64,000 nt of DNA from an uncultured archaeon. Its GTDB lineage: Archaea > Asgardarchaeota > Thorarchaeia > Thorarchaeales > Thorarchaeaceae. The notes under the pieces are model-generated. The model was given only the letters and a program-made list of their open reading frames with translations. It ran no database searches and was not told the DNA's origin. Within the stretch, counting starts at the first letter, position 1, and each line of letters starts with the position of its first letter. Below are positions 1 through 64,000 of this stretch, in pieces. The stretch covers positions 102,161 through 166,160 of the forward strand of contig CAZSWP010000001.1 of the NCBI GenBank assembly GCA_964610875.1. Direction: 5' to 3'. The translations under genes and the position numbers were made by a program.

Positions 1-326
1 CTCTCATCAAGGTTGGTTCGTAGTACTCTTACACCACAGTTTATGTCATATCCCACACCCCCTGGTGATATGACTCCAGTTTCATAGTCTGTTGCCGCAA
101 CTCCTCCGATGGGGAAACCATATCCCTGATGTCCATCGGGAAGGACAATACTGTGAGAATAGATTCCAGGTAGTGCTGCTGCATTTGTAGCTTGGTCAAA
201 GGTCTTATCTTGACGCATCTTTTCAATCAAGGGGTCTGATGCGTATACCCTTGTTGGAACTCTCATCCATGATTTTGTGTTCTTAGGTATCTCATATATA
301 TTCTCAGCGATCTTCTTTAATTCCAC
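1..326 (-). CDS. rtcB: RNA 3'-phosphate/5'-OH ligase RtcB (tRNA-splicing ligase), N-terminal part; runs off window edge
   Basis: Not in the ORF track. Manual minus-strand translation from GTG at 326 gives [14 protein letters not shown]...[18 protein letters not shown]...[21 protein letters not shown], the RtcB signature motifs. GGAGAG lies just upstream. Confidence 0.95.
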
Positions 327-474
327 AGTACATCTCTCCGATTAGTAATAAGAAACCTCTCGACAGTTCCTATAAGATTTGTGAACTGTATGTTGTTGAG
401 TCTAAGGTGGACCAATATCTTCTATAGTGAGTGATTTTATGTTAAAGCAAACATATGGAGGATTGATCAATCAA

Positions 475-1509
475 GTGCCTGAAGTAAGATTGACTGCAAT
501 GGTTAGAACTCACGGCTGAAGTGTCAAGATAAAGCGGGATGACCTGATCCACCTACTCCAAAGGGCTGACCTCTTACCAAAAGATACAACCTGTAAGGAC
601 TTGGTTGGCGATGATGCCGTTGTTAGCATCGTTGATGACCAAATAGCTCTAGTAGAGAATGTTGACATCTTCACACCTATTCATGATGATCCCCTTATCC
701 AGGGAAAAATCATCGCTTGTAATGCCACAAATGATGTCTTTGCAATGGGTGCGACCAAGATATTATCCCTGCAAGCTTTTCTGGGCTATCCTAAAGAAAT
801 GCCGGAAGAAATTGCCATTGATATCTTGAGAGGAATGTCTATGTTCATGTCAAATCTTGATTCAAGGGTAACTGGTGGCCAAACCATTCGGAATCCTTGT
901 CCTGTCTTTGGTGGTATCTGTTTAGGAATCACACATCCTAGTAATATTGTGTATTCATCAGGTGCCAAACCTGGTGATATTGCAATACTAACCAAACCAC
1001 TAGGTATCCAACCTGCGATGCGTTCCTACCGTGATTTGAAAGATGAAAAACGCGATAGCTTGCTTAAAAATTTCAATGAAGCGGAACTTGTGAAAATGCA
1101 GGAAATTGCTGTGAAAATTATGACAACCAGCAATTTGGAAGTTGCGAAGGCAATGAATGAAATTGGGGTTCATGCTGCGACTGACATCACAGGATTTGGA
1201 TTACTTGGTCACGCTAGCAATATTGCAACTCTAAGTGATGTTGACATAACTATAGATTCTCTACCTGCTATTAGTGGGACTCTAGAACTTGCTGAGTTCT
1301 TCGGTCACAAACTGAAGCAGGGCTGGGGTGCCGAAACTGCTGGTGGAATGTTGATCCTCTTACCCCCCAATAAAGTAGATGCTTTCATGGCAAAACTTGA
1401 GAGTTATGGATTATCCAGCTGGATTGTTGGCCAAGCTTCAAAATCCGCCGATATCTCATCAGCAAAACTTGCAGATGATGTTCAGTATATTGAGACCGAA
1501 TTTCGATGA
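475..1509 (+). CDS. selD: Selenophosphate synthetase, selenoprotein form (in-frame TGA=Sec at 517-519)
   Basis: The track ORF 601-1509 has SelD motifs (GDDA, NATNDVFAMG, GGQT, LTKPLG, ATDITGFGLLGH, ETAGG). The same frame continues upstream as MPEVRLTAMVRTHG-TGA-SVK, matching the catalytic G-[C/U]-x-x-K motif. GGAGGA at 457-462 precedes GTG 475; alternative ATG at 439. Confidence 0.93.
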
Positions 1510-1546
1510 TGCTTATCAAAAACCGCAACGGGAGATAACTGAGAAG
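1501..1546 (+). promoter_or_regulatory. Putative eukaryote-like (K-turn) SECIS element overlapping the selD stop codon
   Basis: Hand fold: UUUC(1501-04):GAAG(1543-46); bulge GAU; tandem G1508.A1542/A1509.G1541; U.U; stem G(C)UUAUC:GAUAAC; unpaired AAAAA 1518-22; apical mini-stem CCG-CAA-CGG. This gives the AUGA...AA...UGA layout directly 3' of a Sec gene. Confidence 0.75.
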
Positions 1547-1608
1547 AGCTGCCGCAAGCAGCCGGTCTTCTTCATGATAAGAAGTGAATTCTGGACTTAT
1601 TCTTTGGA

Positions 1609-1773
1609 TTATTCCAGAAGATGATTCAGCTTGTGAAACAACCTATCGATATTCTCGAGACATTTCAAATCGATCTCAGGATCTATGAATTTTCTGAGTT
1701 CTACAATCTCTTTTTCTTCGACATCATGGAATAACCAAAAGTCATTCTTCACTGCTTGTTTGATTTCAGCCAT
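1609..1773 (-). CDS. Small hypothetical protein (54 aa), below ORF-track cutoff
   Basis: ATG 1773 to TAA 1609 encodes MAEIKQAVKNDFWLFHDVEEKEIVELRKFIDPEIDLKCLENIDRLFHKLNHLLE. AGGAG lies upstream and the ORF fills an otherwise empty gap. Confidence 0.6.
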   Translation of the reverse strand: MAEIKQAVKNDFWLFHDVEEKEIVELRKFIDPEIDLKCLENIDRLFHKLNHLLE

Positions 1774-2016
1774 CCTATTTTCGCTCCTATTATACTATCA
1801 TGAAATAATTCGTGTTTTGCCGATATTAATTCTTCCATCGAGTACGTCATTCGTACGAATAACTAACATCATATCGGCAATTGTCTAATTCTAGCGAGGA
1901 AGAATCAAAATAGGTCTATGACAAATAGCGCAATATATTCTGCAGGGGAGTATCAGCTCACTAACTTTAATATGAATAGCCCCTGTCATAAAACCACACA
2001 CAAACAGGAGGTCGCC

Positions 2017-2721
2017 GTGATTAAAATCGTCGTGACTGGACCTTATGAAGCTGGAAAAAGTTTGATGATACATCATATTACGAATGGTCAATGTATCAAT
2101 GTAGAAAGAAGTGGTACTACTATCGCAATGGATCACGGTGTAGCCAAAAGAGATGGACTGAATGTGTACCTATTCGGTACTCCAGGTTTACTCAGGTTTA
2201 GAACAATGCGTAAAATTCTTAGCTCTGGTGCTGATGGAATAATTTTTGTAGTAGATTCCGTTGATAAGGAATCAGATGCACGTGCTAAGATGTTCTTTAG
2301 GGAGATTGCCTTCTTCCTTCCAGGTGTTCCCTGTGTAGTTGCAGCTAACAAGCAAGATCTTGATGATGCGCGTCCTGTGGACCAACTTCGAGATAATATG
2401 AGGTTCATAGTTGGACTGCCAGTAATCCCTGTTTCTGCGAAGACTGGTGAGAATGTCGATCGTATGCTCAGAACTCTTCTATATCTGTCCATGATGCAAT
2501 GGAGTTCCGTATTTGATAGATTTTCAGAATACAGCGGTCAAAAAGATGGTCTTAGTAAATTAATGGAAGACCTGAGAGTCACTCGTGAACAAGCTGTGGG
2601 CTATTTGCGTCGATTTGAACTACGTAAACTCCTGACCGTCCAAGTCGGCGATGAACAGTTTGATGTAGATGATTCAATTAAACCGCTACTTGAAAATCCC
2701 GTTCTCATTATGAGAAAATAA
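2017..2721 (+). CDS. Small GTPase (GPN-loop/MglA-like ATP/GTP-binding family) with C-terminal HTH-like extension
   Basis: GPYEAGKS P-loop, TTIAMDHG, FGTPG, NKQD, SAK. AGGAGG just upstream of GTG 2017 suggests a later start than the track's 1918. Confidence 0.85.
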   Translation: MIKIVVTGPYEAGKSLMIHHITNGQCINVERSGTTIAMDHGVAKRDGLNVYLFGTPGLLRFRTMRKILSSGADGIIFVVDSVDKESDARAKMFFREIAFFLPGVPCVVAANKQDLDDARPVDQLRDNMRFIVGLPVIPVSAKTGENVDRMLRTLLYLSMMQWSSVFDRFSEYSGQKDGLSKLMEDLRVTREQAVGYLRRFELRKLLTVQVGDEQFDVDDSIKPLLENPVLIMRK

Positions 2722-2726
2722 AGCCT

Positions 2727-3656
2727 ATGCAGAAAGAATCAAAAGCAGGACGAACACAAACGCCACTATCTGTGGAGGTGCCACATTTGAGTAATGAAGA
2801 AGATTCGATTGAAGATATGGACCCTACGGAACTGATTGAACAGGCCGTAGCGGCAAAAGAAGCTGGTGAAGATGAGATCTCAGCAAAGATATACAATGCA
2901 GCTGGCAACATCTACATGGCCGTGGCTGAATTTGAGGAAGCACTCGAGTGTTTCGAAAAGTCCCTTGAGATATATCGAGAATTAGATGATGAGCTTGGTA
3001 TCTGTGATACCATGTATAATTTAGGTGTGGCACAAATCAATCTTGAGAATTGGGATGACGCAATAGCAACTCTTCAGTCAGCTGTGAAGTTATTTGAAAA
3101 ACAATCGAATGAGGATGGCGTAGCAGATACAACATATGGTCTAGCTCTTGCCACACTTGGCAAGGGTGGATTTGATGATGCAATGGAGCTCTTTAAAGAA
3201 GCGCAGACAGCATATAAAAAGGCTGACAATCAGCAAGGTGTGGCAAGCACCATTATGGATATGGGAAATGCTTACGCTGACAAAGAAGACTGGGAGAATG
3301 CTGATAAAACCTTCAAGAAAGCCCTAAAAATTTATCGAGATATTGATGACAAAGCAGGTATAGCTGATGCACTCTCTTTGATAGGCGATATTGCTGAGAT
3401 GAAAGGTAATCAGAGGAAAGCTGCTGAATCATTCACTGAGGCGGCACAGTGCTATTTGGAAGCTGAAATCTACGACATCGCAAGAGAAGTAGTTGATAGA
3501 GCAGAGCAAAAGATGTGGGATATTCCCAAAGCAACACGTCGTCGACTCAGACGAGTCATTGATGATATTCGTGATGCTCTTCCTGAAGAGGAAGAGGAAG
3601 ATGATGATGACGACGATTTCGATGAGGATCTGCTTGAATTCCAAGATGTTGACTAG
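2727..3656 (+). CDS. Tetratricopeptide-repeat protein with acidic tail
   Basis: Repeated ~40-aa TPR units (e.g. GNIYMAVAEFEEALECFEKSLEIYRELDD, MGNAYADKEDWENADKTFKKALKIYRDIDD) and a poly-E/D C-terminus. Confidence 0.9.
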   Translation: MQKESKAGRTQTPLSVEVPHLSNEEDSIEDMDPTELIEQAVAAKEAGEDEISAKIYNAAGNIYMAVAEFEEALECFEKSLEIYRELDDELGICDTMYNLGVAQINLENWDDAIATLQSAVKLFEKQSNEDGVADTTYGLALATLGKGGFDDAMELFKEAQTAYKKADNQQGVASTIMDMGNAYADKEDWENADKTFKKALKIYRDIDDKAGIADALSLIGDIAEMKGNQRKAAESFTEAAQCYLEAEIYDIAREVVDRAEQKMWDIPKATRRRLRRVIDDIRDALPEEEEEDDDDDDFDEDLLEFQDVD

Positions 3657-3748
3657 ATGTCATCTATAATCTGCAGCATCCCTTGATGCAGGAAAACCAT
3701 ATTTGGTAAGCATTGTAAGGAAGGCTATCCTATAGGAGATGCCTTCAT

Positions 3749-6700
3749 TTGAGTGTGACAGATAGATGCACAGGTCTGATCTTAATTGCTATTATAGTGT
3801 CACCTATTTTCATTATAGTATCATCACCTGTAGAGTCGATTGACTATACATACCATGATAATCATAATACTAGTATTCCAAGCCAATTTTCTGATGATCC
3901 AACTCCCTTGTCAAAGGTGACTTTGGTATCTCCTGATCCTACTTCTTATTTGGATGAATTCTCCTATATGGCTGCAGTACCCACATCTGTCTTCTATCAT
4001 AATGGAAATCAAATTCTATCACCATTGATGTACAGTAGTTGGGATGATAGCATGGATTATCTTCTCGCAGATTGGCGAGAATATTTGGAGCCTGATGGTG
4101 GAGTGTTTCAGGTAGTTGCCATAGGAGATTATTCGGCATCCGAGATTTCGAGTTTGCAAAAAACACTTGGTTCTAAAGTGTATCCTCAAATCTCTGGCGA
4201 AACCTCTGCAGAAGTTGCCGCTAAAATAGCCGTCAATGATTGGTCTTCAAGCGATATTGTAGTTTTGTCTTTAGCTCAAGATTCATTTTCAGTTCCTGCA
4301 ACAATTACTGGTTCAGCATTACACGCGTTCAGTAGCCCCTCTGTAGCACCACTTTCTGAAACGAATACATTCAGTGGCGTTGGGCCCTTTGAAATCACAT
4401 TTACTCCTCCTGTAGGTGCTGGGTGGATTGAAGGGTTTGCTGATTGGCCAAGTTCCTCAGGAGTAGTGATGACTCATACATTATATGATCCGAATGGAAA
4501 CCCAGTTGACTACTCTGTCTATAGTAGGGTTGTTCATGAAAGAGGTACAACATATGGTCCTATTCCATTGAATTTTTGGTTGCCTGTAACAGCTCAAGGT
4601 GAATATACACTTCGATTGACTCCCTCCATCCCTGTATCTGGAAGTTTAGAGGTTGAATGTGAGATAACTTACCATCCGGGTTTCACTCAGAATATCGATG
4701 TTCCTGGAAATGCAAAATGGCTCAATGTGAGTGCTTCTTGGGATAATGCAGGGACAATCGTTAATCCTGCTCTCATTGATCCGTCTGGTCGAATGGTGCA
4801 ATGGGATCCAGCAGAGAGTCTCCTATCTGGCGCTGGGAAAAAGAAAATTGCAATTCCTTATCCCATTCAAGGTTCATGGACATTCACTGCATCTTGGATG
4901 AATCCAGAAGCAGAGGATAATAATGTAGATGTTGAGTGGAGCATTTCTACCCTGCCAAGTAATATTGATGGATACTTCGAATCAGCAGCTAATGGTGCAG
5001 TGCTTGCTTCACTTCTGAATGTTCCCCTCCTATATGTCAACTCCAATAACATTCCTGAAGCAACTGAATGGGCAATCTCTAGACTTGGAAGTTCAATAGG
5101 TATCCTTGTGGACCCTCAGGATATTCATGCTCCCGGATTGGAGGGAGAACTCTCTTCCTTGGTTGCACTCTCTAACATTAGTACTTACCAAGGCTTGACA
5201 AATATGATACAAACAGCTTCGCACAGCAAAGACGTCATTCTTACAATACCTCGAGGTAATAACGATGAACTTTTCTCAGTTGCAGCACTCTCTGGAGCGT
5301 TTCATGGTGCTCCTGTGTTCTCTATGACTGGTGAAAATAACCTGCTTACAACATATGCTGAAGAGACTTGGGCTCCGTATAAAATCGGTCCTGAGATTGA
5401 AGTATTCATCACAAATCAATACACAACACGTACCGAAAATGGTTGGTATGATGAAAGAATACCAAATATGTATTCAATGATGAATTCGTTTAATGCATTT
5501 CATGATTTTCTAGTTGCACGAGGTGCCTATAATGATTCCATTACTCAATCTGTAGTAATTCTGTCTCCAACTGATCTCATTAAAGTGAGTTTTGACAGGT
5601 CTATTATTGGTTCATTTAATACAGGTCGTATACCAGCTGAAAAATCCTCAATGGCGTCTTTTATGGTTAACAAAGCTATTCTACATAGATTTCTGTATCT
5701 TATTGCTGAGAATCACAATGATGCATTATTGACAATGTATGCTTATACACATGGTACTCCTATTACTGACTCTTTCTTCAATACAAGGACTCTATATCAA
5801 ATGACTGATACATCCACTCCACTTGATGGATATGGGTTCGACATTGTACGACATGTCGGAGAAAATGAGGTATTCGCATCTCTCGCATCACAAGTTGGTT
5901 TCTGGACCATGAGTACTCATGGAACCCTTACAATGTATCCTACAGATCCTCCCCAAAGACCAGAGGGTCCTGGTATATTCTCCTTGAGAAGTCTTGATGC
6001 TGCTTATGGCTTCGAGAATGAATCCACCGTTGATTATAATGGAGATGGAATTGTTAATCCTGTCCAATTCCAAGCTGAGAACAGAATTCATGTATTAAAG
6101 ACAACAGATGATTTGGAAGCTGAGATTCAAAATCTTGGTTCGCCATTAGTTATCCTTACTGCATGTCTTCTTGGTGGAAGCAGACTTCCAACAATGCTCA
6201 TGGAACATGGTGCAGTAGCGGTGACTGCTGCTCCTAGAACTGTCTATTTCAGACCTGCAGGAATGCTTTCAGTACTACTCGTTGAGAGTCTTGTTGCTGG
6301 CAACACAACTGGTCAGTCTCTAAACTACGGTCTAAGAGCTCTATCATATGTGTATACTTTACCGGGTGGTACGAATGTTAATGATTATGCAAATCAACAG
6401 ATAGTATTTGGAGACCCTAGCATCAAACTCTATGTTGAATCCTCTCATCCACGAATTGCTTCTATAGACCCGTCGGAAACAGACTTTGGTACGCATACTC
6501 CTAATCGTGGTTTCCCCGCCGTCGTTGGTCTTGGAACAACAGATTACCTATCTAGCATTTATGATACACTTGGTATCGACTATGATTACTACTCGACCAA
6601 CAATATCTCTGAGATGTTTGAGTCTCTCGATTTGAGACGCTTGCTTGTAGTTGAACCCGACACTATTGACAACATTGCCGGTTCACTCGCTGATTACCTA

Positions 6701-7609
6701 ATGTTTTTGGATGATTATGTTGATACAGGAGGTTGTATTGTACTACTTGGTATGAACAGTGATATTTCCAGTCTTCCTTGGGGTTTTGAATTTCTGACAA
6801 CATCTCCCTCTGGTCCAATCACCATAGTAGACACAACTCATCCACTGTTAACCAGCCCAAATACACTCGCATTAACAGGGAGTTTGTCTGGAAGCTTTGC
6901 CCAAGTTGGTGCTAATATATCTGTATTAGCAGAATCAGAAGGCAATCCTGTTTTCATCGCACGTGTAAAAGGGTCCGGTAAAATCGCTGCTACAACTGTT
7001 ATTCCGGACGAAACGGAAGAAGAAAACCTCATTCAGAACGTCATATCATGGTATGATGCTCCAATGCTCAGAATTGATAATATCCAAAAGAATCAGGAGA
7101 TAATATGGGCTGGGGATCGTGTAATAATAACATTGGAGTTAACGGACCTCATAGGAAATGGCGTTTCTGGTGCAAGTGTTCAGGTATGGATCAATGAAAC
7201 AGAAATCATTGTGACAGAATCCGGTTCTGGATTCTATACCCTCGTTCTTGATGAGATGTGGACTTCTTCTCATGAAGGAATTCTCGACATTCGTGTCAAC
7301 GCACAAAAGGATGGCTATGACACCTTGGATCTTGTATTGTCTGATTTTCTCTATATTCGGCCCTCTCCTTGGATTGCCATAGCTATAGTGGGAGTAATTG
7401 TTGGTATAGCCTTTACTGGATGGGCTTATAGGAAGCGAAAGCGTGGTGAGCCTCTCTACGAACGTAAGAAAAAGAAAAGATTCCAGGACTATAGACGACT
7501 CAGCAAGGAAGAAAGGAAGAGGAAAGAAAAGGAAGAAGAAGCTAAACGAAAGCGGAGAAAAGAAGAAGATGAGCGGATTGATGTAGGCGAGTTCTTTGGT
7601 GTAGAATGA
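3749..7609 (+). CDS. Large cell-surface protein with probable peptidase C25 (gingipain/caspase-hemoglobinase fold)-like domain and C-terminal membrane anchor
   Basis: N-terminal hydrophobic signal; STHGT ... ILTACLLG ... GAVAVTA ... IVFGDPSI pattern; TM helix WIAIAIVGVIVGIAFTGWAY followed by a K/R/E-rich tail. Confidence 0.6.
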   Translation: MSVTDRCTGLILIAIIVSPIFIIVSSPVESIDYTYHDNHNTSIPSQFSDDPTPLSKVTLVSPDPTSYLDEFSYMAAVPTSVFYHNGNQILSPLMYSSWDDSMDYLLADWREYLEPDGGVFQVVAIGDYSASEISSLQKTLGSKVYPQISGETSAEVAAKIAVNDWSSSDIVVLSLAQDSFSVPATITGSALHAFSSPSVAPLSETNTFSGVGPFEITFTPPVGAGWIEGFADWPSSSGVVMTHTLYDPNGNPVDYSVYSRVVHERGTTYGPIPLNFWLPVTAQGEYTLRLTPSIPVSGSLEVECEITYHPGFTQNIDVPGNAKWLNVSASWDNAGTIVNPALIDPSGRMVQWDPAESLLSGAGKKKIAIPYPIQGSWTFTASWMNPEAEDNNVDVEWSISTLPSNIDGYFESAANGAVLASLLNVPLLYVNSNNIPEATEWAISRLGSSIGILVDPQDIHAPGLEGELSSLVALSNISTYQGLTNMIQTASHSKDVILTIPRGNNDELFSVAALSGAFHGAPVFSMTGENNLLTTYAEETWAPYKIGPEIEVFITNQYTTRTENGWYDERIPNMYSMMNSFNAFHDFLVARGAYNDSITQSVVILSPTDLIKVSFDRSIIGSFNTGRIPAEKSSMASFMVNKAILHRFLYLIAENHNDALLTMYAYTHGTPITDSFFNTRTLYQMTDTSTPLDGYGFDIVRHVGENEVFASLASQVGFWTMSTHGTLTMYPTDPPQRPEGPGIFSLRSLDAAYGFENESTVDYNGDGIVNPVQFQAENRIHVLKTTDDLEAEIQNLGSPLVILTACLLGGSRLPTMLMEHGAVAVTAAPRTVYFRPAGMLSVLLVESLVAGNTTGQSLNYGLRALSYVYTLPGGTNVNDYANQQIVFGDPSIKLYVESSHPRIASIDPSETDFGTHTPNRGFPAVVGLGTTDYLSSIYDTLGIDYDYYSTNNISEMFESLDLRRLLVVEPDTIDNIAGSLADYLMFLDDYVDTGGCIVLLGMNSDISSLPWGFEFLTTSPSGPITIVDTTHPLLTSPNTLALTGSLSGSFAQVGANISVLAESEGNPVFIARVKGSGKIAATTVIPDETEEENLIQNVISWYDAPMLRIDNIQKNQEIIWAGDRVIITLELTDLIGNGVSGASVQVWINETEIIVTESGSGFYTLVLDEMWTSSHEGILDIRVNAQKDGYDTLDLVLSDFLYIRPSPWIAIAIVGVIVGIAFTGWAYRKRKRGEPLYERKKKKRFQDYRRLSKEERKRKEKEEEAKRKRRKEEDERIDVGEFFGVE

Positions 7610-7708
7610 AATGCGCAATTGAAGTAGTTTTTCATGTCATAATACACGAAGCCTTTATAGACCTACACGAACTCAAATCAACGAGTAAACACAACTGAGG
7701 TTGTTCTC

Positions 7709-8071
7709 ATGTCTAGCCGTGTGGATCGTATTAATTCGGCAATCCGAGATTTTGAAACTGTGCCAGGTGTTGAAGGTGCGGCTCTTGTGTCCTTAGATGG
7801 ACTAATGATTTCATCAGCACTTCCTGAGAGTGAACATGATAGAGTAGCCGCTATTAGTGCAGCAATGCTGTCACTAGGTGAGAAGGCAACAAAAGAACTT
7901 GACCGTGGTACACTCATGGAGATTTATGTGAAAGGTGACAAAGGATTCACATTGATGACCTCTGTTGGTGATAGTGCTCTTCTTCTCGTGCTTGCGAAAG
8001 CTGATGCACAGCTTGGTCTAATATTTGTAGATATGAAACGAATGGCTGATAGTTTGATTGAGATTCTATAA
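7709..8071 (+). CDS. Roadblock/LC7 domain protein (MglB-like)
   Basis: 120 aa; GVEGAALVSLDGLMISSAL...RVAAISAAMLSLGE...LGLIFVDMKR. Confidence 0.93.
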   Translation: MSSRVDRINSAIRDFETVPGVEGAALVSLDGLMISSALPESEHDRVAAISAAMLSLGEKATKELDRGTLMEIYVKGDKGFTLMTSVGDSALLLVLAKADAQLGLIFVDMKRMADSLIEIL

Positions 8072-8088
8072 TCAGTTCAACTGGCCTA

Positions 8089-9324
8089 TCATTTCAGCAG
8101 CTCTGCAATAGAATCAGCAATAGCTCTCGCTATCTCTCTCTTGGGCGATAAAGGTACATGTTTCAAATACTCATTCTCTCCTACGATGAGTACCTCATTC
8201 GTATCTGTCCCAAAAGCCACTCCCTTTCTGCTAGCATCATTTGCGATGACGAGATTACATATTCCATTCTTGATTTTTGCTCGTGCTCTTTCTTCCAACT
8301 CCTCATCAGAAACACCTGATTCTACCTTGAACCCAATTACTGGCAAAGTCTTGTACTTCTTTCTAACCTCTTCAATTATCTTTGGAGTTGGGACAAGGTC
8401 GACACTATAGGCTTTACCTGATGGTCGTTTCCTGTCTTCTTTCTCTTCGGGTTCATAATCTAGGACTGCTGCCGTTGAAATGAATGCTGTCAAATCTTTG
8501 GATTCAAGTGTTTCCATGACTTTGCTGAACATCTCATGGGTAGTTTCTACAGGAATCACGTCTGCGGTATGAGGTGCTTTCTCACTAGTAGGTCCTAAGA
8601 TTAGAGTCACATTGGCTCCTCTTCCAAGAAGTTCTTTGGAGAGAGCTATCCCCATCTTACCGGTGGCTGGATTGGTTATGAATCGGACTCTATCAAACCA
8701 GCCTCTAGTAGGTCCTGCTGTGATTACAAAATGTCTTCCTACCATATCTTTCGGTCCGAGGATGCCAAGCACTTCTTCCACAATTACCTCGGGCGTTGGT
8801 ATCTTAGCCTTTGCTTCTTCCATCCTTGGTTCCATTACGTGTACTCCGATTTTCACAAGCTTGCTGATATTATCCTTTACACTGGGATGATCATACATTG
8901 ATTCGTGCATGGCTGGTACGATAAATACTGGAATCGATGCTCCGATGGCTGATGAAACTGTTGTAGTAACGGGCGTGTCATCAATTCCGCAAGCAATTTT
9001 ACTAACAGTGTTAGCAGTTGATGGTGCAACCATAACCAAATCCACATGCTCATCATGTTTTCCTGCAAGTGTTATGTGTTCAATCTGACCGGTCAACTCA
9101 GTAATCACTGGGTTGCCTGTTGCCCATTCCAAGAGGTGTGGATGCACGATCTTTTGGCTTGCTGCACTCATTACTACGTATACTTCTGCTCCATGTCGCA
9201 TCAATAATCGTGATAATGCTACTGTTTCTACAGCTGCTACACTTCCAGTGATACAGAGTGCTATTGATTTACCATCCAAAAGTTTACTTGAACTGCCAAT
9301 GATGAGCTTGGATGTATGTTTCAC
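8089..9324 (-). CDS. coaBC: Bifunctional phosphopantothenoylcysteine decarboxylase/synthetase
   Basis: ITGSVAA, APSTANT, PAMHESMY, ITAGPT, TGKMG, AAVLDY, IGFKVE, IAND. Confidence 0.95.
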   Translation of the reverse strand: MKHTSKLIIGSSSKLLDGKSIALCITGSVAAVETVALSRLLMRHGAEVYVVMSAASQKIVHPHLLEWATGNPVITELTGQIEHITLAGKHDEHVDLVMVAPSTANTVSKIACGIDDTPVTTTVSSAIGASIPVFIVPAMHESMYDHPSVKDNISKLVKIGVHVMEPRMEEAKAKIPTPEVIVEEVLGILGPKDMVGRHFVITAGPTRGWFDRVRFITNPATGKMGIALSKELLGRGANVTLILGPTSEKAPHTADVIPVETTHEMFSKVMETLESKDLTAFISTAAVLDYEPEEKEDRKRPSGKAYSVDLVPTPKIIEEVRKKYKTLPVIGFKVESGVSDEELEERARAKIKNGICNLVIANDASRKGVAFGTDTNEVLIVGENEYLKHVPLSPKREIARAIADSIAELLK

Positions 9325-9569
9325 TATTTCACACCTACTTCAAAAAGCACAACAATCCTTGATAATCTATTCGAAGAGTGTTATTTGTATTGATGAAACC
9401 AAATTCAATCACTTAGGAAAGAATATATGTGCCCAGTTTATTCATCGGTTTTGCATAGGACAGCTCAACTAGTGTAAAAACCGTTCTATGTATCAATAGA
9501 TGTTATATTGTTGGATGTATAGTCAGGAACGACAATAACTGAATATAATGTGAGTGTGGATGGTTTGGG

Positions 9570-10400
9570 TTGCTATCTCGTTGCAAGGAGGCGATTATAA
9601 GAGTGGATTCTGAAAAGGAAGCTCGTTATAACGCATACGAGAAAGTGCTTTCCGCTTTTGGAACTCCCTCACAGTCCATGTTTGTAACAGATAGTGATGA
9701 AGAGGTTGACACCTTCACACGAGATTTGAATGAGTATTTGATTTCTATTGGTCAACTTGAGAGACAATCAGATGACAAACCTTACCATATTGTTCGCATT
9801 GGTTATGATGGGGACATGCTGGATGACATCTTTAGATTGGTAGTCGCGGAGGAGTCTGATAACTTTGAACCAGCGAAACTGGATCCTTCTATGCTTTATT
9901 CTAAACAACATATCTTTCAACATCTATATCAGACTATAACAAAGGACAAATGGGTCATATTTCACATTACTGAGTTTCCTCTTGCCTATTATTTTGAAAC
10001 AGCCATCACAGTTGATGTAGAAGAACTCTCTGACATAATGGATCCGCAAGTTCATGATGAAACTATCCATAGGTACTTGAACGACCTGCGTATTCAAGGT
10101 ACAGAAGAACACAGAAAGACATACAGCTTCTTCTATCGAATTAGCACCTCTCTGCTCATGGAGCTTTCAAATGTCTTTCTAGTCGTTCCTACAGCTGACA
10201 TGAATAGACACATCGTGGTTGGTAGCTGGCGGACTCAAACTCTACTACTTGGATTTAGTCCCTTAACGTGGTCATCTGGCAGTTTCAGAGTCTATGACCT
10301 CAGTGGTCGAGACATTGATGCACGTTGGGCATATCCTGCACCTCCCTCTGATGATCCTCGCGTCAAACAATACACCCGTCTTGTACCTTTACGCGAATGA
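9570..10400 (+). CDS. Hypothetical protein
   Basis: 276-aa ORF filling the gap between coaBC and pok; no motif recognised; start uncertain. Confidence 0.7.
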   Translation: MLSRCKEAIIRVDSEKEARYNAYEKVLSAFGTPSQSMFVTDSDEEVDTFTRDLNEYLISIGQLERQSDDKPYHIVRIGYDGDMLDDIFRLVVAEESDNFEPAKLDPSMLYSKQHIFQHLYQTITKDKWVIFHITEFPLAYYFETAITVDVEELSDIMDPQVHDETIHRYLNDLRIQGTEEHRKTYSFFYRISTSLLMELSNVFLVVPTADMNRHIVVGSWRTQTLLLGFSPLTWSSGSFRVYDLSGRDIDARWAYPAPPSDDPRVKQYTRLVPLRE

Positions 10401-10496
10401 TTTATGACCTCTCTATTGTATATAATATATATACGCATACCATTAGAAGCGAAAATGTAATGGTTATATTTATACTGTGCTGTGTGAGAGAATCAT

Positions 10497-11432
10497 ATGA
10501 AGAGCAAATTGAGTTCATTAGTGGGAACTGCAGATGCTTTTGTCCCAGGCCACATCACTGGTATTTTTCGAATCCATGATGACCATGAGGATATCCTCTA
10601 TCGAGGCTCGACAGGAGCAGGATTCTCAATTCAAGCAGGGACCAAGACGACTGTTGCTCTGTTCGAAAATAACCGCGTTGACATCAAAACGACATACAAT
10701 GGAATCAAAATAGAGGCTCCAGTGACAGAAACGGTGATTCGCAGATTGACTGATTTACATGATATAAAACTAAAAGCAGAAGTCGCCCATGTTTCCGAGC
10801 TTCCTATAGGAGTCGGTTTTGGGGCTTCCGGAGCTGGGGCTTTAGGAACTGCTCTAGCAGCATCAACTATTCTTGAAGACAACTTGGATACTATCAAAGC
10901 AGCACAAATTGCTCATTATGCTGAAGTGAAAAATCACGCTGGACTTGGAGATGTAATTGCTCAGTTCTCTGGGGGTGTTGAAATTCGTACCCATCCTGGT
11001 GCACCAGGCATTGGTGAAACAATTCCTCTCAGCTACCCGTCTGATACAATAGTGGTACTAGCAGGAGCAACTGGACTAGAAACAAAAGAAGTGCTAACAA
11101 ACCCAACAAAGAGAACCAACATAAACCAATTTGCCGGATCACTACTTAAGGAACTTAGAAGAGGTACACCTTCTCTAGAAAACCTCGTGAAAAGTTCTCG
11201 TACATTTTCAAAATCTATTGGACTAATGACTCCACGTATATCTAATGCTCTTGATGAAATTGATCAACAAAGTCTTGGTATGTCAAGTATGGTCATGCTT
11301 GGAGATTCACTATTCTGCCTTTGCCAGCAAGATGAAAAGGACCAAGTATCGGAAATTCTCCTCAAGGGTTGGAAACCCAATGAACTCCTTGTGACAAAAA
11401 TATCGGAAAGAGGAGGCCGAGTCATATCATGA
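10497..11432 (+). CDS. pok: Pantoate kinase (GHMP family)
   Basis: AFVPGHITGIF, GSTGAG, LPIGVGFGASGAGALG, AGLGDVIAQ..GG; directly upstream of pps. Confidence 0.92.
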   Translation: MKSKLSSLVGTADAFVPGHITGIFRIHDDHEDILYRGSTGAGFSIQAGTKTTVALFENNRVDIKTTYNGIKIEAPVTETVIRRLTDLHDIKLKAEVAHVSELPIGVGFGASGAGALGTALAASTILEDNLDTIKAAQIAHYAEVKNHAGLGDVIAQFSGGVEIRTHPGAPGIGETIPLSYPSDTIVVLAGATGLETKEVLTNPTKRTNINQFAGSLLKELRRGTPSLENLVKSSRTFSKSIGLMTPRISNALDEIDQQSLGMSSMVMLGDSLFCLCQQDEKDQVSEILLKGWKPNELLVTKISERGGRVIS

Positions 11433-12226
11433 CCAAAATAATAGTGCCAGATAATCATCCGCGAAAGGTCTCTCTTGATATCAGGGATCGAATTATAGAT
11501 GGTCATGAAAAGGATATAGTAGCTACAGCCGGTCTCTTAGCTCATGGTAGAGGAGAAGCTTTTGATTATTTCATTGGAGAAGAAACTACTGAGGAAGCAA
11601 AGACTGCAATTCGTGCTGCGGCTGCAGCCTTGTTGATTGCAAAACATCCTGTGATCAGTGTAAATGGAAATGTATGTTCATTAGTTCCCAATGAATTGAT
11701 TGAACTCCATGAAATAACAGGGGCTGAATTAGAAATCAACCTTTTTTATTATCGTCCTGAACGGGAAACTGCGATACTGGCTGCATTACAAGAAGCTGGT
11801 GCAACACGAGTCCTAGGAACACATGATAGACCCTCAGAAACTATACCTGAATTAAGCCACAACCGAAGAAAGGTGGACTCTGAAGGAATCGCTAAAGCTG
11901 ATCTAGTTCTTGTTCCATTGGAGGATGGTGATAGAACTCAAGCACTGAGGAAGATTGGCAAGTTTGTGGTGACTATAGATCTTAATCCAATCAGTCGAAC
12001 TTCTATTTTTTCAAACATAACTATTATTGATAATATCATTCGTGCGATGCCCCTTATGGTGGAATATGTTTGGGAGATGCATGATTGGCCTAGGACGAAA
12101 CTGGAACGACTTGTTAGTGATTTTGATAATGAGAAGACTATACAATCAGCACTTGAGATTATGATTGCTAATCTTGCAGCAAAAGGTGCAACTGGATTGA
12201 AGGGGTTAAAGGAGGCGAAACAATGA
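11429..12226 (+). CDS. pps: 4-phosphopantoate--beta-alanine ligase (phosphopantothenate synthetase)
   Basis: HPR..SL, AHGRGEAFDY, PVISVNGN, VPLEDGDR, IDLNPISRT; ATGA overlap with pok. Confidence 0.95.
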   Translation: MTKIIVPDNHPRKVSLDIRDRIIDGHEKDIVATAGLLAHGRGEAFDYFIGEETTEEAKTAIRAAAAALLIAKHPVISVNGNVCSLVPNELIELHEITGAELEINLFYYRPERETAILAALQEAGATRVLGTHDRPSETIPELSHNRRKVDSEGIAKADLVLVPLEDGDRTQALRKIGKFVVTIDLNPISRTSIFSNITIIDNIIRAMPLMVEYVWEMHDWPRTKLERLVSDFDNEKTIQSALEIMIANLAAKGATGLKGLKEAKQ

Positions 12227-13212
12227 AAATAGTTGTAATGGGTTCTGGAGCCATCGGTAGTCTTTATGGTGGTCTCATAGAAAAATACAATCCGGGATTG
12301 GTGACTCTTGTTGGTCGTCCTTCTCATGTGACCGCAATACAGAAAGACGGACTCAAGGTAAAGGGTGTTCTAGGTGAATTTACAGTTAAAATAGATGCAG
12401 TGTCCAATCCCTCTTCAATCACAAAAGCAGATGCTGTATTCATAACAACAAAGACCTATGATACTATCAAAGCTGCAAAAAAGATTGAACATCTTGTAAA
12501 ATCTGGTGCTTTTGTATTAATCATCCAGAATGGTATAGGTACAGAGAAACTTGTTGCAAAAGCTCTCAACACAACCAAAGTATTACGAGCCACAACCTGC
12601 ATGGGTGCTCTAATAACAAGATCTGGAGAAGTTACAATAACTGGTGATGGTCTGACAGAGGTTGGAACTCATTATCCTGAAAATCACGAATCGGTTGAGA
12701 GTATTGTGAATATACTCAAAGAAGCTGGATTCAATGTTAGGTCTTCAGACAACATTGATGGAGTTGTATGGACTAAAACCGTTGTTAATTGTGGAATCAA
12801 TCCTATTGGTGCACTTACTGGAATGAAAAACGGTGACGTATATTCCAATCTGGTCCTTCGTGATCTAGTTGTACGTCTTGTTCAAGAAACTGCAAGAGTT
12901 GCTGACGCATTGAATATCTCTCTTACAACAGAGAATCCTATTAGGTACACACTGGGTACAGCTAAGGCAACATCTGAAAATATCAATTCGATGCTGCAAG
13001 ATATTCTTGCGAGAAAGAAAACTGAGATTGATTCAATAACTGGTGAAGTGATTCGAATCGGACAGGAACTTGGAATTGAAACTCCCGTTAGTGAAACAGT
13101 TTATGCACTCATTAAGGCAATCGAATCAAAGTACATGGATGCTGAGGATGAGAGAGATTCCGAAACCCCACTGACGCCAGAAGAGCTACTTGGCGTGATT
13201 TCTACACCCTAA
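12223..13212 (+). CDS. panE: 2-dehydropantoate 2-reductase
   Basis: GSGAIG Rossmann motif, QNGIG, WTKTVVNCGIN, SMLQD, TEIDSITG. Confidence 0.93.
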   Translation: MKIVVMGSGAIGSLYGGLIEKYNPGLVTLVGRPSHVTAIQKDGLKVKGVLGEFTVKIDAVSNPSSITKADAVFITTKTYDTIKAAKKIEHLVKSGAFVLIIQNGIGTEKLVAKALNTTKVLRATTCMGALITRSGEVTITGDGLTEVGTHYPENHESVESIVNILKEAGFNVRSSDNIDGVVWTKTVVNCGINPIGALTGMKNGDVYSNLVLRDLVVRLVQETARVADALNISLTTENPIRYTLGTAKATSENINSMLQDILARKKTEIDSITGEVIRIGQELGIETPVSETVYALIKAIESKYMDAEDERDSETPLTPEELLGVISTP

Positions 13213-13882
13213 ACCAGTTCTTAGCCATTGTATATGATGACAATGCTGAACGTTGTGCATTCTGTCTTACAATTCCCATATGTCCCGGAATCGCAATTTG
13301 GAATTCAATTTCTGATAATCTCTTTAGACTTTTTACTAGCTTCGCTGCATCCCCTTCAGGAAAGTCAACCCTTCCAAAGCTCCCCCCAGAGAACATTGTG
13401 TCTCCTGTGAACATGAGAGAGTCCTGTTCAATATAGAAACAGCAACTTCCTGCTGAGTGTCCAGGAGTATGAAGAGTCCTCATTTTGACCTCGCCAAATT
13501 CTAATACATCCCCTTCAGTTAGAATGCCTTCTATATTCAGTGGAGGCAAATCGTGACCAAAAGTATCAGCTAGTGTGGCTCCTGTGTTTCCCACATTAAT
13601 CTTTTCAGCTTCGTCTTTATGTAAGTGTATTTTCGGAGTGGCTTCTTTCAGAATTGGTTCGACACCTCCGATATGGTCTATATGACAATGCGTAAGTACT
13701 ATGTTTGTTAAGTCTGTGACTTTGACATCGAGATTAGCCAAGTCTTTCTCGATTTGATGCATATACATACCAGTCCCTGTATCAATCAGTACACGACTAT
13801 CCCCACTCTCAATAAAACCAATATTGGAATCAAAACTATTACTCACTCGAACATAAATGCTATCGGTTATTCTCTCAAACAT
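13202..13882 (-). CDS. MBL-fold metallo-hydrolase (glyoxalase II-like)
   Basis: LIDTG, THCHIDHIGG, TPGHSAGS, GDTMF, PGH. Confidence 0.92.
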   Translation of the reverse strand: MFERITDSIYVRVSNSFDSNIGFIESGDSRVLIDTGTGMYMHQIEKDLANLDVKVTDLTNIVLTHCHIDHIGGVEPILKEATPKIHLHKDEAEKINVGNTGATLADTFGHDLPPLNIEGILTEGDVLEFGEVKMRTLHTPGHSAGSCCFYIEQDSLMFTGDTMFSGGSFGRVDFPEGDAAKLVKSLKRLSEIEFQIAIPGHMGIVRQNAQRSALSSYTMAKNWFRV

Positions 13883-13886
13883 AATA

Positions 13887-15017
13887 TCACTTCATTAGTT
13901 GCATTATTAAGTCGATTTCATTTATTGAATTATAGAAGTGCGGTGATACCCGCAAACGTTCATTTCGTACAGAACAATGAATTTTAGATTTCTTCATCTT
14001 TTCATATAATTCTTCAATATTCGCTGGTGCGCAGGATACAATAGCCGAATTGTGTTCAGGACCAAAGTCATAGACCGGTATATCTACTTCCTGAAGACAT
14101 TCTCTTAGATAGTTTGCAACTGCCATTGCTGTTCCTTCTCTAGTTTGTGGTTTAAAACTAAGCAAGGTTTCAAGAGATTTGTTGAATCCTACATAAGCAA
14201 CCATAGCTGGGGACCCAACTTCAAACTTTGTTGCATTCTCCAGAGGTTCTCTCTGGAAATACCCGAACTCATGTAGGTCCTTTACTCCCCACCATCCAAG
14301 AAATCTTGTATCGACCTCATCAATGATTCTTTTATCAACGTAAACGAAACCAGCTCCGATTGGTCCGATCAACCATTTTGCCGCCTGTGCTGAAGCAAAG
14401 TCAACTCCCATTTTTGGCAGGTCAATATCCACACAACCTGCAGCTTGGATTATATCTGCGAACAGATAGCCTCCATTTTCATGAACAACCTGTGATAACG
14501 ATTTCAAATCGTTGCGGAATCCTGATGCAAATTGTACATGACTAACTCCAACTACACGAGTATTTTCATCAATCATTTCTGCAAAGGACTCTGTGGGAAC
14601 AGCTCCGTCTTCTGATCTCAAAACTCTCAGTTCTACACCATATATTCTTGCAACATTTTGCCATGGTATATAATTTGCAGGGAACTCAAGGTCACATATC
14701 ACAATGTTAGAGCCTTCTGGATATTCTATACCATGTGCGAAGATATTGACTCCTGTTGATGTGTTTGGTACTAGCCCAAAATTCTCTTCCTTTCCTCCCA
14801 ACAATAATGAAAGATTTCTACGTATCGAATTTAGTAGTTCCAGAGTTTCTTTGAAGTCCCCAATTGCACATTCTCTATTATGAAGGTAATCGTTCATCGC
14901 CTTTATCGTTGCATGAGGGGGAATACCAATTGATGCATTATTTAGATAAATCATACTCTTCAATGTGGGAAATAGCAGGTCAATCTGGTTCTGATCAATA
15001 TCCAATATCATAAGCAA
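13887..15017 (-). CDS. Class V PLP-dependent aminotransferase / cysteine desulfurase-like enzyme
   Basis: YLNNAS, NTSTG, DIIQAAG, AAKWLIGP (PLP lysine), RVSPHFYN. Confidence 0.88.
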   Translation of the reverse strand: MLMILDIDQNQIDLLFPTLKSMIYLNNASIGIPPHATIKAMNDYLHNRECAIGDFKETLELLNSIRRNLSLLLGGKEENFGLVPNTSTGVNIFAHGIEYPEGSNIVICDLEFPANYIPWQNVARIYGVELRVLRSEDGAVPTESFAEMIDENTRVVGVSHVQFASGFRNDLKSLSQVVHENGGYLFADIIQAAGCVDIDLPKMGVDFASAQAAKWLIGPIGAGFVYVDKRIIDEVDTRFLGWWGVKDLHEFGYFQREPLENATKFEVGSPAMVAYVGFNKSLETLLSFKPQTREGTAMAVANYLRECLQEVDIPVYDFGPEHNSAIVSCAPANIEELYEKMKKSKIHCSVRNERLRVSPHFYNSINEIDLIMQLMK

Positions 15018-15106
15018 TTTCCCATATTTTCACTCTGATAAACAATACGAATACAACCCCCTAAAGTTTAAGTCGTTGTAATCAGTTTCAAAAGTCGGAG
15101 AGAGGC

Positions 15107-15949
15107 TTGTCTGCATTTCGAAGGATACTCACCCGAATAAGAGGCTCCAAAAAGGAGGAAGAAAAGAAAGATGATAAGGCAGAGCCCTCCATAAAAAAAG
15201 CCACACCTTCAGAATCTGAATCAGAGTTAAAACCTGCTGAAAGTAAGGAAATTCTTGAGGTTCAACCCGAAGGTACACTTTTTGCATCATCCGCTGAACT
15301 TCGAGTAAATCATAATGAGACTGCATTACTCGCAAAAGAAGCAAAGATTTCTGATGTCACCACTTCTGAGATAGTGCCTGGCAAACTACTGAAGAGAGAT
15401 AATCGAGGTAGAGTGCATATCAAGATTGTATTCTATGGGCCGTCATTATCTGGAAAGACAACCGCCCTTCGTTGGTTGTTTGCCAATGTGAGGTCTCTCT
15501 CTAAAGGTAAAATTGTAGAAATTGCTGACGAACTTGGAAGAACCACATTTTTCGACTTCGTGCCAGTGACTGCAAGTGAAAGGATTGTTTTTGATGTATT
15601 CACCGTTGCTGGCCAACGAAGACATGCAAGAGCTAGGATTTCCGTGTTACGTGATGCAGACGGAATCATCTTCATGGCTGATTCCAGACCTGAAGCAATG
15701 AATGAGAATCTTGCATCCATTGAGGAGCTCAGAATTGCATTGGGAACTGACCGTGTTTCCACACTGCCAATTGTGGTGGCATTCAACAAAAGAGATTTAC
15801 CGAATGCCTTACCCATTGAGTACATGTCTCAAATGCTTGATTTTGAAGAATATCCTATTTTCGCAACAATCGCTACAGAGGGAAAAAACCTTCTGCGAAT
15901 GTTCCAACGTATCTTACGTGACGCCTTAGTATTTAAAGTTGGTATCTAA
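15107..15949 (+). CDS. MglA-like small GTPase with N-terminal extension
   Basis: KIVFYGPSLSGKTT, RTTFFDF, FTVAGQ (DxxG replaced by TVAG as in MglA), NKRD, TIA. Confidence 0.88.
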   Translation: MSAFRRILTRIRGSKKEEEKKDDKAEPSIKKATPSESESELKPAESKEILEVQPEGTLFASSAELRVNHNETALLAKEAKISDVTTSEIVPGKLLKRDNRGRVHIKIVFYGPSLSGKTTALRWLFANVRSLSKGKIVEIADELGRTTFFDFVPVTASERIVFDVFTVAGQRRHARARISVLRDADGIIFMADSRPEAMNENLASIEELRIALGTDRVSTLPIVVAFNKRDLPNALPIEYMSQMLDFEEYPIFATIATEGKNLLRMFQRILRDALVFKVGI

Positions 15950-16683
15950 GTTATAGAACTGAACGGTAGTTTTCCTCGTTCGAGTTCTTCAATTAGTTCA
16001 ATCAATTCACTCTCAGCTTGTTCCATTATTGCCTTACCTTTCTCAGGTCTGGCCTTTGCAGGATCTCCATATACGGCATCCTGATAGAGGTCTGCTCTAT
16101 AATGTGCTGATATGATTCTGAACTTTTGCACATTCCTTCTAGCAATTACACTGTCCATGTCAACTAGATTAGGTGATATATGCATGACTTCAGAAGTTTC
16201 ATCCTCTGCAGCATGACCCATGGGGGTCTCTAAAATCTCTTCTCTCACATCTCCAGCCAAATCCCTCCACCAATTTACTATGATGACGACACGTTCACCT
16301 CGCTTTGTAGCAGCCTTTGCTGCTGTTTCAATATGTGCTGAGTTTCCTCCATGACCATTCAGTACCACTAAATAGGTGAACCGTTGCTTGAATACACCTT
16401 TCATTATGCTGATGTATAGATCAACTAGACTCGATGGCTTAACTGATATTGTACCAGCAAACTGATTGAATACCCAACTATCACCAAATGGAATTGGCGG
16501 AAGTACTAGTGCTCTTGTCTTTTCTGCAATCCCCTTTGCTAGACTCCAAGGCAAAATCGTATCGGTACCAAGGGGTAGATGATGTCCGTGTGCCTCAAGT
16601 GCCCCTGTCACCAACACAGCTACTCGTGTGTTCTTTGAAATATCTCTGAAATGTTTTTGTGTCAAGTCTGACCAGAATGGCAT
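15946..16683 (-). CDS. Creatininase family amidohydrolase
   Basis: EAHGHHLPLGTD, NGHGGN, HAAEDETS. Confidence 0.93.
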   Translation of the reverse strand: MPFWSDLTQKHFRDISKNTRVAVLVTGALEAHGHHLPLGTDTILPWSLAKGIAEKTRALVLPPIPFGDSWVFNQFAGTISVKPSSLVDLYISIMKGVFKQRFTYLVVLNGHGGNSAHIETAAKAATKRGERVVIIVNWWRDLAGDVREEILETPMGHAAEDETSEVMHISPNLVDMDSVIARRNVQKFRIISAHYRADLYQDAVYGDPAKARPEKGKAIMEQAESELIELIEELERGKLPFSSIT

Positions 16684-16821
16684 TTATTTCCACCTGACTT
16701 CGGAACAGTTCCCTAATTAATACTAGCAATCTTCTAGTAGATAGGTGTTTTCAAGCGAAAAGGTAATTAGAGATTCCAAGCACCGCGACGCACACCCAAT
16801 ATGGATTTCACAAAATGAAAT

Positions 16822-16931
16822 AGCCCCGTGGTGTAGCGGTCCATCATGAGGGGTTCTGGTATCATTGAGCTTTTTCGGTTCTCTGATAGGAACTCCCCTT
16901 GACCCAGGTTCGAGTCCTGGCGGGGCTACCA
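16822..16931 (+). tRNA. tRNA-Gln(CTG) with 34-nt intron at 37/38 (16860-16893), CCA encoded
   Basis: Acceptor stem AGCCCCG/CGGGGCT + ACCA; anticodon stem AGGGG/CCCCT; CTG at 16856-58; T-arm CCAGG-TTCGAGT-CCTGG; bulge-helix-bulge with TTCT:AGGA helix and GG^T / AC^T bulges; spliced length 76 nt. Confidence 0.95.
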
Positions 16932-17061
16932 CTAATTTTTTTTGTGTTTTTGATTGCGAAAAATCGGAATTTAGATAAGAAATCAATATTAACGATTTTT
17001 AGAAAGGTTTAACAGTTTTAGCAGTAAAGTATAGATTTATAGGTATATCTTCAAAAGAATA

Positions 17062-17165
17062 GACAAGACAGGTTGCCAGATTCTCTGCTAATTATGAGCA
17101 GTTTCTGCTCGTATCTGCGTCCCCTCCCGGCGACGATATACAGAACTTTGGTACCTGTCCTTTTA
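17062..17165 (+). ncRNA. Candidate unclassified small structured RNA (~100 nt)
   Basis: Terminal stem GACAGGU(U)GCCAGA:UUUGGUACCUGUC; internal hairpins UAUGAGCAG-UUU-CUGCUCGUA and CGUC..GACG; G.U wobbles favour the + strand; TTTATA box ~25 nt upstream and T-tracts downstream. Confidence 0.55.
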
Positions 17166-17226
17166 CAGTTATTTTTCAATTCGTTAGGGATAACAATCTT
17201 CATATCATGAATAAATCCTATTTCTG

Positions 17227-18021
17227 ATGGATTTGATTCCCATGGAGAAAGTAGAACTTGGCTGGGATGAATTCTGGGCTGAGTTATTTAGAGTAAAACA
17301 TCGTAGGTCTCTTCCAGCTATAAAGCACTATGATGAGATGATAGTCAACTTCTGTATTGAAGTTCTCTGTCTAGAAAAAGATGATGAGATTCTTGATATA
17401 GCATGCGGTGCTGGAGAACATAGTGTCCTTTTTGCAAAGCAGGGTCTCCAAGTGTCTGGATTTGACCTATCAAAGACTCTCATATCTTTCGCTGAAAATT
17501 TGGCTAAGGATGAAGATGTTGACGTTAATTTCTATACAAGTGACATGCGTGAGATTGATTTTGAACATAGATTCAATGCTGCGGTTCTCTTGAGTCACAG
17601 TTTTGGTTTCTTTAACCATGAGGAAAACAAACGCGTTCTGAAAGGAACACTGGATGCTCTTCGTGATGAAGGAAAGCTTCTCTTAGATCTTATGAATCCT
17701 TACAGGATACCTCGGTTCAAGAAGACTTGGTCTCAAATTGATGGCGGATATCTTCTTAGCGAACCACACTTTCTTGATGCTCCGTCTGGAGTCCTAAGAG
17801 GCAGACCTGCAACTTTTATTGATGTAGAAAATAATAGAATCGTACTTGCCAATCAGGATGCACTAGCCAATAACGACATTCGTATGTATACCGCACTAGA
17901 AATAAGAGAACTTGTGGAAGAAGTGGGCTTCTCAAAAATTGATTTCTATGGACAGAATAAGCTCCCAAGAATGCCATATACAGCTAATTCTGAACGAATG
18001 GTAGTAGTTGCAACAAAATAG
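17227..18021 (+). CDS. Class I SAM-dependent methyltransferase
   Basis: ILDIACGAG, VSGFDLS, DMREI, SFGFF. Confidence 0.92.
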   Translation: MDLIPMEKVELGWDEFWAELFRVKHRRSLPAIKHYDEMIVNFCIEVLCLEKDDEILDIACGAGEHSVLFAKQGLQVSGFDLSKTLISFAENLAKDEDVDVNFYTSDMREIDFEHRFNAAVLLSHSFGFFNHEENKRVLKGTLDALRDEGKLLLDLMNPYRIPRFKKTWSQIDGGYLLSEPHFLDAPSGVLRGRPATFIDVENNRIVLANQDALANNDIRMYTALEIRELVEEVGFSKIDFYGQNKLPRMPYTANSERMVVVATK

Positions 18022-18065
18022 CTCCTCTGACGGAAATCTTTTAAACAACATTTGGAGCTGACGCG

Positions 18066-18135
18066 CAAGCCACCGATGCGGCTATCGGTGACCCCGACCG
18101 AGTTCTCTCGTGTTAACTTCGTAAGTTGGGGTCAG
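18066..18135 (+). promoter_or_regulatory. GC-rich structured 5' leader of EF-2
   Basis: Hairpins CACCGAU-(GCGGCU)-AUCGGUG and UGACCCCGAC...GUUGGGGUCA enclosing CGAG-UUCU-CUCG, located between a TTTTAAA box (~18039-46) and the EF-2 start. Confidence 0.5.
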
Positions 18136-18165
18136 ATAATCCTAGTAAATTAGAGAGTGAATAGA

Positions 18166-20379
18166 ATGGTCAAAATAAAAGACCCCGATGCAATCAAGCG
18201 ACTGATCAAATCAGATGACTATGAACATAAACGTATCATAAGTATCAGTGCTCATATCGACCATGGCAAAACAACGACCACTGACTATCTCATGCGAAGA
18301 GCTGGTCTAATGAGTGATGCTGCAGCAGGACAGGCACTCATGACAGATAGTGATGAGGAAGAGCAGGAACGTGGTATTACAATCTTCACCTCTGTTGTTC
18401 TTCTTAACTTCGAAGTTGATGGTGAGGAATATCTCGTACAGCTTTCAGACACCCCTGGTCACTTGTCTTTCACAGGTGAAGTATCAAGAGCACTTCGAGC
18501 TAGCGATGGTGCAGTTATTCTTGTTGATGCATTGGAAGGTGTTATGACTCAGACTGAAACAAATATTCGACTTGCAGTTGGCGGTGAAGCTTGCAAGCCA
18601 GTCCTTTTCATCAACAAAGTTGACAGATTGATAAACGAGCTCAAACTTCCTCCAAAGAAAGTCTACGAGAGAATTGACATAATTATTGCAAAAGTGAACG
18701 AGCTAATTAGGAAAGTAGCTCCTCCTGAATACGCAAAAGATTGGCGTGTTAGTTTTCAAGATGGTAGTGTTGCCATTGGTAGTGCAAAGACTGGTTGGGC
18801 TTTCACCATGAAGACCCTTGAGAAGAAAGATATCAAACCTGTTGTTGTCTTTGAGAAGTATAATGAGGGTGATGAAAAATGGTTGAGAGAAAACCTACCT
18901 CTTGATGATGCACTTCTTGAGATGATTGTCAAACATCTTCCTGATCCCAAAACAGCTCAGAAATATAAGATACCACGGATTTGGAAAGGAGATCCCGAAA
19001 GCGAAGAAGGTAAAGCATTACTTGAGTGCGATCCAAAAGGTCCACTACTCGGAATGATTACAAAGATATTCGTTGATCCAAAGAGCAAGAGACCTACCCT
19101 AATTGGAAGAATCTTCTCAGGTACCGTAAAATCCGGTCAGACTATCAGGCTTGTGGGGATGAAACAGAATGTTACAGTGAAGCGTCTTGGTGTACAAGAA
19201 ATCACAGATATTCTTCCAATGGAAGAGGTGCCTGCGGGTAACTTGTTCTCAGTATTTGGTTTCATCTGCCCCTCTGGTGAATCATTCATTGGTGCAGAAT
19301 CCGAAATGCAGGGTTTTGAAGCCATCGAGTATGTTAGTGAACCTGTTGTTAGCAGAAGTATCAAACCCATTGATCCTCAAGAAATTGCCAAACTAGGTGA
19401 AGTTGTGTCCAAATGGATTATGGCTGACCCTACTGCGAGATTCATTCACGACAAAGAATCTGGTGAGTACAGATTGGATGGTATTGACCCCCTTCAGATT
19501 GAAATTCTCACAAAGAGAATAAATGAACAGGTTGAGATTCAAGTATCTGAGCCAATTATTGTGTACAGAGAGAAAATCACCGAAAAAGGTGATGAATTCC
19601 ATACTAAATCACCTAATGGTCATAACAGACTTCGTCTTTACCTCGAACCATTAGATGAGAAGACAATTGCTTTGATTAAACGAAAGAAAATCACTGCTGA
19701 TCAAAACTCTCGAGAACGAGCTCAAATTCTACGTGATGAAGCGGGTTGGGATGCAAAAGAAGCACGTAAGATTCTAGATATCTATGAATCAAGCATGCTT
19801 GTCGATGCCATGAGTGGTGTCCAGCGATTTGATAGGATATTCTCCTATCTCCAAACAACCTTCAGAGAGTTCATTGATGAAGGTCCACTCGCAAAGGAAC
19901 CCATTATGGGTGTGAAAGTGGTGTTGACTGATGCTACTGTCCACACTGATCCTGCACACACTGGTTACAATGAAGTAGCTACAATGACGAGTGCTGGATT
20001 AAATTTGAGCTTCTTGACAGCACGACCCGGTCTATATGAACCAATCCTGAATACTGACATCAAGACACCAACTGACATGCAGGGTGGAGTTATCAAAGTT
20101 CTAACATCCCATAGAGGTCAGATTGTGACAATTGAAGCTGAGGAGGACACAGTTACTGTAAAGGGTACCCTTCCAACAGCTGAAACAATTGGTATAGCTG
20201 ATGAGTTCCGAAGTGCAACAGCTGGTAAGAGCTTCTTTGGATATGAGTTCAGGGGCTTCGAGCAAGTGCCAGGAAGCATGCAAGAAGAGAAGATTCTTGA
20301 AATTCGCAAGCGGAAAGGCATGCCTGAGGAGCTACCCAATTTCGGTTCATGGAGCCGCTGGGTATACAAGAGAACCTAA
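18166..20379 (+). CDS. fusA: Translation elongation factor EF-2
   Basis: AHIDHGKTT, ERGITI, DTPGH, NKVD, SPNGHNR, LYEPI. Domain IV tip reads HTDPAHTG (HTG rather than HRG). ATG 18166 preferred over GTG 18157. Confidence 0.95.
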   Translation: MVKIKDPDAIKRLIKSDDYEHKRIISISAHIDHGKTTTTDYLMRRAGLMSDAAAGQALMTDSDEEEQERGITIFTSVVLLNFEVDGEEYLVQLSDTPGHLSFTGEVSRALRASDGAVILVDALEGVMTQTETNIRLAVGGEACKPVLFINKVDRLINELKLPPKKVYERIDIIIAKVNELIRKVAPPEYAKDWRVSFQDGSVAIGSAKTGWAFTMKTLEKKDIKPVVVFEKYNEGDEKWLRENLPLDDALLEMIVKHLPDPKTAQKYKIPRIWKGDPESEEGKALLECDPKGPLLGMITKIFVDPKSKRPTLIGRIFSGTVKSGQTIRLVGMKQNVTVKRLGVQEITDILPMEEVPAGNLFSVFGFICPSGESFIGAESEMQGFEAIEYVSEPVVSRSIKPIDPQEIAKLGEVVSKWIMADPTARFIHDKESGEYRLDGIDPLQIEILTKRINEQVEIQVSEPIIVYREKITEKGDEFHTKSPNGHNRLRLYLEPLDEKTIALIKRKKITADQNSRERAQILRDEAGWDAKEARKILDIYESSMLVDAMSGVQRFDRIFSYLQTTFREFIDEGPLAKEPIMGVKVVLTDATVHTDPAHTGYNEVATMTSAGLNLSFLTARPGLYEPILNTDIKTPTDMQGGVIKVLTSHRGQIVTIEAEEDTVTVKGTLPTAETIGIADEFRSATAGKSFFGYEFRGFEQVPGSMQEEKILEIRKRKGMPEELPNFGSWSRWVYKRT

Positions 20380-20479
20380 TTCAATGTATATGAGTAGCGT
20401 CAGACTGAGGCTACTCCTATCTTCTTCTTTTTGTCTAATCGTTGAATATTTGTGTGAGTTCATTCACTGAATTACATGA

Positions 20480-21805
20480 TTGAAAATGACATTGGACCCA
20501 CGAGAATTCTTAGAGAAATTGGTATCGATTGATACAGTAAATGATGCAGCCAAGAATAAGAAAGCAACATCTGAATGTCCTGAACTCATTAACTCCGTGC
20601 TAAGCGAGAGAGGTTTTGAAACCGAACTGATTGAATCGGATGGATATTATACATCTCTCGGTACTCGTGGAGAAGGAAGCTACAGTATTCTTTTCTTGGC
20701 GCATTTTGATGTTGTGCCAACAGGTGACGGATGGGATACTGATCCCTTCTCATTAGTGGTTGATGGCGACATAGCTTATGGACGCGGCACCTGTGATGAT
20801 AAGGGTAATATTGTAAGTATGTTACTTCTTGCGGACTACGTGAAAGACAAGGAACTCCCATGCACACTCATGCTATCTGCTAGTGGTGATGAAGAAATAG
20901 GTGGTAGAAATGGAGCAGAAGTCCTCTGTAAGAAACTACAGGATGAGGATCGCTTTCCTAACTTCATTGTCATCGCTGATGGTGTAAAACAACAGATTAT
21001 TCACAGAAGACGTAATATATTACCCACCTACATTAGAGTGAAATCAACATCCTCAATGATCAAAGGCAAGAAAGAAACCCAGCGATTTGAAACTGATACA
21101 TATGGGACGAAATCCCGTCATTCAGCTTACATGCGTCTAGGAGTTGACAGACATGCAATGCTTGCAGCTTCCAAGTTTCTTGATTTACACCCAGCCACGA
21201 CAGTGAGTGATATCAGAGGTGCATTCCTGAAATCGAACGTTGTTCCAGATTGGGTTGAGATGGATGTTATCCACCCAGATATAAACGGACCAGAACATGC
21301 ATATGATCCTGCTTTGACCGATTTGATACAATCACTACTTGCAATCAATCAGGCATCATTTCCAACCAGGCCTTCTGATAAAGGCACAATGATTTATCCT
21401 AATTTACTCTCTAAAGACGAAGATATTTGGAAACTCTACTGTGATATCCGCGCCATGACAAATGATGCTGAGCAAGTCATGAAAGGATTCGAGAATGCAA
21501 TTCGCGGAAAACTGACTGTCGAATCAATAGATGTACATGCCGGTATTGGTTATGTTGACTCTGACCCTGATTCCAGATTGATTAGAGCGGCAAGAAAAGC
21601 TCTAGAAGAAGAAAGCATCTTCTATTCTATCGTTGAAGGATTTGGCGGCTCAGATTCCAGATACTTTGCTGGGCACGGTTCTGATGTGTTTGATTTTGGT
21701 CCTCGTGGAAACAACCTGCATGGTCCAAATGAATGGGTTTCTTTATCTTCCCTTGAAGAGAATGCACGTTTCTTTGAATGTCTGTTACAGGTTCTTGCAG
21801 AGTGA
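20480..21805 (+). CDS. M20/ArgE/DapE family metallopeptidase or deacylase
   Basis: AHFDVVP, GRGTCDDKG, GDEEIGG, GGSDSRYF, HGPNE. Confidence 0.92.
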   Translation: MKMTLDPREFLEKLVSIDTVNDAAKNKKATSECPELINSVLSERGFETELIESDGYYTSLGTRGEGSYSILFLAHFDVVPTGDGWDTDPFSLVVDGDIAYGRGTCDDKGNIVSMLLLADYVKDKELPCTLMLSASGDEEIGGRNGAEVLCKKLQDEDRFPNFIVIADGVKQQIIHRRRNILPTYIRVKSTSSMIKGKKETQRFETDTYGTKSRHSAYMRLGVDRHAMLAASKFLDLHPATTVSDIRGAFLKSNVVPDWVEMDVIHPDINGPEHAYDPALTDLIQSLLAINQASFPTRPSDKGTMIYPNLLSKDEDIWKLYCDIRAMTNDAEQVMKGFENAIRGKLTVESIDVHAGIGYVDSDPDSRLIRAARKALEEESIFYSIVEGFGGSDSRYFAGHGSDVFDFGPRGNNLHGPNEWVSLSSLEENARFFECLLQVLAE

Positions 21806-21820
21806 AAGGAAAAATGAAGG

Positions 21821-24800
21821 TCAGTTGGGGGACATACCGACCTTTATTCTAAGATCATCTATCTCCCAATCTTTCACATAATCATGATCCTTCCATTTCA
21901 CCCTTTCTTTCGGCCCTAGTAGTTTCATCTCTGTTGCTCGTGTTTCATTAGCTAGATAGTCTTCATACATTTCAGCTAACTCAAGTGATTCTTTATCTGA
22001 GAAGTGTACCACTAAAATCAAAGTCTGTTCGACACTAAGATCAAGTTCTTTTCTCATGACCTGTATGCGTCTCGTCACATCCCTTACAAGTCCTTCCGCC
22101 TCAAGCTCTTTTGTTCTTGTAACATCTACGTAGACCTTACCAATTCTACTCTCTGCTTGAGTGAGATGGTCTGGCATTGTCTCAATGAATTCCACATCAC
22201 CTGGTTCGAGAGTGACAGTTTTCTTTCCTACTTTCAGTATGGCCTTTCCTTTTTCTAATTCATCACGCAGTTTACCTGCATCAGCTTTTTCTAGAGCATC
22301 AACTAGTTGCTTCATTAGATCCTTATATTTTGGTCCAAGCGACTTGTAGTTAGGCTTGACTGAAAGCTCTGTATACCCGGCCAACACATCCGTGGTGTGA
22401 ACTTCAAATTCCCTTGTGTTCAAATCCCCAAGGAGGAGGTCTTTCAGTCCTTCTGCTCTCTTTGCTACATCTTCTGAAGCTGCAACAAGTGTAACCTTTG
22501 CAACAGGGTGTCTTAGTTTGACTCCTTTCTTATTTCGAGCATGACTTGATGCAGATCTCAATTCTTGTAGAACATCAAAGGCAGATTCTATCTCAGCATC
22601 GAGTAAGGTTTCATCAACTTCAGGCATATCCGTCATATTCAGAGATTCAGGTAGGTTTTTAGCAAAGCGATTGAGAAAGTTCTGATGGAGATATTCTCCT
22701 AGAAATGGTGTGAATATGTTGAGGCACCGAAGGAGAGTTTCCAATGCATAGTACATCACATCATATGCCATGACCTTCTTTGGATCCTCAGCTTCAAGCC
22801 AGACACGTTTTTTGACGAGAGGCAAGTAAATTCTACTCAGATCCTCGGATATGAATTCTAATAGCACTCTACCTGCATGATGCCAGAGATATTTTTCCAT
22901 GTGCTTATGAAACTCTGCAACAACACTTTGAACTCTCGACAGAAGCCACTTGTCTTCAAGGTCTGAATTCTTTAATTGTTTCATCAATCTTTTCTGATCA
23001 TATTGAAAATCATCGAGGTCCATGTATGTTTCAGCAAACAAAACCACATTCCACAAAACATCCAGTTTCTTACGTAACAATTCTATCTCTTTTGGACTGT
23101 AGTTCATACGTGTCCATGATGCCGTCTTTGTTAGCATGAAAAGCCTGAATGGGTCTGCTCCTGTACTCTCCAAAGCATCTTTTGTCCAGACTACATTACC
23201 CCTGGATTTACTCATTTTCCCTCCATCTTCATCAAGTACATGTTCCTGACTCACACACGCTTTGAAAGCTACACTTCCATGTAGTACCACAGATGTGTAG
23301 AGTAAGCTATAGAACCATCCTCTTGATTGGTCTACAGCTTCCGTGATGAAGTCAAACGGGAATAACTTCTTGAATAGACTTTGGTCTTTCATGTAGCTGA
23401 CACTCGCAGTATGAGCTAATCCCGAATCCAGCCAGCAGTCTGTAACAAATTCCTCTCGTGTCATTGGCTGTCCGCAATCCGGACATTTCAATACAACACG
23501 GTCGACCCATGGCCTGTGCATCTCAAAGTCGCTAGGGACCTTTTCTGCAAGTTCTTTGAGTTCTTTTCTAGAACCTACTACCACCTCTTTGTTACATGCA
23601 CCACATACCCAAACAGGGAGTGGTGAACCCCATATTCTAGAACGTGATATGCACCAATCATCTGCATTAGCAACCCAATCTCCAAACCTGCCAGTTCCAG
23701 CCCAGTCTGGTGTCCAATCAACCATCTTATTCTGTTTTACAAGCTTGTCCCTGATTCCTTCCATTTTCAGGAACCATTGTGTACTATCAGCTATATAGAC
23801 GAGCGGTGAATCGCAACGCCAACAATGAGGATATTCATGAGATAGCGTTTCTTCATGAACCAGTAAGCCTTTCTCCTTCAACATTTTTTGGACTTCTGGA
23901 TTCACATCAAATACATACTTACCTTGGAATATTGGCACTTCATCTGTGAATTTTCCAGTGGTTGTTACAGGACAAAATACAGGGACATCATACTCCTTAC
24001 CGACATTGAAGTCATCTGGACCAAATCCAGGTGCAGTGTGAACAAGTCCTGTGCCATCCTCAATTGTGACATGCGTTCCTGTGACTACTGAGTGCAGGTA
24101 TTTCTCTGAATGTTCTCTATGAAAGGGTACTTCATTTGTGAATGGATGCTCATATTTCCATCCCAACATCTTTTTTCCATTTAGAGTTTCAACTACTTCG
24201 TAGTCATCTACTCCTGCTTTCTCCATTACCGTGTCAACAAGATCTTTTACTATCCACCAATACTCATTTCCAACCTTTATCTTCTCATACTTGTACTTGG
24301 GATGAACTGATACTAGCTCGTTTGAAAGCAATGTGAATGGTGTGGTTGTCCATATGACTATGTATTCGTTTTCTTTGTTAACCAGTTTGAACTTTACATA
24401 TATTGATGGATCCACTTTTGTCTGATAACCTTGCGAGACCTCGTGTCCAGAAAGGGCGGTATTACATCTGGGACATGTTGGATTCACTCGGTAACCTCTT
24501 CCTAGTAGTCCCTTCTTGCTTGCTTGTTTGAGGAAATACCAGACATGTTCTATATAATCATCACGACGTGTTTGATATGCTTGCGGATAGTCTAACCAGA
24601 GTCCCAATCTTATTGAGTCACTTACCCATCTATCAAGATAGAAGTCAACAAGCTCCTTACATTTTGCAACGAATGTTTCTAAGCCCATTGTTGCTTCGAT
24701 ATCTCCTTTCTCTGCAAGTCCCTCGTTTTTCTCCACTTCTAGTTCAACAGGGAGCCCTTGCATATCCCATCCGCCTCTTCTCCAGACATTATATCCCTTC

Positions 24801-25018
24801 ATGGTCATGTACCGGAGTTGTGCATCTTTCATTGCCCGGCCTCTAGCATGTCCTACATGCATGAAACCGTTGGTGGTTGGTGGTCCTTCTAGGAAGTTCC
24901 ATCGGGGTCCTGATTCTCTGAACTTTACCGTCTTTGTATAGATGGCAGTTTCCTCCCAAAATTGGAGGACGTCTTTCTCTAAAGATAATGGGTCATATCT
25001 TTTTGGTAGTGGACTCAT
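21821..25018 (-). CDS. ileS: Isoleucine--tRNA ligase (archaeal/eukaryotic type)
   Basis: EGPPTTNG, HVGH, WTTTP, GTGLVHTAP, DWCISRSRIWG, DQSRGWF, KMSKS. Confidence 0.96.
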   Translation of the reverse strand: MSPLPKRYDPLSLEKDVLQFWEETAIYTKTVKFRESGPRWNFLEGPPTTNGFMHVGHARGRAMKDAQLRYMTMKGYNVWRRGGWDMQGLPVELEVEKNEGLAEKGDIEATMGLETFVAKCKELVDFYLDRWVSDSIRLGLWLDYPQAYQTRRDDYIEHVWYFLKQASKKGLLGRGYRVNPTCPRCNTALSGHEVSQGYQTKVDPSIYVKFKLVNKENEYIVIWTTTPFTLLSNELVSVHPKYKYEKIKVGNEYWWIVKDLVDTVMEKAGVDDYEVVETLNGKKMLGWKYEHPFTNEVPFHREHSEKYLHSVVTGTHVTIEDGTGLVHTAPGFGPDDFNVGKEYDVPVFCPVTTTGKFTDEVPIFQGKYVFDVNPEVQKMLKEKGLLVHEETLSHEYPHCWRCDSPLVYIADSTQWFLKMEGIRDKLVKQNKMVDWTPDWAGTGRFGDWVANADDWCISRSRIWGSPLPVWVCGACNKEVVVGSRKELKELAEKVPSDFEMHRPWVDRVVLKCPDCGQPMTREEFVTDCWLDSGLAHTASVSYMKDQSLFKKLFPFDFITEAVDQSRGWFYSLLYTSVVLHGSVAFKACVSQEHVLDEDGGKMSKSRGNVVWTKDALESTGADPFRLFMLTKTASWTRMNYSPKEIELLRKKLDVLWNVVLFAETYMDLDDFQYDQKRLMKQLKNSDLEDKWLLSRVQSVVAEFHKHMEKYLWHHAGRVLLEFISEDLSRIYLPLVKKRVWLEAEDPKKVMAYDVMYYALETLLRCLNIFTPFLGEYLHQNFLNRFAKNLPESLNMTDMPEVDETLLDAEIESAFDVLQELRSASSHARNKKGVKLRHPVAKVTLVAASEDVAKRAEGLKDLLLGDLNTREFEVHTTDVLAGYTELSVKPNYKSLGPKYKDLMKQLVDALEKADAGKLRDELEKGKAILKVGKKTVTLEPGDVEFIETMPDHLTQAESRIGKVYVDVTRTKELEAEGLVRDVTRRIQVMRKELDLSVEQTLILVVHFSDKESLELAEMYEDYLANETRATEMKLLGPKERVKWKDHDYVKDWEIDDLRIKVGMSPN

Positions 25019-25129
25019 GATAGTCTCCTCTCTGAGGATGAGTGTTTTCTTGGCATGTTTAGCAGAAATAGCCTGCTTATCATAAAAGGCGAGAGCAAAT
25101 TGGCATCACAATTTAATGATATGTCGTCG

Positions 25130-25153
25130 TTATTGAATAATTTGACAATCCAT
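25130..25153 (-). promoter_or_regulatory. Putative leader peptide uORF MDCQIIQ upstream of ileS
   Basis: Minus strand ATG GAT TGT CAA ATT ATT CAA TAA, preceded by SD-like AGGTGAG; tandem Ile codons in the leader of the Ile-tRNA ligase. Confidence 0.6.
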
Positions 25154-25302
25154 CCTTATCTCACCTTATGGAATTACATTTGAGTCCCTAAAGACTCAGA
25201 TAAAAACCTTGGGCTAACTACGCTTGACCAAGGACGTTCAACCAACACTTAATTGGAAGTTCATGAAAAGTTCATTGATGATAAGAATCAGCAATTATTA
25301 AG

Positions 25303-25983
25303 GTGATTCACATGAGTACAATTGAAGACCGGTCTCTTGACAAACTTGCAGATATGATCTACAACGTTCTATGGCAAGATCTTCTCGAAGTATGGCGAGT
25401 CATACGGAAAAAGATGGATGCTGAAGGTGTTGACTCAGTAAGAGCAGCTCTTAAGGGGGCACGAAAAAGATTCATGGACGGTCCCTTTGAGGATCATATT
25501 GAGGTCAGATGGGGAATGAATCTCTGTGTTCACTGCAATGATGATAATATCGAAAAGAATGGCATTGCTTATTTACAACCATCTGGTGATGGACTGGAAT
25601 TCAACCAGTGCTTGAATTGTAGAATCGGCATTCTTTATGATCTTGTTACAGCAAAAGCCACAATGGATTCGTATAATATTGCACTTGGGAAACCAGGACA
25701 ATTTGGTGATTATTCATTCTTTTGGAACGCAATTTTTCCTGAAGAGATGATACCGCTCGCACCAACATATGAAGTTATCAAATCCGGAGAATGGATCGGT
25801 ACAATTTCCTTTGATGATGAACTCAATGTTCGTCATTTGCCTTTCCATAAAATGAAAGATGGTGTACCGAGAGGTGCTGAGGATCCATGGCAAAATGAAG
25901 TGTCAGAGGACATGAAAGAGGCCATTGATAGCTTCATTGAATCAGCACGTGAGCAAATTGAAGTAGTACTCGCCGTTAAATAA
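25303..25983 (+). CDS. Hypothetical protein with possible CxxC...CxxC zinc site
   Basis: 226-aa ORF with CVHC and CLNC; AGGTGA SD precedes ATG 25312, the likely start. Confidence 0.75.
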   Translation: MIHMSTIEDRSLDKLADMIYNVLWQDLLEVWRVIRKKMDAEGVDSVRAALKGARKRFMDGPFEDHIEVRWGMNLCVHCNDDNIEKNGIAYLQPSGDGLEFNQCLNCRIGILYDLVTAKATMDSYNIALGKPGQFGDYSFFWNAIFPEEMIPLAPTYEVIKSGEWIGTISFDDELNVRHLPFHKMKDGVPRGAEDPWQNEVSEDMKEAIDSFIESAREQIEVVLAVK

Positions 25984-25989
25984 GTAGAA

Positions 25990-26310
25990 GTGGAGGGGTG
26001 CTTTTTGCCAAAAGAAAAATTAGTTCGTGATAATATACCTGATTTAATACGAATGAATGGAGATGATCCTCTTCTTCGAACTGCTGAAGGAGAAGAGCTT
26101 GATTATCTACTACGCTTAAAGATACTTGAAGAAGCTTTGGAATTGCTTCAATCGAGCGATTTTGAAGAAGTCGTTGATGTACTAGAAGCAGTGGATGCAC
26201 TCATGAAGCATAGAAAAATGGATCCTGCGATGTTAGAAGTCCATCGTCATGCGAAACGTATGGCGAGAGGCGGTTTTGAGAAAGGGATAGTTCTCATTAC
26301 TGAAGAATAA
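25990..26310 (+). CDS. MazG/HisE-like all-alpha nucleoside triphosphate pyrophosphohydrolase
   Basis: KLVRDNIP...KILEEALE...EEVVDVLEA...RGGFEKGIVL. Confidence 0.88.
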   Translation: MEGCFLPKEKLVRDNIPDLIRMNGDDPLLRTAEGEELDYLLRLKILEEALELLQSSDFEEVVDVLEAVDALMKHRKMDPAMLEVHRHAKRMARGGFEKGIVLITEE

Positions 26311-26441
26311 ATCGGTATCTACTCATTCCCTATTCATACTCTGAAACTTCGGATAAATATTATATGCTTGAACAATGCCATTTCTCTCAGAATACCACCC
26401 TGTTCAGTGGTGGTACCATATATTTACTGGAGCAAGATAAA

Positions 26442-28091
26442 ATGACCGCTGATGAAGTAAAGCCCATCCCTGAGAAACCAATTTCTCATGAGGATGGTAG
26501 CGTTCTTTCTCGATATCATGTAGAGAAATATCCCCCTCGTGAACTTCCATATACTACTCAATCCATTTGTCCTGAGTGCTTAATTGCAAACGATGAAGTT
26601 AATGTGATTGATGCAACTCTATATGAAGAGGATGGAAAAGTTCTCTATAAGAAAACATGCGAGAAACATGGAGAGTATATTGATGTTTACTGGGGAGATG
26701 CAGAGATGTTCAAAAAAGCCTCCCAGTGGTGGTACAAGTCTGTAGGTCTTGATAATCCCCGTACTGAAACTGTGAAGGGGTGCCCCGAAGATTGTGGTCA
26801 GTGTCCTGAGCACAAATCTCATACCGGTTTGGCATTACTTGATGTAACAAATAGATGCAACCTTCGTTGTCCAATATGTTTCGCGATAGCAGCCGAAGGT
26901 GGCGATGTCTATGAACCAACGCCCGAAGAAGTTCTTGAAATGATGAAAAACTTGCGAAGAAATGAACCAGTTCCAGCACCTGCTTTACAATTTGCGGGCG
27001 GCGAGCCAACTGTTAGCAAGCATCTACCACAATATATCAAATGGGCTAAGGAATTAGGTTTCAGACACGTGCAGATTGCAAGTAATGCAATACGTGTTGG
27101 GAAGAGTAAGGAATACTTGCAAGAACTACGAGATGCTGGTCTCTCAACTATCTATATGCAATTTGATGGTGTGACTCCAGAGCCATATATCGAAGCAAGA
27201 GGAACTAACCTACTTGATTTGAAGAAACAAGCTATTCAAAATGCTCGCGAAATTGGAATGGAATCCATAGTTCTTGTACCTACTGTTGTCCGAGGAGTCA
27301 ATGATGACCAAGTCGGAGCAATAGTTGAATACGCAGTTGAGAATGCTGACGTTATTCGCTGTGTCAACTTCCAGCCAGTAAGCATAACTGGTAGAATCGA
27401 CCACAATGCACGAGAGCAGATGAGGATCACTATTCCTGATGTAATTCATTTGATTGAGGAACAGACCGGTGGTAAGATTCCTGCAACCGAATGGTATCCG
27501 GTACCAGCCATGATGCCGGTTGGTCGTGCACTTGGGTTAATGAAAGGCACTCCACAGCTGGAACTCAGCACTCATTTTGCATGTGGTATGTCCACATTCC
27601 TATACATAAATGAAGATGGAAGCTATGAGCCAATTACTAATCTTATCGATGTTGACAAGTTCATAGTGCTACTGGAGGATATTGCCAATATTTATGCAGA
27701 TGGGAAGCGAGCTGCCAGCAAACGCGCGAAAGCAAAACTAGCTGCTGGAATCCGCCATATTAAGAGGAAAGGCATTCTCAAAGACCTTCTAAATGCATTT
27801 TTGAATCGGGGTGACTATGATTCTCTGGCTAAGTTCATGCGACGAGTCATTATGATTGGAATGATGCATTTTCAGGATCCATACAACTTCGACTTAGAAC
27901 GTGTCCAACATTGTGATGTGAATTATTCTGTACCTGATGGTCGAATCATCCCCTTCTGTACAATGAATACAATTCACAGGTCACGTGTTGAAGACAAGTT
28001 CAGTATACCTATAGATGAATGGCGTTCAAGGAGAAAACCCGACAAGGTTGAAGAAGAAAGTATCTCAAAACCATATACTGGTGAAAAATGA
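26442..28091 (+). CDS. tes: Tetraether lipid synthase (GDGT-MAS), radical SAM
   Basis: N-terminal SICPEC...KTCEKHG and GCPEDCGQCPEHKSHT; radical SAM motif CNLRCPIC; GGEPT; NFQPVS; HFQDPYNFDLERVQHC...DGRIIPFC. ATG 26442 follows GGAG. Confidence 0.88.
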   Translation: MTADEVKPIPEKPISHEDGSVLSRYHVEKYPPRELPYTTQSICPECLIANDEVNVIDATLYEEDGKVLYKKTCEKHGEYIDVYWGDAEMFKKASQWWYKSVGLDNPRTETVKGCPEDCGQCPEHKSHTGLALLDVTNRCNLRCPICFAIAAEGGDVYEPTPEEVLEMMKNLRRNEPVPAPALQFAGGEPTVSKHLPQYIKWAKELGFRHVQIASNAIRVGKSKEYLQELRDAGLSTIYMQFDGVTPEPYIEARGTNLLDLKKQAIQNAREIGMESIVLVPTVVRGVNDDQVGAIVEYAVENADVIRCVNFQPVSITGRIDHNAREQMRITIPDVIHLIEEQTGGKIPATEWYPVPAMMPVGRALGLMKGTPQLELSTHFACGMSTFLYINEDGSYEPITNLIDVDKFIVLLEDIANIYADGKRAASKRAKAKLAAGIRHIKRKGILKDLLNAFLNRGDYDSLAKFMRRVIMIGMMHFQDPYNFDLERVQHCDVNYSVPDGRIIPFCTMNTIHRSRVEDKFSIPIDEWRSRRKPDKVEEESISKPYTGEK

Positions 28092-28417
28092 ACATAAGAT
28101 AGGGGTGTTATTGGTGATCAATGTCTAGGTTTGTCTAGCTTCTGCCCCACCCCTTTCTCTTCTTTTTAGATTCTTACCAATTTCTTTAATTTTCTACGTG
28201 GTTTTTTTGATAGCGTTTTAAGAAAAATCATTTTGCTGTACTCAGGCATGAAATCTAAGAATCAGGTTAATATGGTATTTTAGTCTCAAAAAAAGCACTC
28301 TTCTATTTTTTTCTACCATCTAGTATTATCATTCGCCTTATAGTCACTCCATTATATTTTAAAAAATTAAATATTCCATTGCAGAAAACTTAATAGCCAA
28401 TGAAAGAAACTATGGAT

Positions 28418-28737
28418 TGATGATGGTGGGCGTGCGGGAACGTTGCCGACCATAATCTGCATAAGAAAAGGCGGGTGCGTGGGCTAGTTTTTCGTTACAT
28501 GCCCTCAATTACGAAACTCCCATCGCGTCGGAATACCCGTCGTGAGAGGAACCCTCCTACCACGATTTCCCACGAACCCGCCACCTTTTCCTAAAAATCG
28601 TGGGATAGGCTTCGGCCTGGACAATTGGGGGCATGTGACTGAATTACCATATTATCCTTGAAACAATTCTATCCGATATCTTTCTAGCTTAATGGTTCAA
28701 TGAATGAAAGATGAACCACTAACCCGCCACCTTCTTC
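28418..28737 (+). ncRNA. Candidate unclassified large structured RNA (~320 nt)
   Basis: GC-rich island in a 770-nt ORF-free AT-rich gap, TATA-like box at ~28389-95. Contains a GGAA-capped hairpin, a C(UUCG)G hairpin (28607-18), a 17-bp helix 28494-510:28623-39 and a duplicated AACCCGCCACCTT (28575-87, 28721-33). Confidence 0.65.
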
Positions 28738-28858
28738 GTAATGACTCAATGTCAAGAATTAATTCATCCAATTCCTTTCATGAGGAAATTTCTGACAACA
28801 ATGCGTGGCTGAAAAGCCTTATTTCCCCTTATCCGTCCGTCAGAACCGTGACATAATC

Positions 28859-30247
28859 ATGCTCGATAAGATGGAACGAGCTCTATCTGATCTCCAGGAT
28901 ACTGATGTTTCATTCTCGGAGATAAGAAATGAGGTACGTACTTCTACCAGAATATATGTGACAAATGCATCACTCCGAGATTTTTCAAGACGTGGCAAAG
29001 CGGGAACAGTTGCTCGAGTATTGGTTGGTGAATGCTGGGGCCAAGCAACCTCGACAGATGAGGTGACAAGCAGTCTTTTGAAAGAACTGTTGGAAACCGC
29101 TACTAGAATGGCGAAACATAATGCTAGTCATTCAAGGAAAAAAATTGATCTCTCTGAAGTGAAGGCCATCCAAAAACAAGTCTTTCAGAAAATGAAAGAA
29201 GATCCTGAGAGTGTGTCTGATGAAGAGAAGGCAAAGATTGTCTTCGAGATTGATAAGGCTCAAGAAATTGATGAGCGTGTTGTCAATACAAATAGTGTAT
29301 ATCAAGACACCAAGAAGCATACATTATTAGCTAACTCTGAAGGAACCCGTCTTGAGTGGGATGAGATTCGAACCTATGTAATTGCCCAAAGTGTTGCAAA
29401 GGAAGGTACGAATACACAATTTGATTACGAGGTCAAGGACTCGCTGAGTGGTTTTGAACTAGTAAGGAATTTGGATCCAAGTGAATTCGGTGCAAAATGT
29501 GCTGAAGGTGCTGTCAACTTGCTATCAGCTGAAAAGCCTCCGTCTGGAGAGATGACCGTTGTTGTAGACGGTAATATTGCAGGATTGATTGCCCACGAGG
29601 TCTGTGGTCATGCAAGTGAAGCAGATGAGGTTGTTAAAGGAAGGTCCTTTCTTACTGACAAAGTAGGTGTAAAACTAGCTGCAGAAGGAGTGTTTCTCGT
29701 TGATGACGGAACGCTTGACGGACTAGTTGGTTCATTCCCCTTTGATTCTGAGGGCACACGGTCATCTCGCACTTCTATAATCGAAAACGGAGTATATTCA
29801 GGCTATTTACATACCCTCGAAACATCTGCGATAATGGGAGTTAAACCAACAGGTAATGGTCGAGCTGAGGATTATAACAGACGTATTTATGCTCGAATGA
29901 CGAACACATTCTTTGATAAGGGCGACTGGACGAAATCTGAGATTATAGAGGATACCAAGAACGGTCTCTATCTTATCAAAGGGACTTCAGGCATGGAAGA
30001 TGTCGTTGGAGGTGGTGTCCAAGCTACTTGTTTGAAAGGTTACATCATCAAGAATGGCGAGATCGGTCAACTTCTTAGAGGAATGAGTATTACTGGTCAA
30101 GTATTGGAGATCCTTAAGACAGTTGATGCTGTAGGTGATACTTTGGAGTTCTCAGGTGGGACTTGTGGGAAAGGCGAAGAGGACTTTGTACCTGTGACTT
30201 CAGGAGGCCCACACATGCGAGTAAGAATTGTTGTAGGAGGAGGATAA
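28859..30247 (+). CDS. tldD: TldD family metalloprotease
   Basis: HEVCGHASEAD, FDSEG, TGNGRA, RMTNT, GTCGK...VPVTSGGP; ATG 28859 likely start. Confidence 0.93.
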   Translation: MLDKMERALSDLQDTDVSFSEIRNEVRTSTRIYVTNASLRDFSRRGKAGTVARVLVGECWGQATSTDEVTSSLLKELLETATRMAKHNASHSRKKIDLSEVKAIQKQVFQKMKEDPESVSDEEKAKIVFEIDKAQEIDERVVNTNSVYQDTKKHTLLANSEGTRLEWDEIRTYVIAQSVAKEGTNTQFDYEVKDSLSGFELVRNLDPSEFGAKCAEGAVNLLSAEKPPSGEMTVVVDGNIAGLIAHEVCGHASEADEVVKGRSFLTDKVGVKLAAEGVFLVDDGTLDGLVGSFPFDSEGTRSSRTSIIENGVYSGYLHTLETSAIMGVKPTGNGRAEDYNRRIYARMTNTFFDKGDWTKSEIIEDTKNGLYLIKGTSGMEDVVGGGVQATCLKGYIIKNGEIGQLLRGMSITGQVLEILKTVDAVGDTLEFSGGTCGKGEEDFVPVTSGGPHMRVRIVVGGG

Positions 30248-30248
30248 T

Positions 30249-31613
30249 ATGCACATAGCCGACAAAGCAAAAGAACTCGTAACCATGGCAGAAAAAAATG
30301 GGGCTTCTCAAGCAGAAGCATACGCAATTATTGCTAAGACTGATAGCATATATATCGATGACAATATCCCGAAAATTGGGGACTCCAAAACGGAGTTTGG
30401 TGTTGGATTCAGATTTATCATTGGTAAGAAAATTGGGTTTACTAGCTCAACCCTTCTCTCAGAATCCACTGAAGATGTGGTGGCACGCGGGAGCTCTATG
30501 GCAAACGTTGTTGAGGATGATCCAAAATTCGTTTCATTACCATCTCCCAAGAAAGTGACTGTTTCTGAGGACAAATTTTTAGATAAAGAAACAGCAAATG
30601 TCGATGCCGCTCATCTCTCTGACAAAGCAATGCTCCTTGTTGATGCAGCTCGTGATAAGCATGTAACAGTCCCAAATGGTGTTATTCGCAGGAGTATCTT
30701 GGAATATCATATTTGTAATTCACTTGGTATAGATATAGGCTCGAAATCAACCGTTCTCTTTGGATATTTCACAGCCAAATCAGAAAATGATGGAACAGTT
30801 GGTGAAGGTGTACAAAGAATGTGGTCTCGCAGAATTGCTGATCTTGACTTCGTTGCTACTGGAAAGAAGCTAAACTCACAAGCGATGGCAGTATTGAAAG
30901 CAAAACCTTTGAAAGAGAACATGGAAGATGTAACTGCCATTCTCGCTCCAAGTGAAGGTAGCGAAATGTTGGGCACTCTAGTTGCATCAGCTGCTTCCGG
31001 ACAGAATGTCAATCTTAGAAGAAGTCCTTGGACCGATAGAGTAGGTGACAAGATTGCTCATGAGAATCTGAGAATGTTCGACAATGGGGTTTCAGAGAAA
31101 GGGATACTCAGTGCTGCTGTTGATGATGAGGGTTTACCAATGCAGACCACGCCACTTATTGAGGAAGGTGTATTGAAGACCTATCTTTATGACAGTTATA
31201 ATGCATACCAGCATGATTTGGAGAGTACTTCCAATGGTATAAGAAGAAGTGCTCGTGAAGCACATGGCAGATTCCTACTTTCTCCTTCATGTGCACCCAC
31301 TACGTTAGAGGTTACACCTGGTTCCAAAACACTTGAGGGGTTGATTGCTGATGTTGATAAAGGTGTATACATCGAACATTTTGCGTATCCTCAAGTCAAT
31401 ACAACATCAGGTAGCTTCTCTAATGAGATTCGAAATGGCCAGTTAATTGAGAATGGTGAAATCACTGGGCAAATCAAGTATGCTTTACTTGTAGGTAATC
31501 TGTATGAAGCAATTCAACGAGAGATTTTACTCTCAAATTCACCAGAAGTGAATTCGAGATGGTTCATGCCTGCAATTGGTCTGACTGGTGTTGAATTAGT
31601 AGGCCAAAAGTAG
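30249..31613 (+). CDS. pmbA: TldE/PmbA family protein
   Basis: Follows tldD; DDEG, LIEEGVLKTYLYD, SGSFS, IENGEI; lacks HExxxH as expected for the non-catalytic partner. Confidence 0.9.
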   Translation: MHIADKAKELVTMAEKNGASQAEAYAIIAKTDSIYIDDNIPKIGDSKTEFGVGFRFIIGKKIGFTSSTLLSESTEDVVARGSSMANVVEDDPKFVSLPSPKKVTVSEDKFLDKETANVDAAHLSDKAMLLVDAARDKHVTVPNGVIRRSILEYHICNSLGIDIGSKSTVLFGYFTAKSENDGTVGEGVQRMWSRRIADLDFVATGKKLNSQAMAVLKAKPLKENMEDVTAILAPSEGSEMLGTLVASAASGQNVNLRRSPWTDRVGDKIAHENLRMFDNGVSEKGILSAAVDDEGLPMQTTPLIEEGVLKTYLYDSYNAYQHDLESTSNGIRRSAREAHGRFLLSPSCAPTTLEVTPGSKTLEGLIADVDKGVYIEHFAYPQVNTTSGSFSNEIRNGQLIENGEITGQIKYALLVGNLYEAIQREILLSNSPEVNSRWFMPAIGLTGVELVGQK

Positions 31614-31677
31614 TCAACAAAGCTCTGGGCGGTATACAATCTTTAATTAGGCTCTTTAACTATTACCTCCCTCGAGC

Positions 31678-32601
31678 TTGATTAAGATGAAACGAAAGTT
31701 CAGGTTGAAATTTGTACATGTAGACGCATTCACCGATGTCCCCTTTGGTGGTAATCCATCTGGTGTAGTACTAAATGCTAATCATCTTAATGACGAGGAA
31801 ATTATCAAGATCGCAAAAGAACTGAATGTTAGAGAGACCGTGTTTGTGTCAAGCTCAACCAGTGCTGATTTTCAGTTCCGTTACATGACCCCGAAACAAG
31901 AAATCGATTATTCAGGTCATTCTACTATAGCTGCTTTTCATGCCTTAGTAGACGAGGGTATGGTGGAAATTGTACAGGACGTAAGTATGTTCTCTCTCGA
32001 AACAAGAACTGGTGTTATTCAGGTTGAAGTTGTCAAGAATGAAACAACGGGGTTCCATGAAATCCAAATAAACCATTCAAAACCAAAATTTCTGGACACC
32101 TATGATTCAAAGGTCTATGCAGAATCTCTCGGGTTAAACCTTGTTGATATCATGTCTCTGTATCCTTTACAAACGGTTGACACGGGAATTCCCCAATTGA
32201 TGGTGCCAGTTGTCAGTATGGATGCATTGAAGCGCGTGAAGCCTGATTGGAGTAAATTGGATGATTTAGCAAAAGATGGCGATTATGTTTCTATTCAAGT
32301 GTTTACAAAAGACACTATGGATGTAACTTCTGATGCTCACGCTCGTCATTTTGCTCGTTCGCTTGGTGTAGAAGAAGACCCCGCTTCAGGGTCATCTGCT
32401 GCAAATATGGGTTGTTATCTTGTTCGTCACGGAATCATTGATGCTGCAAATCCAGTAACTAGTATTGTCATTGAACAAGGTCATATCATGGACCGACCTA
32501 GCAAAATCTTTGTTGAAGTAACACGTGACAGAGAGGAAATTCGTCAGGTCAAGGTAAGTGGCACTGCAGTCACTGTATTGAAAGGTGAAATGTACATCTA
32601 A
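31678..32601 (+). CDS. PhzF-family isomerase/epimerase
   Basis: VDAFTDVPFGGNP, ETVFV, EIDYSGHSTIA, EDPASGS, EQG..MDRPS. Confidence 0.92.
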   Translation: MIKMKRKFRLKFVHVDAFTDVPFGGNPSGVVLNANHLNDEEIIKIAKELNVRETVFVSSSTSADFQFRYMTPKQEIDYSGHSTIAAFHALVDEGMVEIVQDVSMFSLETRTGVIQVEVVKNETTGFHEIQINHSKPKFLDTYDSKVYAESLGLNLVDIMSLYPLQTVDTGIPQLMVPVVSMDALKRVKPDWSKLDDLAKDGDYVSIQVFTKDTMDVTSDAHARHFARSLGVEEDPASGSSAANMGCYLVRHGIIDAANPVTSIVIEQGHIMDRPSKIFVEVTRDREEIRQVKVSGTAVTVLKGEMYI

Positions 32602-32745
32602 TCCTGAATGCTTTACTTCTTTGTGATTAGAATTTCTGAAAACAACTATCGCCAGTTTCATATACATCTCAGAATCATCGTTTATTTATGAACATCTATT
32701 CGACAGATTCAGAAATGCTAAAAAGGCGATTTAGTCGGAATCGCA

Positions 32746-33840
32746 GTGTGGGATTCTACCATGTCGGGATTCAAGGAGATTTGGAATGAAGAACTTGAGC
32801 ATGTGAATAAGGCACTTGGTGCTTATCTCGATAGTAAGATTGAACAAGTTAGTAGACTCGGAGACTGGCATCGCGAATACTACGGAAATATCCGAGAATA
32901 CATGATGCGTGGTGGAAAACGATTAAGACCAATCCTTGTAGCGGTAGCCTACAAACTGATAAAGGACACAATAGATGTTCCTCATCTCTATCGTGCTGCA
33001 TGCTCTGTAGAAATTCTTCATAATGGATCACTACTTCATGATGATCTAATTGACCATGATGAGGTACGACGTGGTGGGAAGACATTTCATGCAATCTATA
33101 GGGACACTCTATTAGATAGAGATGCTTCTAAAGAGAGGGCTGATGATTTTGGGATGGCCATGGCTATCCTTGGTGGCGACTCTCTTCTCAATATGGGGTC
33201 AGAAGCTATCAGTGCTTCTGATTTAGATGCTGATATTGCTGTTAAATGCTTGAAATATTATCAGACAGCTTACCAGTATCTTGCTGATGGTGTCCTATTA
33301 GAAATGACCATGGTGAATCAAAAAGATATCAAGGCAGACACCTATCTGGATATGGTCGCACTAAAGACAGCAGTTCTATTTGAAAAATCACTTCTTATTG
33401 GTGCAAGCATTGCTCGTGCCACTGAATCGCAACTTGAAGCCCTGCAAGAATATGGTGTAAAAGTTGGCCAAGCATTCCAGATGCAAGACGACATCTTAGG
33501 GAGCTTCGGTGATGAAGAAGTAACTGGAAAATCTGCTGATGGTGACATCAAAGAGGGTAAGAAGACTATGCTGGTGTTGAAAGCATACTCTCTAGGAACA
33601 GATGAGCAAAGAGCCAAAATTGATGAATTACTTGGAAAAGATGATATGAGTGATGCCGAAGTAGAGGTTGTTCGCTCAATATTCAAAGAAAGTGGCTCTC
33701 TTGATGCAACTCAAAAGCTTATGGAACAACTCCTATCAGAAGCTCAGACTGCCTTGGATAAAGCAGAACCTGCATTCAATGAGAAATACAAAACATTTCT
33801 CATTGAACTCTCAGAATTTCTAACAAAACGTGATTTCTAG
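32746..33840 (+). CDS. idsA: Polyprenyl (geranylgeranyl) diphosphate synthase
   Basis: GGKRLRP, LHDDLID...RRG, KTA, FQMQDDILG, DIKEGKKT. Confidence 0.92.
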   Translation: MWDSTMSGFKEIWNEELEHVNKALGAYLDSKIEQVSRLGDWHREYYGNIREYMMRGGKRLRPILVAVAYKLIKDTIDVPHLYRAACSVEILHNGSLLHDDLIDHDEVRRGGKTFHAIYRDTLLDRDASKERADDFGMAMAILGGDSLLNMGSEAISASDLDADIAVKCLKYYQTAYQYLADGVLLEMTMVNQKDIKADTYLDMVALKTAVLFEKSLLIGASIARATESQLEALQEYGVKVGQAFQMQDDILGSFGDEEVTGKSADGDIKEGKKTMLVLKAYSLGTDEQRAKIDELLGKDDMSDAEVEVVRSIFKESGSLDATQKLMEQLLSEAQTALDKAEPAFNEKYKTFLIELSEFLTKRDF

Positions 33841-33929
33841 AAAGTAGATTAGGTCGAAAAAATGAGATGTATCTGGAGAACTGAATCGCTCCAGATACTA
33901 TAAGCATCATTTTCTCTTCATGAAGAAAA

Positions 33930-34355
33930 TTACAGCAAAGATAAATGTGAGTCCGTGTGAACAGGAATATGAGGATCGGATGCATAATGTGACATGACAC
34001 CAGCAGCAAAGAACCCTTCCTCCCAATTCCCTGCTGTGAAGTTTGCATATGCGTACTCATACCATGTTGCTGCAGCTTTAGGTGCATTATATTCTCCTGT
34101 TTCTGGGTAATACAGGTGATTATCCCAATCTTGCCAAGCTTGATCGGGGGTAGTACTGCCCTGCAAGATCTCGGGTGAATAGTACTCAAATACTTCCGCC
34201 CAATCAGTGTCGCTTATCCCATTAATGGCTTCAGAGACCATGAACATATGTGTTGTAAGGCCCCAAGCTTCTGCAGTATTTGCAAGTGGTAGAATTATCA
34301 TGGGAGGGACAGTTGAAAGGAGCAATAACATAACAAGGAAAGATGAACGCTTCAT
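33930..34355 (-). pseudogene. 3'-truncated secreted zinc-dependent phospholipase C / S1-P1-fold protein
   Basis: Signal peptide, then WGLTTH, G...PD, H, HYASDPHIPVH; the ORF stops 7 residues later and lacks the usual downstream His/Glu ligand helix. Confidence 0.55.
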
Positions 34356-34424
34356 ACTGCTATTCTAAAATGAATGTGGTATTAAGTTATAGGGAAAAAA
34401 AGAAAGGTAGGGAGTAGTTGAAAA

Positions 34425-35450
34425 CTACTTCCTCTTCATAAATACTGCAACGATTATTATGACAACTACTACAACACCAACAATACCCAAAATGAGCATC
34501 ATGTCGAATGCTTGGAGTGTCGGAGCTGTGTCCATACCCCAATTGATTGCTTGCTCAACAAGAAGATTTCCTGTGAGAACAACATCGTAGTATTCGTCAG
34601 CATACATCGGCTTATAGTCACCATATGGTGAAGCACCTGCAACCATTAGGACGCCTGTGCCTGCAAGACCGGCATATACCTCAACTGTCATTGCTACAAA
34701 TGGTCCAGTCTGCTCATCAGCGTGAGCAATTGGTGGGATAAGGTCCTGATCAGCAACGACTGCTGCTTCGCTGTAAAGTAGTACTGGATATACATTTGCT
34801 ATGGAGGTTGTAAGTAAGTCAACGCCACCAGCACCATCACCCGTAGTGCTTCCATATAGTAATGTTGGACCATGCATAAGCACTTTGCCCACACCATTAA
34901 CAATATCAGCTATATACGGGTCGTCACCAGTTCCATTTGCTACAACACGATATGATGCATTGCAGTTAGATTCCGCATCACTGACCTGAGATGGTTCAGG
35001 ATAGACGTGTGAGTTGACTGCCGCCAGAAGTGCGCTAGCATTCGCTGGCAGGTAGTTACCGTCATAATCAGAATCAGAACCAACAAACATGTATTTATTT
35101 CCAGCATTGAACCAATCTGCAACCGCAGTGATCTCAGCAGCGGCAAATCCATTGTTTTCACCATAGATTGAACCGACAATCAGACCATCTGCATTTGCTA
35201 GGATTGAATCATTGAGTCCGCCCCATGCCCAAACAACATCAAAACCATCAGCTTCTAGTGCCTCCTTGAGGTCAGTGTCCTCATTTGGAGTGACATAGCT
35301 GCTGTATTGTCCGTGACTCATATCGAACACTATTACAGGGTTCTCTTGAGCACGAACGTTGATTGGGACTAGAGCCAACACCATTGGTGCAAGCAATGCT
35401 GCAATCATAACGAGTGAGGCAAGCTTGCGTGTGTTTAATCCAGCTCTCAT
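34425..35450 (-). CDS. Secreted, C-terminally anchored protein (GldG/DUF4350/GATase-like domain)
   Basis: Signal peptide, VIVFDMSHGQ, FAAAEITAVADWFNAG, C-terminal TM plus KRK. Confidence 0.7.
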   Translation of the reverse strand: MRAGLNTRKLASLVMIAALLAPMVLALVPINVRAQENPVIVFDMSHGQYSSYVTPNEDTDLKEALEADGFDVVWAWGGLNDSILANADGLIVGSIYGENNGFAAAEITAVADWFNAGNKYMFVGSDSDYDGNYLPANASALLAAVNSHVYPEPSQVSDAESNCNASYRVVANGTGDDPYIADIVNGVGKVLMHGPTLLYGSTTGDGAGGVDLLTTSIANVYPVLLYSEAAVVADQDLIPPIAHADEQTGPFVAMTVEVYAGLAGTGVLMVAGASPYGDYKPMYADEYYDVVLTGNLLVEQAINWGMDTAPTLQAFDMMLILGIVGVVVVVIIIVAVFMKRK

Positions 35451-35769
35451 TGTACTATTCTCCTCCTTCTCTGAGAGAAGTTCAGAGAGGATAGACTTCC
35501 TTACATTAGTCCCACTATTTAGCCTTTTAGTTTAAATTAAAATACAGTTAACTATAGAAAATATCTACTATCATTTTGGTGCAAATACTGCATTTACTAT
35601 CTTAAAGATGCATTTCAACATAGATTCTGCAAATGTATCTCTTTTTCTCCTTCTCGATAAAGATTTAATACTTGGATTCATTGAATTCCAAGTAGATGGT
35701 CCTTGAGGAGAATACGATATCGTTCCAAGCATAGTACTTTCTCTATAGGATTAAGAATGGTGGAAATAC

Positions 35770-37194
35770 ATGGCGTCAGGAGAATTCGAAACCGAACGTA
35801 ATATGCGAAATATTGTAATCGCTGTAGTTATTGTAGCAATTATCGGTGTGTCCGCAGTAGTAGTTGTTCTTAACATGCCTGCTGGAGAAACTGGAAGAAC
35901 AATAACCATTGTGACACGTCACGATGTTGCGATACATGCAGCTTATGAAAAGGCATTCCTCGCAACAGAATATGCGATAGAAAACAATATTGTTGACCTA
36001 TCGTGGAAAAGCGTTGATGCGAATTATTGGGATGACTTGATTGAAGCAGGTGGCATCGATGTTCTGTGGGGCGGTGGACCCACAATATTTGATAATATGC
36101 AACGGCAGGGCTATCTTGAACCGATGACAAGTGATGTGCTATTAGCAGCTCTTGAGAGAGTGCCTGATGAAATTGCCGGTGCTGATATGAAACGAATGAA
36201 TGATAACAATGATGTTGTCTGGGTGGCAGCAGCAATTTCTTCATTTGGGTTTACTGTTAATCATGCATTTCTTGATACCTATACCCTACCCACTCCAAAC
36301 AATTGGACTCATCTTGCACAACCAATTTGGGGTAGCATTCTTCCAACCGCAACTATAGCAATGGGCAATGCTCCCAAGACGACATCCAATACAAGAATAT
36401 ATGAAATCATCACTCAGGGTATGGGTTGGGATGCAGGTTGGGTCACACTGGCTAGAATGGCAGGTAGTGCCAATCTTTACCAAGGCTCTGTTGAAACACA
36501 AGCAGCAGCTGAGAATCAGGAAGTTGGAGTTTCAATGTCCATTGACTTCTATGGATATGCTACACAAGCCAACAATCCTGATTGTGAATACATCCTTCCT
36601 CAGGGAGAATCAATTGTAAATGGCGACCCAATTGCACTATGTGCAGAAGCAGATGATGCAGATATTGCCGAGGGTTTCATTGATTGGGTTCTTTCCGCTG
36701 AGGGTCAAGCTGTCTGGTTCACACCGGGAGTCAACAGAATGCCCGTACTAGAATCTGCTTTCCAAACCGAGATTGGTCAAGAGAACGACCTCCTCTATAA
36801 TCTCTATAATCAGACACTTGAAAATCAAGGCATAGATTTCGATGATGATCTCTCATTACAAATCAACACGGCATTCACTGCATACTTTGAAGCTGTGTAC
36901 AACGATGCACATGATGAATTAGTAGCATGTTGGGATGACCTTATTGATGCATACTATAATGGAGATATCACACTAGCTGAATTCAATGATTTTGCAACTC
37001 AGATGGGAACTCCAGTGACCATCGAATATGAAGACTCAGATGAAAAATTCACTGTTGACTTTGCAAAAGATGTGAATGATGCAATGTACGCAGATACTAA
37101 CACATATTATACGTTACAGACTGCGTGGACCGCAGCTGCAATTGCTCAATATGGACAAGTACAGTCTGACTTAGCTGCTTTGATTGGCAGTTAA
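35770..37194 (+). CDS. ABC transporter substrate-binding protein (Fe3+/thiamine-like family)
   Basis: N-terminal TM anchor, IDVLWGGG, SSFGFTVN, IDFYGY, NGDPIAL, FIDWVLS.EGQ. Confidence 0.88.
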   Translation: MASGEFETERNMRNIVIAVVIVAIIGVSAVVVVLNMPAGETGRTITIVTRHDVAIHAAYEKAFLATEYAIENNIVDLSWKSVDANYWDDLIEAGGIDVLWGGGPTIFDNMQRQGYLEPMTSDVLLAALERVPDEIAGADMKRMNDNNDVVWVAAAISSFGFTVNHAFLDTYTLPTPNNWTHLAQPIWGSILPTATIAMGNAPKTTSNTRIYEIITQGMGWDAGWVTLARMAGSANLYQGSVETQAAAENQEVGVSMSIDFYGYATQANNPDCEYILPQGESIVNGDPIALCAEADDADIAEGFIDWVLSAEGQAVWFTPGVNRMPVLESAFQTEIGQENDLLYNLYNQTLENQGIDFDDDLSLQINTAFTAYFEAVYNDAHDELVACWDDLIDAYYNGDITLAEFNDFATQMGTPVTIEYEDSDEKFTVDFAKDVNDAMYADTNTYYTLQTAWTAAAIAQYGQVQSDLAALIGS

Positions 37195-39247
37195 AACAAT
37201 TAGCTGGAATAAGGAAGAGTTCGTGGTGGCACAAGTATCGAAACCCCTAGAAACAGAGGATGCTGCAGAACTAGAAGAAACCCTAAATCCAGTTATGCAG
37301 GCTCTTGGATGGGTTGGAAATATCGTTATTGGCTTTCTAAAGTCAATAGTGAATCTATTCATCGGCATTGCTCGTTGGTTGAAGAATTTCTTTTTGGGTT
37401 TATTTAGATTCTTAAGGGATCCTAAACCAACACTGACTAGTGGTTATGAACGTCTAAGAAGAGAGATGGATGCTCTCTCTTGGATCCAACTGATTGCGAT
37501 TTTGGGTGTGTTTGGACTCTTCCTTATTGCTCCTTTATTGAGTGTTGTTTGGGACTCATTTATAACCGATGAAGGATTCACACTCAATCTGATATCGCAG
37601 CTCTTCAGTAACCAGCAGTTCGTTCCTCAGTGGCGTCCTGAAAATTTCAATTGGATACGACCCAGTCCAGATGCTGGGATTATTGAAATCTGGGGCCTAG
37701 AACTAGGTGTTATTCTCAATTCTGTTGTAATGGCTCTTATGACAACAATCATATCTGTAATTCTTGGGACATCTTTTGCATTTCTAATTGCACGATATGA
37801 ATTCATAGGAAAGAGTGCTCTAAGAACTCTATTACTCTTTCCAATGCTGTCAACACCTTTCATTGGAGCTATGGGTATCAAGTGGTTTATGGGGCCTTAT
37901 GGTCTCCTTAATAACTGGGCATATGCTTTCTTCGAGATATTTGGACTAATCTGGACAAGAATCGAATTTAGAGGAATTGCAGCGATAATTTTAGTCCAAG
38001 GACTTTCGCTTTTTTCACTTGTGTATCTAAATGCATATTCTTCCTTTATGGGAATTGATCCCTCTCTTGAAGAACAAGCAGAGAATCTTGGCGCAAGAGG
38101 ATTTCAACTATTCCGTACAGTAACATTACCTCTAGCAATGCCTGGTATACAAGCTGGTGCAATTCTTACATTTATTCTTAGTATCGAGGACTTGGGAACA
38201 CCTATTGTTTATGCTAATGATCCTCAGGCACAGAGGACTTTGGCGTATCAGGTCTTCGATAGTATTGCAGCGGAATCAGGTTCAATCAATCCTTTAGGTC
38301 CAGCAATAGGCATGCTTCTGCTAGTATTCGCATTGAGTGGGTTCATTGCTATTCGTAGATATGCCTCACTTAGAAGCTACGCAGCTGGAAGTAAAGGTGG
38401 CCAGTGGAATCCACGAACCCGATACCTGAGCCCAAAGACTACTATTCTATTATACATCATTGTTATTCCGGTACTCTTCTTTGCTCTAATTCCTCAGATC
38501 AGTGTAATTCTGCTTTCATTCTCTGAATACCGGTCTGGTAGCATGCTACTTCCACCATTAACATTAAATCATTATTCAGTTCTTATGGACGGAAATATCC
38601 AAGGTGCTATAGCCAGAACACTTGGATATGCTGCAATCGCAACTTTTGCTACTGTTCTATTGGGAGTGTCTGCAGCTTACATAATATCACGTCGTGATAT
38701 TCCTGGTAATGATGCATTAGACATGCTTGTTACATCACCAATCGCACTACCTGGTATTGTCATAGCTTCAGGATACTTCACACTGTTTTACAATACACCT
38801 TTCTTCCCTCAGGACAGTCCAATGTTTCTGATTATCATGTCTTTCACAGTGCGAAAATTTCCGTTCACTGTAAGAGCTGCATTTGCTGGACTACAACAAA
38901 CACCTATCGCACTTGAAGAAGCTTCACTCAACGTTGGTGCAAGTCGAAATACCACATTTGGAAGGATTGTTATTCCACTTATTGGGGTAAGTGTCCTTGC
39001 AGGAGGACTTCTATCATTTGTTTATTCTGTGAGTGAGGTAAGTACAAGCCTTCTGCTGGGCGGAGCAAATTACTATGAGGCTCCACTGACGTTTTGGATT
39101 AAGGAAGTCTACGCTGGGTTGCCGCCGACTTATGGAATTGCACCTGCTGCATGCCTTGGTGTAGTTATGATGATTCTACAAATGCTTGTGATTGCAATAA
39201 CAAATGCTATCCTGAAGACAAGAGCTTCAGCGATGACAGGAATTTAG
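37184..39247 (+). CDS. ABC transporter permease (FbpB-type, duplicated)
   Basis: Multiple TM helices and two EAA loops (LEEQAENLGA, LEEASLNVGA). Confidence 0.92.
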   Translation: MAVKTISWNKEEFVVAQVSKPLETEDAAELEETLNPVMQALGWVGNIVIGFLKSIVNLFIGIARWLKNFFLGLFRFLRDPKPTLTSGYERLRREMDALSWIQLIAILGVFGLFLIAPLLSVVWDSFITDEGFTLNLISQLFSNQQFVPQWRPENFNWIRPSPDAGIIEIWGLELGVILNSVVMALMTTIISVILGTSFAFLIARYEFIGKSALRTLLLFPMLSTPFIGAMGIKWFMGPYGLLNNWAYAFFEIFGLIWTRIEFRGIAAIILVQGLSLFSLVYLNAYSSFMGIDPSLEEQAENLGARGFQLFRTVTLPLAMPGIQAGAILTFILSIEDLGTPIVYANDPQAQRTLAYQVFDSIAAESGSINPLGPAIGMLLLVFALSGFIAIRRYASLRSYAAGSKGGQWNPRTRYLSPKTTILLYIIVIPVLFFALIPQISVILLSFSEYRSGSMLLPPLTLNHYSVLMDGNIQGAIARTLGYAAIATFATVLLGVSAAYIISRRDIPGNDALDMLVTSPIALPGIVIASGYFTLFYNTPFFPQDSPMFLIIMSFTVRKFPFTVRAAFAGLQQTPIALEEASLNVGASRNTTFGRIVIPLIGVSVLAGGLLSFVYSVSEVSTSLLLGGANYYEAPLTFWIKEVYAGLPPTYGIAPAACLGVVMMILQMLVIAITNAILKTRASAMTGI

Positions 39248-39258
39248 GTTGTGAGAAA

Positions 39259-40416
39259 ATGGTTACGATATACCTTGAGAACCTTCGAAAGACCTTTGGT
39301 GAAATAGTGGCCACTGATGACGTAAATATGGAGCTACCTGATGGAAAGCTATCTACACTTCTTGGACCATCTGGATGTGGAAAGACAACACTTCTCCGTC
39401 TGATAGCTGGTTTCTATGAACCTGACCGTGGGCGAGTGTTTTTCGATGATAAAGAAGTGACTGATGTTTCACCAAACAAAAGAAACACTGGAATGTGTTT
39501 CCAGAACTATGCTCTCTGGCCTCATATGACTGTGTTTGATAATATTGCATATGGCCTTAAAATGAAACGAGTTAATGGAATGCGTTACAATCAGGCGGCC
39601 ATCAAGAGACGCGTATATGAAGCTTTAGAACTTGTACGTATGGCTGAACTTGGAGATAGAACACCACATCAGTTAAGCGGTGGTCAGCAACAAAGAGTTG
39701 CGTTGGCAAGAGCGCTTGCGATTGAACCTGATGTGCTTTTGCTGGATGAACCTCTTTCGAATCTTGATGCAAAACTACGCGTTGAGATGCGAGAAGAAAT
39801 TCTTAGGATACAAACAGAGCTTGGAATCACTACAGTATATGTTACACATGATCAGATTGAAGCTCTTAGCATATCAGATATGGTAGCAGTGATGGACAAA
39901 GGATATGTTCAACAATATGGCCCTCCAAGGGAGATTTATGCCAAACCGCAAACTCTCTTTGTAGCCGATTTCATAGGAAAATGCACATTCGTTGATGGTT
40001 CGATCCAGTCACTGAATGAAATGCTTACCGTGAAGATTCCAAATGGGCAGGTTGTACAAGGTAGAAGTCCAATAGAAGGCTATCCATTCCAAGAAGGCGA
40101 ACAAGTCCGATGTGCAATTCGACCAGAGGACCTCCATCTTAAGAAGAGTAGTGCATCTGATAACGAAATCGTTGGTGTTATCGACCAAGTAATTTACATA
40201 GGTAGCGATATAGAAGTGCATTTCAAAGTTGGAGAAATCTCTGCAGTTTCATTGCTCCCCCCAGATACGAAGATAGCCAAAGGCGATGAGATGAGCCTCT
40301 ATGCACCCAGCAATGATATCATGGTCCTACCACTTGGTGGAATTGAAGCACTTCGGAAAGTGCCAGATCATCCACTCTATGCTAGGCAGAGTTCTTCGCC
40401 GCATGTCGAGGGTTAA
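39259..40416 (+). CDS. ABC transporter ATP-binding protein (PotA/FbpC-like, TOBE domain)
   Basis: GPSGCGKT, LSGGQQQR, LLLDEP, VTHDQ; ATG 39259 likely start. Confidence 0.95.
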   Translation: MVTIYLENLRKTFGEIVATDDVNMELPDGKLSTLLGPSGCGKTTLLRLIAGFYEPDRGRVFFDDKEVTDVSPNKRNTGMCFQNYALWPHMTVFDNIAYGLKMKRVNGMRYNQAAIKRRVYEALELVRMAELGDRTPHQLSGGQQQRVALARALAIEPDVLLLDEPLSNLDAKLRVEMREEILRIQTELGITTVYVTHDQIEALSISDMVAVMDKGYVQQYGPPREIYAKPQTLFVADFIGKCTFVDGSIQSLNEMLTVKIPNGQVVQGRSPIEGYPFQEGEQVRCAIRPEDLHLKKSSASDNEIVGVIDQVIYIGSDIEVHFKVGEISAVSLLPPDTKIAKGDEMSLYAPSNDIMVLPLGGIEALRKVPDHPLYARQSSSPHVEG

Positions 40417-42406
40417 CAGCCACACCTCTTTCAAATCGAAGCATCTCGTAGCCACTAAGCTGTGCTCTCCCAACACCTAGAAGTGAATCTGTTTCATCTA
40501 AGAGTAGTACCTCTTCACCTGCGCGAAGTTCATGATGAGCATCCTTTACAAACTTTGCAAGAGCTGATTTTCCTTTAGCTACAAAAGGTGCAGCATCATC
40601 ATTCATTATGACTTTATACCGTTTGGATATATCATGGTCAAGTAATTCATGACCTCCAGAGATATTGGGTGTGAGCAGACCTGATGTAGGAACGAGAGTG
40701 AAAAGAATCGCATCATTCTTGATGATGTGACGAATTTTCCCCGTACTTCTTGATCTCTTGTATGTATAGTCTCTTGAGTCCAAACAGAGATTCCACTGGT
40801 ACATGGTTATTGCATCTTGTTTTCTCCGAACTGGGTTCTGTGTATTATCTTCTTCTAATATGTCTACAATGTCATTCATTTTCTCATAAGAAGTGATGTC
40901 AAAGACTTCCTCAAGTATAGATCTTTGGTCCTCCAAAGCAATATCCCGTGACAGCCAGAATAATTGTTTGAAATCTATTGATTGAAGTAATTCTTTGACT
41001 CTTTGATGAATTACCGTCTTAGTTCTTCTATCGAGTAGATTAGGGAAGACACACTGTTGCGCAGGATGAATATGTTCCAGTTCAGATGGAACAATACCAA
41101 AGGGCGTTACGAAGAAAAGAAGTGCTTTCTCAGGAGCAATACTGTGTACAGCCCGAATAGCATCCCCAAGCGGTTCGAAAAACGGACGTGAAGCAGAGTC
41201 CGGAATGAGAATTACCGTCTCTGTATTCTTGTATGGGTATCTTTCCAATACCGTATCATGAAACCTTCTTAATTCAGGCCGCAAAATTGTTTCTGGCCCT
41301 GTATAAAGAATGGATGCAGTCCTTCCAACTATATCCCATTTTTCAATTTCTTCATAGAATTTAAGATATACTTCAAGAGCGTCCATTAGGGCGGGATGGC
41401 CTCTAGCTCGTATTGCTACAAGTTCGAAGAGTTTCTCACTGAGTATTGCCTGTCGAATACGACGAATCTCTCCTGCACTCACATAGAGATTATGTGCCAT
41501 GAGATGGAGGTCTTGTTCATCCTTTTTCATCTGTTTGATGTCATCAGCTGTAGTCTTGCTACAAATTGGACAGTTGCATGGTAGTTCCTGCAAGTCCTTC
41601 AAGTGAACAGTACCACTTGTAAGCATCATGCGTCCTGACTCTGCGAACTTGGCATATGATGCAGAATCAAAGAAATCACATCCAAGTAGTGCAGCTTGAG
41701 CAAAGAACATTGGGTGTCCACAACCAAAGAGATGGACAGGTCTTTCAGGAGGTAGATATCTCTTCGATGCCATCACTATCTCCACGATATCTGCATATCG
41801 ATATCTCTCCATCAGGGGCACCACGCCCCCTATTGGATGAACATCAAGATTGAGTTCAGCTAAACATTTCGCAGAAACTCCTCTTAAATCTGGGAAAGTG
41901 CCTCCCTGTACTGTCCCAGCAAGAAGCATCTCTCCTTTCTCATTGACCGTATCTCGTGCTCGTTGTAAAGACAGTTCCATGTCTTCTTCTATTTGCTTTC
42001 TTCCCGCACTCAGGTCTGAAAATATATCAAGAATTGTTCCTATATCGCTACCAATTGCGTTCTGGAATCTAACAATCTCAAGTGGATCAATCTCATCTGA
42101 CGGCAATGAATGAAAATACATCTGAAATGTTCCAGAGTCTGTCATTATCGGGCCGTCAAAATCAATTAGAGAGTGTACTCCTTCACTTAGTGCTTTTTCT
42201 TTGAATTTATATCTTGAATGGATGATATAAGAATTCGTGATCACCATTTCGAAATTAAACCGCTCTCTCAATTCCTTAGGAGTGATTGCTGATTTTGCAG
42301 GATGAACAACTGGCATCAACAGAGGGGTCTTAACAGTCCCATGATCAGTGATGAATTTGCCATATCTTGCCATCCCATCTTTTGCTTTCAATTCGAAACG
42401 GCTCAT
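40382..42406 (-). CDS. tgtA: Archaeosine tRNA-guanine(15) transglycosylase with C-terminal PUA domain
   Basis: TPLLMPV, ITNSYII, MTDSGTFQ, GGVVPLME, HLFGCGHP, FDSASYA, CNCPIC...HNL. Confidence 0.95.
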   Translation of the reverse strand: MSRFELKAKDGMARYGKFITDHGTVKTPLLMPVVHPAKSAITPKELRERFNFEMVITNSYIIHSRYKFKEKALSEGVHSLIDFDGPIMTDSGTFQMYFHSLPSDEIDPLEIVRFQNAIGSDIGTILDIFSDLSAGRKQIEEDMELSLQRARDTVNEKGEMLLAGTVQGGTFPDLRGVSAKCLAELNLDVHPIGGVVPLMERYRYADIVEIVMASKRYLPPERPVHLFGCGHPMFFAQAALLGCDFFDSASYAKFAESGRMMLTSGTVHLKDLQELPCNCPICSKTTADDIKQMKKDEQDLHLMAHNLYVSAGEIRRIRQAILSEKLFELVAIRARGHPALMDALEVYLKFYEEIEKWDIVGRTASILYTGPETILRPELRRFHDTVLERYPYKNTETVILIPDSASRPFFEPLGDAIRAVHSIAPEKALLFFVTPFGIVPSELEHIHPAQQCVFPNLLDRRTKTVIHQRVKELLQSIDFKQLFWLSRDIALEDQRSILEEVFDITSYEKMNDIVDILEEDNTQNPVRRKQDAITMYQWNLCLDSRDYTYKRSRSTGKIRHIIKNDAILFTLVPTSGLLTPNISGGHELLDHDISKRYKVIMNDDAAPFVAKGKSALAKFVKDAHHELRAGEEVLLLDETDSLLGVGRAQLSGYEMLRFERGVAVNPRHAAKNSA

Positions 42407-42504
42407 ACAAATCACTCATTTTCATTGATGTACCACGAATGAACCTTTTGTTATGGTTGACCGGGATGCAACACTTTAAGACCACTCATTTCAATTTTCA
42501 AATT

Positions 42505-43785
42505 ATGTTCACATCAACCGCTTTAGTTATTCAAAGAAGAAAGTACAATGAACCTAATCTCTTAGATGAATTTGAATCTTTAGCAAGAACTGCAGGTTTT
42601 GAGATAATTGGCTCCTTTGATATAACTACTCCACCTTCTGCAAAGTATGGGATAAGTAAAGGGAAGGTTGATGAGATCACAACTTGGATCGAGGTCAATG
42701 AACCCGATTTCGTCCTGTTCACACCTTTTCTTCGTTCTAGTCAGGTATTTCGATTGATGGAGGAATGGAGTGTTGAGGTCAGAGACCGTACTCAAGTCAT
42801 TCTCGAAATTTTTGCTCGACATGCTAAGACACAACAAGCAAAATTACAGATTGAAAAAGCGCGACTGGAATATGAGCTCCCTTTTGAGCGTCATCAGATT
42901 CGAATTCGACTACAGAATGAACACACTGGTGATAGACCAACGACCGACCAGGTCGGTGTTGGTGAGGATCTTGTCACTAAGCGAATGACAGAGCTCCGAA
43001 GAAGAATCTCTACTATTCAGAAAAAATTGGAGAAGATTCAACAAGTTCAAGAGTTAAAGAAGAAGAAAAGATCTGGTCATGGATTTGTAGAAGTCACTCT
43101 AGCCGGTTATACAAATGCTGGGAAGAGCACACTTCACAATGCATTGACCGACTCGGGTGTTGAAATTGCAGATTCGCTTTTCACAACACTTGGTACAAAA
43201 GCTGCTGAGTTGGATGTCAAAGGCCGTGATGTGATATTATCTGATTCAGTAGGATTCATCAGTGATTTACCTCATGAACTTCTTCAAGCATTCAACACTA
43301 CATTGATGGAAATCTCAGAAGCCAACATCATAGTATTAGTTGTTGATGCATCTGATTCCATTGAAGAGATGAAACGTAAATTCGGCTCATGCCTTGTCAC
43401 CTTTTCAGAAATTGGTGCAAATGGCATTCCTATTGTCATAGCACTTAATAAAATAGACCTTCTTGAAAAACACGAACTTGATGAGAGAGTGCAATTTCTA
43501 TCTCAAGAAACAGCGGATATCATGCCTATTTCAGCACAAGAGGGTATTAATCTAGACAATCTGGTACAAAAGATACTCTCGAAATTGCCTCAATTGGGGT
43601 GGTATAAGGTCAAAGTCCCGATTGGCAATACAGGTATGTCGATTCTGTCATGGTTACACGAAATCGGAATTGTTAATGATACACAGTACGGCACTGATTC
43701 AATAGAGATTCATGTACAGCTTAACAGCGTTATGTTCGATAGACTCGCAAAGAAAACTGACTGCATTAGTATAGATCAACTCTAA
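42505..43785 (+). CDS. hflX: Ribosome-splitting GTPase HflX
   Basis: DRTQVILEIFARHA..QAKLQIE, GYTNAGKST, LFTTL, DSVGFI, NKID; ATG 42505 likely start. Confidence 0.95.
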   Translation: MFTSTALVIQRRKYNEPNLLDEFESLARTAGFEIIGSFDITTPPSAKYGISKGKVDEITTWIEVNEPDFVLFTPFLRSSQVFRLMEEWSVEVRDRTQVILEIFARHAKTQQAKLQIEKARLEYELPFERHQIRIRLQNEHTGDRPTTDQVGVGEDLVTKRMTELRRRISTIQKKLEKIQQVQELKKKKRSGHGFVEVTLAGYTNAGKSTLHNALTDSGVEIADSLFTTLGTKAAELDVKGRDVILSDSVGFISDLPHELLQAFNTTLMEISEANIIVLVVDASDSIEEMKRKFGSCLVTFSEIGANGIPIVIALNKIDLLEKHELDERVQFLSQETADIMPISAQEGINLDNLVQKILSKLPQLGWYKVKVPIGNTGMSILSWLHEIGIVNDTQYGTDSIEIHVQLNSVMFDRLAKKTDCISIDQL

Positions 43786-43871
43786 GAAATCCTAATTGTT
43801 TCAGCATTCACAATTCTAAGTAGAAATTTTCTTTTTGATGAAACACAAGCTTTTAGACGGTACTAGATTCG

Positions 43872-44564
43872 GTGAACATGAGGTCATCTCCAATGATTGC
43901 GCTCGATCTAAAGTCACCTGATGAGATTCTTAGTATGTTAGAAGGATACGATAAGATTGTGTTATTTGGTGACTCTGGTTGCGCTCAATTGTGTGATGTA
44001 GGTGGATTATTACAATTAGAGGACATGGAGGAGTTTCTCACAAAGAATGGAAAGCAGGTTCTTGGTCATGTTTTTGTTGAAGGTGGAATATGTGATAAAT
44101 CAGCACTTCATAGAGACATGAAATCACATCAAACGATTCTTGTTGAAGCAGATGCTTTTCTTGTACAGGCATGTGGTGTCGCTACTCAAACCATAACTGA
44201 AGAGATGCCCGAAAAAGAAACCTTCCCCGCGGCTGATTCAAAATTCCTTGGAGTTATGCCAAAGAGGTTCCACCATGAAGAAATGTGTTCATTGTGTGGT
44301 GAATGCATTCTCCATCTTACTGGAGGTATTTGTCCCATTGCTCGATGTCCCAAAGGTATCCTGAATGGTCCTTGTGGTGGATCGATGGATGGGAAATGTG
44401 AAAGAGATGATAATACGGATTGTGTTTGGCACCTAATTTATGAACGCTTGGAAAAGCTGGGTAAACTCGAAAATATTCGCAAGATTTGGGAGATTAAAGA
44501 TTGGAGCTTATCACAAGGTCCTCACAAAACTAATCATGAGGATGCTTGGATTGGACCAAGTTAG
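43872..44564 (+). CDS. metV: Methylene-THF reductase small Fe-S/Zn subunit (MetV-like)
   Basis: GCAQLC, ACGVA, CSLCGEC..TGGICPIARCPKGILNGPCGG..GKCE..DCVW..IYERL; directly upstream of metF. Confidence 0.9.
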   Translation: MNMRSSPMIALDLKSPDEILSMLEGYDKIVLFGDSGCAQLCDVGGLLQLEDMEEFLTKNGKQVLGHVFVEGGICDKSALHRDMKSHQTILVEADAFLVQACGVATQTITEEMPEKETFPAADSKFLGVMPKRFHHEEMCSLCGECILHLTGGICPIARCPKGILNGPCGGSMDGKCERDDNTDCVWHLIYERLEKLGKLENIRKIWEIKDWSLSQGPHKTNHEDAWIGPS

Positions 44565-44582
44565 ATATTAGGTTGTGAGAAT

Positions 44583-45545
44583 GTGAATTCTTATTCGTGT
44601 GGAGAAAAATCGGGGCCAACCAAAACGAGATTGTGCCATCTTCTCGAACAGGGTAAATTTGTAGTAACAGGTGAGGTTGCTCCTCCGCACGGTGCCAACC
44701 CCGCAAGATTCGTTGAGAAAGTACAACTTATTCGTAATCATTGTGATGCCATAAATATCACAGACAATGTGAGAGGGATTCCCTCGATGAGTAGTATGGT
44801 CTGTGCGCATCTAGTTCTCGATAATAATGCAGAACCAATAATGCAGATGTCTGCTAGAGATAGAAATCGAGTGGCTGTTGAAAGCGAGTTATATGGCGCA
44901 TATGCATTGGGTGTCAGAAATGCACTTTTTGTCACAGGAGATCACACTCTATTAGGTTCCCATCCACATACAAAGATGGTTTATGATTTGGACTCGATTC
45001 AGACCCTCTCGCTTGCCAGTCATCTTATGAAAGGGACCGATCTTGCTGGTGATGAATTAGAGGGTTCTCCCAAATTCTTTCTAGGTGCAACATTCAATCC
45101 CTATGCTGATCCTATCAAATTTCAAGCTATGAGGACACAAAAGAAGGTTGAAGCAGGTGCAAGATTCTTCCAAACTCAGGCTATTTATGATATCGATAGA
45201 TTGCAGGAATTCATGGAATTAGTACCTGATCTTGGAGCTTATGTTCTAGCTGGTATAATTCCTCTAAAGGGGCCAAAGATGGCTTGGTTCATGAACACAC
45301 GAATTCCTGGAATTAAAATCCCTCAGGAGATGATGGAACGCTTGGAGAATGCAGGTGATTCTTTGAAGGGAAAAGAACGAATAGAGGCAACTCGAGCTGA
45401 AGGTTTGCGAATTTCACTTGAAACAATCGAAGCCGTTAAGAACATCAAAGATGTCGATGGCATTCATATTATGGGTGTAGGTTGGGAAGAATGCATCCCC
45501 CTCCTTGTAGAAGATTCAAAATCTTATCCCCGTCCAGGAGTGTGA
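44583..45545 (+). CDS. metF: Methylenetetrahydrofolate reductase (MetF-type)
   Basis: VTGEVAPP, DAINITD, RDRNR, VTGDH, KKVEAGARFFQTQ, GIHIM. Confidence 0.93.
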   Translation: MNSYSCGEKSGPTKTRLCHLLEQGKFVVTGEVAPPHGANPARFVEKVQLIRNHCDAINITDNVRGIPSMSSMVCAHLVLDNNAEPIMQMSARDRNRVAVESELYGAYALGVRNALFVTGDHTLLGSHPHTKMVYDLDSIQTLSLASHLMKGTDLAGDELEGSPKFFLGATFNPYADPIKFQAMRTQKKVEAGARFFQTQAIYDIDRLQEFMELVPDLGAYVLAGIIPLKGPKMAWFMNTRIPGIKIPQEMMERLENAGDSLKGKERIEATRAEGLRISLETIEAVKNIKDVDGIHIMGVGWEECIPLLVEDSKSYPRPGV

Positions 45546-45549
45546 AGTT

Positions 45550-46467
45550 ATGTTTGTTTTCAAGAAAGAACAGCAGACCTATGATTTCGGAGGCGTTACG
45601 ATTGGAGGAAATCCTGGTGAACATCCCACTACAATAATTGGGGGTTTGTTCTTCAAAGGTCAACCAATCGTTGAGAATACTAAGGAGGGTCTCTTCGATG
45701 CAAATCTCGCAACAGAATGGGTGCAAACGGGAGTCACAATGTCAGAAAAGACACGGCACCCACTTATTATCCAAGCATATGGAAGAACTGCAACAGCGAT
45801 GGAGAAACATATCTCTTGGTTGAGTGAAAATTTTGATGGGCCATTCATGTTTGAGTCTACAAGCTCAAAAGCGAGAATACGTGGCATTGAGTATTGTGAT
45901 GAGGTCGGACTAGACAATAGAGCGATATACAACAGCATTAATCTCTCTACGAAACCTGAAGAACTTGGAATTCTCAAAGATAGCTCGCTCGATATGGCTG
46001 TCGTCTTGGGTTGGTCACCAAAGGCTACAACATTGCCTGAGAGAATGAATACTGTGAAAGACATGATTGAACTCTCGAGAGAGTATGGTATAACCAAAAT
46101 GTTGGTTGATCCAGCTACAATGCCAGTGGGAGCAGGTTATGGGCTTGATTATCGGACGATAGTAGCAATCAAGTCTGAGTTCGGTCTTCCTACATGTTTG
46201 GGTCCTCATAATGCACCTTCTGCATGGAAACTACTAAAGCAACCCAATTTCGATGATGAATCAACCCATCTTGCTTGTGTTGTAGCCTCAACGGTTGTTG
46301 CACAAGTCCTGGCAGCTGATTCGATCATGTATGGCTCAATGATTCGGACAAAGGAGGTATTTACAGCAGTTTCATTGATAGCTAATGCGATTGCAACTGC
46401 GTCCGCTGAAGCGAATAGAGCTTTAGGTCTAGAACGTGATTACTTTGATCCCCCCATCTTCGAATAG
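45550..46467 (+). CDS. mtrH: Pterin-dependent methyltransferase, MtrH-like (copy 1)
   Basis: MFVFKKEQ..IGGNPGEHPT...AIYNSIN...HNAPSAW...MYG. Confidence 0.88.
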   Translation: MFVFKKEQQTYDFGGVTIGGNPGEHPTTIIGGLFFKGQPIVENTKEGLFDANLATEWVQTGVTMSEKTRHPLIIQAYGRTATAMEKHISWLSENFDGPFMFESTSSKARIRGIEYCDEVGLDNRAIYNSINLSTKPEELGILKDSSLDMAVVLGWSPKATTLPERMNTVKDMIELSREYGITKMLVDPATMPVGAGYGLDYRTIVAIKSEFGLPTCLGPHNAPSAWKLLKQPNFDDESTHLACVVASTVVAQVLAADSIMYGSMIRTKEVFTAVSLIANAIATASAEANRALGLERDYFDPPIFE

Positions 46468-46478
46468 GAGAAGTCGAC

Positions 46479-47174
46479 ATGACTACAATACAAGCAAAAA
46501 AGACATGGCCTCCCATCCCTGGAGATTTTGAGATTCGAAATGAAGAATCTTGTGTAGCAGTATGTACACTTGGAAAGAAAATCGAAGTTGATGCTGAGTA
46601 TGCAATCATTGGCACATGTAAGACTGAAAATATTGGCATTGAACGCATGATTGTGAATATAATATCAAATCCCCGGATCAGATATTTCATTCTAGCCGGG
46701 CCTGAAGTGCCCGGACATAGGACTGGTTCATCACTTCTTAGTTTGTATGAAAATGGAGTTGAAGCAGAATCCAGGAAGATAGTCAATGCACCCGGTGCCA
46801 TTCCATATATTGAGAATGTACCTCTAGAAGGAGTAGAACGTTTCAGAGAACAGGTTGACCTCATTAATATGATGAATAACTCTGATATCCAAGCAATAGA
46901 ACAAAAGGTTGCAGAGCTAAATTCAACCAATATGGAAGTTTTTCCTGCTGAGGCGATATGGATTGATTTTGCTGCGAATACTTCTCAGAAACCGGTTCAG
47001 GAACTAAGCGGACCTGTATCATTACTGCCAGAATATGGAAGAATGTATGATGCATCAAGTGCCTTGGTCTACTCTTATCTCAAACACGCGATTGTGTCAA
47101 AAGAACCTTCCCAAGTATCTATTCAAATGAAGGTGACAGATACAGGTACAACTCTCTATGTTAAGGAGGAATGA
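46479..47174 (+). CDS. mtrA: Corrinoid protein MtrA-like, soluble (no C-terminal TM anchor)
   Basis: WPPIPGD, VAVCTLG, KTENIGIE..NIISNPRIR, EVPGHRTG (cobamide His), GAIPYIEN. Confidence 0.92.
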   Translation: MTTIQAKKTWPPIPGDFEIRNEESCVAVCTLGKKIEVDAEYAIIGTCKTENIGIERMIVNIISNPRIRYFILAGPEVPGHRTGSSLLSLYENGVEAESRKIVNAPGAIPYIENVPLEGVERFREQVDLINMMNNSDIQAIEQKVAELNSTNMEVFPAEAIWIDFAANTSQKPVQELSGPVSLLPEYGRMYDASSALVYSYLKHAIVSKEPSQVSIQMKVTDTGTTLYVKEE

Positions 47175-48115
47175 ATGAAATGTTTGTTTTTGACAAGGAA
47201 CAATACATCTACAAAATCGGTGATATGAAAATCGGTGGACAACCTGGTGAGAACCCTACCGCCTTGGCTGGCACTATATTCTATAGTGGTGACAAGATCG
47301 TATCTAATCCCAATGATGGAGAATTCGATAAGAAAAGGGCAAAAGCGTTGATTCAGAAACAGGATGAAATGTCAGAGATAACTGGGAATCCGTCAATTGT
47401 ACACATTTTTGCTGAATCTGCTAAAGCAATGGGGAGATATCTTGATTTTACTGTGGAAGTCTCTGACTCTCCTATAATTATAGATTCAAATGATGCAGAT
47501 GTGAGGGCAAAGGCTCTTCTTTATGCTGAAGAGATAGGAATTCTTGACCGTGTTATTTACAATTCTCTCAATATCTCCTTCACAGAATCCGAACTCAATG
47601 TGATTGAAGAAACCGGTCATGACTTAGCATTAGTTCTTGCGTTCAACCCGCAAGACCCGTCAGTCAGTGGCAGGCGTGAGGTCCTTGAAAATGGTATACT
47701 CGAAATGGAGGAAGGGCTGTTCCGCACATGCGAACGTATTGGAATCAGGCGTCCTATTATTGATACGGCGGTGACTGCAATGGGCGCAGGAGCCGGTGTT
47801 GGAGTTGGATTCACATTCGTTGCAAAATCATTGTATGGATATCCTGCTGGTTCTGGAATTCATAATGCCCCCTCTTCTTGGCCATGGCTGAAGGGAATAC
47901 GAAAGGAGAACAAAAGTGCTTACAAAGCTGCTGATTACGCTTCTAATGCTTTAGCAATCATGATGAGTGCAGACTATCTTCTTTATGGTCCAATTAAGAG
48001 CTCGACGGAAGTATTTCCAGTCGCAGCAATGAGCGATACACTTGTAGCAGAATATACAGTATCTGAAACTGGTATTGAACCTCCTAATGACCATCCATAT
48101 AGAAAGCTACTGTGA
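47171..48115 (+). CDS. mtrH: Pterin-dependent methyltransferase, MtrH-like (copy 2)
   Basis: MFVFDKEQ..IGGQPGENPT.LAGTIFY, IYNSLN, GSGIHNAPSSW.WL, LLYGPI, HPYRKLL. Confidence 0.92.
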   Translation: MNEMFVFDKEQYIYKIGDMKIGGQPGENPTALAGTIFYSGDKIVSNPNDGEFDKKRAKALIQKQDEMSEITGNPSIVHIFAESAKAMGRYLDFTVEVSDSPIIIDSNDADVRAKALLYAEEIGILDRVIYNSLNISFTESELNVIEETGHDLALVLAFNPQDPSVSGRREVLENGILEMEEGLFRTCERIGIRRPIIDTAVTAMGAGAGVGVGFTFVAKSLYGYPAGSGIHNAPSSWPWLKGIRKENKSAYKAADYASNALAIMMSADYLLYGPIKSSTEVFPVAAMSDTLVAEYTVSETGIEPPNDHPYRKLL

Positions 48116-49539
48116 GTGTGAAAAGAATGACCTCTCGCCCAAGAGTTTTATCCCCAAGATGGATTGGGGCATCATCTATTCGTAAAGGAGGCTATTTCGT
48201 TGTAGCTTCTGTAGAACTAGGCAATACTACAACTAAATGTATTCTTACAGCAACTAATCTAAAAACTGCTGAGATTTTTCAATTATCAAAAGAAGTGGTG
48301 ATGACTCGAGACGTTCGTCGACCTAAGACTGGTGAATCCATCTTTGGTGAAACTCTAGTCGGAGTACAACTAACGAAAGAAGCAGTGGCAGAACTCGTTG
48401 AAAACACTCTAAAAACAGCACTTGAGAGTGCTTCTTTGAATATTGAATCAGATTTGCATTTTGTAGTTCGTTCTACCGGAGTGACTGCTGGTTTTGCCAA
48501 ACCTGAAGAAACTGATATGTTGATTAAAGCACTTGCGGAAGGTTGTCTTCAAGCTGGAGTGGCACCAAGGAAAATGACAGCTGCCATTTCGATTGACTCT
48601 CTTCCACCAGGTCTTCAGGAGTATAGTTGGCTTAAGCGTGTATATTTTGATGGAGCTGTGGCAAGTGGTCTACCCCCTGCAAATACTACGGTGGTTGCGA
48701 ATGAGATGGAGGGAGAGCTCGTTACTGCAGGACTCAAAGGGGCTGCAAAGTCCACGAATATCGATTTTCGAAATCCTGTCATAACATTAGATTTTGGTAC
48801 CACTTTGGCCGGACGAATTACTGACAGTTCATATCCATACGCAAAAACAATTGGCACATTTGTAGGATTGGGCGGAGCTATTCCAGACGCACTTGTCCGT
48901 GGTTGTAAAGATATAAATCCTGAAACTGGATGTGTACTTGACATAGAGCGTAATGTTCGACAAGTTGACAAAGCTGGAATCTCTGATTTTCTAGATGCGA
49001 TTCTAGAAGGGGTTACCATAAAGAAAGTAGATACAGAGATGAAGAAATTCGGTACTGTTCCAGTTAATATACAAGCAGCTCGAGAGTCCTCATTGTCCAT
49101 CCTTGGTGTGGACGCGGGAGAAAATGGATCAAATCTGAACAAGCTCCAAAAGGTTGGTAAAGATATCTCTGAAGAGATTGGAGTTGCTGGTTTGTTAAGG
49201 GTGATTGATTACCTTCAGGTCAAAATACTTCAGGAACTAGTTAATCTATCTGAGGAAAATGACTTAGTCGAAGAAACCACTGCTCTAGGGTTGACAGGAA
49301 GAGCAATTACCTCAGGTAAAAAGCCTCAGCTGATTTTTCGATCACTGAAAAAACTTGACGGGTCTTTTTGGACTGAGAAACATCCCTTGCTTATGGTTGA
49401 AGATGGTTTAGCTCTTGGCGCAGCAGTTGCATCGAGGTGCATGAATTCACTTGGTACACCTAAGAAACCCATGGGTGGGCGGCGTGGAGATAGGTGTATA
49501 ATGGCTCAAAGAGAGAAAATGCAGAAGGAAGAAAAGTGA
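48112..49539 (+). CDS. Methanogenesis marker protein 14-like (ASKHA-fold ATPase)
   Basis: VASVELGNTTTKCILTATNL, FVVRSTGVTAGF, NEMEGELVTAG, DFGTTLAGR, GITGRA-like GLTGRA, RCMNSLGTP..PMGG; follows mtrH as in methanogens. Confidence 0.88.
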   Translation: MSVKRMTSRPRVLSPRWIGASSIRKGGYFVVASVELGNTTTKCILTATNLKTAEIFQLSKEVVMTRDVRRPKTGESIFGETLVGVQLTKEAVAELVENTLKTALESASLNIESDLHFVVRSTGVTAGFAKPEETDMLIKALAEGCLQAGVAPRKMTAAISIDSLPPGLQEYSWLKRVYFDGAVASGLPPANTTVVANEMEGELVTAGLKGAAKSTNIDFRNPVITLDFGTTLAGRITDSSYPYAKTIGTFVGLGGAIPDALVRGCKDINPETGCVLDIERNVRQVDKAGISDFLDAILEGVTIKKVDTEMKKFGTVPVNIQAARESSLSILGVDAGENGSNLNKLQKVGKDISEEIGVAGLLRVIDYLQVKILQELVNLSEENDLVEETTALGLTGRAITSGKKPQLIFRSLKKLDGSFWTEKHPLLMVEDGLALGAAVASRCMNSLGTPKKPMGGRRGDRCIMAQREKMQKEEK

Positions 49540-49602
49540 GAATGTCCTCTCAGTAGTCTTTATCTTACTATGGCATAAGCATCAGAATCAGGTCGATTAT
49601 CA

Positions 49603-50388
49603 TTGCAAATTTTGCCAATCAAGACACGAATTATCACCGAAAAAGATGACATTGTATCAGTTCTGCTTGAAGCAATAGAGGAGATGGAAATCACCCTCAA
49701 AAATAATGATATTATTGGAATTGCTGAAACCCCTCTGGGCACAACTGAAGGACAAACTGTCAAATTATCAGATGTGAAGGTTTCTGAGAATGCACGAAAA
49801 CTTGCAGAAAAGTATGATTTGATTCCAGAAGTGACTGAATTGATAGTTCAAGAGAGTGATGAGATACTTGGTGGTATCCCCAAAGTGCTTCTCACGATAA
49901 AGAACAACACCCTGATGGCGAATGCTGGAGTGGATAAATCGAACATTCCTCAAGGCTATGCATCCCTGCTACCTAGAAACTCAAAAAGCAGCGCAGAGCG
50001 AATTAAACAGGAAGTCAGAAAGCGTACAGGTGTAAGCATTGGTGTTATTGTAATTGACAGTCGTACGCAACCTCTTCGACTTGGAAATATTGGAATGGCC
50101 TTAGCAGTGGCAGGATTTGAACCGGTGGTAGACGACCGTGGTAGAAAAGATCTTTTTGGAAATGAACTTCGGATTACACGCCGTGCTGTGGCTGATAATC
50201 TTGCATCAGCTTGTACTGCAGTCATGGGAGAGTCAGATGAGTCAATTCCTGCCGCACTAATTCGTGATGCACCTGTCAAGTTTTCAGATTCCTCATTCGA
50301 TTCGTCGTCTATGTGGATCAGTCCGGATGAATGCATGTACATGGCAATCTTTGAGCAATGGCGAAGAATAACCCATAAAATTGAATGA
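49603..50388 (+). CDS. cofE: CofE-family coenzyme F420-0:L-glutamate ligase
   Basis: ANAGVDKSN, IDSRTQPLRLG, DLFGNEL, VADNLAS, MGESDE..PAALIR. Confidence 0.88.
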   Translation: MQILPIKTRIITEKDDIVSVLLEAIEEMEITLKNNDIIGIAETPLGTTEGQTVKLSDVKVSENARKLAEKYDLIPEVTELIVQESDEILGGIPKVLLTIKNNTLMANAGVDKSNIPQGYASLLPRNSKSSAERIKQEVRKRTGVSIGVIVIDSRTQPLRLGNIGMALAVAGFEPVVDDRGRKDLFGNELRITRRAVADNLASACTAVMGESDESIPAALIRDAPVKFSDSSFDSSSMWISPDECMYMAIFEQWRRITHKIE

Positions 50389-50488
50389 ATTGATACCAAA
50401 AGACTAGATATATGCTCGAAAGAAAGAAAAGGACGATTGAGGGTGTCCAAGATACAAACGGACCTAAATAATTTGGAGTCGTTAGTCT

Positions 50489-51829
50489 GTGAGCAATAAG
50501 ACGGTGTTAATCGATGTCCAGAACGCTGGAGCTTCTGGAGATATGTTCCTATCTGCACTAATTGACTTGATAGGTGAAAATGAATCGATTGTACCAGTTG
50601 CTGCCAGTCTACTTCTTTATGATCCTGCCATTCGTGTTAAAGTAGTACAGAAAGAAACAGCCTCGGGGACAGGCAAAAAGCTTGAAATAACAAAAGATGA
50701 ATCCTTGCGTTTCAGTCCTTCCTCATTACTAGAGATAATCCAATCAACCACAGAAGAACTGGAACTATCTAAAAATGGGGCTGAACTCTGCAAGAATGCA
50801 TTGAATGAACTACTTCAAGCTGAAGTACGAGCACATGATACTCCATTAGAAAAACTACACCTGCACGAAACTGGTTCTATAGATACTGTTCTTGATATAG
50901 TTGGAACAGTCTATCTGTTGGAAAAAACCGGTCTGCTTGATAACAAGATAATTTCCACGAAAGTAGCAGTTGGTAAAGGGACAATACAGACCGAACATGG
51001 TGAATTAGAAGTTCCAGTACCTGCTGTTGCTGAGATTATTGTTCATCATGAGGTTCCATATCATACTGGTGATGCTAATACTGAGCTATTGACACCAACT
51101 GGTGCTGCACTATTGGTAGCTCTGGCAGAGGAATTTATAGAATCCACTGAAGGTTTTGTAACTGAAAAGCACGGTGCTGGATTTGGTACCAGAGACCTCG
51201 GTGTCATTCCTAACATGCTGAAGATCAGCGTTGGTACATTTGATGTTGATAAACCCGCACCAGGATCTCTGGGGAAGCCAAAGAAGTTTAAGAAACCAAA
51301 GAAAACTGAATTTGAGAAAAAATCAAAATCCATTGCGGAGAGGAAAGAAACATTGGGCGAATGGAACGCTGACGAAGTTGTTGTTATCGAAGCTAATATT
51401 GATGATGTCGATGGTGAGGTATTGGGGAACATGTTCGATATTCTCCTAGCTGAAGGTCTGGCTTATGATGTTGTAATGATTCCTGCATACGGAAAGAAGA
51501 ATCGCCCTTGCTTTGTTGTGAAGGTAGTTGCTCCAAAACCCGGTCTGAAAAGTATTGCAGAACTCATGATCAAGCATTTAGGTACACTTGGTATCAGATA
51601 CCAAGAGTGGAGTCGACTAAAGGCTGCTCGGGAAACCATTGTTTGCAGATTAGAGGTCGATAACCAAGAGTTCATGGTGAGGGTCAAAGTTGCACGAGGT
51701 GCTGACGGAAGTATTGTGAATATAAAACCGGAAGCTGATGACCTGATGAAGGTGTCTCACGCAACAGGAATTCCTATTCGTGACCTTAAACCACGAGTTG
51801 TACTTCAAGCTCATGCTATTACCGAATAG
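50489..51829 (+). CDS. larC: LarC-family nickel insertion protein
   Basis: GASGDMFL, HLHETGSIDT, HG..VPVPA, ELLTPTGAA, EANIDD, GKKNRP, TLGIR, KPE.DD. Confidence 0.9.
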   Translation: MSNKTVLIDVQNAGASGDMFLSALIDLIGENESIVPVAASLLLYDPAIRVKVVQKETASGTGKKLEITKDESLRFSPSSLLEIIQSTTEELELSKNGAELCKNALNELLQAEVRAHDTPLEKLHLHETGSIDTVLDIVGTVYLLEKTGLLDNKIISTKVAVGKGTIQTEHGELEVPVPAVAEIIVHHEVPYHTGDANTELLTPTGAALLVALAEEFIESTEGFVTEKHGAGFGTRDLGVIPNMLKISVGTFDVDKPAPGSLGKPKKFKKPKKTEFEKKSKSIAERKETLGEWNADEVVVIEANIDDVDGEVLGNMFDILLAEGLAYDVVMIPAYGKKNRPCFVVKVVAPKPGLKSIAELMIKHLGTLGIRYQEWSRLKAARETIVCRLEVDNQEFMVRVKVARGADGSIVNIKPEADDLMKVSHATGIPIRDLKPRVVLQAHAITE

Positions 51830-51859
51830 CCCGCGTTTGTGATATGCTTGAGTGGTAGG

Positions 51860-54136
51860 TCAGACTGACAGAACAAGTTGTTTAGAATCTTTCAAAACTG
51901 AATCACTAAGATATTGTGCGGGAACAAGATTTTCGAATGCACGAATACACAGTTTTGCATATGCATGTGGATCATATATGGTCGTTTCAGATAGCAGTTC
52001 TAGTGCTTTTACTCGTCGCAATGGATTTGGTGAGTCTGAATCTACCATTACATACCTCACTTTTTGTCCTGCATGTAGTTCCCTTCCTGTTTTAACAAGC
52101 TGTTTAGCAACAATGGCTGCTCGTGATGTGGCACGATATTCTGCTGGTTCTCGTGTGAGTCGTGACTGAAGCACGAGGTCTCTAACATCAACATCTCCTT
52201 CCATTAGGCTGCTTATGTATTCTTGACATTTCTCGTAAACTTTTGGGACAAGCTCGATGAACTCTTGTCTATTATTTGCATGAGCGAAGACCTCGATCAT
52301 GGCTTTTTGACAATCACCAACATAGAGACAAGTGTCTCTTCGTCTTGTTTCTATTCCACGGACCTTAACCCCTCCATTCAGGTAGACACCATAGTACCTA
52401 TTCAGGGGTGCTATTGACGGATGTAATCTTGATGAAGGTATCACCAGCCACTTGTAGATCCCTTTGAGTGACATGGGGATGTCGACCTCCTCACTCACCT
52501 TTTCACAGAAATCTTGTAATTGTTTGTAATTTATTCGACTGTTCATTGGTCTGAGCCAGAGAGAGTCTACAATGCCGTGTACCGTTTCCAGACCCATATC
52601 CTCGCCAATCTCCTGTGTCTTCAGGAGGATTTCCCTTGCCAGTGCACATACCGCGGTATGAGCTTCAACCCTTCCGAACTTTGCATTCTTGAAACCGAGG
52701 TAACCAAAACAGGAAACCAATATTCCCTTCAATGTATTCTGTTTCAAAGCGTAGGTCTTTGTATCCATTCCTTTCATAATCAGCTGCTTGAACTCATTCC
52801 GTTTTTTCACAACTACCTCAAGTGATTTCGAAATCAACCCTCTGCGTCTTCCACACAATCTGAAATCGAGACCTGGCACATCCAAGCAATATCGATAATC
52901 ATGTTCACAATTTGTTCTAGTGCAGATTGTTTCCGGACTGATATTTCGCGTAACCATCAGTGTAGGATACATTGAAGCAAAGTCTACCTCAATGATGTTC
53001 TCATAGATATCCGGTTTAGGTTGAAAGATTAGTCCTCCTCTGTCTATATTTGCAAGGTCGTTGAGCGTCTTCAGAAATTCGGGGTTTCTCTTGACGGGTG
53101 GTATCAAGATATCCATATCATGGGCTGTGTAGTACTGTACCGCCGCATTAGCACTACCAATAGACATTCGTGATACTCGCTGCGGTCTAACACATGCAAG
53201 TCTGCACCCCTCGATTACTCCTTCCATTCCTGATGGTGAGTAATAGAGGCTCTCTGATCTATCAATGTGTATCCGTCCATTGAACATCACTTGATTGCCT
53301 GCACGATAGATAATCTGATTGTATTGCCAGAATGAGTTTGGTTCTTTGTATTCAACGTTCAGCACACTGTCATCACGTGAGAATTTCAGTTGCAAATCGT
53401 ACAATTTTGCTCTGAGTGTTAGGTACTGGAAGAGACGCTCGTCACCACCTTTTGTGACTATCACATCTGGATCCATTTTATCTACAGTACGCTGTAACGC
53501 AAGCAGAGTTTCTTTTTCGCAATCTTCTTGGATTCGTATCACCTTCTCTTGATGATACAGCTCGATATACTCAATCGGCTCATCCATTGTTGGAAACAGG
53601 CTTTTTGATCTTACAAATACCTCAAGCCCCAATTCTTCAAGGTCTGGCGTTTCATATTCTGCGTCCTCCCGTCTGTCAAGACACTCAATATTCATTATTT
53701 TATTTCCATTCAGGGTGTACTCTACTCTCCCAAAAGGGAATATCTTATGCTCAATGAAGAACTGCTGTACTGGGTCGATATCCGCGTGATAGACCTGTGC
53801 ATCTGGGAGTCGCTCAAGATCAGTTGCCACAGACCTCTGTTTGCTTAGTACCGTCCTGACCTGTACTACACGACTCTTTTCCTCATCATAGACACTGAGA
53901 AATTTTCTTACAATAGATGCATCTGTCACATCATGATGTTCTCTTATGGTCTTCAGAATACCCTCATCTGACCATTCTTTGGAAAAGAGCATGCTTGTAT
54001 TGACAAACAGAGCGGGATTGAAACCGTAGTGCAGATATCCCCTTGTCTTACCATCTTTCTTTATCCAGAGAACAAGTGCTTCTCTCTCACGGTCCACGTT
54101 GGCATCCAATAGCCAACCCTGTTGCTTCATTTGCAT
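51860..54136 (-). CDS. polB2: Family B DNA polymerase, PolB2 (Dpo2)-type
   Basis: DRGGLI, EVDFASMYP, KGILVSCFGYLG, motif C as HGIVDSLW (PolB2-type substitution of YGDTDS), VRGIETRRRD. Confidence 0.9.
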   Translation of the reverse strand: MQMKQQGWLLDANVDREREALVLWIKKDGKTRGYLHYGFNPALFVNTSMLFSKEWSDEGILKTIREHHDVTDASIVRKFLSVYDEEKSRVVQVRTVLSKQRSVATDLERLPDAQVYHADIDPVQQFFIEHKIFPFGRVEYTLNGNKIMNIECLDRREDAEYETPDLEELGLEVFVRSKSLFPTMDEPIEYIELYHQEKVIRIQEDCEKETLLALQRTVDKMDPDVIVTKGGDERLFQYLTLRAKLYDLQLKFSRDDSVLNVEYKEPNSFWQYNQIIYRAGNQVMFNGRIHIDRSESLYYSPSGMEGVIEGCRLACVRPQRVSRMSIGSANAAVQYYTAHDMDILIPPVKRNPEFLKTLNDLANIDRGGLIFQPKPDIYENIIEVDFASMYPTLMVTRNISPETICTRTNCEHDYRYCLDVPGLDFRLCGRRRGLISKSLEVVVKKRNEFKQLIMKGMDTKTYALKQNTLKGILVSCFGYLGFKNAKFGRVEAHTAVCALAREILLKTQEIGEDMGLETVHGIVDSLWLRPMNSRINYKQLQDFCEKVSEEVDIPMSLKGIYKWLVIPSSRLHPSIAPLNRYYGVYLNGGVKVRGIETRRRDTCLYVGDCQKAMIEVFAHANNRQEFIELVPKVYEKCQEYISSLMEGDVDVRDLVLQSRLTREPAEYRATSRAAIVAKQLVKTGRELHAGQKVRYVMVDSDSPNPLRRVKALELLSETTIYDPHAYAKLCIRAFENLVPAQYLSDSVLKDSKQLVLSV

Positions 54137-54142
54137 CCCTTC

Positions 54143-54397
54143 TCACTGCTTGGTTCCACTCAACTGTTGTTTCAACTCGTCCATCTCTTGGAGTAATTGG
54201 ATGATTACTGACACAAGTACAACTTCGGTTATTCTTGGAGTCATCATCATCGTCCCTGCGTCTGCACAGGCTCTTGCAGCATCAAACATTCTTTCAAGAT
54301 GCTCTCTCTGAGGTTGTTTTAGGGTTCTTTTGAACGGTTTCCACCGGGCCTCTTCAATGTCTACAGCGTTTCTAAAGGTCCTTGCAGTACGTCCCAT
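54143..54397 (-). CDS. Small helical PolB2-associated protein (arCOG07300-like)
   Basis: MGRT..TFR......W..FKRTL....R..L pattern typical of the small gene next to archaeal polB2. Confidence 0.8.
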   Translation of the reverse strand: MGRTARTFRNAVDIEEARWKPFKRTLKQPQREHLERMFDAARACADAGTMMMTPRITEVVLVSVIIQLLQEMDELKQQLSGTKQ

Positions 54398-54634
54398 TCT
54401 ATCTTCCTTCTGCTGGTTCTATCTCGGGTGTATTCTATCTATACGGAGTATTACATTGGAGCAACCTTTTCTTAGATTTCTTCCAACTCGTGGTCTGTTT
54501 GGAAGAACAACCTACGGGGGGAGTGATGACCGAAAGTAAGATGTAGTAGAATTCGAACCAAAGAAGTTTAATAACGGCATACGGCTTCTATGTGCTAGAG
54601 TCTTTGTCAATAAGCGAAGAAAAGGTGGACTTTC

Positions 54635-55201
54635 ATGGTCACTGCACTATTCAAGGTTGTACTCATGGGCGACGGTTCTGTGGGAAAGACATCATTGAGA
54701 CGAACGTACATGGGTGAAGGGTTCAAAGCACAGTATATGATTACAATTGGTGCTGATTTTGCGGTCAAGAAAATGCAGCTGGAGGGAGGCCATGATGTTA
54801 GCATACAGATATGGGACCTTGCGGGCCAAGAGCATTTCAAGAGTGTCAGGTCCACGTTCTATAAAGGTGCACAAGGGTCTCTTGCTGTCTATTCCACCGT
54901 GGAACGTTCTTCATTTGATAACATAAACGCCTGGTTGGATGAGTGCTGGACAAATGCTGGCAAGAAGATACCTATTGTTCTGATTGGAAATAAGACGGAT
55001 CTCCGTGACCAGTTCAAGGACAATCCCTCCATGCAACAGACTATTGTGACAACTGAAGAAGGCCAAAAACTGGCTGATTGGATAGGCTCACAAGGAGTTC
55101 ATGTGTCATTTCTAGAGACCTCGGCTAAGACTGGAAAGAATGTCGAAGCTGCTTTCCTAGAACTAGCAATCAAGATACTAGAAGCTGGTGGATTAGCATA
55201 G
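54635..55201 (+). CDS. Rab-like small GTPase
   Basis: GDGSVGKTS, TIGADF, IQIWDLAGQE, FYKGA, GNKTD, ETSAK; no C-terminal Cys. Confidence 0.93.
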   Translation: MVTALFKVVLMGDGSVGKTSLRRTYMGEGFKAQYMITIGADFAVKKMQLEGGHDVSIQIWDLAGQEHFKSVRSTFYKGAQGSLAVYSTVERSSFDNINAWLDECWTNAGKKIPIVLIGNKTDLRDQFKDNPSMQQTIVTTEEGQKLADWIGSQGVHVSFLETSAKTGKNVEAAFLELAIKILEAGGLA

Positions 55202-55292
55202 ATTCAAATTTTTCATTGCAGATTTTCTGGATTCATAATCTTTTTAGTGAAATATCTAATCCAGAAATTGCATGCTGGTCCTGGGGTGACCT

Positions 55293-56417
55293 TTGATGCA
55301 AACAAAAGAACTGACCCTATTCCTAAAGAGAGAAACGCTAAAACCTGAAGCACAACGTGGTGGTGATATAACCCGCAGATTCGCAATGAATAAAGTGGGA
55401 CGTATGATTGCTGCTGCTCTGCAGGACCGTACAATTCGACTTTATGATGCTAGGAACTGCGAAGAGATTCAAGTACTGAATGAAGAGTTTCTTACAACTT
55501 CTATTGCATTTAGTCCAAAGGGTGATGTATTAGCATCGGGATCAGTTGGCAGAGTCATCAAGATTTGGAATATCCGTACTGGTGAAAATATTGCTACACT
55601 TGAAGGTCATACATACCCGATTCTTGCTCTTTCATTCTCTCCTGATGGTGATAAGTTAGTTTCTGGAAGTGGAGACACCACACTCATTACATGGGATTTA
55701 GATAATTTTTCACAACTTAAGCAATTGAAAGGGCATTCACTCTATGTTGTGAGTGCTGAGTGGGATCCCAAAGATAACCGGATTGTGTCCTCATCAGTCG
55801 ATTCGACCATCTGCGAATGGGACCCGTATTCTGGCAATCTATTGAACCAGATTCAAGAACACAGAACTGCAGTACAAGTAGTACGCTTTACACCAGATGG
55901 TAACAAGCTAGCATCTGGCTCTTCAGACCATAGTATTATCCTATGGGATGCTACTAGTTCGCTTAAGAAGGAGCACGTCCTATTAGCTCACGAAGAGGAG
56001 GTCCGAGCCTTAGCCTTTGATAAAGAGGGTAAATACCTCACCTCTGGCTCAAGTGACAAATCTCTCTATGTCTGGAGTATGGACTCATTGACCGTAGAGG
56101 GTGAAAGCTCTACTCGAAGTGAGGTTGATGGTATAGAGTGGTATCCGAACGAATTAGCTTTTTTGACCTCGGATGGTACAGGTGCCATTGCTCGGTGGGA
56201 GGTTCGCGAGCTGGAAGGAATGCTAGCACCATTCAACGAATTACTTGAAGAGATTAAATCTGATCCAGAACTGACCAGAAAGGAGGAGTTCATGGTCAAA
56301 TTTGAGGAGATTCAAAACCAGTACGATCCAGAAACATTAAGGGATAAACGACTCTTCTACGTCATGTGGCAATGCAAGAAAGCCCTAGGTCTCTTGAAAG
56401 GAAAGGTACGAAGATAG
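55293..56417 (+). CDS. WD40 beta-propeller protein with short C-terminal helical domain
   Basis: About 7 WD repeats (e.g. LEGHTYPILALSFSPDGDKLVSGSGDTTLITWD). Confidence 0.95.
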   Translation: MMQTKELTLFLKRETLKPEAQRGGDITRRFAMNKVGRMIAAALQDRTIRLYDARNCEEIQVLNEEFLTTSIAFSPKGDVLASGSVGRVIKIWNIRTGENIATLEGHTYPILALSFSPDGDKLVSGSGDTTLITWDLDNFSQLKQLKGHSLYVVSAEWDPKDNRIVSSSVDSTICEWDPYSGNLLNQIQEHRTAVQVVRFTPDGNKLASGSSDHSIILWDATSSLKKEHVLLAHEEEVRALAFDKEGKYLTSGSSDKSLYVWSMDSLTVEGESSTRSEVDGIEWYPNELAFLTSDGTGAIARWEVRELEGMLAPFNELLEEIKSDPELTRKEEFMVKFEEIQNQYDPETLRDKRLFYVMWQCKKALGLLKGKVRR

Positions 56418-56425
56418 TCAACTAA

Positions 56426-56962
56426 TTACTTTGTCGCGGCATCAATCATTGTTTCACATAGTTTCACGTAAGCAGCTTCTACATTTTCACCAGTCAATGC
56501 GCTTGATTCTACATAGATATGGCCATGTTCTTTAGCCCAAGCTTCTCCTTCTTCTGGTGTAACAATTCTTGCATCTTCAAGGTCCACTTTATTGGCGACA
56601 ATAACAAGTGGTATCTTTCTACCCAGGTTTTTGAAGGCTTCATCTTTCCAGTGTTGTATGTTGATGAACGTACGACGTCGAGTCACGTCGTAAACTAGGA
56701 GTCCTCCTCTTGCGCCACGATAGAATCCCTGTCTGACAACTTCAAATCTGGGTTGACCTGCAAGATCCCAGACTTGTAAGGTTACCTTAGTATCTCTCTC
56801 AGGGATATCTAATTTTTTGATGGCAAAATCACTCCCAATGGTCCGTTTATAGTCTGCCTCAAAATGTTCCTGAGTGAATCTTGTTGTTAGTGCAGTCTTA
56901 CCTACTGCACCATCTCCTAACATTACGATTTTGAAGCGGTACTCGGACGACATCAGGTACAC
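56426..56962 (-). CDS. Rab-like small GTPase
   Basis: GDGAVGKT, TIGSDF, LQVWDLAGQ, FYRGA, LLVYDVT, NKVD, ESSA; no C-terminal Cys. Confidence 0.93.
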   Translation of the reverse strand: MYLMSSEYRFKIVMLGDGAVGKTALTTRFTQEHFEADYKRTIGSDFAIKKLDIPERDTKVTLQVWDLAGQPRFEVVRQGFYRGARGGLLVYDVTRRRTFINIQHWKDEAFKNLGRKIPLVIVANKVDLEDARIVTPEEGEAWAKEHGHIYVESSALTGENVEAAYVKLCETMIDAATK

Positions 56963-57068
56963 TTCCTATATTCTCTTTTCATTACTAGGCGCCTTAAATT
57001 ATATGCTGTGTTTGACTACTTGTAACATTTTTGGCGTTATAGTTGTCGACAGCTAGCATTTAATAGGT

Positions 57069-57500
57069 ATGGGTCGAAGTCAGAGTAAGAATGTAGGACT
57101 TGGTGTGAAGATAATGGAACGCCCAGACTATAGTAAATTAGCTCCAATCTTGGAAAAGATGAATAGAGAAGGAGGATTTACAGCCTCTATTCTATCTCGA
57201 GATGATGGTCTCCTTATGGCTTCTGCCGCTTCTCCTACTACAAATCGAGAAGTGGTCGCAGCAATGGCAGGTCACGTCGGTAGTACGGTCGATCGTGTTA
57301 GAAATGAGCTTAGGCTTGGCCATGTCCGCGATATCACACTCAGATGCACAGAAGGCAAAGTTGTTTTCAAAAGAATTGCATCAAAAGACGAAACGGACTA
57401 CATCATTGCTGCAATCATGACAAGGAATGTACGCTATCACGCACGTGCAATTGGTAAAGCCGCAACACAAATTCGCAGAGTCTTACGAATAAAAGCTTAG
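57069..57500 (+). CDS. Roadblock/LC7 domain protein
   Basis: GFTASILSRDDGLLMASA...VVAAMAG...LGHVRDITL; the true start may be ATG ~57114. Confidence 0.85.
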   Translation: MGRSQSKNVGLGVKIMERPDYSKLAPILEKMNREGGFTASILSRDDGLLMASAASPTTNREVVAAMAGHVGSTVDRVRNELRLGHVRDITLRCTEGKVVFKRIASKDETDYIIAAIMTRNVRYHARAIGKAATQIRRVLRIKA

Positions 57501-57587
57501 TTTCATCCAAATCTTTCCTCTTCAAAACATTCAAGAGTTCATGAGATGTCATTTTCTTATCCTGTCTGTTCCTAGGAGTGCAACCTA

Positions 57588-57914
57588 GTGGGAAAAGATA
57601 ATGAAAAACAGTTTGATGAAACTGACTCAGATGAGCTCATTGAAGTCATTCTATTCAAATCTAACACATGTGCATTTTGTCCTAGAGCAGAGGAAGTAAT
57701 TAGAGACACAATAAGCGGCTTTGGCGATGGCGTAATATCTCTCAAGGTCATCAATGTAAGTGATGACCCTGAGAAAGCTGAAGAGTACGGTGTCTTTGCT
57801 TTACCGACTACAATGGTTGCTGGGGTTTCAGTTACTGGTATCCCAGAACCTGAACTCCTGGTAAAGATGATTATTGGGTCAAAAATCAAAAAGAGGGATG
57901 ATGAAGATGAGTGA
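57588..57914 (+). CDS. Thioredoxin-fold protein (CAFC), KaiB-like C-terminal half
   Basis: CAFC motif; LKVINVSDDPEKAEEYGVFALPT; stop overlaps the start of the next KaiC-like gene. Confidence 0.85.
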   Translation: MGKDNEKQFDETDSDELIEVILFKSNTCAFCPRAEEVIRDTISGFGDGVISLKVINVSDDPEKAEEYGVFALPTTMVAGVSVTGIPEPELLVKMIIGSKIKKRDDEDE

Positions 57915-58653
57915 TTATGCAATAGAGCGTGTCAAGACGGGAATCCCTGGTCTTGATGAATTGATTGAAGGAGGCTTTCCACGTGGTGATACAATTCTGA
58001 TTGCTGGAAAAGCTGGTACTGGAAAGACCATCCTTGTGAATCAATTTCTCTATAATGGTGCTGTAACATATGGGGAACCTGGTGTTTTGGTCACATTAGA
58101 GGAACCTCCTTTTGCCATAAAACGGAATATGCTTAGGTTTGGAATGAACTTGGACGAAATTGAGAAACAGGACCTTCTTTCAGTTGTAGACCTGTCCCCA
58201 TCGAAAGAGATTGCCCGGGTAAAAATTGGAGAGTATCCCAGCTTCGATCTTTCTGGCCTTGAAGCAATCATCAAGAATCATATTCATAAGGTGAATGCAA
58301 AGCGGTGCGTCATTGATACACTCTCGATAATGGCCTATAAATTTAGAAGTAGAGATATCTTACGAGAGGAGTTTTTCAAACTATGTTCGAATCTCACTAA
58401 GGATGGAGTGACACTGCTTCTGACAAGCGAAATACTTGCGCAGGATTCAGGACTTGGTGTGTTTGATATTGAATCGTTTCTCGCATCAGGTGTGATTGTT
58501 CTCTATAATGAGAAAATTAGTGACACATCCCGTTCACGTTCAATAGAAATCTTAAAACTTAGGGGGTCCAAACATAGTTCACGTATCCATTCAATGCGTA
58601 TAACCGACGAAGGAATCAGGGTATGGCCTGGTGAAATAGGTCCTGGACATTAA
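57907..58653 (+). CDS. KaiC/RAD55-family single-domain ATPase
   Basis: TGIPGLDELIEGG, GKAGTGKT, VTLEE, VIDTLS, ILKLRGS.H. Confidence 0.93.
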   Translation: MSDYAIERVKTGIPGLDELIEGGFPRGDTILIAGKAGTGKTILVNQFLYNGAVTYGEPGVLVTLEEPPFAIKRNMLRFGMNLDEIEKQDLLSVVDLSPSKEIARVKIGEYPSFDLSGLEAIIKNHIHKVNAKRCVIDTLSIMAYKFRSRDILREEFFKLCSNLTKDGVTLLLTSEILAQDSGLGVFDIESFLASGVIVLYNEKISDTSRSRSIEILKLRGSKHSSRIHSMRITDEGIRVWPGEIGPGH

Positions 58654-58662
58654 TGAAAAATA

Positions 58663-59370
58663 ATGGAGAGAGTGTTAGTGGTAAATACTAACGAATCATC
58701 AATACTGGTTCGTCCTTTAATCAGTGATTTGGTCCAATTTGGACAACTAACACAAATATCCGTCATTCTCTTGGGTCCCATAGGTGTTGGAAAAACGACA
58801 TATGCTGAAGCATATCTTGCAGAGGGTCTTGAATTGGGATTTCCTGCTGTCTTTGTTACTACGGATGTGTCACCAAGAGTGATCAGAAATGACATGAGCA
58901 GATATGGTTGGAATATCGAGAAATATGAGAAGGAAGGGCAATTCGTTTTCATCGATGGGTATTCTGAGAGGATGGGTGCCCCGACATCAGGAAACGCAAG
59001 AATACTTTCGAAGATCGATGATGTTTCAGAACTAGGTATCGTACTCTCTGAGGTTTTAGAGGAACTTGTTGTTGCAAGAATAGTAATTGATAGCCTATCC
59101 ACTCTGATATTGCACGGTAATGCAGAAACAATTCCAAGAGCAGTACAACGTCTTGCTGGAAGAATCAAGCAGTCTTCTCATAGTATTATGTTCATTCTTG
59201 AGGAGGGTGTGCATGAAGAAAAGACCTATGCTACAATATCTTACATTGCAGATGCAGTGATTCGATTCAAGGCCGAAACAAGTGAAAGACACACAGATCA
59301 TTACCTTAGAATGGAAAGAATGAGGGGTAGTGATTCTTCTCGGGAATGGCACAAATTCGTGATTGAATAA
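58663..59370 (+). CDS. KaiC/RAD55-family single-domain ATPase (divergent)
   Basis: GPIGVGKT, VTTD in place of EE, VIDSLS, ISYIADAVI, ERMRG. Confidence 0.88.
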   Translation: MERVLVVNTNESSILVRPLISDLVQFGQLTQISVILLGPIGVGKTTYAEAYLAEGLELGFPAVFVTTDVSPRVIRNDMSRYGWNIEKYEKEGQFVFIDGYSERMGAPTSGNARILSKIDDVSELGIVLSEVLEELVVARIVIDSLSTLILHGNAETIPRAVQRLAGRIKQSSHSIMFILEEGVHEEKTYATISYIADAVIRFKAETSERHTDHYLRMERMRGSDSSREWHKFVIE

Positions 59371-59426
59371 TCGTGAAAGCTTTTATCAGTATTACATAAC
59401 CTCAGAAATACGTCCAGAGGAGAATT

Positions 59427-61730
59427 ATGGTGGAGTCACAGCTGAAAGCCGCATTGCGAGAGATACTCTATGCCTCTCTCTCTTTGGACGATGGCTTATC
59501 TACTATTCAAAATCTTGCTATAGGGGCGGCTAAGGATTCAGAATTATATTTTGATGTAGCAAGAGTAATAGAAGAGATACTCCTCAGAAGGCCTGGTTTG
59601 GCAAGTGCTAAACTAAGAGAGATGTCAATGCGCCTTTCTTACGAAAAGGATCAGACTTTACCTGAAATGCTAATGTTATTTGATACACGATATACAAGTG
59701 CTTACAAACGTGGAGAATGGGAGATACTCCCGGATGTCGAAGCCCTACCAAATTTACTAGAGCTTCTTGGAGAATTATCACAGGGTGTAAATACTGGAAT
59801 TAAATTGAATCTACGTCCAGTGTTGCCTTTTCTAACAGATGAAGTATTGATGACTGTTGATGCAATATATCAACGTGCACATGAAGCTTCCATATCACTC
59901 GCATTACATGAAACACACTATCTTACATGGATGCTATCAGAAGCCGGGATTTTTGAGTGCTCTGAAGCTCTTCTGAACCGATTAATGGCAATATCCAAAG
60001 AGCTTGATATGTCGGAACTGGCATTTGATGTATCTCTGGATGAAGCGTCTGTACTCACTGAACTCGGCTTGTATAAGGAATCACGTGATATTCTCGAAGA
60101 GTTACACAAAGCAGCAGAGAGTGAAGAAGATACCGTTCGTCTAGCTTCAGTGACTCTTCAACAAGCAATCAATGATACACGTGATGATAGTGTTACTCAC
60201 AGTAATGCTCGTGCACTTGCTGACAAAGCCTCTAATTTAGTTGAAGCTGTTCTTAGTGATGATAGTGTGAAAAGCGATGGACTTGGACTTGCAGAGATGG
60301 TGATTGGAACAAATGTGCTTGTTAATGGTTGGCGAGAAGCTGTAGACCAAGCAATCGAGCGACTTGAGAATGCACTGAATGTCTTTGGGGAAAATCCCGA
60401 CCCTGATGAAACTCAACAACTCTTGCTATTCCGTTGTCTATGCGGACTTGGTTTTGCTTATGCTATGAAGGAAGGACATGAAAACATCACTAAAGGACTT
60501 GAGTTTCTCGACCGTGCAAAATCCATAGTTTCAGAAAAGTCAAACTCTGATACTGACCTGCGGGTTGAGCTTGCAAGAGTAAATCATGCTGTGGGGTGGG
60601 TCTGTCTTGTATCCGAATCGGATGAACATTGGGCACGTGGTTGTGATACTTTTAAAGAGTGTATAGATTTGCGCAAGAAATTGCAGGATGAAGGTTCAAT
60701 CCCAGACATTGCGCTAGTGAGTGCTAAGGTTGGTTTAGCATTGTCAGAGATGCGTGATTCCATTCGATCAGATACTTCCTTCCAGAACAGTATTCAGGAC
60801 ACATTAATAGAATATATTCCCCTATTTCCCGCAGATAATCGTGCTTTTGCAGAGATTGCTATAGCCACTTACGATGTTGTCTGGTTAGCAATACGACATG
60901 GTACAGAGATACCAACTCGTCTATTGCGATTCATAGAGGATCTTGACAGAATGCTTTCTGATGCACGTGTGCAAGAAGATAGTATTTTCATTCAAGGTGC
61001 ATCTTTAGCCATTCCTTATCTGTCCAAATCTTGGGATGTTCTTCAGTTAAGAACTGACAGTATAATTGAATCTGCTTCAGAGATATCTCAAGTATCTATC
61101 TTGATTCGCTCACTAGCTATATCCAAAAAAAATGTTGAATCTGTTGGTCAAGATGTGATTCCTCTTGTCAAAGATTTCGTGTTTAAAGATGAAGTTACTG
61201 AAGACCCACTCCTTGCACAATATTGGATAGGACAGACTTGTCTTGCAAAAACCATCGAGTCCTATTATCTCAACAAAGACTATTCTGAACTAGCTACTGG
61301 ACTGTATAAAGCCGCAATGGAATTGCTGAAGGTTGAGGATATTGAAACTCCATCTGAAGAGTCTGCAACCTTCATTAAGGTAACTTCAATATCACTAGCA
61401 GGAATTCTCAGACATTTTGCACTCGCTCTAGAAAAAGAATATGGGGCGAATATTGACAGGTCGAGCTATAAAGAACGTTCAACGCGTATTGATGATGAAA
61501 CACTCAATATTCTTCTTGCAGAGGATTGGTTAGGTCTCATAAAAATCACTAAAGCCTATCTGGAGATGATTGCAAACTCTGAGATGGTACAGGCACAGCC
61601 TTATCTCAATGCTGTGTTCTCGAACATGAATCGTGCCCTGAAAATGATGGATTCAGTAGCTTTGGTTGATAGAAGAGTACTAGCCTCTCTAGGGTCGATA
61701 ATGAATAAGAGATACTATCTCCGAAGGTAG
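59427..61730 (+). CDS. Hypothetical alpha-helical repeat (TPR/solenoid-like) protein
   Basis: 767 aa, L/A/E-rich, with TPR-like segments (GLGFAYA...GLEFLDRAKSI; ARVNHAVGWV). Confidence 0.65.
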   Translation: MVESQLKAALREILYASLSLDDGLSTIQNLAIGAAKDSELYFDVARVIEEILLRRPGLASAKLREMSMRLSYEKDQTLPEMLMLFDTRYTSAYKRGEWEILPDVEALPNLLELLGELSQGVNTGIKLNLRPVLPFLTDEVLMTVDAIYQRAHEASISLALHETHYLTWMLSEAGIFECSEALLNRLMAISKELDMSELAFDVSLDEASVLTELGLYKESRDILEELHKAAESEEDTVRLASVTLQQAINDTRDDSVTHSNARALADKASNLVEAVLSDDSVKSDGLGLAEMVIGTNVLVNGWREAVDQAIERLENALNVFGENPDPDETQQLLLFRCLCGLGFAYAMKEGHENITKGLEFLDRAKSIVSEKSNSDTDLRVELARVNHAVGWVCLVSESDEHWARGCDTFKECIDLRKKLQDEGSIPDIALVSAKVGLALSEMRDSIRSDTSFQNSIQDTLIEYIPLFPADNRAFAEIAIATYDVVWLAIRHGTEIPTRLLRFIEDLDRMLSDARVQEDSIFIQGASLAIPYLSKSWDVLQLRTDSIIESASEISQVSILIRSLAISKKNVESVGQDVIPLVKDFVFKDEVTEDPLLAQYWIGQTCLAKTIESYYLNKDYSELATGLYKAAMELLKVEDIETPSEESATFIKVTSISLAGILRHFALALEKEYGANIDRSSYKERSTRIDDETLNILLAEDWLGLIKITKAYLEMIANSEMVQAQPYLNAVFSNMNRALKMMDSVALVDRRVLASLGSIMNKRYYLRR

Positions 61731-61740
61731 AGTTCCATTT

Positions 61741-63819
61741 TTATCGAACAATCTCTCTATATCCGCCAGCTTTTGCTCCCCATGTTGCCCAACCTGAGGT
61801 CGCTGTCCTGATTTCGTTTGCCAGACCAAATGATTGGCCTACAGGAATCTCTGCACTAATCCTATACAATGTTCTCTCGGAATCAATCTCTAAAATGTGT
61901 CCCTTTCTTCTAGCTAATATTGACGATAGAGTCCCAACATGGTCCTCAGGCGTACTAATCTCAAGTTTCAGCCATGGTTCAAGAATTCTCGGGCTACCAC
62001 TCATGATACTTTCCCTAATCCCCTTGATGAGTGGCTGCGTCACATCCCTCCATGAAGTTTCAGGTGCTTCCAACCTTATCTCTGCTTCATGGATTAATAC
62101 TGTAAGCTGTCTCACCCTCTCTGCTTGTAGAGGGCCCCTTCTGGTCACTTCTCGAAAGGCTTCTCTTATCCAATCTGCTGCGTCGCCATATTCGTCTATT
62201 TTTCCAGTAAGGTCAATCAGATAATTTTCTGATCTCATGTCTGAATCAAGTTTAGTGCCAAGTGTGGATATATCTTCAATATCTGACGTATTGACTGCTT
62301 CAATTCTGAATTCACTAGTCTTCTCTGAACCAGTTTCTACTATTTCCCCTCTCTTCGACATCTGTTCCTTAATCAGCACCATCGGTTGACCCAAGACAAG
62401 ATCGGTTCCGCTTCGTGCCAGCTTCTCAATACTAATCTCAATGTGTAATTCCCCTGCACCAGATAGTAACATCTCACCCGTTTCTTCATTCATCTCAAAT
62501 TCAAGAGCAGGATCCGTTTCTGCATAAGCTGCAATTGGTTCTTGTACCTCTCCTAATTCTGACAGACGTTTAGGTTCAACAGCATAAGTTACTACAGGCT
62601 CTGTTGGATACCGAAGAGCACCAATTGGTACTATGTCCTGTTCACTGGCATCAACGAGTGTATCCCCTATCATCACAGCCTTGAATCCAGAGATGAAAGC
62701 AAGATTACCACATGGCACCTCGTTCAATGCAATTCGGCTTCTTGACATGAAGATTCCTATTTGTAACGTCTTGTCTATACTATTATCTCGGAGATTCCGC
62801 ATTGGGCTTGCACGTTTCAAGCAACCCGAGAGAACTCTCACTGCAGCCACGTTCCCTGCATGTCTATCTGGCTGTACATCCCCGACTAACAAAACACATG
62901 GTCCATCACGGTCACATGCGGTAAGGGCTTGACCTGATTTAGATTTCAAATCTCCGTCCCAGAATTGTGGTACTCTGTATTGTTGTGCAATACGTGGGGA
63001 AGGCAACTTTCTCACTACTGAGTTAAGAACAACTTGGGCAATTGGATATTTTTTTTGCAGTTCTATTTCTTCACCATCATTATAAGAATTAACAATCTCT
63101 TGCATTATATCCTTGAATGCCTGTGTTAGTGCTTTTGTGGAAGTAACTCCTTTTGCTTTCTTCTCAAGGGTTTCAATGCCAATCGCCCATTTGTCAAGCG
63201 CCGACCCGATACAAAGTGTACCGTCAATAAATGAAACCTCCCACTCCTCAAGTCTGTCATCGTCAAGGTATTTGCCAAGCATGGCATTGAATTCACGAAC
63301 TGATTTATTGACCTCAGATGCAGTTTTTGCTGTACCTAGTCTTTTTTCTTTTATCAAACGATCAACCTTGTTAACAAACAAGACTGGACGCACAAGTTCC
63401 TTCATTGCTTGACGAGTAACTGTTTCAGTTTGGACCATTAGTCCTTCTATTGCATCGATTACAATGATTGCGCCATCTGTAATCCTAAGCCCTCTTGTGA
63501 CATGACTGGAGAAATCAATATGCCCTGGTGTGTCAACTAAGTGTATCAGGAATTCTCTATCTTCTATAGAATGGATTAACGAGATTCCTGATGCCTTGAT
63601 GGTGATCCCACGTTCTTGTTCGATCAAGTCATAATCCATGAGTTTTGCTCTGGCGGCAATCTCTGGTGATAGGAGTCCAGACGAAGCAATCAATGAATCA
63701 GTCAATGTTGTCTTTCCATGATCTATATGAGCTATAACTGTACAATTCCTAATGTTATCTAGATTATCAATTAATCCAATGACTCGTTCATTGACGAATT
63801 TCTTATACAGATGTGACAA
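61741..63819 (-). CDS. Elongation factor EF-2 paralog (divergent domain IV)
   Basis: AHIDHGKTT, ERGITI, DTPGHIDF, NKVD, GELHIEI, ILEP; no His at the diphthamide position. The track start 63885 overlaps the upstream gene, so TTG 63819 or later is more likely. Confidence 0.92.
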   Translation of the reverse strand: MSHLYKKFVNERVIGLIDNLDNIRNCTVIAHIDHGKTTLTDSLIASSGLLSPEIAARAKLMDYDLIEQERGITIKASGISLIHSIEDREFLIHLVDTPGHIDFSSHVTRGLRITDGAIIVIDAIEGLMVQTETVTRQAMKELVRPVLFVNKVDRLIKEKRLGTAKTASEVNKSVREFNAMLGKYLDDDRLEEWEVSFIDGTLCIGSALDKWAIGIETLEKKAKGVTSTKALTQAFKDIMQEIVNSYNDGEEIELQKKYPIAQVVLNSVVRKLPSPRIAQQYRVPQFWDGDLKSKSGQALTACDRDGPCVLLVGDVQPDRHAGNVAAVRVLSGCLKRASPMRNLRDNSIDKTLQIGIFMSRSRIALNEVPCGNLAFISGFKAVMIGDTLVDASEQDIVPIGALRYPTEPVVTYAVEPKRLSELGEVQEPIAAYAETDPALEFEMNEETGEMLLSGAGELHIEISIEKLARSGTDLVLGQPMVLIKEQMSKRGEIVETGSEKTSEFRIEAVNTSDIEDISTLGTKLDSDMRSENYLIDLTGKIDEYGDAADWIREAFREVTRRGPLQAERVRQLTVLIHEAEIRLEAPETSWRDVTQPLIKGIRESIMSGSPRILEPWLKLEISTPEDHVGTLSSILARRKGHILEIDSERTLYRISAEIPVGQSFGLANEIRTATSGWATWGAKAGGYREIVR

Positions 63820-63826
63820 TAGTACT

Positions 63827-64000
63827 CTACCCGGCCTTGGATACTGTTTCTTTCGGAATATTGATTTCTTCTTTGCACTCATCACAGATGTATACTACTG
63901 TGTCTCCAGTCTTCACCTTTACGTCCTTTAACGGATGACCGCACTTGCATACGAAACCTACCAATCTTGCTGGATTTCCCAGAACTAAACCATATGGTGG
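63827..64000 (-). CDS. Hexapeptide-repeat (WbpD/WxcM-like) acetyltransferase, C-terminal fragment with Zn-ribbon
   Basis: Manual translation: PPYGLVLGNPARLVGFVCKCGHPL...YICDECKEEINIP...*; runs off the window. Confidence 0.8.
   Translation of the reverse strand, partial: PPYGLVLGNPARLVGFVCKCGHPLKDVKVKTGDTVVYICDECKEEINIPKETVSKAG

Follow-up and report, generated by a model that had tools for sequence, protein, structure and literature searches.

The stretch of DNA analysed here (64,000 nucleotides, hereafter referred to as the window) is part of a Thorarchaeota MAG of 3.75 Mb and carries, on its minus strand, ileS for isoleucyl-tRNA synthetase (IleRS; Table 1), with no further IleRS match elsewhere in the genome. 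A gene without a Pfam family starts near position 25312 on the plus strand and is divergent from ileS. No tRNA genes were found within the window, and aragorn identified only 16 tRNAs in the MAG as a whole. The leader of ileS contains a short upstream ORF (uORF) with its own Shine-Dalgarno (SD) sequence and, 5' of it, a BRE/TATA-like element, from which a transcript start at about 25177 ± 3 on the minus strand is predicted. In relatives, TAGCCTAAGnTTTTTAAC is found at a constant distance, about 45–50 nt 5' of the uORF ATG, and their leaders contain no second conserved TATA-like block between the uORF and ileS. When positions 24000–26500 were searched against Rfam with permissive thresholds, no family reached even E = 0.5, including the T-box, whose covariance model represents a specifier loop and a T-box bulge.

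Table 1. Features of the ileS gene and its leader (positions in the window)
Feature	Position	Strand	Remarks
ileS, isoleucyl-tRNA synthetase, 1065 aa	21821..25018	-	PF00133 (E = 1e-96), PF08264, PF19302 / DUF5915
+1 frame ORF (K LFNNDDISLN...ERRLS*), 42 sense codons	25015..25143	-	Stop TGA at 25017-25015 overlaps the ileS ATG (ATGA)
ileS SD region (AGAGAGGAGA)	25024..25033	-	GAGAGGAG kept 6-8 nt 5' of the ileS start
Helix P1, 3' arm, anti-SD TCTCGCCTT at 25094-25086 plus flanks	25080..25104	-	Inside the +1 ORF, past the 0-frame stop
uORF, 0 frame, ATG GAT TGT CAA ATT ATT CAA TAA (MDCQIIQ*)	25130..25153	-	Translation and comparison
Candidate shift heptamer CAA-AUU-A	25138..25144	-	Comparison
Helix P1, 5' arm, covering the uORF SD and ATG	25149..25171	-	Pairs with 25104-25080, dG -18.5 kcal/mol
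uORF SD, AGGTGA, 7 nt 5' of the uORF ATG	25161..25166	-	AGG[T/A]GA (nearly) invariant in relatives
BRE/TATA-like promoter element (TAGCCCAAGG TTTTTATC)	25199..25216	-	Predicted element

The ileS leaders of Thorarchaeota were compared in two overlapping sets of 28 and 42, together comprising 46 distinct leaders. The SD sequence followed by M-D-[C/Y/H/S]-[Q/E]-I was found in all 46, and the first Ile codon of the uORF is likewise kept in every one of them. The uORF with a strong SD that had been noticed in a sequence-only reading of this DNA is therefore a conserved element, together with its start and first Ile codon. The tandem Ile codons emphasized in the same reading are not: among the 42 leaders, the residue after the conserved Ile varies (N in 11, I in 8, R in 5, D in 5, H in 4, and others), and thus Ile-Ile is no conserved feature. 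Instead of the run of several cognate codons typical of transcription attenuators, there is one conserved Ile codon. The uORF consists of 6 sense codons in 33 of the 46 leaders and of 7 in the window, and can be described as a short ORF0 with its own initiation signals (SD AGGTGA and ATG) that ends soon after the candidate shift site. Among 18 family members from different genera, the BRE/TATA-like block, the SD, and ATG GAT TGY CAA ATY are all kept, and the remaining spacer of ~120 nt is almost unalignable. Several finer regularities were also observed in the uORF: its Asp codon is always GAU, the M-D-C prefix is conserved and common to the leaders of ileS and leuS, and UAG is in excess as the 0-frame stop (32 of 46 leaders). 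Elsewhere in the genome, the uORF motif was found only before leuS; the other matches to GGATGGAYTG lie inside coding regions, where they read G-W-I-A, and were rejected.

Variants of the ileS uORF were identified in at least 12 other Asgard families, including M(R)D-x-[Q/E/K]-I, MDRE/QI, MCYFI, MWRN-x-QI, and MRVCEI, so that the conservation of Ile-codon uORFs upstream of Asgard ileS genes, proposed as a check in the sequence-only reading, was confirmed within the Thorarchaeota and in these other families. Thorarchaeota possessing a different type of IleRS (38% identity) carry the same uORF and the same +1 ORF. A leader of this kind was found in none of the ileS genes in about half of the Asgard families sampled, and the closed Lokiarchaeia-like genomes G167, G170, and G175 contain no ileS sensor by the criteria applied. 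The leaders of the nearest non-Asgard IleRS relatives, which belong to Bacillota, Iainarchaeum, and Bacteroidota (L171–L181), show no such arrangement.

The conserved Ile codon forms part of a candidate shift heptamer, in which CAA in the P site can re-pair on AAA and AUU (Ile) in the A site would be the codon sensed. Of the 46 Thorarchaeota leaders, 44 have CAA and 2 have GAA in the P site; in the A site, 25 have AUU and 21 AUC, and none has AUA. Both AUU and AUC are common codons in the MAG (36 and 21 per 1000, respectively), and slow decoding at this position would thus be conditional on charging, as a sensor needs. In the NAA-type leaders of other families, the codon preceding Ile is CAA, GAA, or AAA and never NAG, which fits the requirement of re-pairing on AAA. 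P-site codons that allow +1 re-pairing are found throughout, namely CAA followed by A (re-pairing on AAA) in the window, UUU followed by A in family f14, and GUU followed by C in the leaders of leuS, hisS, and proS. After a slip onto AAA, tRNA-Gln would be left with two of three base pairs, an observation that counts against reading the site as a frameshift site.

From CAA-AUY onwards, the +1 frame is open for 35–41 codons in the Thorarchaeota leaders, and in 27 of 28 leaders of one set and 40 of 42 of the other its stop codon overlaps the ileS start, being placed at +1 (ATGA) or -2 (TAATG). The exceptions, with a +1 stop ahead of the start, are G012 (-25), L153 (-14), and L162 (-4), to which two of the six leaders preceding the alternative IleRS type are to be added. 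The spacers contain 87 stop codons in frame 0, 2 in frame +1, and 40 in frame +2, and the probability that a shuffled spacer is open in the +1 frame was ~0.12 per leader. In 41 of the 42 leaders, the Ile codon and the ileS ATG are 111, 114, 117, 120, 123, or 126 nt apart, all multiples of 3; that the indels in the spacer occur in multiples of three indicates that the frame is read. The spacers were grouped into 25 clusters, between which similarity barely exceeds that of random sequence, and the +1 peptides show no conservation among the leaders. In the other Asgard families, the +1 frame is 19–99 codons long, running in some through very AT-rich DNA, and ends close to the ileS start, mostly within ~25 nt.

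The start codons available to the +1 ORF were also surveyed. A canonical start upstream of the candidate site is absent in 24 of the 46 leaders, and in 16 of the 46 there is none at all; about one leader in four has the GTG of its SD in the +1 frame. In one leader (G027), UAG directly precedes AAA, and the +1 frame can therefore be entered only at the slippery site.

The +1 frame is also distinguished by its codon content. The ileS +1 ORFs contain 33 Ile codons among 1784 (1.8%), compared with 112 ± 10 expected from shuffles (z = -8), and the two remaining frames of the same leaders contain 8.7 and 7.9% Ile. Such avoidance is expected if the frame must be read when Ile-tRNA is short. The +1 ORF of the window itself keeps two Ile codons, both of which are ATA (AUA).

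Similar arrangements were found before other synthetase genes, as the sequence-only reading had suggested could be looked for. The leuS leader of the source genome, AGGATGGATTGC GTT CTC (MDCVL...), is built on the ileS platform and differs from it in the last two codons; its +1 frame terminates on the leuS start (TTGA). This layout (GUU-CUC, with the +1 end on the leuS start) was present in all 29 Thorarchaeota leuS leaders examined. In the leuS +1 ORFs, Leu is reduced to 2.7% versus 13–17% (z = -8.7) and Ile is not depleted (9.0%); the ileS +1 ORFs, in turn, are rich in Leu (12.4%). The hisS leaders (..V-H, GUU-CAY) share the layout in 27 of 28 cases and their +1 ORFs are depleted in His (3 versus 20, z = -4.0). 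The proS leaders (MLGE-x-V-P, GUU-CCR) share it in 25 of 27 cases, plus one with CUU-CCG, and the depletion of Pro in the proS +1 ORFs was not significant (z = -1.2). The A-site codon is thus tied to the regulated product: AUY in ileS, CUY in leuS, CAY in hisS, and CCR in proS. The specific avoidance of cognate codons in the +1 ORFs of ileS, leuS, and hisS would be meaningful only for frames that are read during a shortage of the corresponding tRNA. Cognate-codon uORFs were thus found before leuS, hisS, and proS; nothing clear was found in the thrS, glyS, serS, aspS, and asnS leaders of the source genome, and those of pheS and valS were ambiguous.

In the window, the +1 frame stops at the ileS ATG (ATGA) and does not itself encode IleRS, so that the uORF and ileS would be coupled rather than fused. 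Fused forms were identified elsewhere. In family f29 (G317, G320, and G318), no ATG, GTG, or TTG precedes the conserved N-terminal motif of ileS, and the gene itself constitutes the +1 frame of the uORF. G039 has a tandem of two sensors, of which the first terminates on the start of the second; the latter is fused to ileS. An ORF0-ORF1 fusion with the product in the +1 frame is therefore present in family f29 and at the second G039 site. These fused forms indicate the direction of control, i.e. more IleRS when Ile-tRNA is scarce, and the coupled form in the window would be controlled in the same direction.

As for RNA structure, the fold of the whole leader of the window was not significant (z = -1.48). 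A more specific element is the helix P1, in which the region of the uORF SD and AUG pairs with a segment starting 16–47 nt after the Ile codon in the leaders compared. Against shuffled partners, the P1 duplex gave a mean z of -2.3 over the 46 leaders, and in relatives the P1 partner covaries with the SD flanks (e.g. TCAGGTGA with TCACCTGA, and ATAGGTGAG with CTCACCTAT), although the pair table for P1 is biased by construction, owing to the way the duplexes were chosen. The complementarity of the uORF SD (CATAAGGTGAGA) to TCTCGCCTTTTATG in the middle of the leader, pointed out in the sequence-only reading, is part of this recurrent pairing, and that of CATCCT to AGGATG at the uORF start is likewise present in the sequence. 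RNAalifold applied to a MAFFT alignment of 27 leaders yielded no more than a hairpin of 3 bp; the alignment does not bring the 3' arms of P1 into register and the helix is missed, and P1 thus rests on the duplex scores of individual sequences. The unpaired probability of the uORF initiation region was 0.19 in the window and 0.29 on average.

The ribosome site of ileS behaves differently. Its SD and AUG had an unpaired probability of 0.49, compared with 0.46 when the upstream leader was shuffled. The hairpin ACTCAT..CCTC AGA GAGG..ATGAGT, which had been proposed to pair around the ileS SD and AUG, does occur in the MFE fold of the window; since shuffling the upstream leader leaves the site about as paired as before, the hairpin is particular to this one sequence. 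A conserved helix sequestering the ribosome site of the regulated gene, as in ermC and cat, was not found for ileS, nor was a conserved second helix, a set of alternative helices, a terminator, or a U-run detected in the leaders. The T4 following P1 in the window is not conserved. The hairpin just 3' of the shift site is weak (z = -0.7), and no recognized frameshift stimulator and no SD-like element at the prfB spacing were found; P1, the better supported helix, has its arms at the uORF start and 16–47 nt 3' of the Ile codon. The SD of ileS itself is conserved and accessible in relatives, an observation that counts against the reading by frameshifting and coupling.

The comparison thus documents, at the sequence level, a uORF, a slippery codon followed by an Ile codon, an open, Ile-poor, and startless +1 frame reaching to ileS, and a fused form of the same arrangement. 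The conserved and apparently translated Ile-codon uORF very probably reports on the supply of Ile-tRNA. The combination of a slippery codon with an open, startless, and Ile-poor +1 frame points to frameshifting and translational coupling rather than to attenuation by RNA refolding. We therefore favour a +1 frameshift of the prfB kind at a hungry codon, which would raise the synthesis of IleRS when Ile-tRNA is scarce, a reading to which we assign a probability of roughly 0.78 on the basis of the compared sequences. A ribosome would initiate at the uORF AUG with its strong SD and read M-D-C-Q, placing CAA in the P site and AUU in the A site. With Ile-tRNA(GAU) plentiful, Ile would be inserted and translation would stop two codons later, ~110 nt before ileS; after termination in the 0 frame, P1 could re-form over the uORF start and may shut the uORF. 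With Ile-tRNA scarce, the A site would remain empty, and the peptidyl-tRNA-Gln would slip from CAA to AAA. The slipped ribosome would then read UUA and onwards in the +1 frame through ~41 Ile-avoiding codons, unwinding the 3' arm of P1 on its way, so that ribosomes in this frame may hold the helix open. Termination at the UGA overlapping the ileS AUG (AUGA) would permit re-initiation and thus yield extra IleRS. The slip and its dependence on Ile-tRNA, the re-initiation, the position of the transcript start, and the role of P1 are accordingly put forward here as the presumed steps of this process. Beyond ileS, the data probably define an Asgard sensor family, in which a mini-ORF with a slippery codon and one cognate codon would direct a +1 shift into a cognate-free bridge ORF leading to the start of the matching synthetase gene, or into a bridge that is itself the start of the gene; such arrangements were seen for Ile, Leu, His, and Pro in the family to which the source genome belongs.

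Leader-peptide attenuation without a frameshift, in which a ribosome stalled at the Ile codon(s) would keep P1 open and the freed arm would re-pair so as to expose or hide the ileS SD and AUG, is improbable in our assessment. It draws on the conservation of the uORF, the Ile codon, and the helix over the uORF SD and AUG, and in the window a local hairpin can indeed form over the SD and AUG of ileS. Conservation, however, extends to a single Ile codon, pairing at the ileS ribosome site does not exceed that obtained with shuffled leaders, and neither alternative helices nor a terminator are conserved. For the same reasons, the earlier suggestion that stalling at Ile-Ile remodels hairpins hiding the ileS SD and AUG is not sustained, since no logic of alternative hairpins is kept among the relatives. 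Attenuation would, moreover, leave unexplained the open +1 frame reaching the ileS start, the divisibility of the spacer lengths by three, the NAA rule, the scarcity of Ile codons in the +1 frame, and the fused arrangement of family f29.

Entry into the +1 ORF by initiation, either at a near-cognate AUU, AUC, or AUA formed by GAU-N or at the GUG of the SD, with the AUG-started uORF acting as a competing decoy, is considered equally improbable. GAU-N always provides an AUH codon in the +1 frame, and the GTG of the SD is in frame in about a quarter of the leaders. This in-frame GTG is nevertheless limited to a minority, 24 of 46 leaders are without a canonical start, and the SD is spaced canonically with respect to the AUG, whereas the AUH codon lies ~4 nt further on; in G027, a UAG is present between the AUH position and AAA. 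Initiation also gives no account of the invariant NAA-AUY, of the match between the codon and the downstream synthetase (Ile, Leu, His, and Pro), or of the depletion of cognate codons. Slightly less probable still is that frameshifting and coupling are real but constitutive or tuned in another way, e.g. by the nascent M-D-C on the ribosome or by sensing of a small molecule. The preservation of M-D-C (or R-D) in both ileS and leuS leaders exceeds what a hungry codon needs and would be consistent with such tuning; yet the ileS and leuS leaders share one prefix and differ in the A-site codon, and it is precisely the cognate codons that are avoided in their +1 ORFs.

T-boxes and leader-peptide attenuators belong to bacteria and GCN2-type signalling to eukaryotes; to our knowledge, next to nothing has been established on how archaea match synthetase levels to tRNA charging. 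If the frameshift reading is true, a +1 frameshift at a sense codon would serve as a quantitative sensor of aminoacyl-tRNA for at least four synthetase genes and across numerous families of the Asgard archaea, the archaeal phylum nearest to eukaryotes, providing an archaeal functional counterpart of the bacterial T-boxes and attenuators that is built on recoding. 'Hungry-codon' frameshifting, which as far as we know has been regarded mainly as an error, would here be harnessed, and regulated cases would be added to the short list of autoregulatory frameshifts (RF2 and antizyme). The same reading would explain the seemingly startless synthetase genes of some genomes, a matter of importance for annotation. 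The modular design, with the same MDC platform carrying either an Ile or a Leu codon, lends itself to testable predictions.

The literature searched, including the reviews of recoding PMC5009743 and PMC8211752, yielded no account of a synthetase regulated through frameshifting at a sense codon. The nearest analogues are prfB, antizyme, and the hungry-codon site of Ty1. Bacterial prfB (PMC5009743) likewise consists of an ORF0, a slippery P-site codon, and an A-site codon whose decoding speed reports the activity of the gene's own product, slow decoding leading to a +1 slip and to more product; the f29 and G039 forms resemble it further in encoding the product in the +1 frame. prfB senses a stop codon, however, whereas the ileS leader would sense an Ile codon read by the tRNA that the product charges. 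In the window, moreover, the +1 frame is a 42-codon bridge onto the ileS start and not the enzyme, the host is archaeal, and the leader contains no SD-like stimulator at the 3-nt spacing. The heptamer logic is the same as in the CUU-AGG-C site of Ty1 and ABP140 and in the hungry-codon shifts of E. coli, where a P-site tRNA slips by +1 while awaiting a scarce aminoacyl-tRNA (PMC5009743). In Ty1, the tRNA is constitutively rare and the ratio of products fixed, whereas the AUU and AUC codons of the ileS leaders are common and would be slow only when charging falls, which would turn the site into a regulator.

Antizyme (OAZ) is another autoregulatory +1 frameshift that acts as a metabolic sensor, but its A-site stop codon, polyamine ligand, and 3' pseudoknot stimulator have no visible counterparts in the ileS leader. 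With bacterial attenuators such as pheM-pheST and those of ilv and leu, the leader shares a translated mini-ORF with cognate codons, through which the ribosome senses the supply of aminoacyl-tRNA. Those systems employ runs of cognate codons and terminator/antiterminator hairpins and act through termination of transcription, whereas the ileS leader contains a single conserved codon and no terminator logic, and its proposed output is a change of frame followed by translational coupling. The proposed role, more synthetase when the cognate tRNA is uncharged, is that of the T-box, which binds the tRNA through a structured RNA, whereas in the ileS leader sensing would be performed by the translating ribosome.

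In the leuS leader of G000, the genome that holds the window, the ATG of the uORF lies ~129 nt upstream of the leuS MEKKW codon, and the +1 frame stays open for 33 codons from GTT-CTC and ends in a TTGA on the leuS start. This layout (a mini-ORF, a slippery codon followed by a cognate codon, and then an open +1 frame reaching the synthetase start) is retained in 29 Thorarchaeota leaders, and Leu is scarce in the +1 ORF. The +1 frame also terminates at the gene start in both the hisS and proS leaders of G000, and the layout is conserved in 27 of 28 and 26 of 27 Thorarchaeota leaders, respectively. In the hisS leaders, the +1 ORF shows a depletion of His codons; no such depletion of Pro codons was found in that of the Thorarchaeota proS leaders. 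There is no ATG near the start of the open frame of valS in G000, and this frame is the +1 frame of a MKQMV.. mini-ORF; therefore, this valS may be of the fused type, in which the synthetase itself is encoded in the +1 frame of the uORF. Upstream of pheS, a frame ends in an ATGA on the pheS start, with an ambiguous relation between the frames.

Features identified in G000 and in related genomes
Feature	Location	Strand	Sequence
leuS leader	G000:C12 (L091)	-	uORF AGGATGGATTGCGTTCTC, MDCVLAHHR*
hisS leader	G000:C45 (L095)		MKDGGLVH.., GTT-CAT
proS leader	G000:C10 (L093)		(M)LGECVP.., GTT-CCG
valS	G000:C25 (L092)		open frame, +1 of ATGAAACAGATGGTC (MKQMV..)
pheS	G000:C36 (L094)		SD + ATG TAC TAC CAA TTT (MYYQF..)
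MDCF* mini-ORF	G000:C57:16431 (L249)	+	GGGTGAAGG ATG GAT TGC TTC TGA
Conserved block	window 25242-25255	-	CAATTAAGTSTTSG; on the minus strand CAATTAAGTGTTGG
Divergent ORF, 226 aa	window 25303-25983	+	
Leaders before different IleRS type	L075-L080 (G005, G022, G020, G002, G014, G017)		
Second IleRS copy, family f14	L074 (G039)		MRDRQIRS* then (L)RDREIH*
ileS, Asgard family f29	L037, L038, L097 (G317, G320, G318)		

Between ileS and the divergent gene, the block CAATTAAGTSTTSG is kept in Thorarchaeota, ~35-50 nt upstream of the TATA-like box of ileS, and may represent the promoter of the divergent gene or a regulator site. The divergent ORF, which matched no Pfam family, likely starts at an ATG near 25312, and its start (CAT on the minus strand) is retained next to the ileS leader in several relatives.

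Elsewhere in G000, the MDCF* mini-ORF has a good SD and a +1 frame open for >100 codons, with no evident long ORF around it.

Some Thorarchaeota carry a different type of IleRS (~38% identical, 1117-1158 aa) behind an unchanged uORF (MDCQIH*). The +1 ORF spans 34-59 codons in these leaders and, in four of the six, ends at the TGA of the SD GGTGA, 7 nt upstream of the start. The leaders L083, L130, and L131, from G359 and its relatives, have ACG in place of the uORF ATG, and an in-frame TTG preceded by a second AGGTGA is located three codons upstream; this TTG seems to take over as the uORF start, giving LERTDCQIN*. The second IleRS copy of G039 is preceded by two putative Ile sensors in tandem: the second one starts at the TTGA that closes the +1 frame of the first, and the +1 frame of this second sensor, (L)RDREIH*, continues into ileS. 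The ileS genes of family f29 lack a canonical start codon at all three loci, and their frame opens at the TGA within the ATGA of the uORF, continuing GGG ATT ACG AAA TTC.... Automated gene prediction will put the start of these genes in the wrong place or call them pseudogenes.

Follow-up and report, generated by a model that had tools for sequence, protein, structure and literature searches.

A Multi-Copy Small RNA Family, Probably Restricted to Thorarchaeota, and a Lineage-Specific Addition to One of Its Genes

Introduction

Small trans-acting RNAs that expose a C-rich sequence of the anti-Shine-Dalgarno (anti-SD) type, such as RsaE/RoxS of Firmicutes and sRNA41 of Methanosarcina mazei, make up what we take to be the comparison class for the 86-nt RNA described here. 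Like that RNA, they are small, are transcribed from their own promoter, and combine a stable hairpin scaffold with an unpaired C-rich tract. No sequence or structural homology to them was found, however, and Rfam, which curates many sRNA families, gave no match. The 86-nt RNA also differs from them in being multi-copy, in keeping a core of ~55 nt nearly invariant across genera, which is more than a seed region needs, and in carrying probable mini-introns; in addition, no target was found for it.

Two other systems resemble the ends of the RNA. The 5S rRNA (RF00001) of the same lineage is likewise small and stable-looking, has its own promoter box per gene, and has a terminal helix closed by GGCGG...GCCAC and followed by a pyrimidine-rich trailer. 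Thorarchaeota 5S genes start with GAUGGCGGCC and end with GCUGCCACAU-UCUCC (L162-L169, L155), and the RNA family has the ends GGCGG...CCGCCACC-UUCU, so that the two may possibly share end processing or termination. In contrast to 5S rRNA, the family has one inner hairpin and no three-way junction, does not match the 5S model at E <= 10, and is encoded in addition to a separate 5S gene. The resemblance to a tRNA acceptor minihelix lies in the first 7 bp, GGCGGGU:ACCCGCC, and in the A-CC after them, which would correspond to a discriminator base and an incomplete CCA on an acceptor stem. Unlike a tRNA, the RNA has a terminal helix of 14 bp, lacks D, anticodon and T arms, and has no conserved A76.

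The window analysed here is a stretch of 64,000 nucleotides from a Thorarchaeota genome. A first-pass annotation had described, at positions 28418-28737, a new class of structured RNA of ~320 nt, in which an internal duplicate of the 3' strand offers the 5' strand two exclusive partners, as in a bistable switch or a large pseudoknot. Our analysis leads to a different reading, to which we assign a probability of roughly 0.7: positions 28470-28585 (+ strand) are one gene of an undescribed, multi-copy small RNA family that is restricted to Thorarchaeota, and this gene is followed by a lineage-specific addition of 146 nt.

Distribution of the RNA Family

When a 336-nt query was compared by BLAST with 60 relatives, the matches covered only query positions ~59-112 and ~143-180, and these two blocks are contiguous in the relatives; the conserved unit is therefore an 86-nt RNA. 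The family is unnamed and is defined here by a covariance model, R1, against which the window copy scores 90.3 bits, with E values of ~1e-17 to 1e-21 by search (3.5e-21 in one of them). By BLAST and R1, the RNA was found in 25 of the 26 sampled genomes of the window's Thorarchaeota family and in the one sampled genome of a sister family (1/1), and 0 of the 124 remaining sampled genomes of the phylum had a match. Each genome has one to seven copies according to R1. An exact 28-nt word from the core retrieved 88 DNA stretches from a species-representative collection; among the 80 matches listed, nearly all were titled as Thorarchaeota or archaeal MAGs, and a few bore the label Promethearchaeota or Hermodarchaeota.

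The window copy gave no match at the gathering score in a search of Rfam 15, with its models for SRP, RNase P, tmRNA, 5S, riboswitches, ribozymes, snRNA and sno-like RNAs, and relaxing the threshold to E <= 10 yielded noise only (U4atac at 15 bits, mir-1228 at 21 bits); an intron-free homologue likewise had no match beyond noise at E <= 10. The literature searched on Thorarchaeota and Asgard non-coding, small and structured RNAs provided no description of the 86-nt RNA. The proposal of a + strand structured RNA that lacks an Rfam counterpart was thus borne out. What did not survive is its size: 76 distinct homologues end at the equivalent of position 28585, and the unit is 86 nt (116 nt here), not ~320 nt.

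Known identities were considered as well. The same genome encodes SRP RNA (99.6 bits), RNase P RNA (150 bits) and a candidate 5S rRNA at other loci, and these three were rejected as identities. ARAGORN finds neither a tRNA nor a tmRNA in the window. Hammerhead, HDV-like, hatchet, H/ACA, C/D and Sm-site RNAs were rejected by eye on the absence of their box sets or topologies, and had no Rfam match.

Divergent paralogues missed by R1 occur in the window's own genome, at C4:12520-12670 (+), C11 ~210-520 (-) and C8 ~27560-27680 (-). The C4 paralogue has one mini-intron; C11 holds a truncated copy and a second copy with three 30-nt inserts; the C8 paralogue keeps the C-rich tract and lacks the ACAUGCCCUCA loop. 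Elsewhere in the family, tandem pairs of genes lie 331 nt apart, each gene with its own TATA box (L014, L048, L112), and the second gene of such pairs has a distinct leader, UCGUGAUAGG...GGCAUGAAUGAAUU. The second copy at L053 has a 60-nt addition around the loop motif.

Structure of the RNA

The gene and its immediate flanks in the window comprise the following features.

28386-28399, + strand: BRE/TATA-like promoter box AAAACTTAATAGCC, ~80 nt before the RNA body, assigned from sequence only
28423-28453, + strand: leader hairpin with a GGAA loop, present in minimum free energy (MFE) folds; its 5' strand holds the G-rich motif GGUGGGCGUGCGGGA
28470-28585, + strand: RNA body of 116 nt, in which a 30-nt insert adds to the 86 nt of the canonical family RNA (R1 match, covariation)
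28470-28483 with 28569-28582, + strand: P1, the 14-bp terminal stem, 13 of 14 positions paired in the window; GGCG/CGCC base conserved
28490-28495 with 28511-28516, + strand: P2, 6 bp, UUUCGU/ACGAAA
28496-28510, + strand: invariant 15-nt loop UACAUGCCCUCAAUU, capping P2
28517-28521 plus 28552-28568, + strand: C-rich tract, unpaired in the family fold
28522-28551, + strand: 30-nt insert that interrupts the C-rich tract, made of A, a 9-bp hairpin with a 5-nt loop, GAGG and AA
28583-28585, + strand: 3' end ACC, part of the GCCACC terminus, with TTTT next
28586-28589, + strand: run of four T residues (T4), a possible weak terminator directly after the RNA 3' end, read from sequence

From 5' to 3', the canonical RNA consists of the first P1 strand (GGCG...GGG), CUAG-UU, P2 around UACAUGCCCUCAAUU, the segment CUCCCCCCUCCUACCACGAUU, the 3' strand of P1, and ACC; its unpaired tract is CUCCCCCCUCCUACCAC. 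The window copy is 116 nt long because the insert at 28522-28551 interrupts the C-rich tract, and after the insert is set aside all of the invariant core elements are present.

Comparison of homologues strongly favours this structure. In an alignment of 76 distinct copies to R1, compensatory changes were found in 13 of the 14 P1 pairs. Pairing in the modelled helices reached 97.9% over the 76 sequences, compared with 34-54% when the register is slid and with none of 500 shuffles reaching 97.9%; these values come from an alignment fitted to R1 and are hence biased toward the structure. Among 24 hand-picked copies, double changes were found in 8 of the 14 P1 pairs. The core is invariant across genera, while P1 and the flanks diverge. 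The strand is fixed as + by G.U (U.G) pairs in P1. The 76 distinct homologous copies end at GCCACC, which is position 28585 of the window.

The covariation across homologues, together with the ending of the unit at GCCACC, identifies 28569-28582 as the native partner of the 5' strand in the window. The first-pass annotation had treated this internal copy as the duplicate; the true, covarying partner is the internal copy and not the distal one.

Promoter, Leader and Neighboring Genes

A AAACTTTAATAAG box is located ~75-85 nt upstream of the RNA in most copies of the family, which also have a G-rich leader; in the window this leader is ~50 nt long. The sequence features support a + strand, promoter-driven, structured and non-coding RNA. 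Across 23 aligned leaders the motif GGU-RGG-UGUG-YGGGA is conserved; RNAalifold returned no consensus helix for these leaders, the 3' strands of which align poorly. Some copies (L059, L007) have no leader. Leaders are complementary to the core loop and to the C-rich tract above shuffled sequences (mean z -0.9 and -1.4, against +0.1 and -0.3 for trailers), an enrichment that is modest and drawn from copies that are related and not independent. Precursor masking by flanking sequence may thus be a theme of the family.

In the window the gene order is Tes (tetraether lipid synthase; 26364-28091), the RNA, TldD (28859-30247, with its ATG at 28859), and a second TldD/PmbA (30249-31613). One locus of the family is syntenic across genera in the order Tes-RNA-PhzF-TldD, and copies of the family lie before PhzF, before tldD and at unrelated loci. 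PhzF is missing between the RNA and tldD both in the window (28092-28860, compared with L151, L152 and L153) and in L006.

A cis role for tldD, which had been raised as a possibility, is unlikely: the neighbours of family copies are unrelated genes, and a conserved promoter-like box of its own, GAAAAGCCTTATTT, lies before tldD at 28811-28824. A riboswitch or other cis leader of tldD was rejected on similar grounds: a position in the tldD 5' UTR is not conserved, and the promoter-like box lies in between.

Just past the Tes stop codon, positions 28095-28163 form a palindrome, GGGGTG...CACCCC, with CTAG and TTTGTCTAG within it. It gave weak, hairpin-only matches to R1 (E 0.24-1.6) and is probably the terminator region of Tes.

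A Probable Mini-Intron in the C-Rich Tract

The short introns of archaeal rRNA genes that form bulge-helix-bulge (BHB) motifs, together with inserts in the 16S rRNA genes of Thorarchaeota, are the nearest counterparts of the 30-nt insert at 28522-28551, which shares its build with a 16S insert in G002 and G003. They differ in their host: the window insert lies in a small non-coding RNA and not in an rRNA or tRNA, and its excision is predicted from its sequence. The first-pass annotation did not include this insert, which lies within the conserved core.

Removal of 28522-28551 restores exactly the invariant tract CUCCCCCCUCC, and the insert is probably a BHB-type mini-intron. The same 30-nt build is seen in the inserts of the window, L017, the genome's own C4 and C11 paralogues, and one 16S site in G002 and G003. 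A 4-nt strand, which reads GGGG, GAGG or GCGG, can form three or four of four pairs with exon positions -6 to -3. From the shared build, a 4-bp helix flanked by 3-nt bulges, NN^A and AA^N, is predicted. The central helix has 4 of 4 pairs in L017, C4, C11 and the 16S inserts. For the window insert, the predicted bulges are CC^A and AA^C; only 3 of 4 positions pair in its central helix, ACUC:GAGG, and no outer exon-exon helix could be established, which makes it a relaxed BHB at best. If the reading is correct, the tRNA-splicing endonuclease would excise 28522-28551 and the canonical RNA would be restored.

Within the RNA family, inserts occur at four or more different positions. An alignment of the 16S genes of five relatives revealed 30-nt inserts in four of them, at five positions, with presence varying between genera. 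The literature searched on BHB introns in Asgard 16S genes yielded nothing on Thorarchaeota mini-introns.

The 16S inserts lie inside conserved sequence at L158 (G003), L160 (G002), L161 (G001) and L159 (G004). One site, which in G002 and G003 lies within universally conserved 16S sequence, has the build of A, 9-bp hairpin, GGGG and AA, and 30-nt inserts at other 16S sites were seen in G001, G002 and G004. A further observation concerns the genome's 5S rRNA candidate (C16:65988-66137, - strand; L155). With 37.1 bits it falls just short of the Rfam cut-off of 38, and its length of 150 nt exceeds the 120-122 nt of nine relatives. The ~29 extra nucleotides fall within the 3' half of the candidate; they may represent a further insert, built differently.

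The 146-nt Addition

Downstream of the T4 run, the window contains the following features.

28590-28715, + strand: genome-specific added segment, with no homologue in the genomes and metagenome contigs searched
28595-28603, + strand: antisense to CCACGAUUU, within the added segment
28607-28618, + strand: UUCG hairpin, AGGC-UUCG-GCCU, the spacer between the antisense segments, present in the MFE fold
28623-28639, + strand: antisense to the invariant loop, within the added segment
28716-28733, + strand: second copy of the RNA 3' strand plus ACC-UU, 17 of 18 positions identical; partly in a local hairpin, 28689-28699/28712-28722

The part that follows the T4 run (28590-28733) lies in an addition of 146 nt, at the borders of which the 3' end of the gene recurs as an 18-nt direct repeat (28570-28587 and 28716-28733, identical at 17 of 18 positions, spacing 146). 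At the orthologous locus L006, which has the same P1, the same type of leader and no PhzF, the RNA gene is directly followed by the tldD promoter. Window sequence beyond the distal repeat is colinear with the L006 trailer and tldD promoter (z 2.8), and the sequence after the internal copy is not colinear with the L006 trailer (z -1.4). Because colinearity is found only after the distal repeat, the window carries a 146-nt addition. The added segment is single-copy in its own genome and had no homologue in 61 and 151 genomes (two overlapping searches) or in metagenome contigs; metagenome scans gave 0 matches each for the tail and for the intron-bearing core. A downstream duplicate of the 3' end was found in the window only, among 93 copies scanned, and the addition as a whole did not occur in any of ~90 further copies. 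The closest Tes homologue is 86% identical, and no close relative was found.

The helices, repeats and hairpins of the first-pass annotation were all found in the sequence. The 17-nt inverted repeat (28494-28510/28623-28639) has 15 Watson-Crick pairs and 2 G.U pairs, and the repeat 28560-28568/28595-28603 pairs at 9 of 9 positions; the hairpin 28689-28699/28712-28722 is also present. The 5' strand can indeed pair with either of two partners, at 13 of 14 positions internally (28470-28483/28569-28582) and at 11 of 13 distally (28470-28482/28716-28728). The computed MFE structure is essentially the hand-drawn fold and recovers the GGAA-loop hairpin at 28423-28453 and AGGC-UUCG-GCCU. For 28410-28745, the folding energy of the + strand was -115.7 kcal/mol, compared with -88.7 +/- 6.0 for dinucleotide shuffles (z -4.5; 0 of 100 as good), and the - strand gave z -2.7.

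A single functional RNA of ~320 nt (28418-28737), the 5' strand of which toggles between its internal and distal partners as a switch or a large pseudoknot of a new class, would account for the energetics of the full-length sequence. The full-length MFE structure uses the distal partner together with a 24-bp helix built on the 17-bp repeat, and forcing the internal partner raises the energy from -115.7 to -95.9 kcal/mol. Moreover, the complementarity between tail and core goes far beyond chance: the window trailer is the lone outlier among 83, with a duplex energy of -24.1 kcal/mol (z -7.1), and the next best is -13.3. Body and tail are parted by the T4 run alone. Against this reading, the 3' 150 nt are absent from all 76 distinct homologues, no relative carrying the extra helices was found, and covariation backs the internal partner alone. 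The outer helix, the 17-bp and 9-bp helices, the UUCG hairpin and the distal repeat all depend on a 146-nt segment of a single genome, and the class of bistable switch or large pseudoknot proposed in the first-pass annotation has no comparative backing. For transcripts ending at the T4 run, the family fold is predicted. Read-through to 28737 is predicted to allow an extended fold that is ~20 kcal/mol more stable, which destroys P2 and buries the invariant loop conserved in the family. The bistable fold would thus be thermodynamically possible only if transcription reads through the T4 run, and we consider the ~320-nt functional unit very unlikely.

The antisense segments may alternatively be a functional, lineage-specific cis-antisense lid. 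In a read-through precursor, 28595-28603 and 28623-28639 would mask the C-rich tract and the loop; only 3' processing at the P1 base would then activate this copy, and the G-rich leaders of other copies may play a similar part. The state of the antisense segments would be odd for neutral debris: the 9-mer is perfect (9 of 9 pairs), both mismatches of the 17-mer are G.U pairs (15 of 17 plus two G.U), which would be consistent with selective preservation of pairing, and the spacer is a clean UUCG hairpin. T4 is a weak terminator for archaea, and read-through is therefore plausible; family leaders also show increased complementarity to the C-rich tract and the loop. The lid is nonetheless a single example, the leader enrichment is the modest one described above, from related copies, and we regard this reading as unlikely.

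The 146-nt segment might be a remnant of a mobile or integrative element that targets the 3' end of an RNA gene with tRNA-like ends, with duplication of the attachment core as at tRNA genes. The 18-nt direct repeat covers exactly the 3' end of the gene, the flank after the distal repeat looks ancestral, and the window lacks the PhzF gene that separates the RNA from tldD in other genera. But neither an integrase nor any further gene of such an element is present, and the genome has the insert once only. In the 92 other copies, a scan of up to 6 kb downstream showed no duplicated 3' end, and L006 has no insert although it, too, lacks PhzF. These points make an integrative remnant most improbable. 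A MITE or IS remnant was also rejected, given that flanks and P1 diverge while the core is invariant, that one locus is syntenic across genera, and that the add-on is single-copy, though flanked by the 18-nt direct repeat. As a source of the tail, an inverted copy of the gene had no significant support outside the two antisense blocks (local z ~2.1, global z ~1.6).

The addition would be a scar of duplication or insertion, most simply what is left of a second, tandem gene copy with its leader and 3' end retained. The first 60 nt of the addition resemble the leader of the second tandem copy at L014 (z 2.8), and the remainder is unlike the RNA body (z 0.5). A decayed tandem copy is the origin that we prefer, with low certainty.

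Possible Functions

The unpaired tract of the 86-nt RNA includes CCUCCU, the anti-SD hexamer of the ribosome. The 3' end of Thorarchaeota 16S rRNA is GAUCACCUCCU; CCUCCUA, which is identical to this 16S end, is unpaired in the predicted folds of the RNA. Upstream of crudely called starts in the window's own genome, GAGG is most frequent at -14 to -11; TAGGAGG precedes start codons 20 times, compared with once in shuffles. An anti-SD-type regulator is plausible because the tract has CCUCCU, as does the 16S 3' end, and because an SD-like GAGG peak precedes the starts. A genome-wide search for complements of the core found no mRNA target, the best complements being the paralogous RNA genes on the opposite strand (C4:12520-12670, C11 and C8) rather than start regions. 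Complementarity between the core and 16S rRNA was no better than background.

We suggest that the mature 86-nt RNA would act in trans by means of the C-rich tract and the loop that it exposes, which is the weakest step of the proposed mechanism, and that it would be either an anti-SD-type regulator of translation or the RNA of a ribonucleoprotein (RNP). In the precursor, tract and loop would be masked by the G-rich leader and, for this copy, also by the tail in read-through transcripts. An abundant RNP RNA would fit equally well the near-invariance of ~55 nt, the rRNA-type mini-introns and the 5S-like termini. A broader proposal, that the 86-nt RNA is a new housekeeping class of Thorarchaeota with a global role in translation initiation or ribosome function and that the tail is a cis-antisense lid making this copy two-state, appears unlikely to us at present.

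Implications

An impressive hand fold can come from local duplication, which calls for caution when RNA structure is read from one sequence. Rfam contains no matching family, and no paper on a Thorarchaeota-specific small RNA was found in the literature searched. With strong covariation, a range within one order, multiple copies and a core held about as tightly as rRNA, the family offers metatranscriptomic and biochemical work a well-defined target.

Splicing of the 30-nt inserts, if it occurs, would extend the range of BHB-type mini-introns from rRNA into a small regulatory or RNP RNA. The occurrence of inserts at several positions of one C-rich tract bears on how such introns spread, as the GGGG strand needs a CCCY exon site. 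Were the housekeeping reading true, Thorarchaeota would have an RNA abundant enough to gain rRNA-type mini-introns, with 5S-like ends, that displays an anti-SD sequence. The exposed anti-SD sequence suggests a means by which SD-dependent initiation may be tuned in a lineage that uses SD sequences for some genes only.

Follow-up and report, generated by a model that had tools for sequence, protein, structure and literature searches.

An Asgard archaeal operon that pairs a folate reductase with a membrane-free remnant of the methanogen B12 methyl-transfer machine

In an Asgard archaeon of the family Thorarchaeaceae, genes for a folate reductase share an operon with a membrane-free remnant of the B12-dependent methyl-transfer machine of methanogens. 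The operon lies in a window of 64,000 nucleotides, the whole stretch of DNA that was analyzed. Our leading, though still tentative, reading is that it encodes a soluble cobamide methyltransferase derived from Mtr and coupled to the folate-type branch of C1 metabolism, with methanogenesis marker 14 keeping it active.

Open reading frames were identified with Pfam and NCBIfam models (Table 1). Seven co-oriented genes are tightly packed between positions 43872 and 50388, separated in gene order by 18, 4, 11, -4, -4 and 63 nt; these coordinates and family matches agree with the earlier note, which had described seven such genes with gaps of 4-63 nt or overlaps. A LarC gene follows on the same strand. 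The cofE-like gene and LarC always occur together, even in one locus (L038) whose mtr block has the opposite orientation to theirs; the pair thus behaves as a conserved neighbour and not as an obligatory part of the operon, and LarC probably stands outside the methyl-transfer module.

Table 1. Genes of the methyl-transfer operon and the LarC gene downstream (positions in the window).
Feature	Position	Strand	Model matches and remarks
MetV	43872-44564	+	PF12225/DUF5981, 116 bits; Cys-rich small subunit, MetVF-type methylene-pterin reductase
MetF, methylene-tetrahydrofolate reductase	44583-45545	+	PF02219 (MTHFR), 108 bits
MtrH1, pterin-type TIM-barrel methyltransferase	45550-46467	+	PF02007, 246 bits; TIGR01114, 240 (below cut-off 271)
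MtrA, soluble	46479-47174	+	PF04208, 184 bits
MtrH2, canonical-type	47171-48115	+	PF02007, 345 bits; TIGR01114, 358 (above cut-off 271)
Methanogenesis marker 14 (DUF2114, m26)	48112-49539	+	TIGR03285, 595 bits
CofE-family gamma-glutamyl ligase	49603-50388	+	PF01996, 235 bits
LarC-type nickel-insertion protein	50489-51829	+	PF01969, 313 bits

The source genome spans 3.75 Mb (95% complete, 5.8% contamination). Its only detected members of the MtrH, MtrA and MTHFR families are the two MtrH, one MtrA and one MTHFR genes of this operon, and it is strongly supported that the genome's sole MTHFR (MetF, with MetV) has been joined into the same operon. The earlier note recorded mtrBCDEFG and mcr as absent from the window; in the whole 95% complete assembly, McrA, MtrE, MtrD and MtrB/F/G-like genes were not found.

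MtrA comprises a cobamide-binding domain followed by a conserved C-terminal tail of ∼70 residues, placed where the membrane helix would be. Its His80, invariant in 21 orthologs, aligns with the cobalt ligand His84 of 8q3v_A (motif EVPGHRTG), and no hydrophobic segment is present (maximum Kyte-Doolittle 19-residue mean of 0.9). The AF2 model shows an N-domain with a pLDDT of ∼90, followed by a disordered linker (residues 160-179) and a set of five short strands (residues 180-230, pLDDT 52-69). Judged by its sequence, MtrA as a free cobamide carrier is strongly supported.

The two MtrH paralogs flanking this anchorless MtrA are 32% identical; the arrangement first described, two divergent copies around a carrier with its cobamide His, is confirmed. 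Both fall within a clade of Methanosarcina, Methanosphaera and Methanoregula MtrH (SH-aLRT 99), and the derivation of these two pterin-type paralogs from methanogen MtrH is strongly supported by sequence comparison. Inside the canonical MtrH clade, MtrH1 sits on a long stem (0.99): it is a Thorarchaeota-only paralog forming a single 50%-identity cluster, beyond which identity falls to 36% or less. MtrH2 has as its best PDB sequence match the M. mazei MtrH (9qtp_o, 249 bits); its sister in the tree is an MtrH from an uncultured lineage, on a contig that carries mtrH-DUF2114 together with a membrane-anchored mtrA and mtrB. With the roles of the pterin residues taken from PMC10998594, MtrH2 keeps all four (Asp105, Asn131, Asp198, Asn232), and MtrH1 keeps three (Asn128, Asp187, Asn221), the remaining Asp being replaced by Glu102, which is invariant in 120 orthologs. 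Neither copy has obviously lost its pterin pocket, as the earlier note had considered, and both look pterin-competent. No obvious Zn/thiol site was found in either MtrH; MtrH1 has one invariant Cys.

The AF2 model of marker 14 has a pLDDT of 82.6 and a pTM of 0.85. By fold it matches ASKHA proteins (Z 15-16.6), among them the activator ATPases of benzoyl-CoA reductase and of dehydratases; diol-dehydratase reactivase scores Z 12.7, and RACo is also among the Foldseek matches. The gene shares 4 nt with mtrH2 and occurs in 20/20 family loci, and mtrH-DUF2114 adjacency is also seen outside Thorarchaeota. Adam et al. (2022, Sci Adv, PMC9635834) linked DUF2114 to Mtr through its distribution, phylogeny and synteny. 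It is strongly supported that marker 14 is an actin/Hsp70-fold (ASKHA) ATPase travelling with mtrH and mtrA; as a candidate role, it could maintain or activate the cobamide carried by MtrA. Co-modeling weakly suggests that the two proteins touch: the predicted MtrA-marker 14 contact score is 0.43 (median of 0.25, 0.43 and 0.49; best of three controls 0.00). Among 80 solved complexes 58 attained that mark, as did 2 of 110 mismatched pairs; scores of 0.60 or less include only 7 of those 80 complexes, and both passing mismatches. The runs share at least 66% of contacts, with partner pLDDT of at least 78.

The survey of operon conservation called for in the earlier note finds the core (MtrH1, MtrA, MtrH2, marker 14) intact in 20/20 Thorarchaeota genomes checked, spanning 15 genera at 50-70% identity. 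MetF adjoins mtrH1 in 18/20 of these loci and MetV sits beside the operon in 13/20; in three genera, SBP_bac_5 genes are inserted between metV and metF or stand in metV's place. MtrA is present in 71/76 family genomes, and no protein of the locus is better conserved than the CofE-like ligase (mean pairwise identity 71%). The housekeeping neighbours tRNA-guanine transglycosylase, HflX and PolB are equally syntenic across the family. Their shared synteny would suit a reading in which MtrAH is a non-functional leftover of an ancestral Mtr, its neighbourhood kept only by family-wide gene order, and ‘remnant’ is the published term (PMC9635834). We consider a non-functional leftover very improbable: the four core genes persist unbroken throughout the survey, the operon proteins are conserved to the same degree as the flanking housekeeping genes (core mean pairwise identity 54-64%), neither the catalytic residues nor the cobalt ligand vary, and the reading frames show translational overlap.

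The source genome carries folate-type enzymes (FTHFS, MetF, GcvT, DHPS) alongside H4MPT-type enzymes (Ftr, Mch, Mer). FTHFS is found in 13/13 Thorarchaeota genomes, Ftr and Mer each in 9/13, and Mch in 6/6. The source genome has a bacterial-type DHPS, its sole pterin-binding DHPS-type gene, an MptE-type HPPK and GcvT, and no MJ0301-type DHPS-like gene was found. RFAP synthase, the committed methanopterin step, is missing from the source genome and was found in 1/81 family genomes, though it is readily found in four other Asgard families. The idea of two C1 carriers is supported by the co-occurring enzyme sets and undercut by the absence of RFAP synthase from 80/81 family genomes. An H4MPT-like carrier for MtrH2 may exist, made by another route, because MtrH2 is canonical by score and phylogeny and because Mch, Ftr and Mer persist.

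No FolC was found in the source genome or in 20 relatives, which makes the remark in the earlier note that CofE-family enzymes add glutamates an apt one. The operon CofE-like protein scores 187 bits with TIGR01916 (cut-off 180.65) and 120 bits with TIGR04132, ‘folate metabolism gamma-glutamate ligase’, short of the cut-off of 350; the second paralog in the genome (contig C21) scores 232 and 74 bits, respectively, and the operon gene is the more diverged of the two. By sequence, the operon protein is a candidate pterin/folate glutamate ligase and may replace the missing FolC.

These results bear directly on the proposal that the operon is a shuttle between H4MPT and H4folate pools, with MtrH2 taking methyl-H4MPT from the Mer side, MtrH1 serving methyl-folate, and MtrA bridging the two C1 branches. 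Parts of it are supported, namely a soluble module, MtrHs that look pterin-competent and both enzyme sets in one genome. After the loss of MtrB-G, a duplicated, fast-diverged MtrH that retains pterin residues would naturally replace the lost acceptor half-reaction; gene order couples MetF with MtrH1 and MtrH2 with marker 14, the latter as in the non-Thorarchaeota mtrH-DUF2114 locus; and no other known consumer of either methyl-pterin was detected in the source genome (no ACS, Mcr or MetE/MetH). Several observations speak against a shuttle as the conserved function. Besides the missing RFAP synthase and MJ0301-type gene, there are two genomes (G143 and G116) in which Ftr, Mer and ACS are all missing but which retain MtrH2 within an intact MtrH1-MtrA-MtrH2-marker 14 block with MetVF. 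ACS occurs in only 4/12 relatives, leaving a methyl bridge without a catabolic or acetogenic outlet in most members; with ACS (CdhC/CdhD) and Mcr not found in the source genome, it is not evident what such a bridge would do for catabolism. C1 units could also pass from one carrier to the other as formaldehyde or at the methylene level. We regard the shuttle as unlikely, though it is the strongest competitor of the folate-wired module.

A methyl donor feeding MetVF was the alternative raised in the earlier note; no candidate MT1 and no MttB were found in the genome. In a methylotrophic entry module, a substrate-specific methyltransferase (MT1) would methylate MtrA and MtrH would pass the methyl to folate, like MtgA in Desulfitobacterium, with MetFV, FolD and FTHFS oxidising it onward to yield reducing power and ATP. 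The methylcorrinoid:tetrahydrofolate methyltransferase MtgA (6sj8) has its closest relative in MtrH, FTHFS occurs throughout the family, solute-binding protein genes have repeatedly inserted between metV and metF, and non-methanogen MtrAH has been proposed to funnel methyl groups into C1 pathways (PMC9635834, PMC8407382). However, across 20 genomes neither the operon nor its surroundings encode an MT1. The sole MtaA-like/corrinoid pair of the source genome has its own corrinoid protein. Methylotrophic entry would also leave two pterin-type methyltransferases unexplained, and we hold it to be improbable.

Under the favored reading of a folate-wired module, MetFV would interconvert methylene- and methyl-pterin on a carrier that is most likely folate-type, made via DHPS and glutamylated by the CofE-like ligase. 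MtrH1 and MtrH2 probably pair as a heterodimer, since MtrH and MtgA each form homodimers, and would shift the methyl between methyl-pterin and Co(I) on MtrA; marker 14 would spend ATP on regenerating or safeguarding cobalt in its active state. CH3-Co(III)-MtrA would then serve a partner encoded outside the operon that methylates a small-molecule acceptor, the least certain step, with homocysteine as the best candidate. No acceptor enzyme was identified. Homocysteine is the most sensible acceptor because the genome shows no other visible sink for methyl-level C1 units, and methionine synthesis is possibly the outcome; MtrA has been predicted to donate methyl groups for methionine in methanogens (Price et al., PMC7857596). 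The source genome contains a complete methanogen-type homocysteine operon (aspartokinase, Asd, COG2122, COG1900-ferredoxin), an operon present in only 3/13 family genomes. MetE/MetH (PF01717, PF02574) were not detected in the source genome, nor the homocysteine-binding domain PF02574 in 13 Thorarchaeota genomes; the PF01717 control was silent in M. acetivorans, which has only MesC, and a MesC-type enzyme could escape detection. The source genome also encodes two URO-D-family MT2-like proteins whose substrates may include such an acceptor. Both MetE and MetH are missing in 4/8 other Asgard families sampled, and since this lack is not unusual, methionine auxotrophy is possible.

The association of MtrAH with DUF2114 is already published. 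Adam et al. (2022, PMC9635834) describe the same genes in the same lineage, Thorarchaeia ‘canonical MtrAH’ and m26 (DUF2114) without other Mtr subunits, as methanogenesis remnants, and propose only a generic methyltransferase role; the available text and supplement mention neither the diverged MtrH1 and the joining with MetVF, nor the CofE-like gene next door, nor that MtrA has lost its membrane helix. The methanogen Mtr complex (MtrABCDEFGH; 8q3v, 9qtp/9qts) shares the MtrA cobamide domain with its His ligand, the MtrH TIM barrel with Asp/Asn pterin residues (the closest clade), and marker 14 encoded beside mtrH. The source genome differs in lacking MtrB-G genes, and with them any part for CoM methylation or Na+ pumping, as well as Mcr; its MtrA has a soluble tail in place of an anchor, and it encodes two different MtrH, whereas the complex contains a homodimer of one protein (PMC12774963).

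Other soluble systems offer partial parallels. In the glycine-betaine system of Desulfitobacterium hafniense (MtgA/MtgB/MtgC; MtgA 6sj8, 6sk4), an MtrH-family enzyme likewise swaps methyl between a corrinoid protein and tetrahydrofolate, but the corrinoid protein is MtgC-type (B12-binding domain) rather than MtrA, an MttB-family MT1 is present, and the Thorarchaeota MtrHs score 158 and 208 with the MtgA model, far under its cut-off of 550. MetH follows a common logic of pterin-binding barrel, cobamide carrier and reactivation module fed by MetF; the Thorarchaeota proteins are unrelated to its domains save for the distant pterin barrel, and reactivation would use ATP and an ASKHA-fold protein rather than SAM. 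The MtrA-MtrH fusions of Atabeyarchaeia, Freyarchaeia and other Asgard archaea (PMC11291895) are likewise soluble and occur in non-methanogenic hosts, and ∼510-residue open frames with MtrA matches are consistent with them. Unlike the Thorarchaeota proteins, they are fused, fall outside the canonical clade and have methylamine methyltransferase genes as neighbours, with no report of accompanying marker 14 or MetF. Finally, the CofE-like ligase recalls Chlamydia FolC2 (CT611; de Crecy-Lagard et al. 2007, PMC1971073), a CofE-family protein in FolC's place: in both cases, a CofE homolog stands adjacent to folate-related genes in a genome with DHPS and without FolC, although the Thorarchaeota protein passes the CofE equivalog cut-off, misses the folate-ligase cut-off and has a predicted role.

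We tentatively read the operon as a folate-linked soluble cobamide methyltransferase. As the earlier note described, its seven genes (metV, metF, mtrH1, mtrA, mtrH2, the methanogenesis marker 14 gene and a cofE-like gene) are co-oriented and tightly packed, with successive gaps of 18, 4, 11, -4, -4 and 63 nt. Pfam assigns MetV to DUF5981 (116 bits) and MetF, encoded 18 nt downstream, to the MTHFR family (PF02219, 108 bits), and a LarC gene follows the CofE-family ligase gene on the same strand. The flanks within the window encode an archaeosine tRNA-guanine transglycosylase, HflX, PolB, an ABC transporter, a Ras-like GTPase and a WD40 protein, all housekeeping or Asgard signature genes as judged from their sequences, and no Hdr/Mvh-type partner was found among them. 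The source genome, G000, is assembled into 124 contigs totaling 3.75 Mb (95% complete, 5.8% contamination), and the nearest homologs carry the name Candidatus Thorarchaeota. Public sequencing runs containing the operon comprise three DNA runs from one microbial-mat study, with no RNA run listed.

Genomic neighborhood analysis reveals a stable four-gene core. MtrA was found in 71 of 76 family genomes, and approximately 17 kb around mtrA was taken from 20 genomes representing 15 genera, with the window proteins mapped onto each. The MtrH1-MtrA-MtrH2-marker 14 block is co-linear and intact in all 20 loci, while MetF adjoins this core in 18/20 and MetV lies near the operon in 13/20. CofE-LarC adjoins the mtr block in every locus that extends that far; the mtr block of one locus (L038) runs in the opposite orientation to CofE-LarC, which makes CofE and LarC neighbors rather than obligate members. 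Because unrelated neighbors are equally syntenic, adjacency within the family is weak evidence of function. Mean pairwise identities are similar for the core proteins (54-64%), CofE (71%) and the housekeeping neighbors (56-60%), and all three groups thus appear to be under comparable constraint. That the operon is a dead remnant, a reading to be set beside this conservation, is highly improbable. In three genera, one or two co-oriented genes stand beside metF, either between metV and metF or replacing metV; they were considered as possible electron-transfer partners and rejected, as they encode SBP_bac_5 (peptide/nickel-type) solute-binding proteins.

Coordinates of the operon and of associated features (C, contigs of G000; G, genomes; L, fetched loci)
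Feature	Genome position	Fetched locus	Details
metV to cofE-like operon	window 43872-50388		+ strand
MtrA tail	window 46479-47174		residues ~160-231; motifs LPEYG, HPS, GT.L.GKE
Small GTPase and WD40 genes	window 54635-56417		Ras/Rab-like small GTPase, then WD40 beta-propeller; typical Asgard eukaryotic signature proteins
SBP_bac_5 insertion	G128	L042:10612-15159
SBP_bac_5 insertion	G087	L040:10898-14599
SBP_bac_5 insertion	G046	L036:10880-12952
Corrinoid protein and methyltransferase	G000:C31:42928-44589	L066:1228-2892	215-residue MtgC/MtbC-like corrinoid protein, then URO-D-family (MtaA-like) methyltransferase at C31:43576-44589
Second URO-D-family gene	G000:C3:32224-33249	L078:4222-5235	after a 225-residue ORF without family match
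Homocysteine biosynthesis operon	G000:C24 ~43600-49000	L076:1611-6986	methanogen-type; minus strand
DHPS	G000:C32 ~40800-44000	L073	C-terminal extension of ~130 residues; beside MptE-like HPPK; GcvT divergent
Mer gene	G000:C49:14934-15971		394-residue open frame
CofE, operon copy	window		TIGR01916 187 (cut-off 180.65), marginal; TIGR04132 120 (cut-off 350)
CofE, second copy	G000:C21		TIGR01916 232 (cut-off 180.65); TIGR04132 74 (cut-off 350)

The MtrA of the operon (PF04208, 184 bits) falls below the TIGR01111 cut-off (176 vs 249 bits). It nevertheless keeps the cobamide histidine, as previously noted: His80, within EVPGHRTG, aligns with His84 of Methanothermobacter marburgensis MtrA (8q3v_A) and is the same in all 21 orthologs compared. 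The lack of a membrane anchor was likewise borne out, with a maximum hydropathy of 0.9 and no hydrophobic helix. In place of the MtrA membrane helix stand a disordered linker and a soluble, conserved C-terminal tail of approximately 70 residues, which AF2 predicts, at low-to-modest confidence, to form five short beta strands and which may dock onto the MtrH dimer. Lower-scoring MtrA matches occur in open frames of ~505-590 residues in other Asgard genomes (G006, G012, G017, G023, G038, G041 and others) belonging to families f7, f13, f16 and f19; judging from their sequences, these are consistent with MtrA-MtrH fusion proteins of the Atabeyarchaeia/Freyarchaeia type (PMC11291895).

The membrane part of Mtr was sought across the genome. 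The absence of mcr from the window extends to G000, in which McrA was not found. For mtrB-G, the absence holds for MtrE, not found in this 95% complete genome, for MtrD (0/21 Asgard genomes, 13 of them Thorarchaeota), and for MtrB and the small subunits, which gave no tblastn match in G000 with sequences of L070, a contig from outside the Thorarchaeota, as queries; MtrC, MtrF and MtrG come under this absence only as far as the small-subunit queries from L070 reach. The two MtrH, the MtrA and the MTHFR genes of the operon are the only members of their families found in G000.

The two MtrH paralogs are indeed divergent, sharing 32% identity. Both match PF02007 far above its gathering score of 22.8 (MtrH1, 246 bits; MtrH2, 345 bits); relative to the TIGR01114 equivalog cut-off of 271.4, MtrH2 scores above (358) and MtrH1 below (240). 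The pterin contacts modeled in M. marburgensis MtrH are Asp102, Asn128, Asp195 and Asn229 (PMC10998594). All four are kept in MtrH2 (Asp105, Asn131, Asp198 and Asn232), while MtrH1 keeps three (Asn128, Asp187 and Asn221) and carries Glu102 instead of the first Asp, a residue invariant among the 120 orthologs listed. A homolog search with MtrH1 returned at least 120 matches, those listed being Thorarchaeota orthologs, one of them labeled Lokiarchaeota; when 1.8 billion representatives were searched exhaustively, MtrH1 formed a single full-length 50%-identity cluster, the next identity being at most 36%. In a quick IQ-TREE phylogeny of 102 rows, with SH-aLRT support only and outgroups from the exhaustive representative search, both paralogs fall inside a clade (support 99) with the MtrH of Methanosarcina, Methanosphaera and Methanoregula. 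MtrH2 lies near methanogen MtrH; MtrH1 is set off by a long stem (0.99 changes per site), after which it evolves slowly, as would be expected of a duplicate whose function then changed. The closest non-Thorarchaeota relative of MtrH2 is encoded on L070, which carries co-oriented mtrH-DUF2114, a membrane-anchored mtrA and mtrB. A Zn/thiol site in MtrH1 was considered and rejected, as only one Cys and two His are invariant in the protein and no convincing motif was seen.

Marker 14 (DUF2114) matches TIGR03285 at 595 bits, well above the 274-bit cut-off. Its gene overlaps mtrH2 by 4 nt, is found in 20/20 family loci and adjoins mtrH in L070; DUF2114 (m26, arCOG04866) has been tied to Mtr, Thorarchaeia included (PMC9635834 and its supplement). 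Structurally, the AF2 model (pLDDT 82.6, pTM 0.85) adopts an ASKHA (actin/Hsp70/sugar-kinase) fold, for which the top matches are tied at Z 15-16.6, among them an AnmK-like protein, CoaX, a benzoyl-CoA reductase ATPase subunit, FtsA and Kae1. A dehydratase activator (Z 14.9) and diol-dehydratase reactivase (Z 12.7) follow, and the Foldseek matches include RACo (3zyy, 4c1n), which scores no better than many kinases; the kinase, Kae1, activase and reactivase subfamilies are not separable by these searches. A sequence search against the PDB gave no meaningful match. The reference for RACo and RamA activases is an ASKHA ATPase domain joined to an Fe-S domain that delivers an electron; in marker 14, Pfam recognized no Fe-S domain, and four Cys are invariant. 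The modeled fold fits, without proving, a role in the ATP-dependent activation or chaperoning of a cobamide protein. Complex prediction for MtrA and marker 14 scored 0.43, the best of three controls scoring 0.00; the score mark is reached by 58/80 solved complexes and 2/110 mismatched pairs, and the band at or below 0.60 holds only seven of those 80 solved complexes plus both mismatches that passed. The runs share at least 66% of contacts, with partner pLDDT of at least 78, and the models lend weak support to an MtrA-marker 14 contact.

Thorarchaeota are routinely annotated with both the H4MPT and the folate branch of the Wood-Ljungdahl pathway. G000 does encode enzymes of both branch types (Ftr, Mch and Mer; FTHFS, MetF, DHPS and GcvT), as presumed earlier. 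FTHFS is present in 13/13 Thorarchaeota genomes, and the bacterial-type DHPS of G000 (TIGR01496, 232 bits) is the only Pterin_bind match in the genome. Among the H4MPT-type enzymes of the family, Mch was found in 6/6 genomes tested, Ftr in 9/13 and Mer above cut-off in 9/13. The Mer gene of G000 is matched by the model as two separate segments of a single open frame, an arrangement also seen in a relative (G069), which suggests an in-frame insertion. RFAP synthase, which catalyzes the committed step toward methanopterin, was found in only 1/81 family genomes and not in G000; in four other Asgard families the same model reaches 307-353 bits, and it is positive in methanogen, haloarchaeal and Sulfolobus controls. 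Although enzymes of both branch types are present, the missing RFAP synthase means that, as far as is currently known, a folate-type carrier is the only one the organism could synthesize.

These observations bear directly on the model of the earlier note, a pterin-to-pterin shuttle moving methyl groups between H4MPT and H4folate, which we consider possible but rather unlikely. In its favor, a diverged MtrH with pterin residues would naturally take the place of the lost CoM half-reaction, MetF is coupled with MtrH1 and MtrH2 with marker 14 in the gene order, and enzymes of both branches are present. As a conserved function, however, it is opposed by two relatives (G143 and G116) that are without Ftr, Mer and ACS, yet retain every gene intact, by the missing RFAP synthase (80/81 family genomes), and by the lack of a catabolic outlet for such a methyl bridge without ACS or Mcr. 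The note had counted a single C1 carrier in the organism against its own model; the finding that only a folate-type carrier can apparently be made touches on this point.

As for the glutamate ligase, FolC was not found in G000 or any of 20 relatives (21 Asgard genomes). G000 has two CofE-family genes, scored against TIGR01916, the CofE (F420-0:gamma-glutamyl ligase) equivalog, and TIGR04132, a putative folate metabolism gamma-glutamate ligase (FolC2-type). The operon copy is the more diverged of the two and leans to the folate-ligase model, though below its cut-off; its likeness to FolC2 is one of function and context, DHPS being present and FolC not found. Since a chlamydial CofE homolog substitutes for FolC (PMC1971073), the operon copy is, by analogy, a reasonable candidate for the missing ligase, presumably acting on folate or another pterin.

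Possible methyl sinks were surveyed across G000 and its relatives. Acetyl-CoA synthase as the destination was rejected for G000, as CdhC and CdhD were not found there and ACS is present in only 4/12 relatives. A methylotrophic entry route is improbable; MttB was not found in G000, which encodes two URO-D-family proteins that appear MT2-like from their sequences. One of these is paired with a corrinoid protein on C31, where the pair is flanked by a FAD oxidoreductase gene and a histidine-kinase-type ATPase gene.

Methionine synthesis is physiologically the most sensible sink. G000 carries a complete operon comprising aspartokinase, aspartate-semialdehyde dehydrogenase, a COG2122-type protein and a COG1900 protein fused to a 2x[4Fe-4S] ferredoxin, families that we take to perform homocysteine synthesis, as in the methanogen pathway. 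A class I SAM methyltransferase gene follows this operon. Searches of 13 Thorarchaeota genomes, G000 included, yielded neither MetE/core-MetE (PF01717) nor the MetH/BHMT-type homocysteine-binding domain (PF02574), and Asgard core-MetE queries gave no phmmer match in G000. With homocysteine synthesis and MetF present and MetE and MetH not found, no known enzyme joins homocysteine to methyl-pterin; the two MtrHs and MtrA are the only proteins in G000 known to handle methyl-pterin. MtrA as donor to a MesA/core-MetE enzyme was rejected, with neither a PF01717 nor a phmmer match, although MesC-type enzymes may escape both searches: the PF01717 control was silent in M. acetivorans, which has MesC only (PMC7857596). 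MtrA has been predicted as methyl donor for methionine synthesis in methanogens (PMC7857596). A more specific proposal, which we regard as unlikely, is that the operon core is a split cobamide-dependent methionine synthase of Thorarchaeota, with marker 14 as its ATP-driven reactivation module. The methyl group of MetF-derived methyl-folate would be loaded onto MtrA by an MtrH and then pass to homocysteine through a neofunctionalized MtrH1 or an unlinked thiol methyltransferase, for example a URO-D-family protein.

In the broader reading that we favor, a folate-linked soluble cobamide methyltransferase, MetFV would supply or remove methyl-pterin, and MtrH1 and MtrH2, probably as a heterodimer, in analogy to the homodimers formed by MtrH and by MtgA (PMC12774963, PMC10998594), would load or unload MtrA. 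Marker 14 would maintain the cobalt state of MtrA, and CH3-MtrA would serve a putative acceptor enzyme.

Mtr requires ATP-dependent activation, and marker 14 is conserved among methanogens but as yet lacks an assigned function. Were it to activate the MtrA cobamide, marker 14 would be the ATP-dependent activator of a key energy-conserving enzyme of methanogenesis; the methionine synthase proposal, if true, would likewise cast marker 14 as the activating protein that has long been missing for methanogen Mtr. A module that feeds methionine synthesis would constitute a new kind of methionine synthase and fill a biosynthetic gap in a lineage near the origin of eukaryotes. Independently, the C1 carrier truly used by Thorarchaeota calls for re-examination, given that RFAP synthase and FolC are missing family-wide.

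MtrAH without other Mtr subunits, together with DUF2114, has already been published for Thorarchaeia (PMC9635834), as have soluble forms of MtrA and MtrH from other Asgard archaea (PMC11291895), and the function of MtrAH in non-methanogens is a question acknowledged to be open (PMC9635834, PMC11291895). In the literature searched, we found no description of the second, Thorarchaeota-specific MtrH, the MetVF fusion or the anchor-less, tailed MtrA, nor of the carrier gap and the methionine-synthase gap in Thorarchaeota. Unlike the MtrA of L070, which has a hydrophobic C-terminal helix, that of the operon is soluble. The operon offers both MtrAH and marker 14 as a four-protein, membrane-free set, for which expression and assay should be far simpler than for the 24-subunit Mtr.
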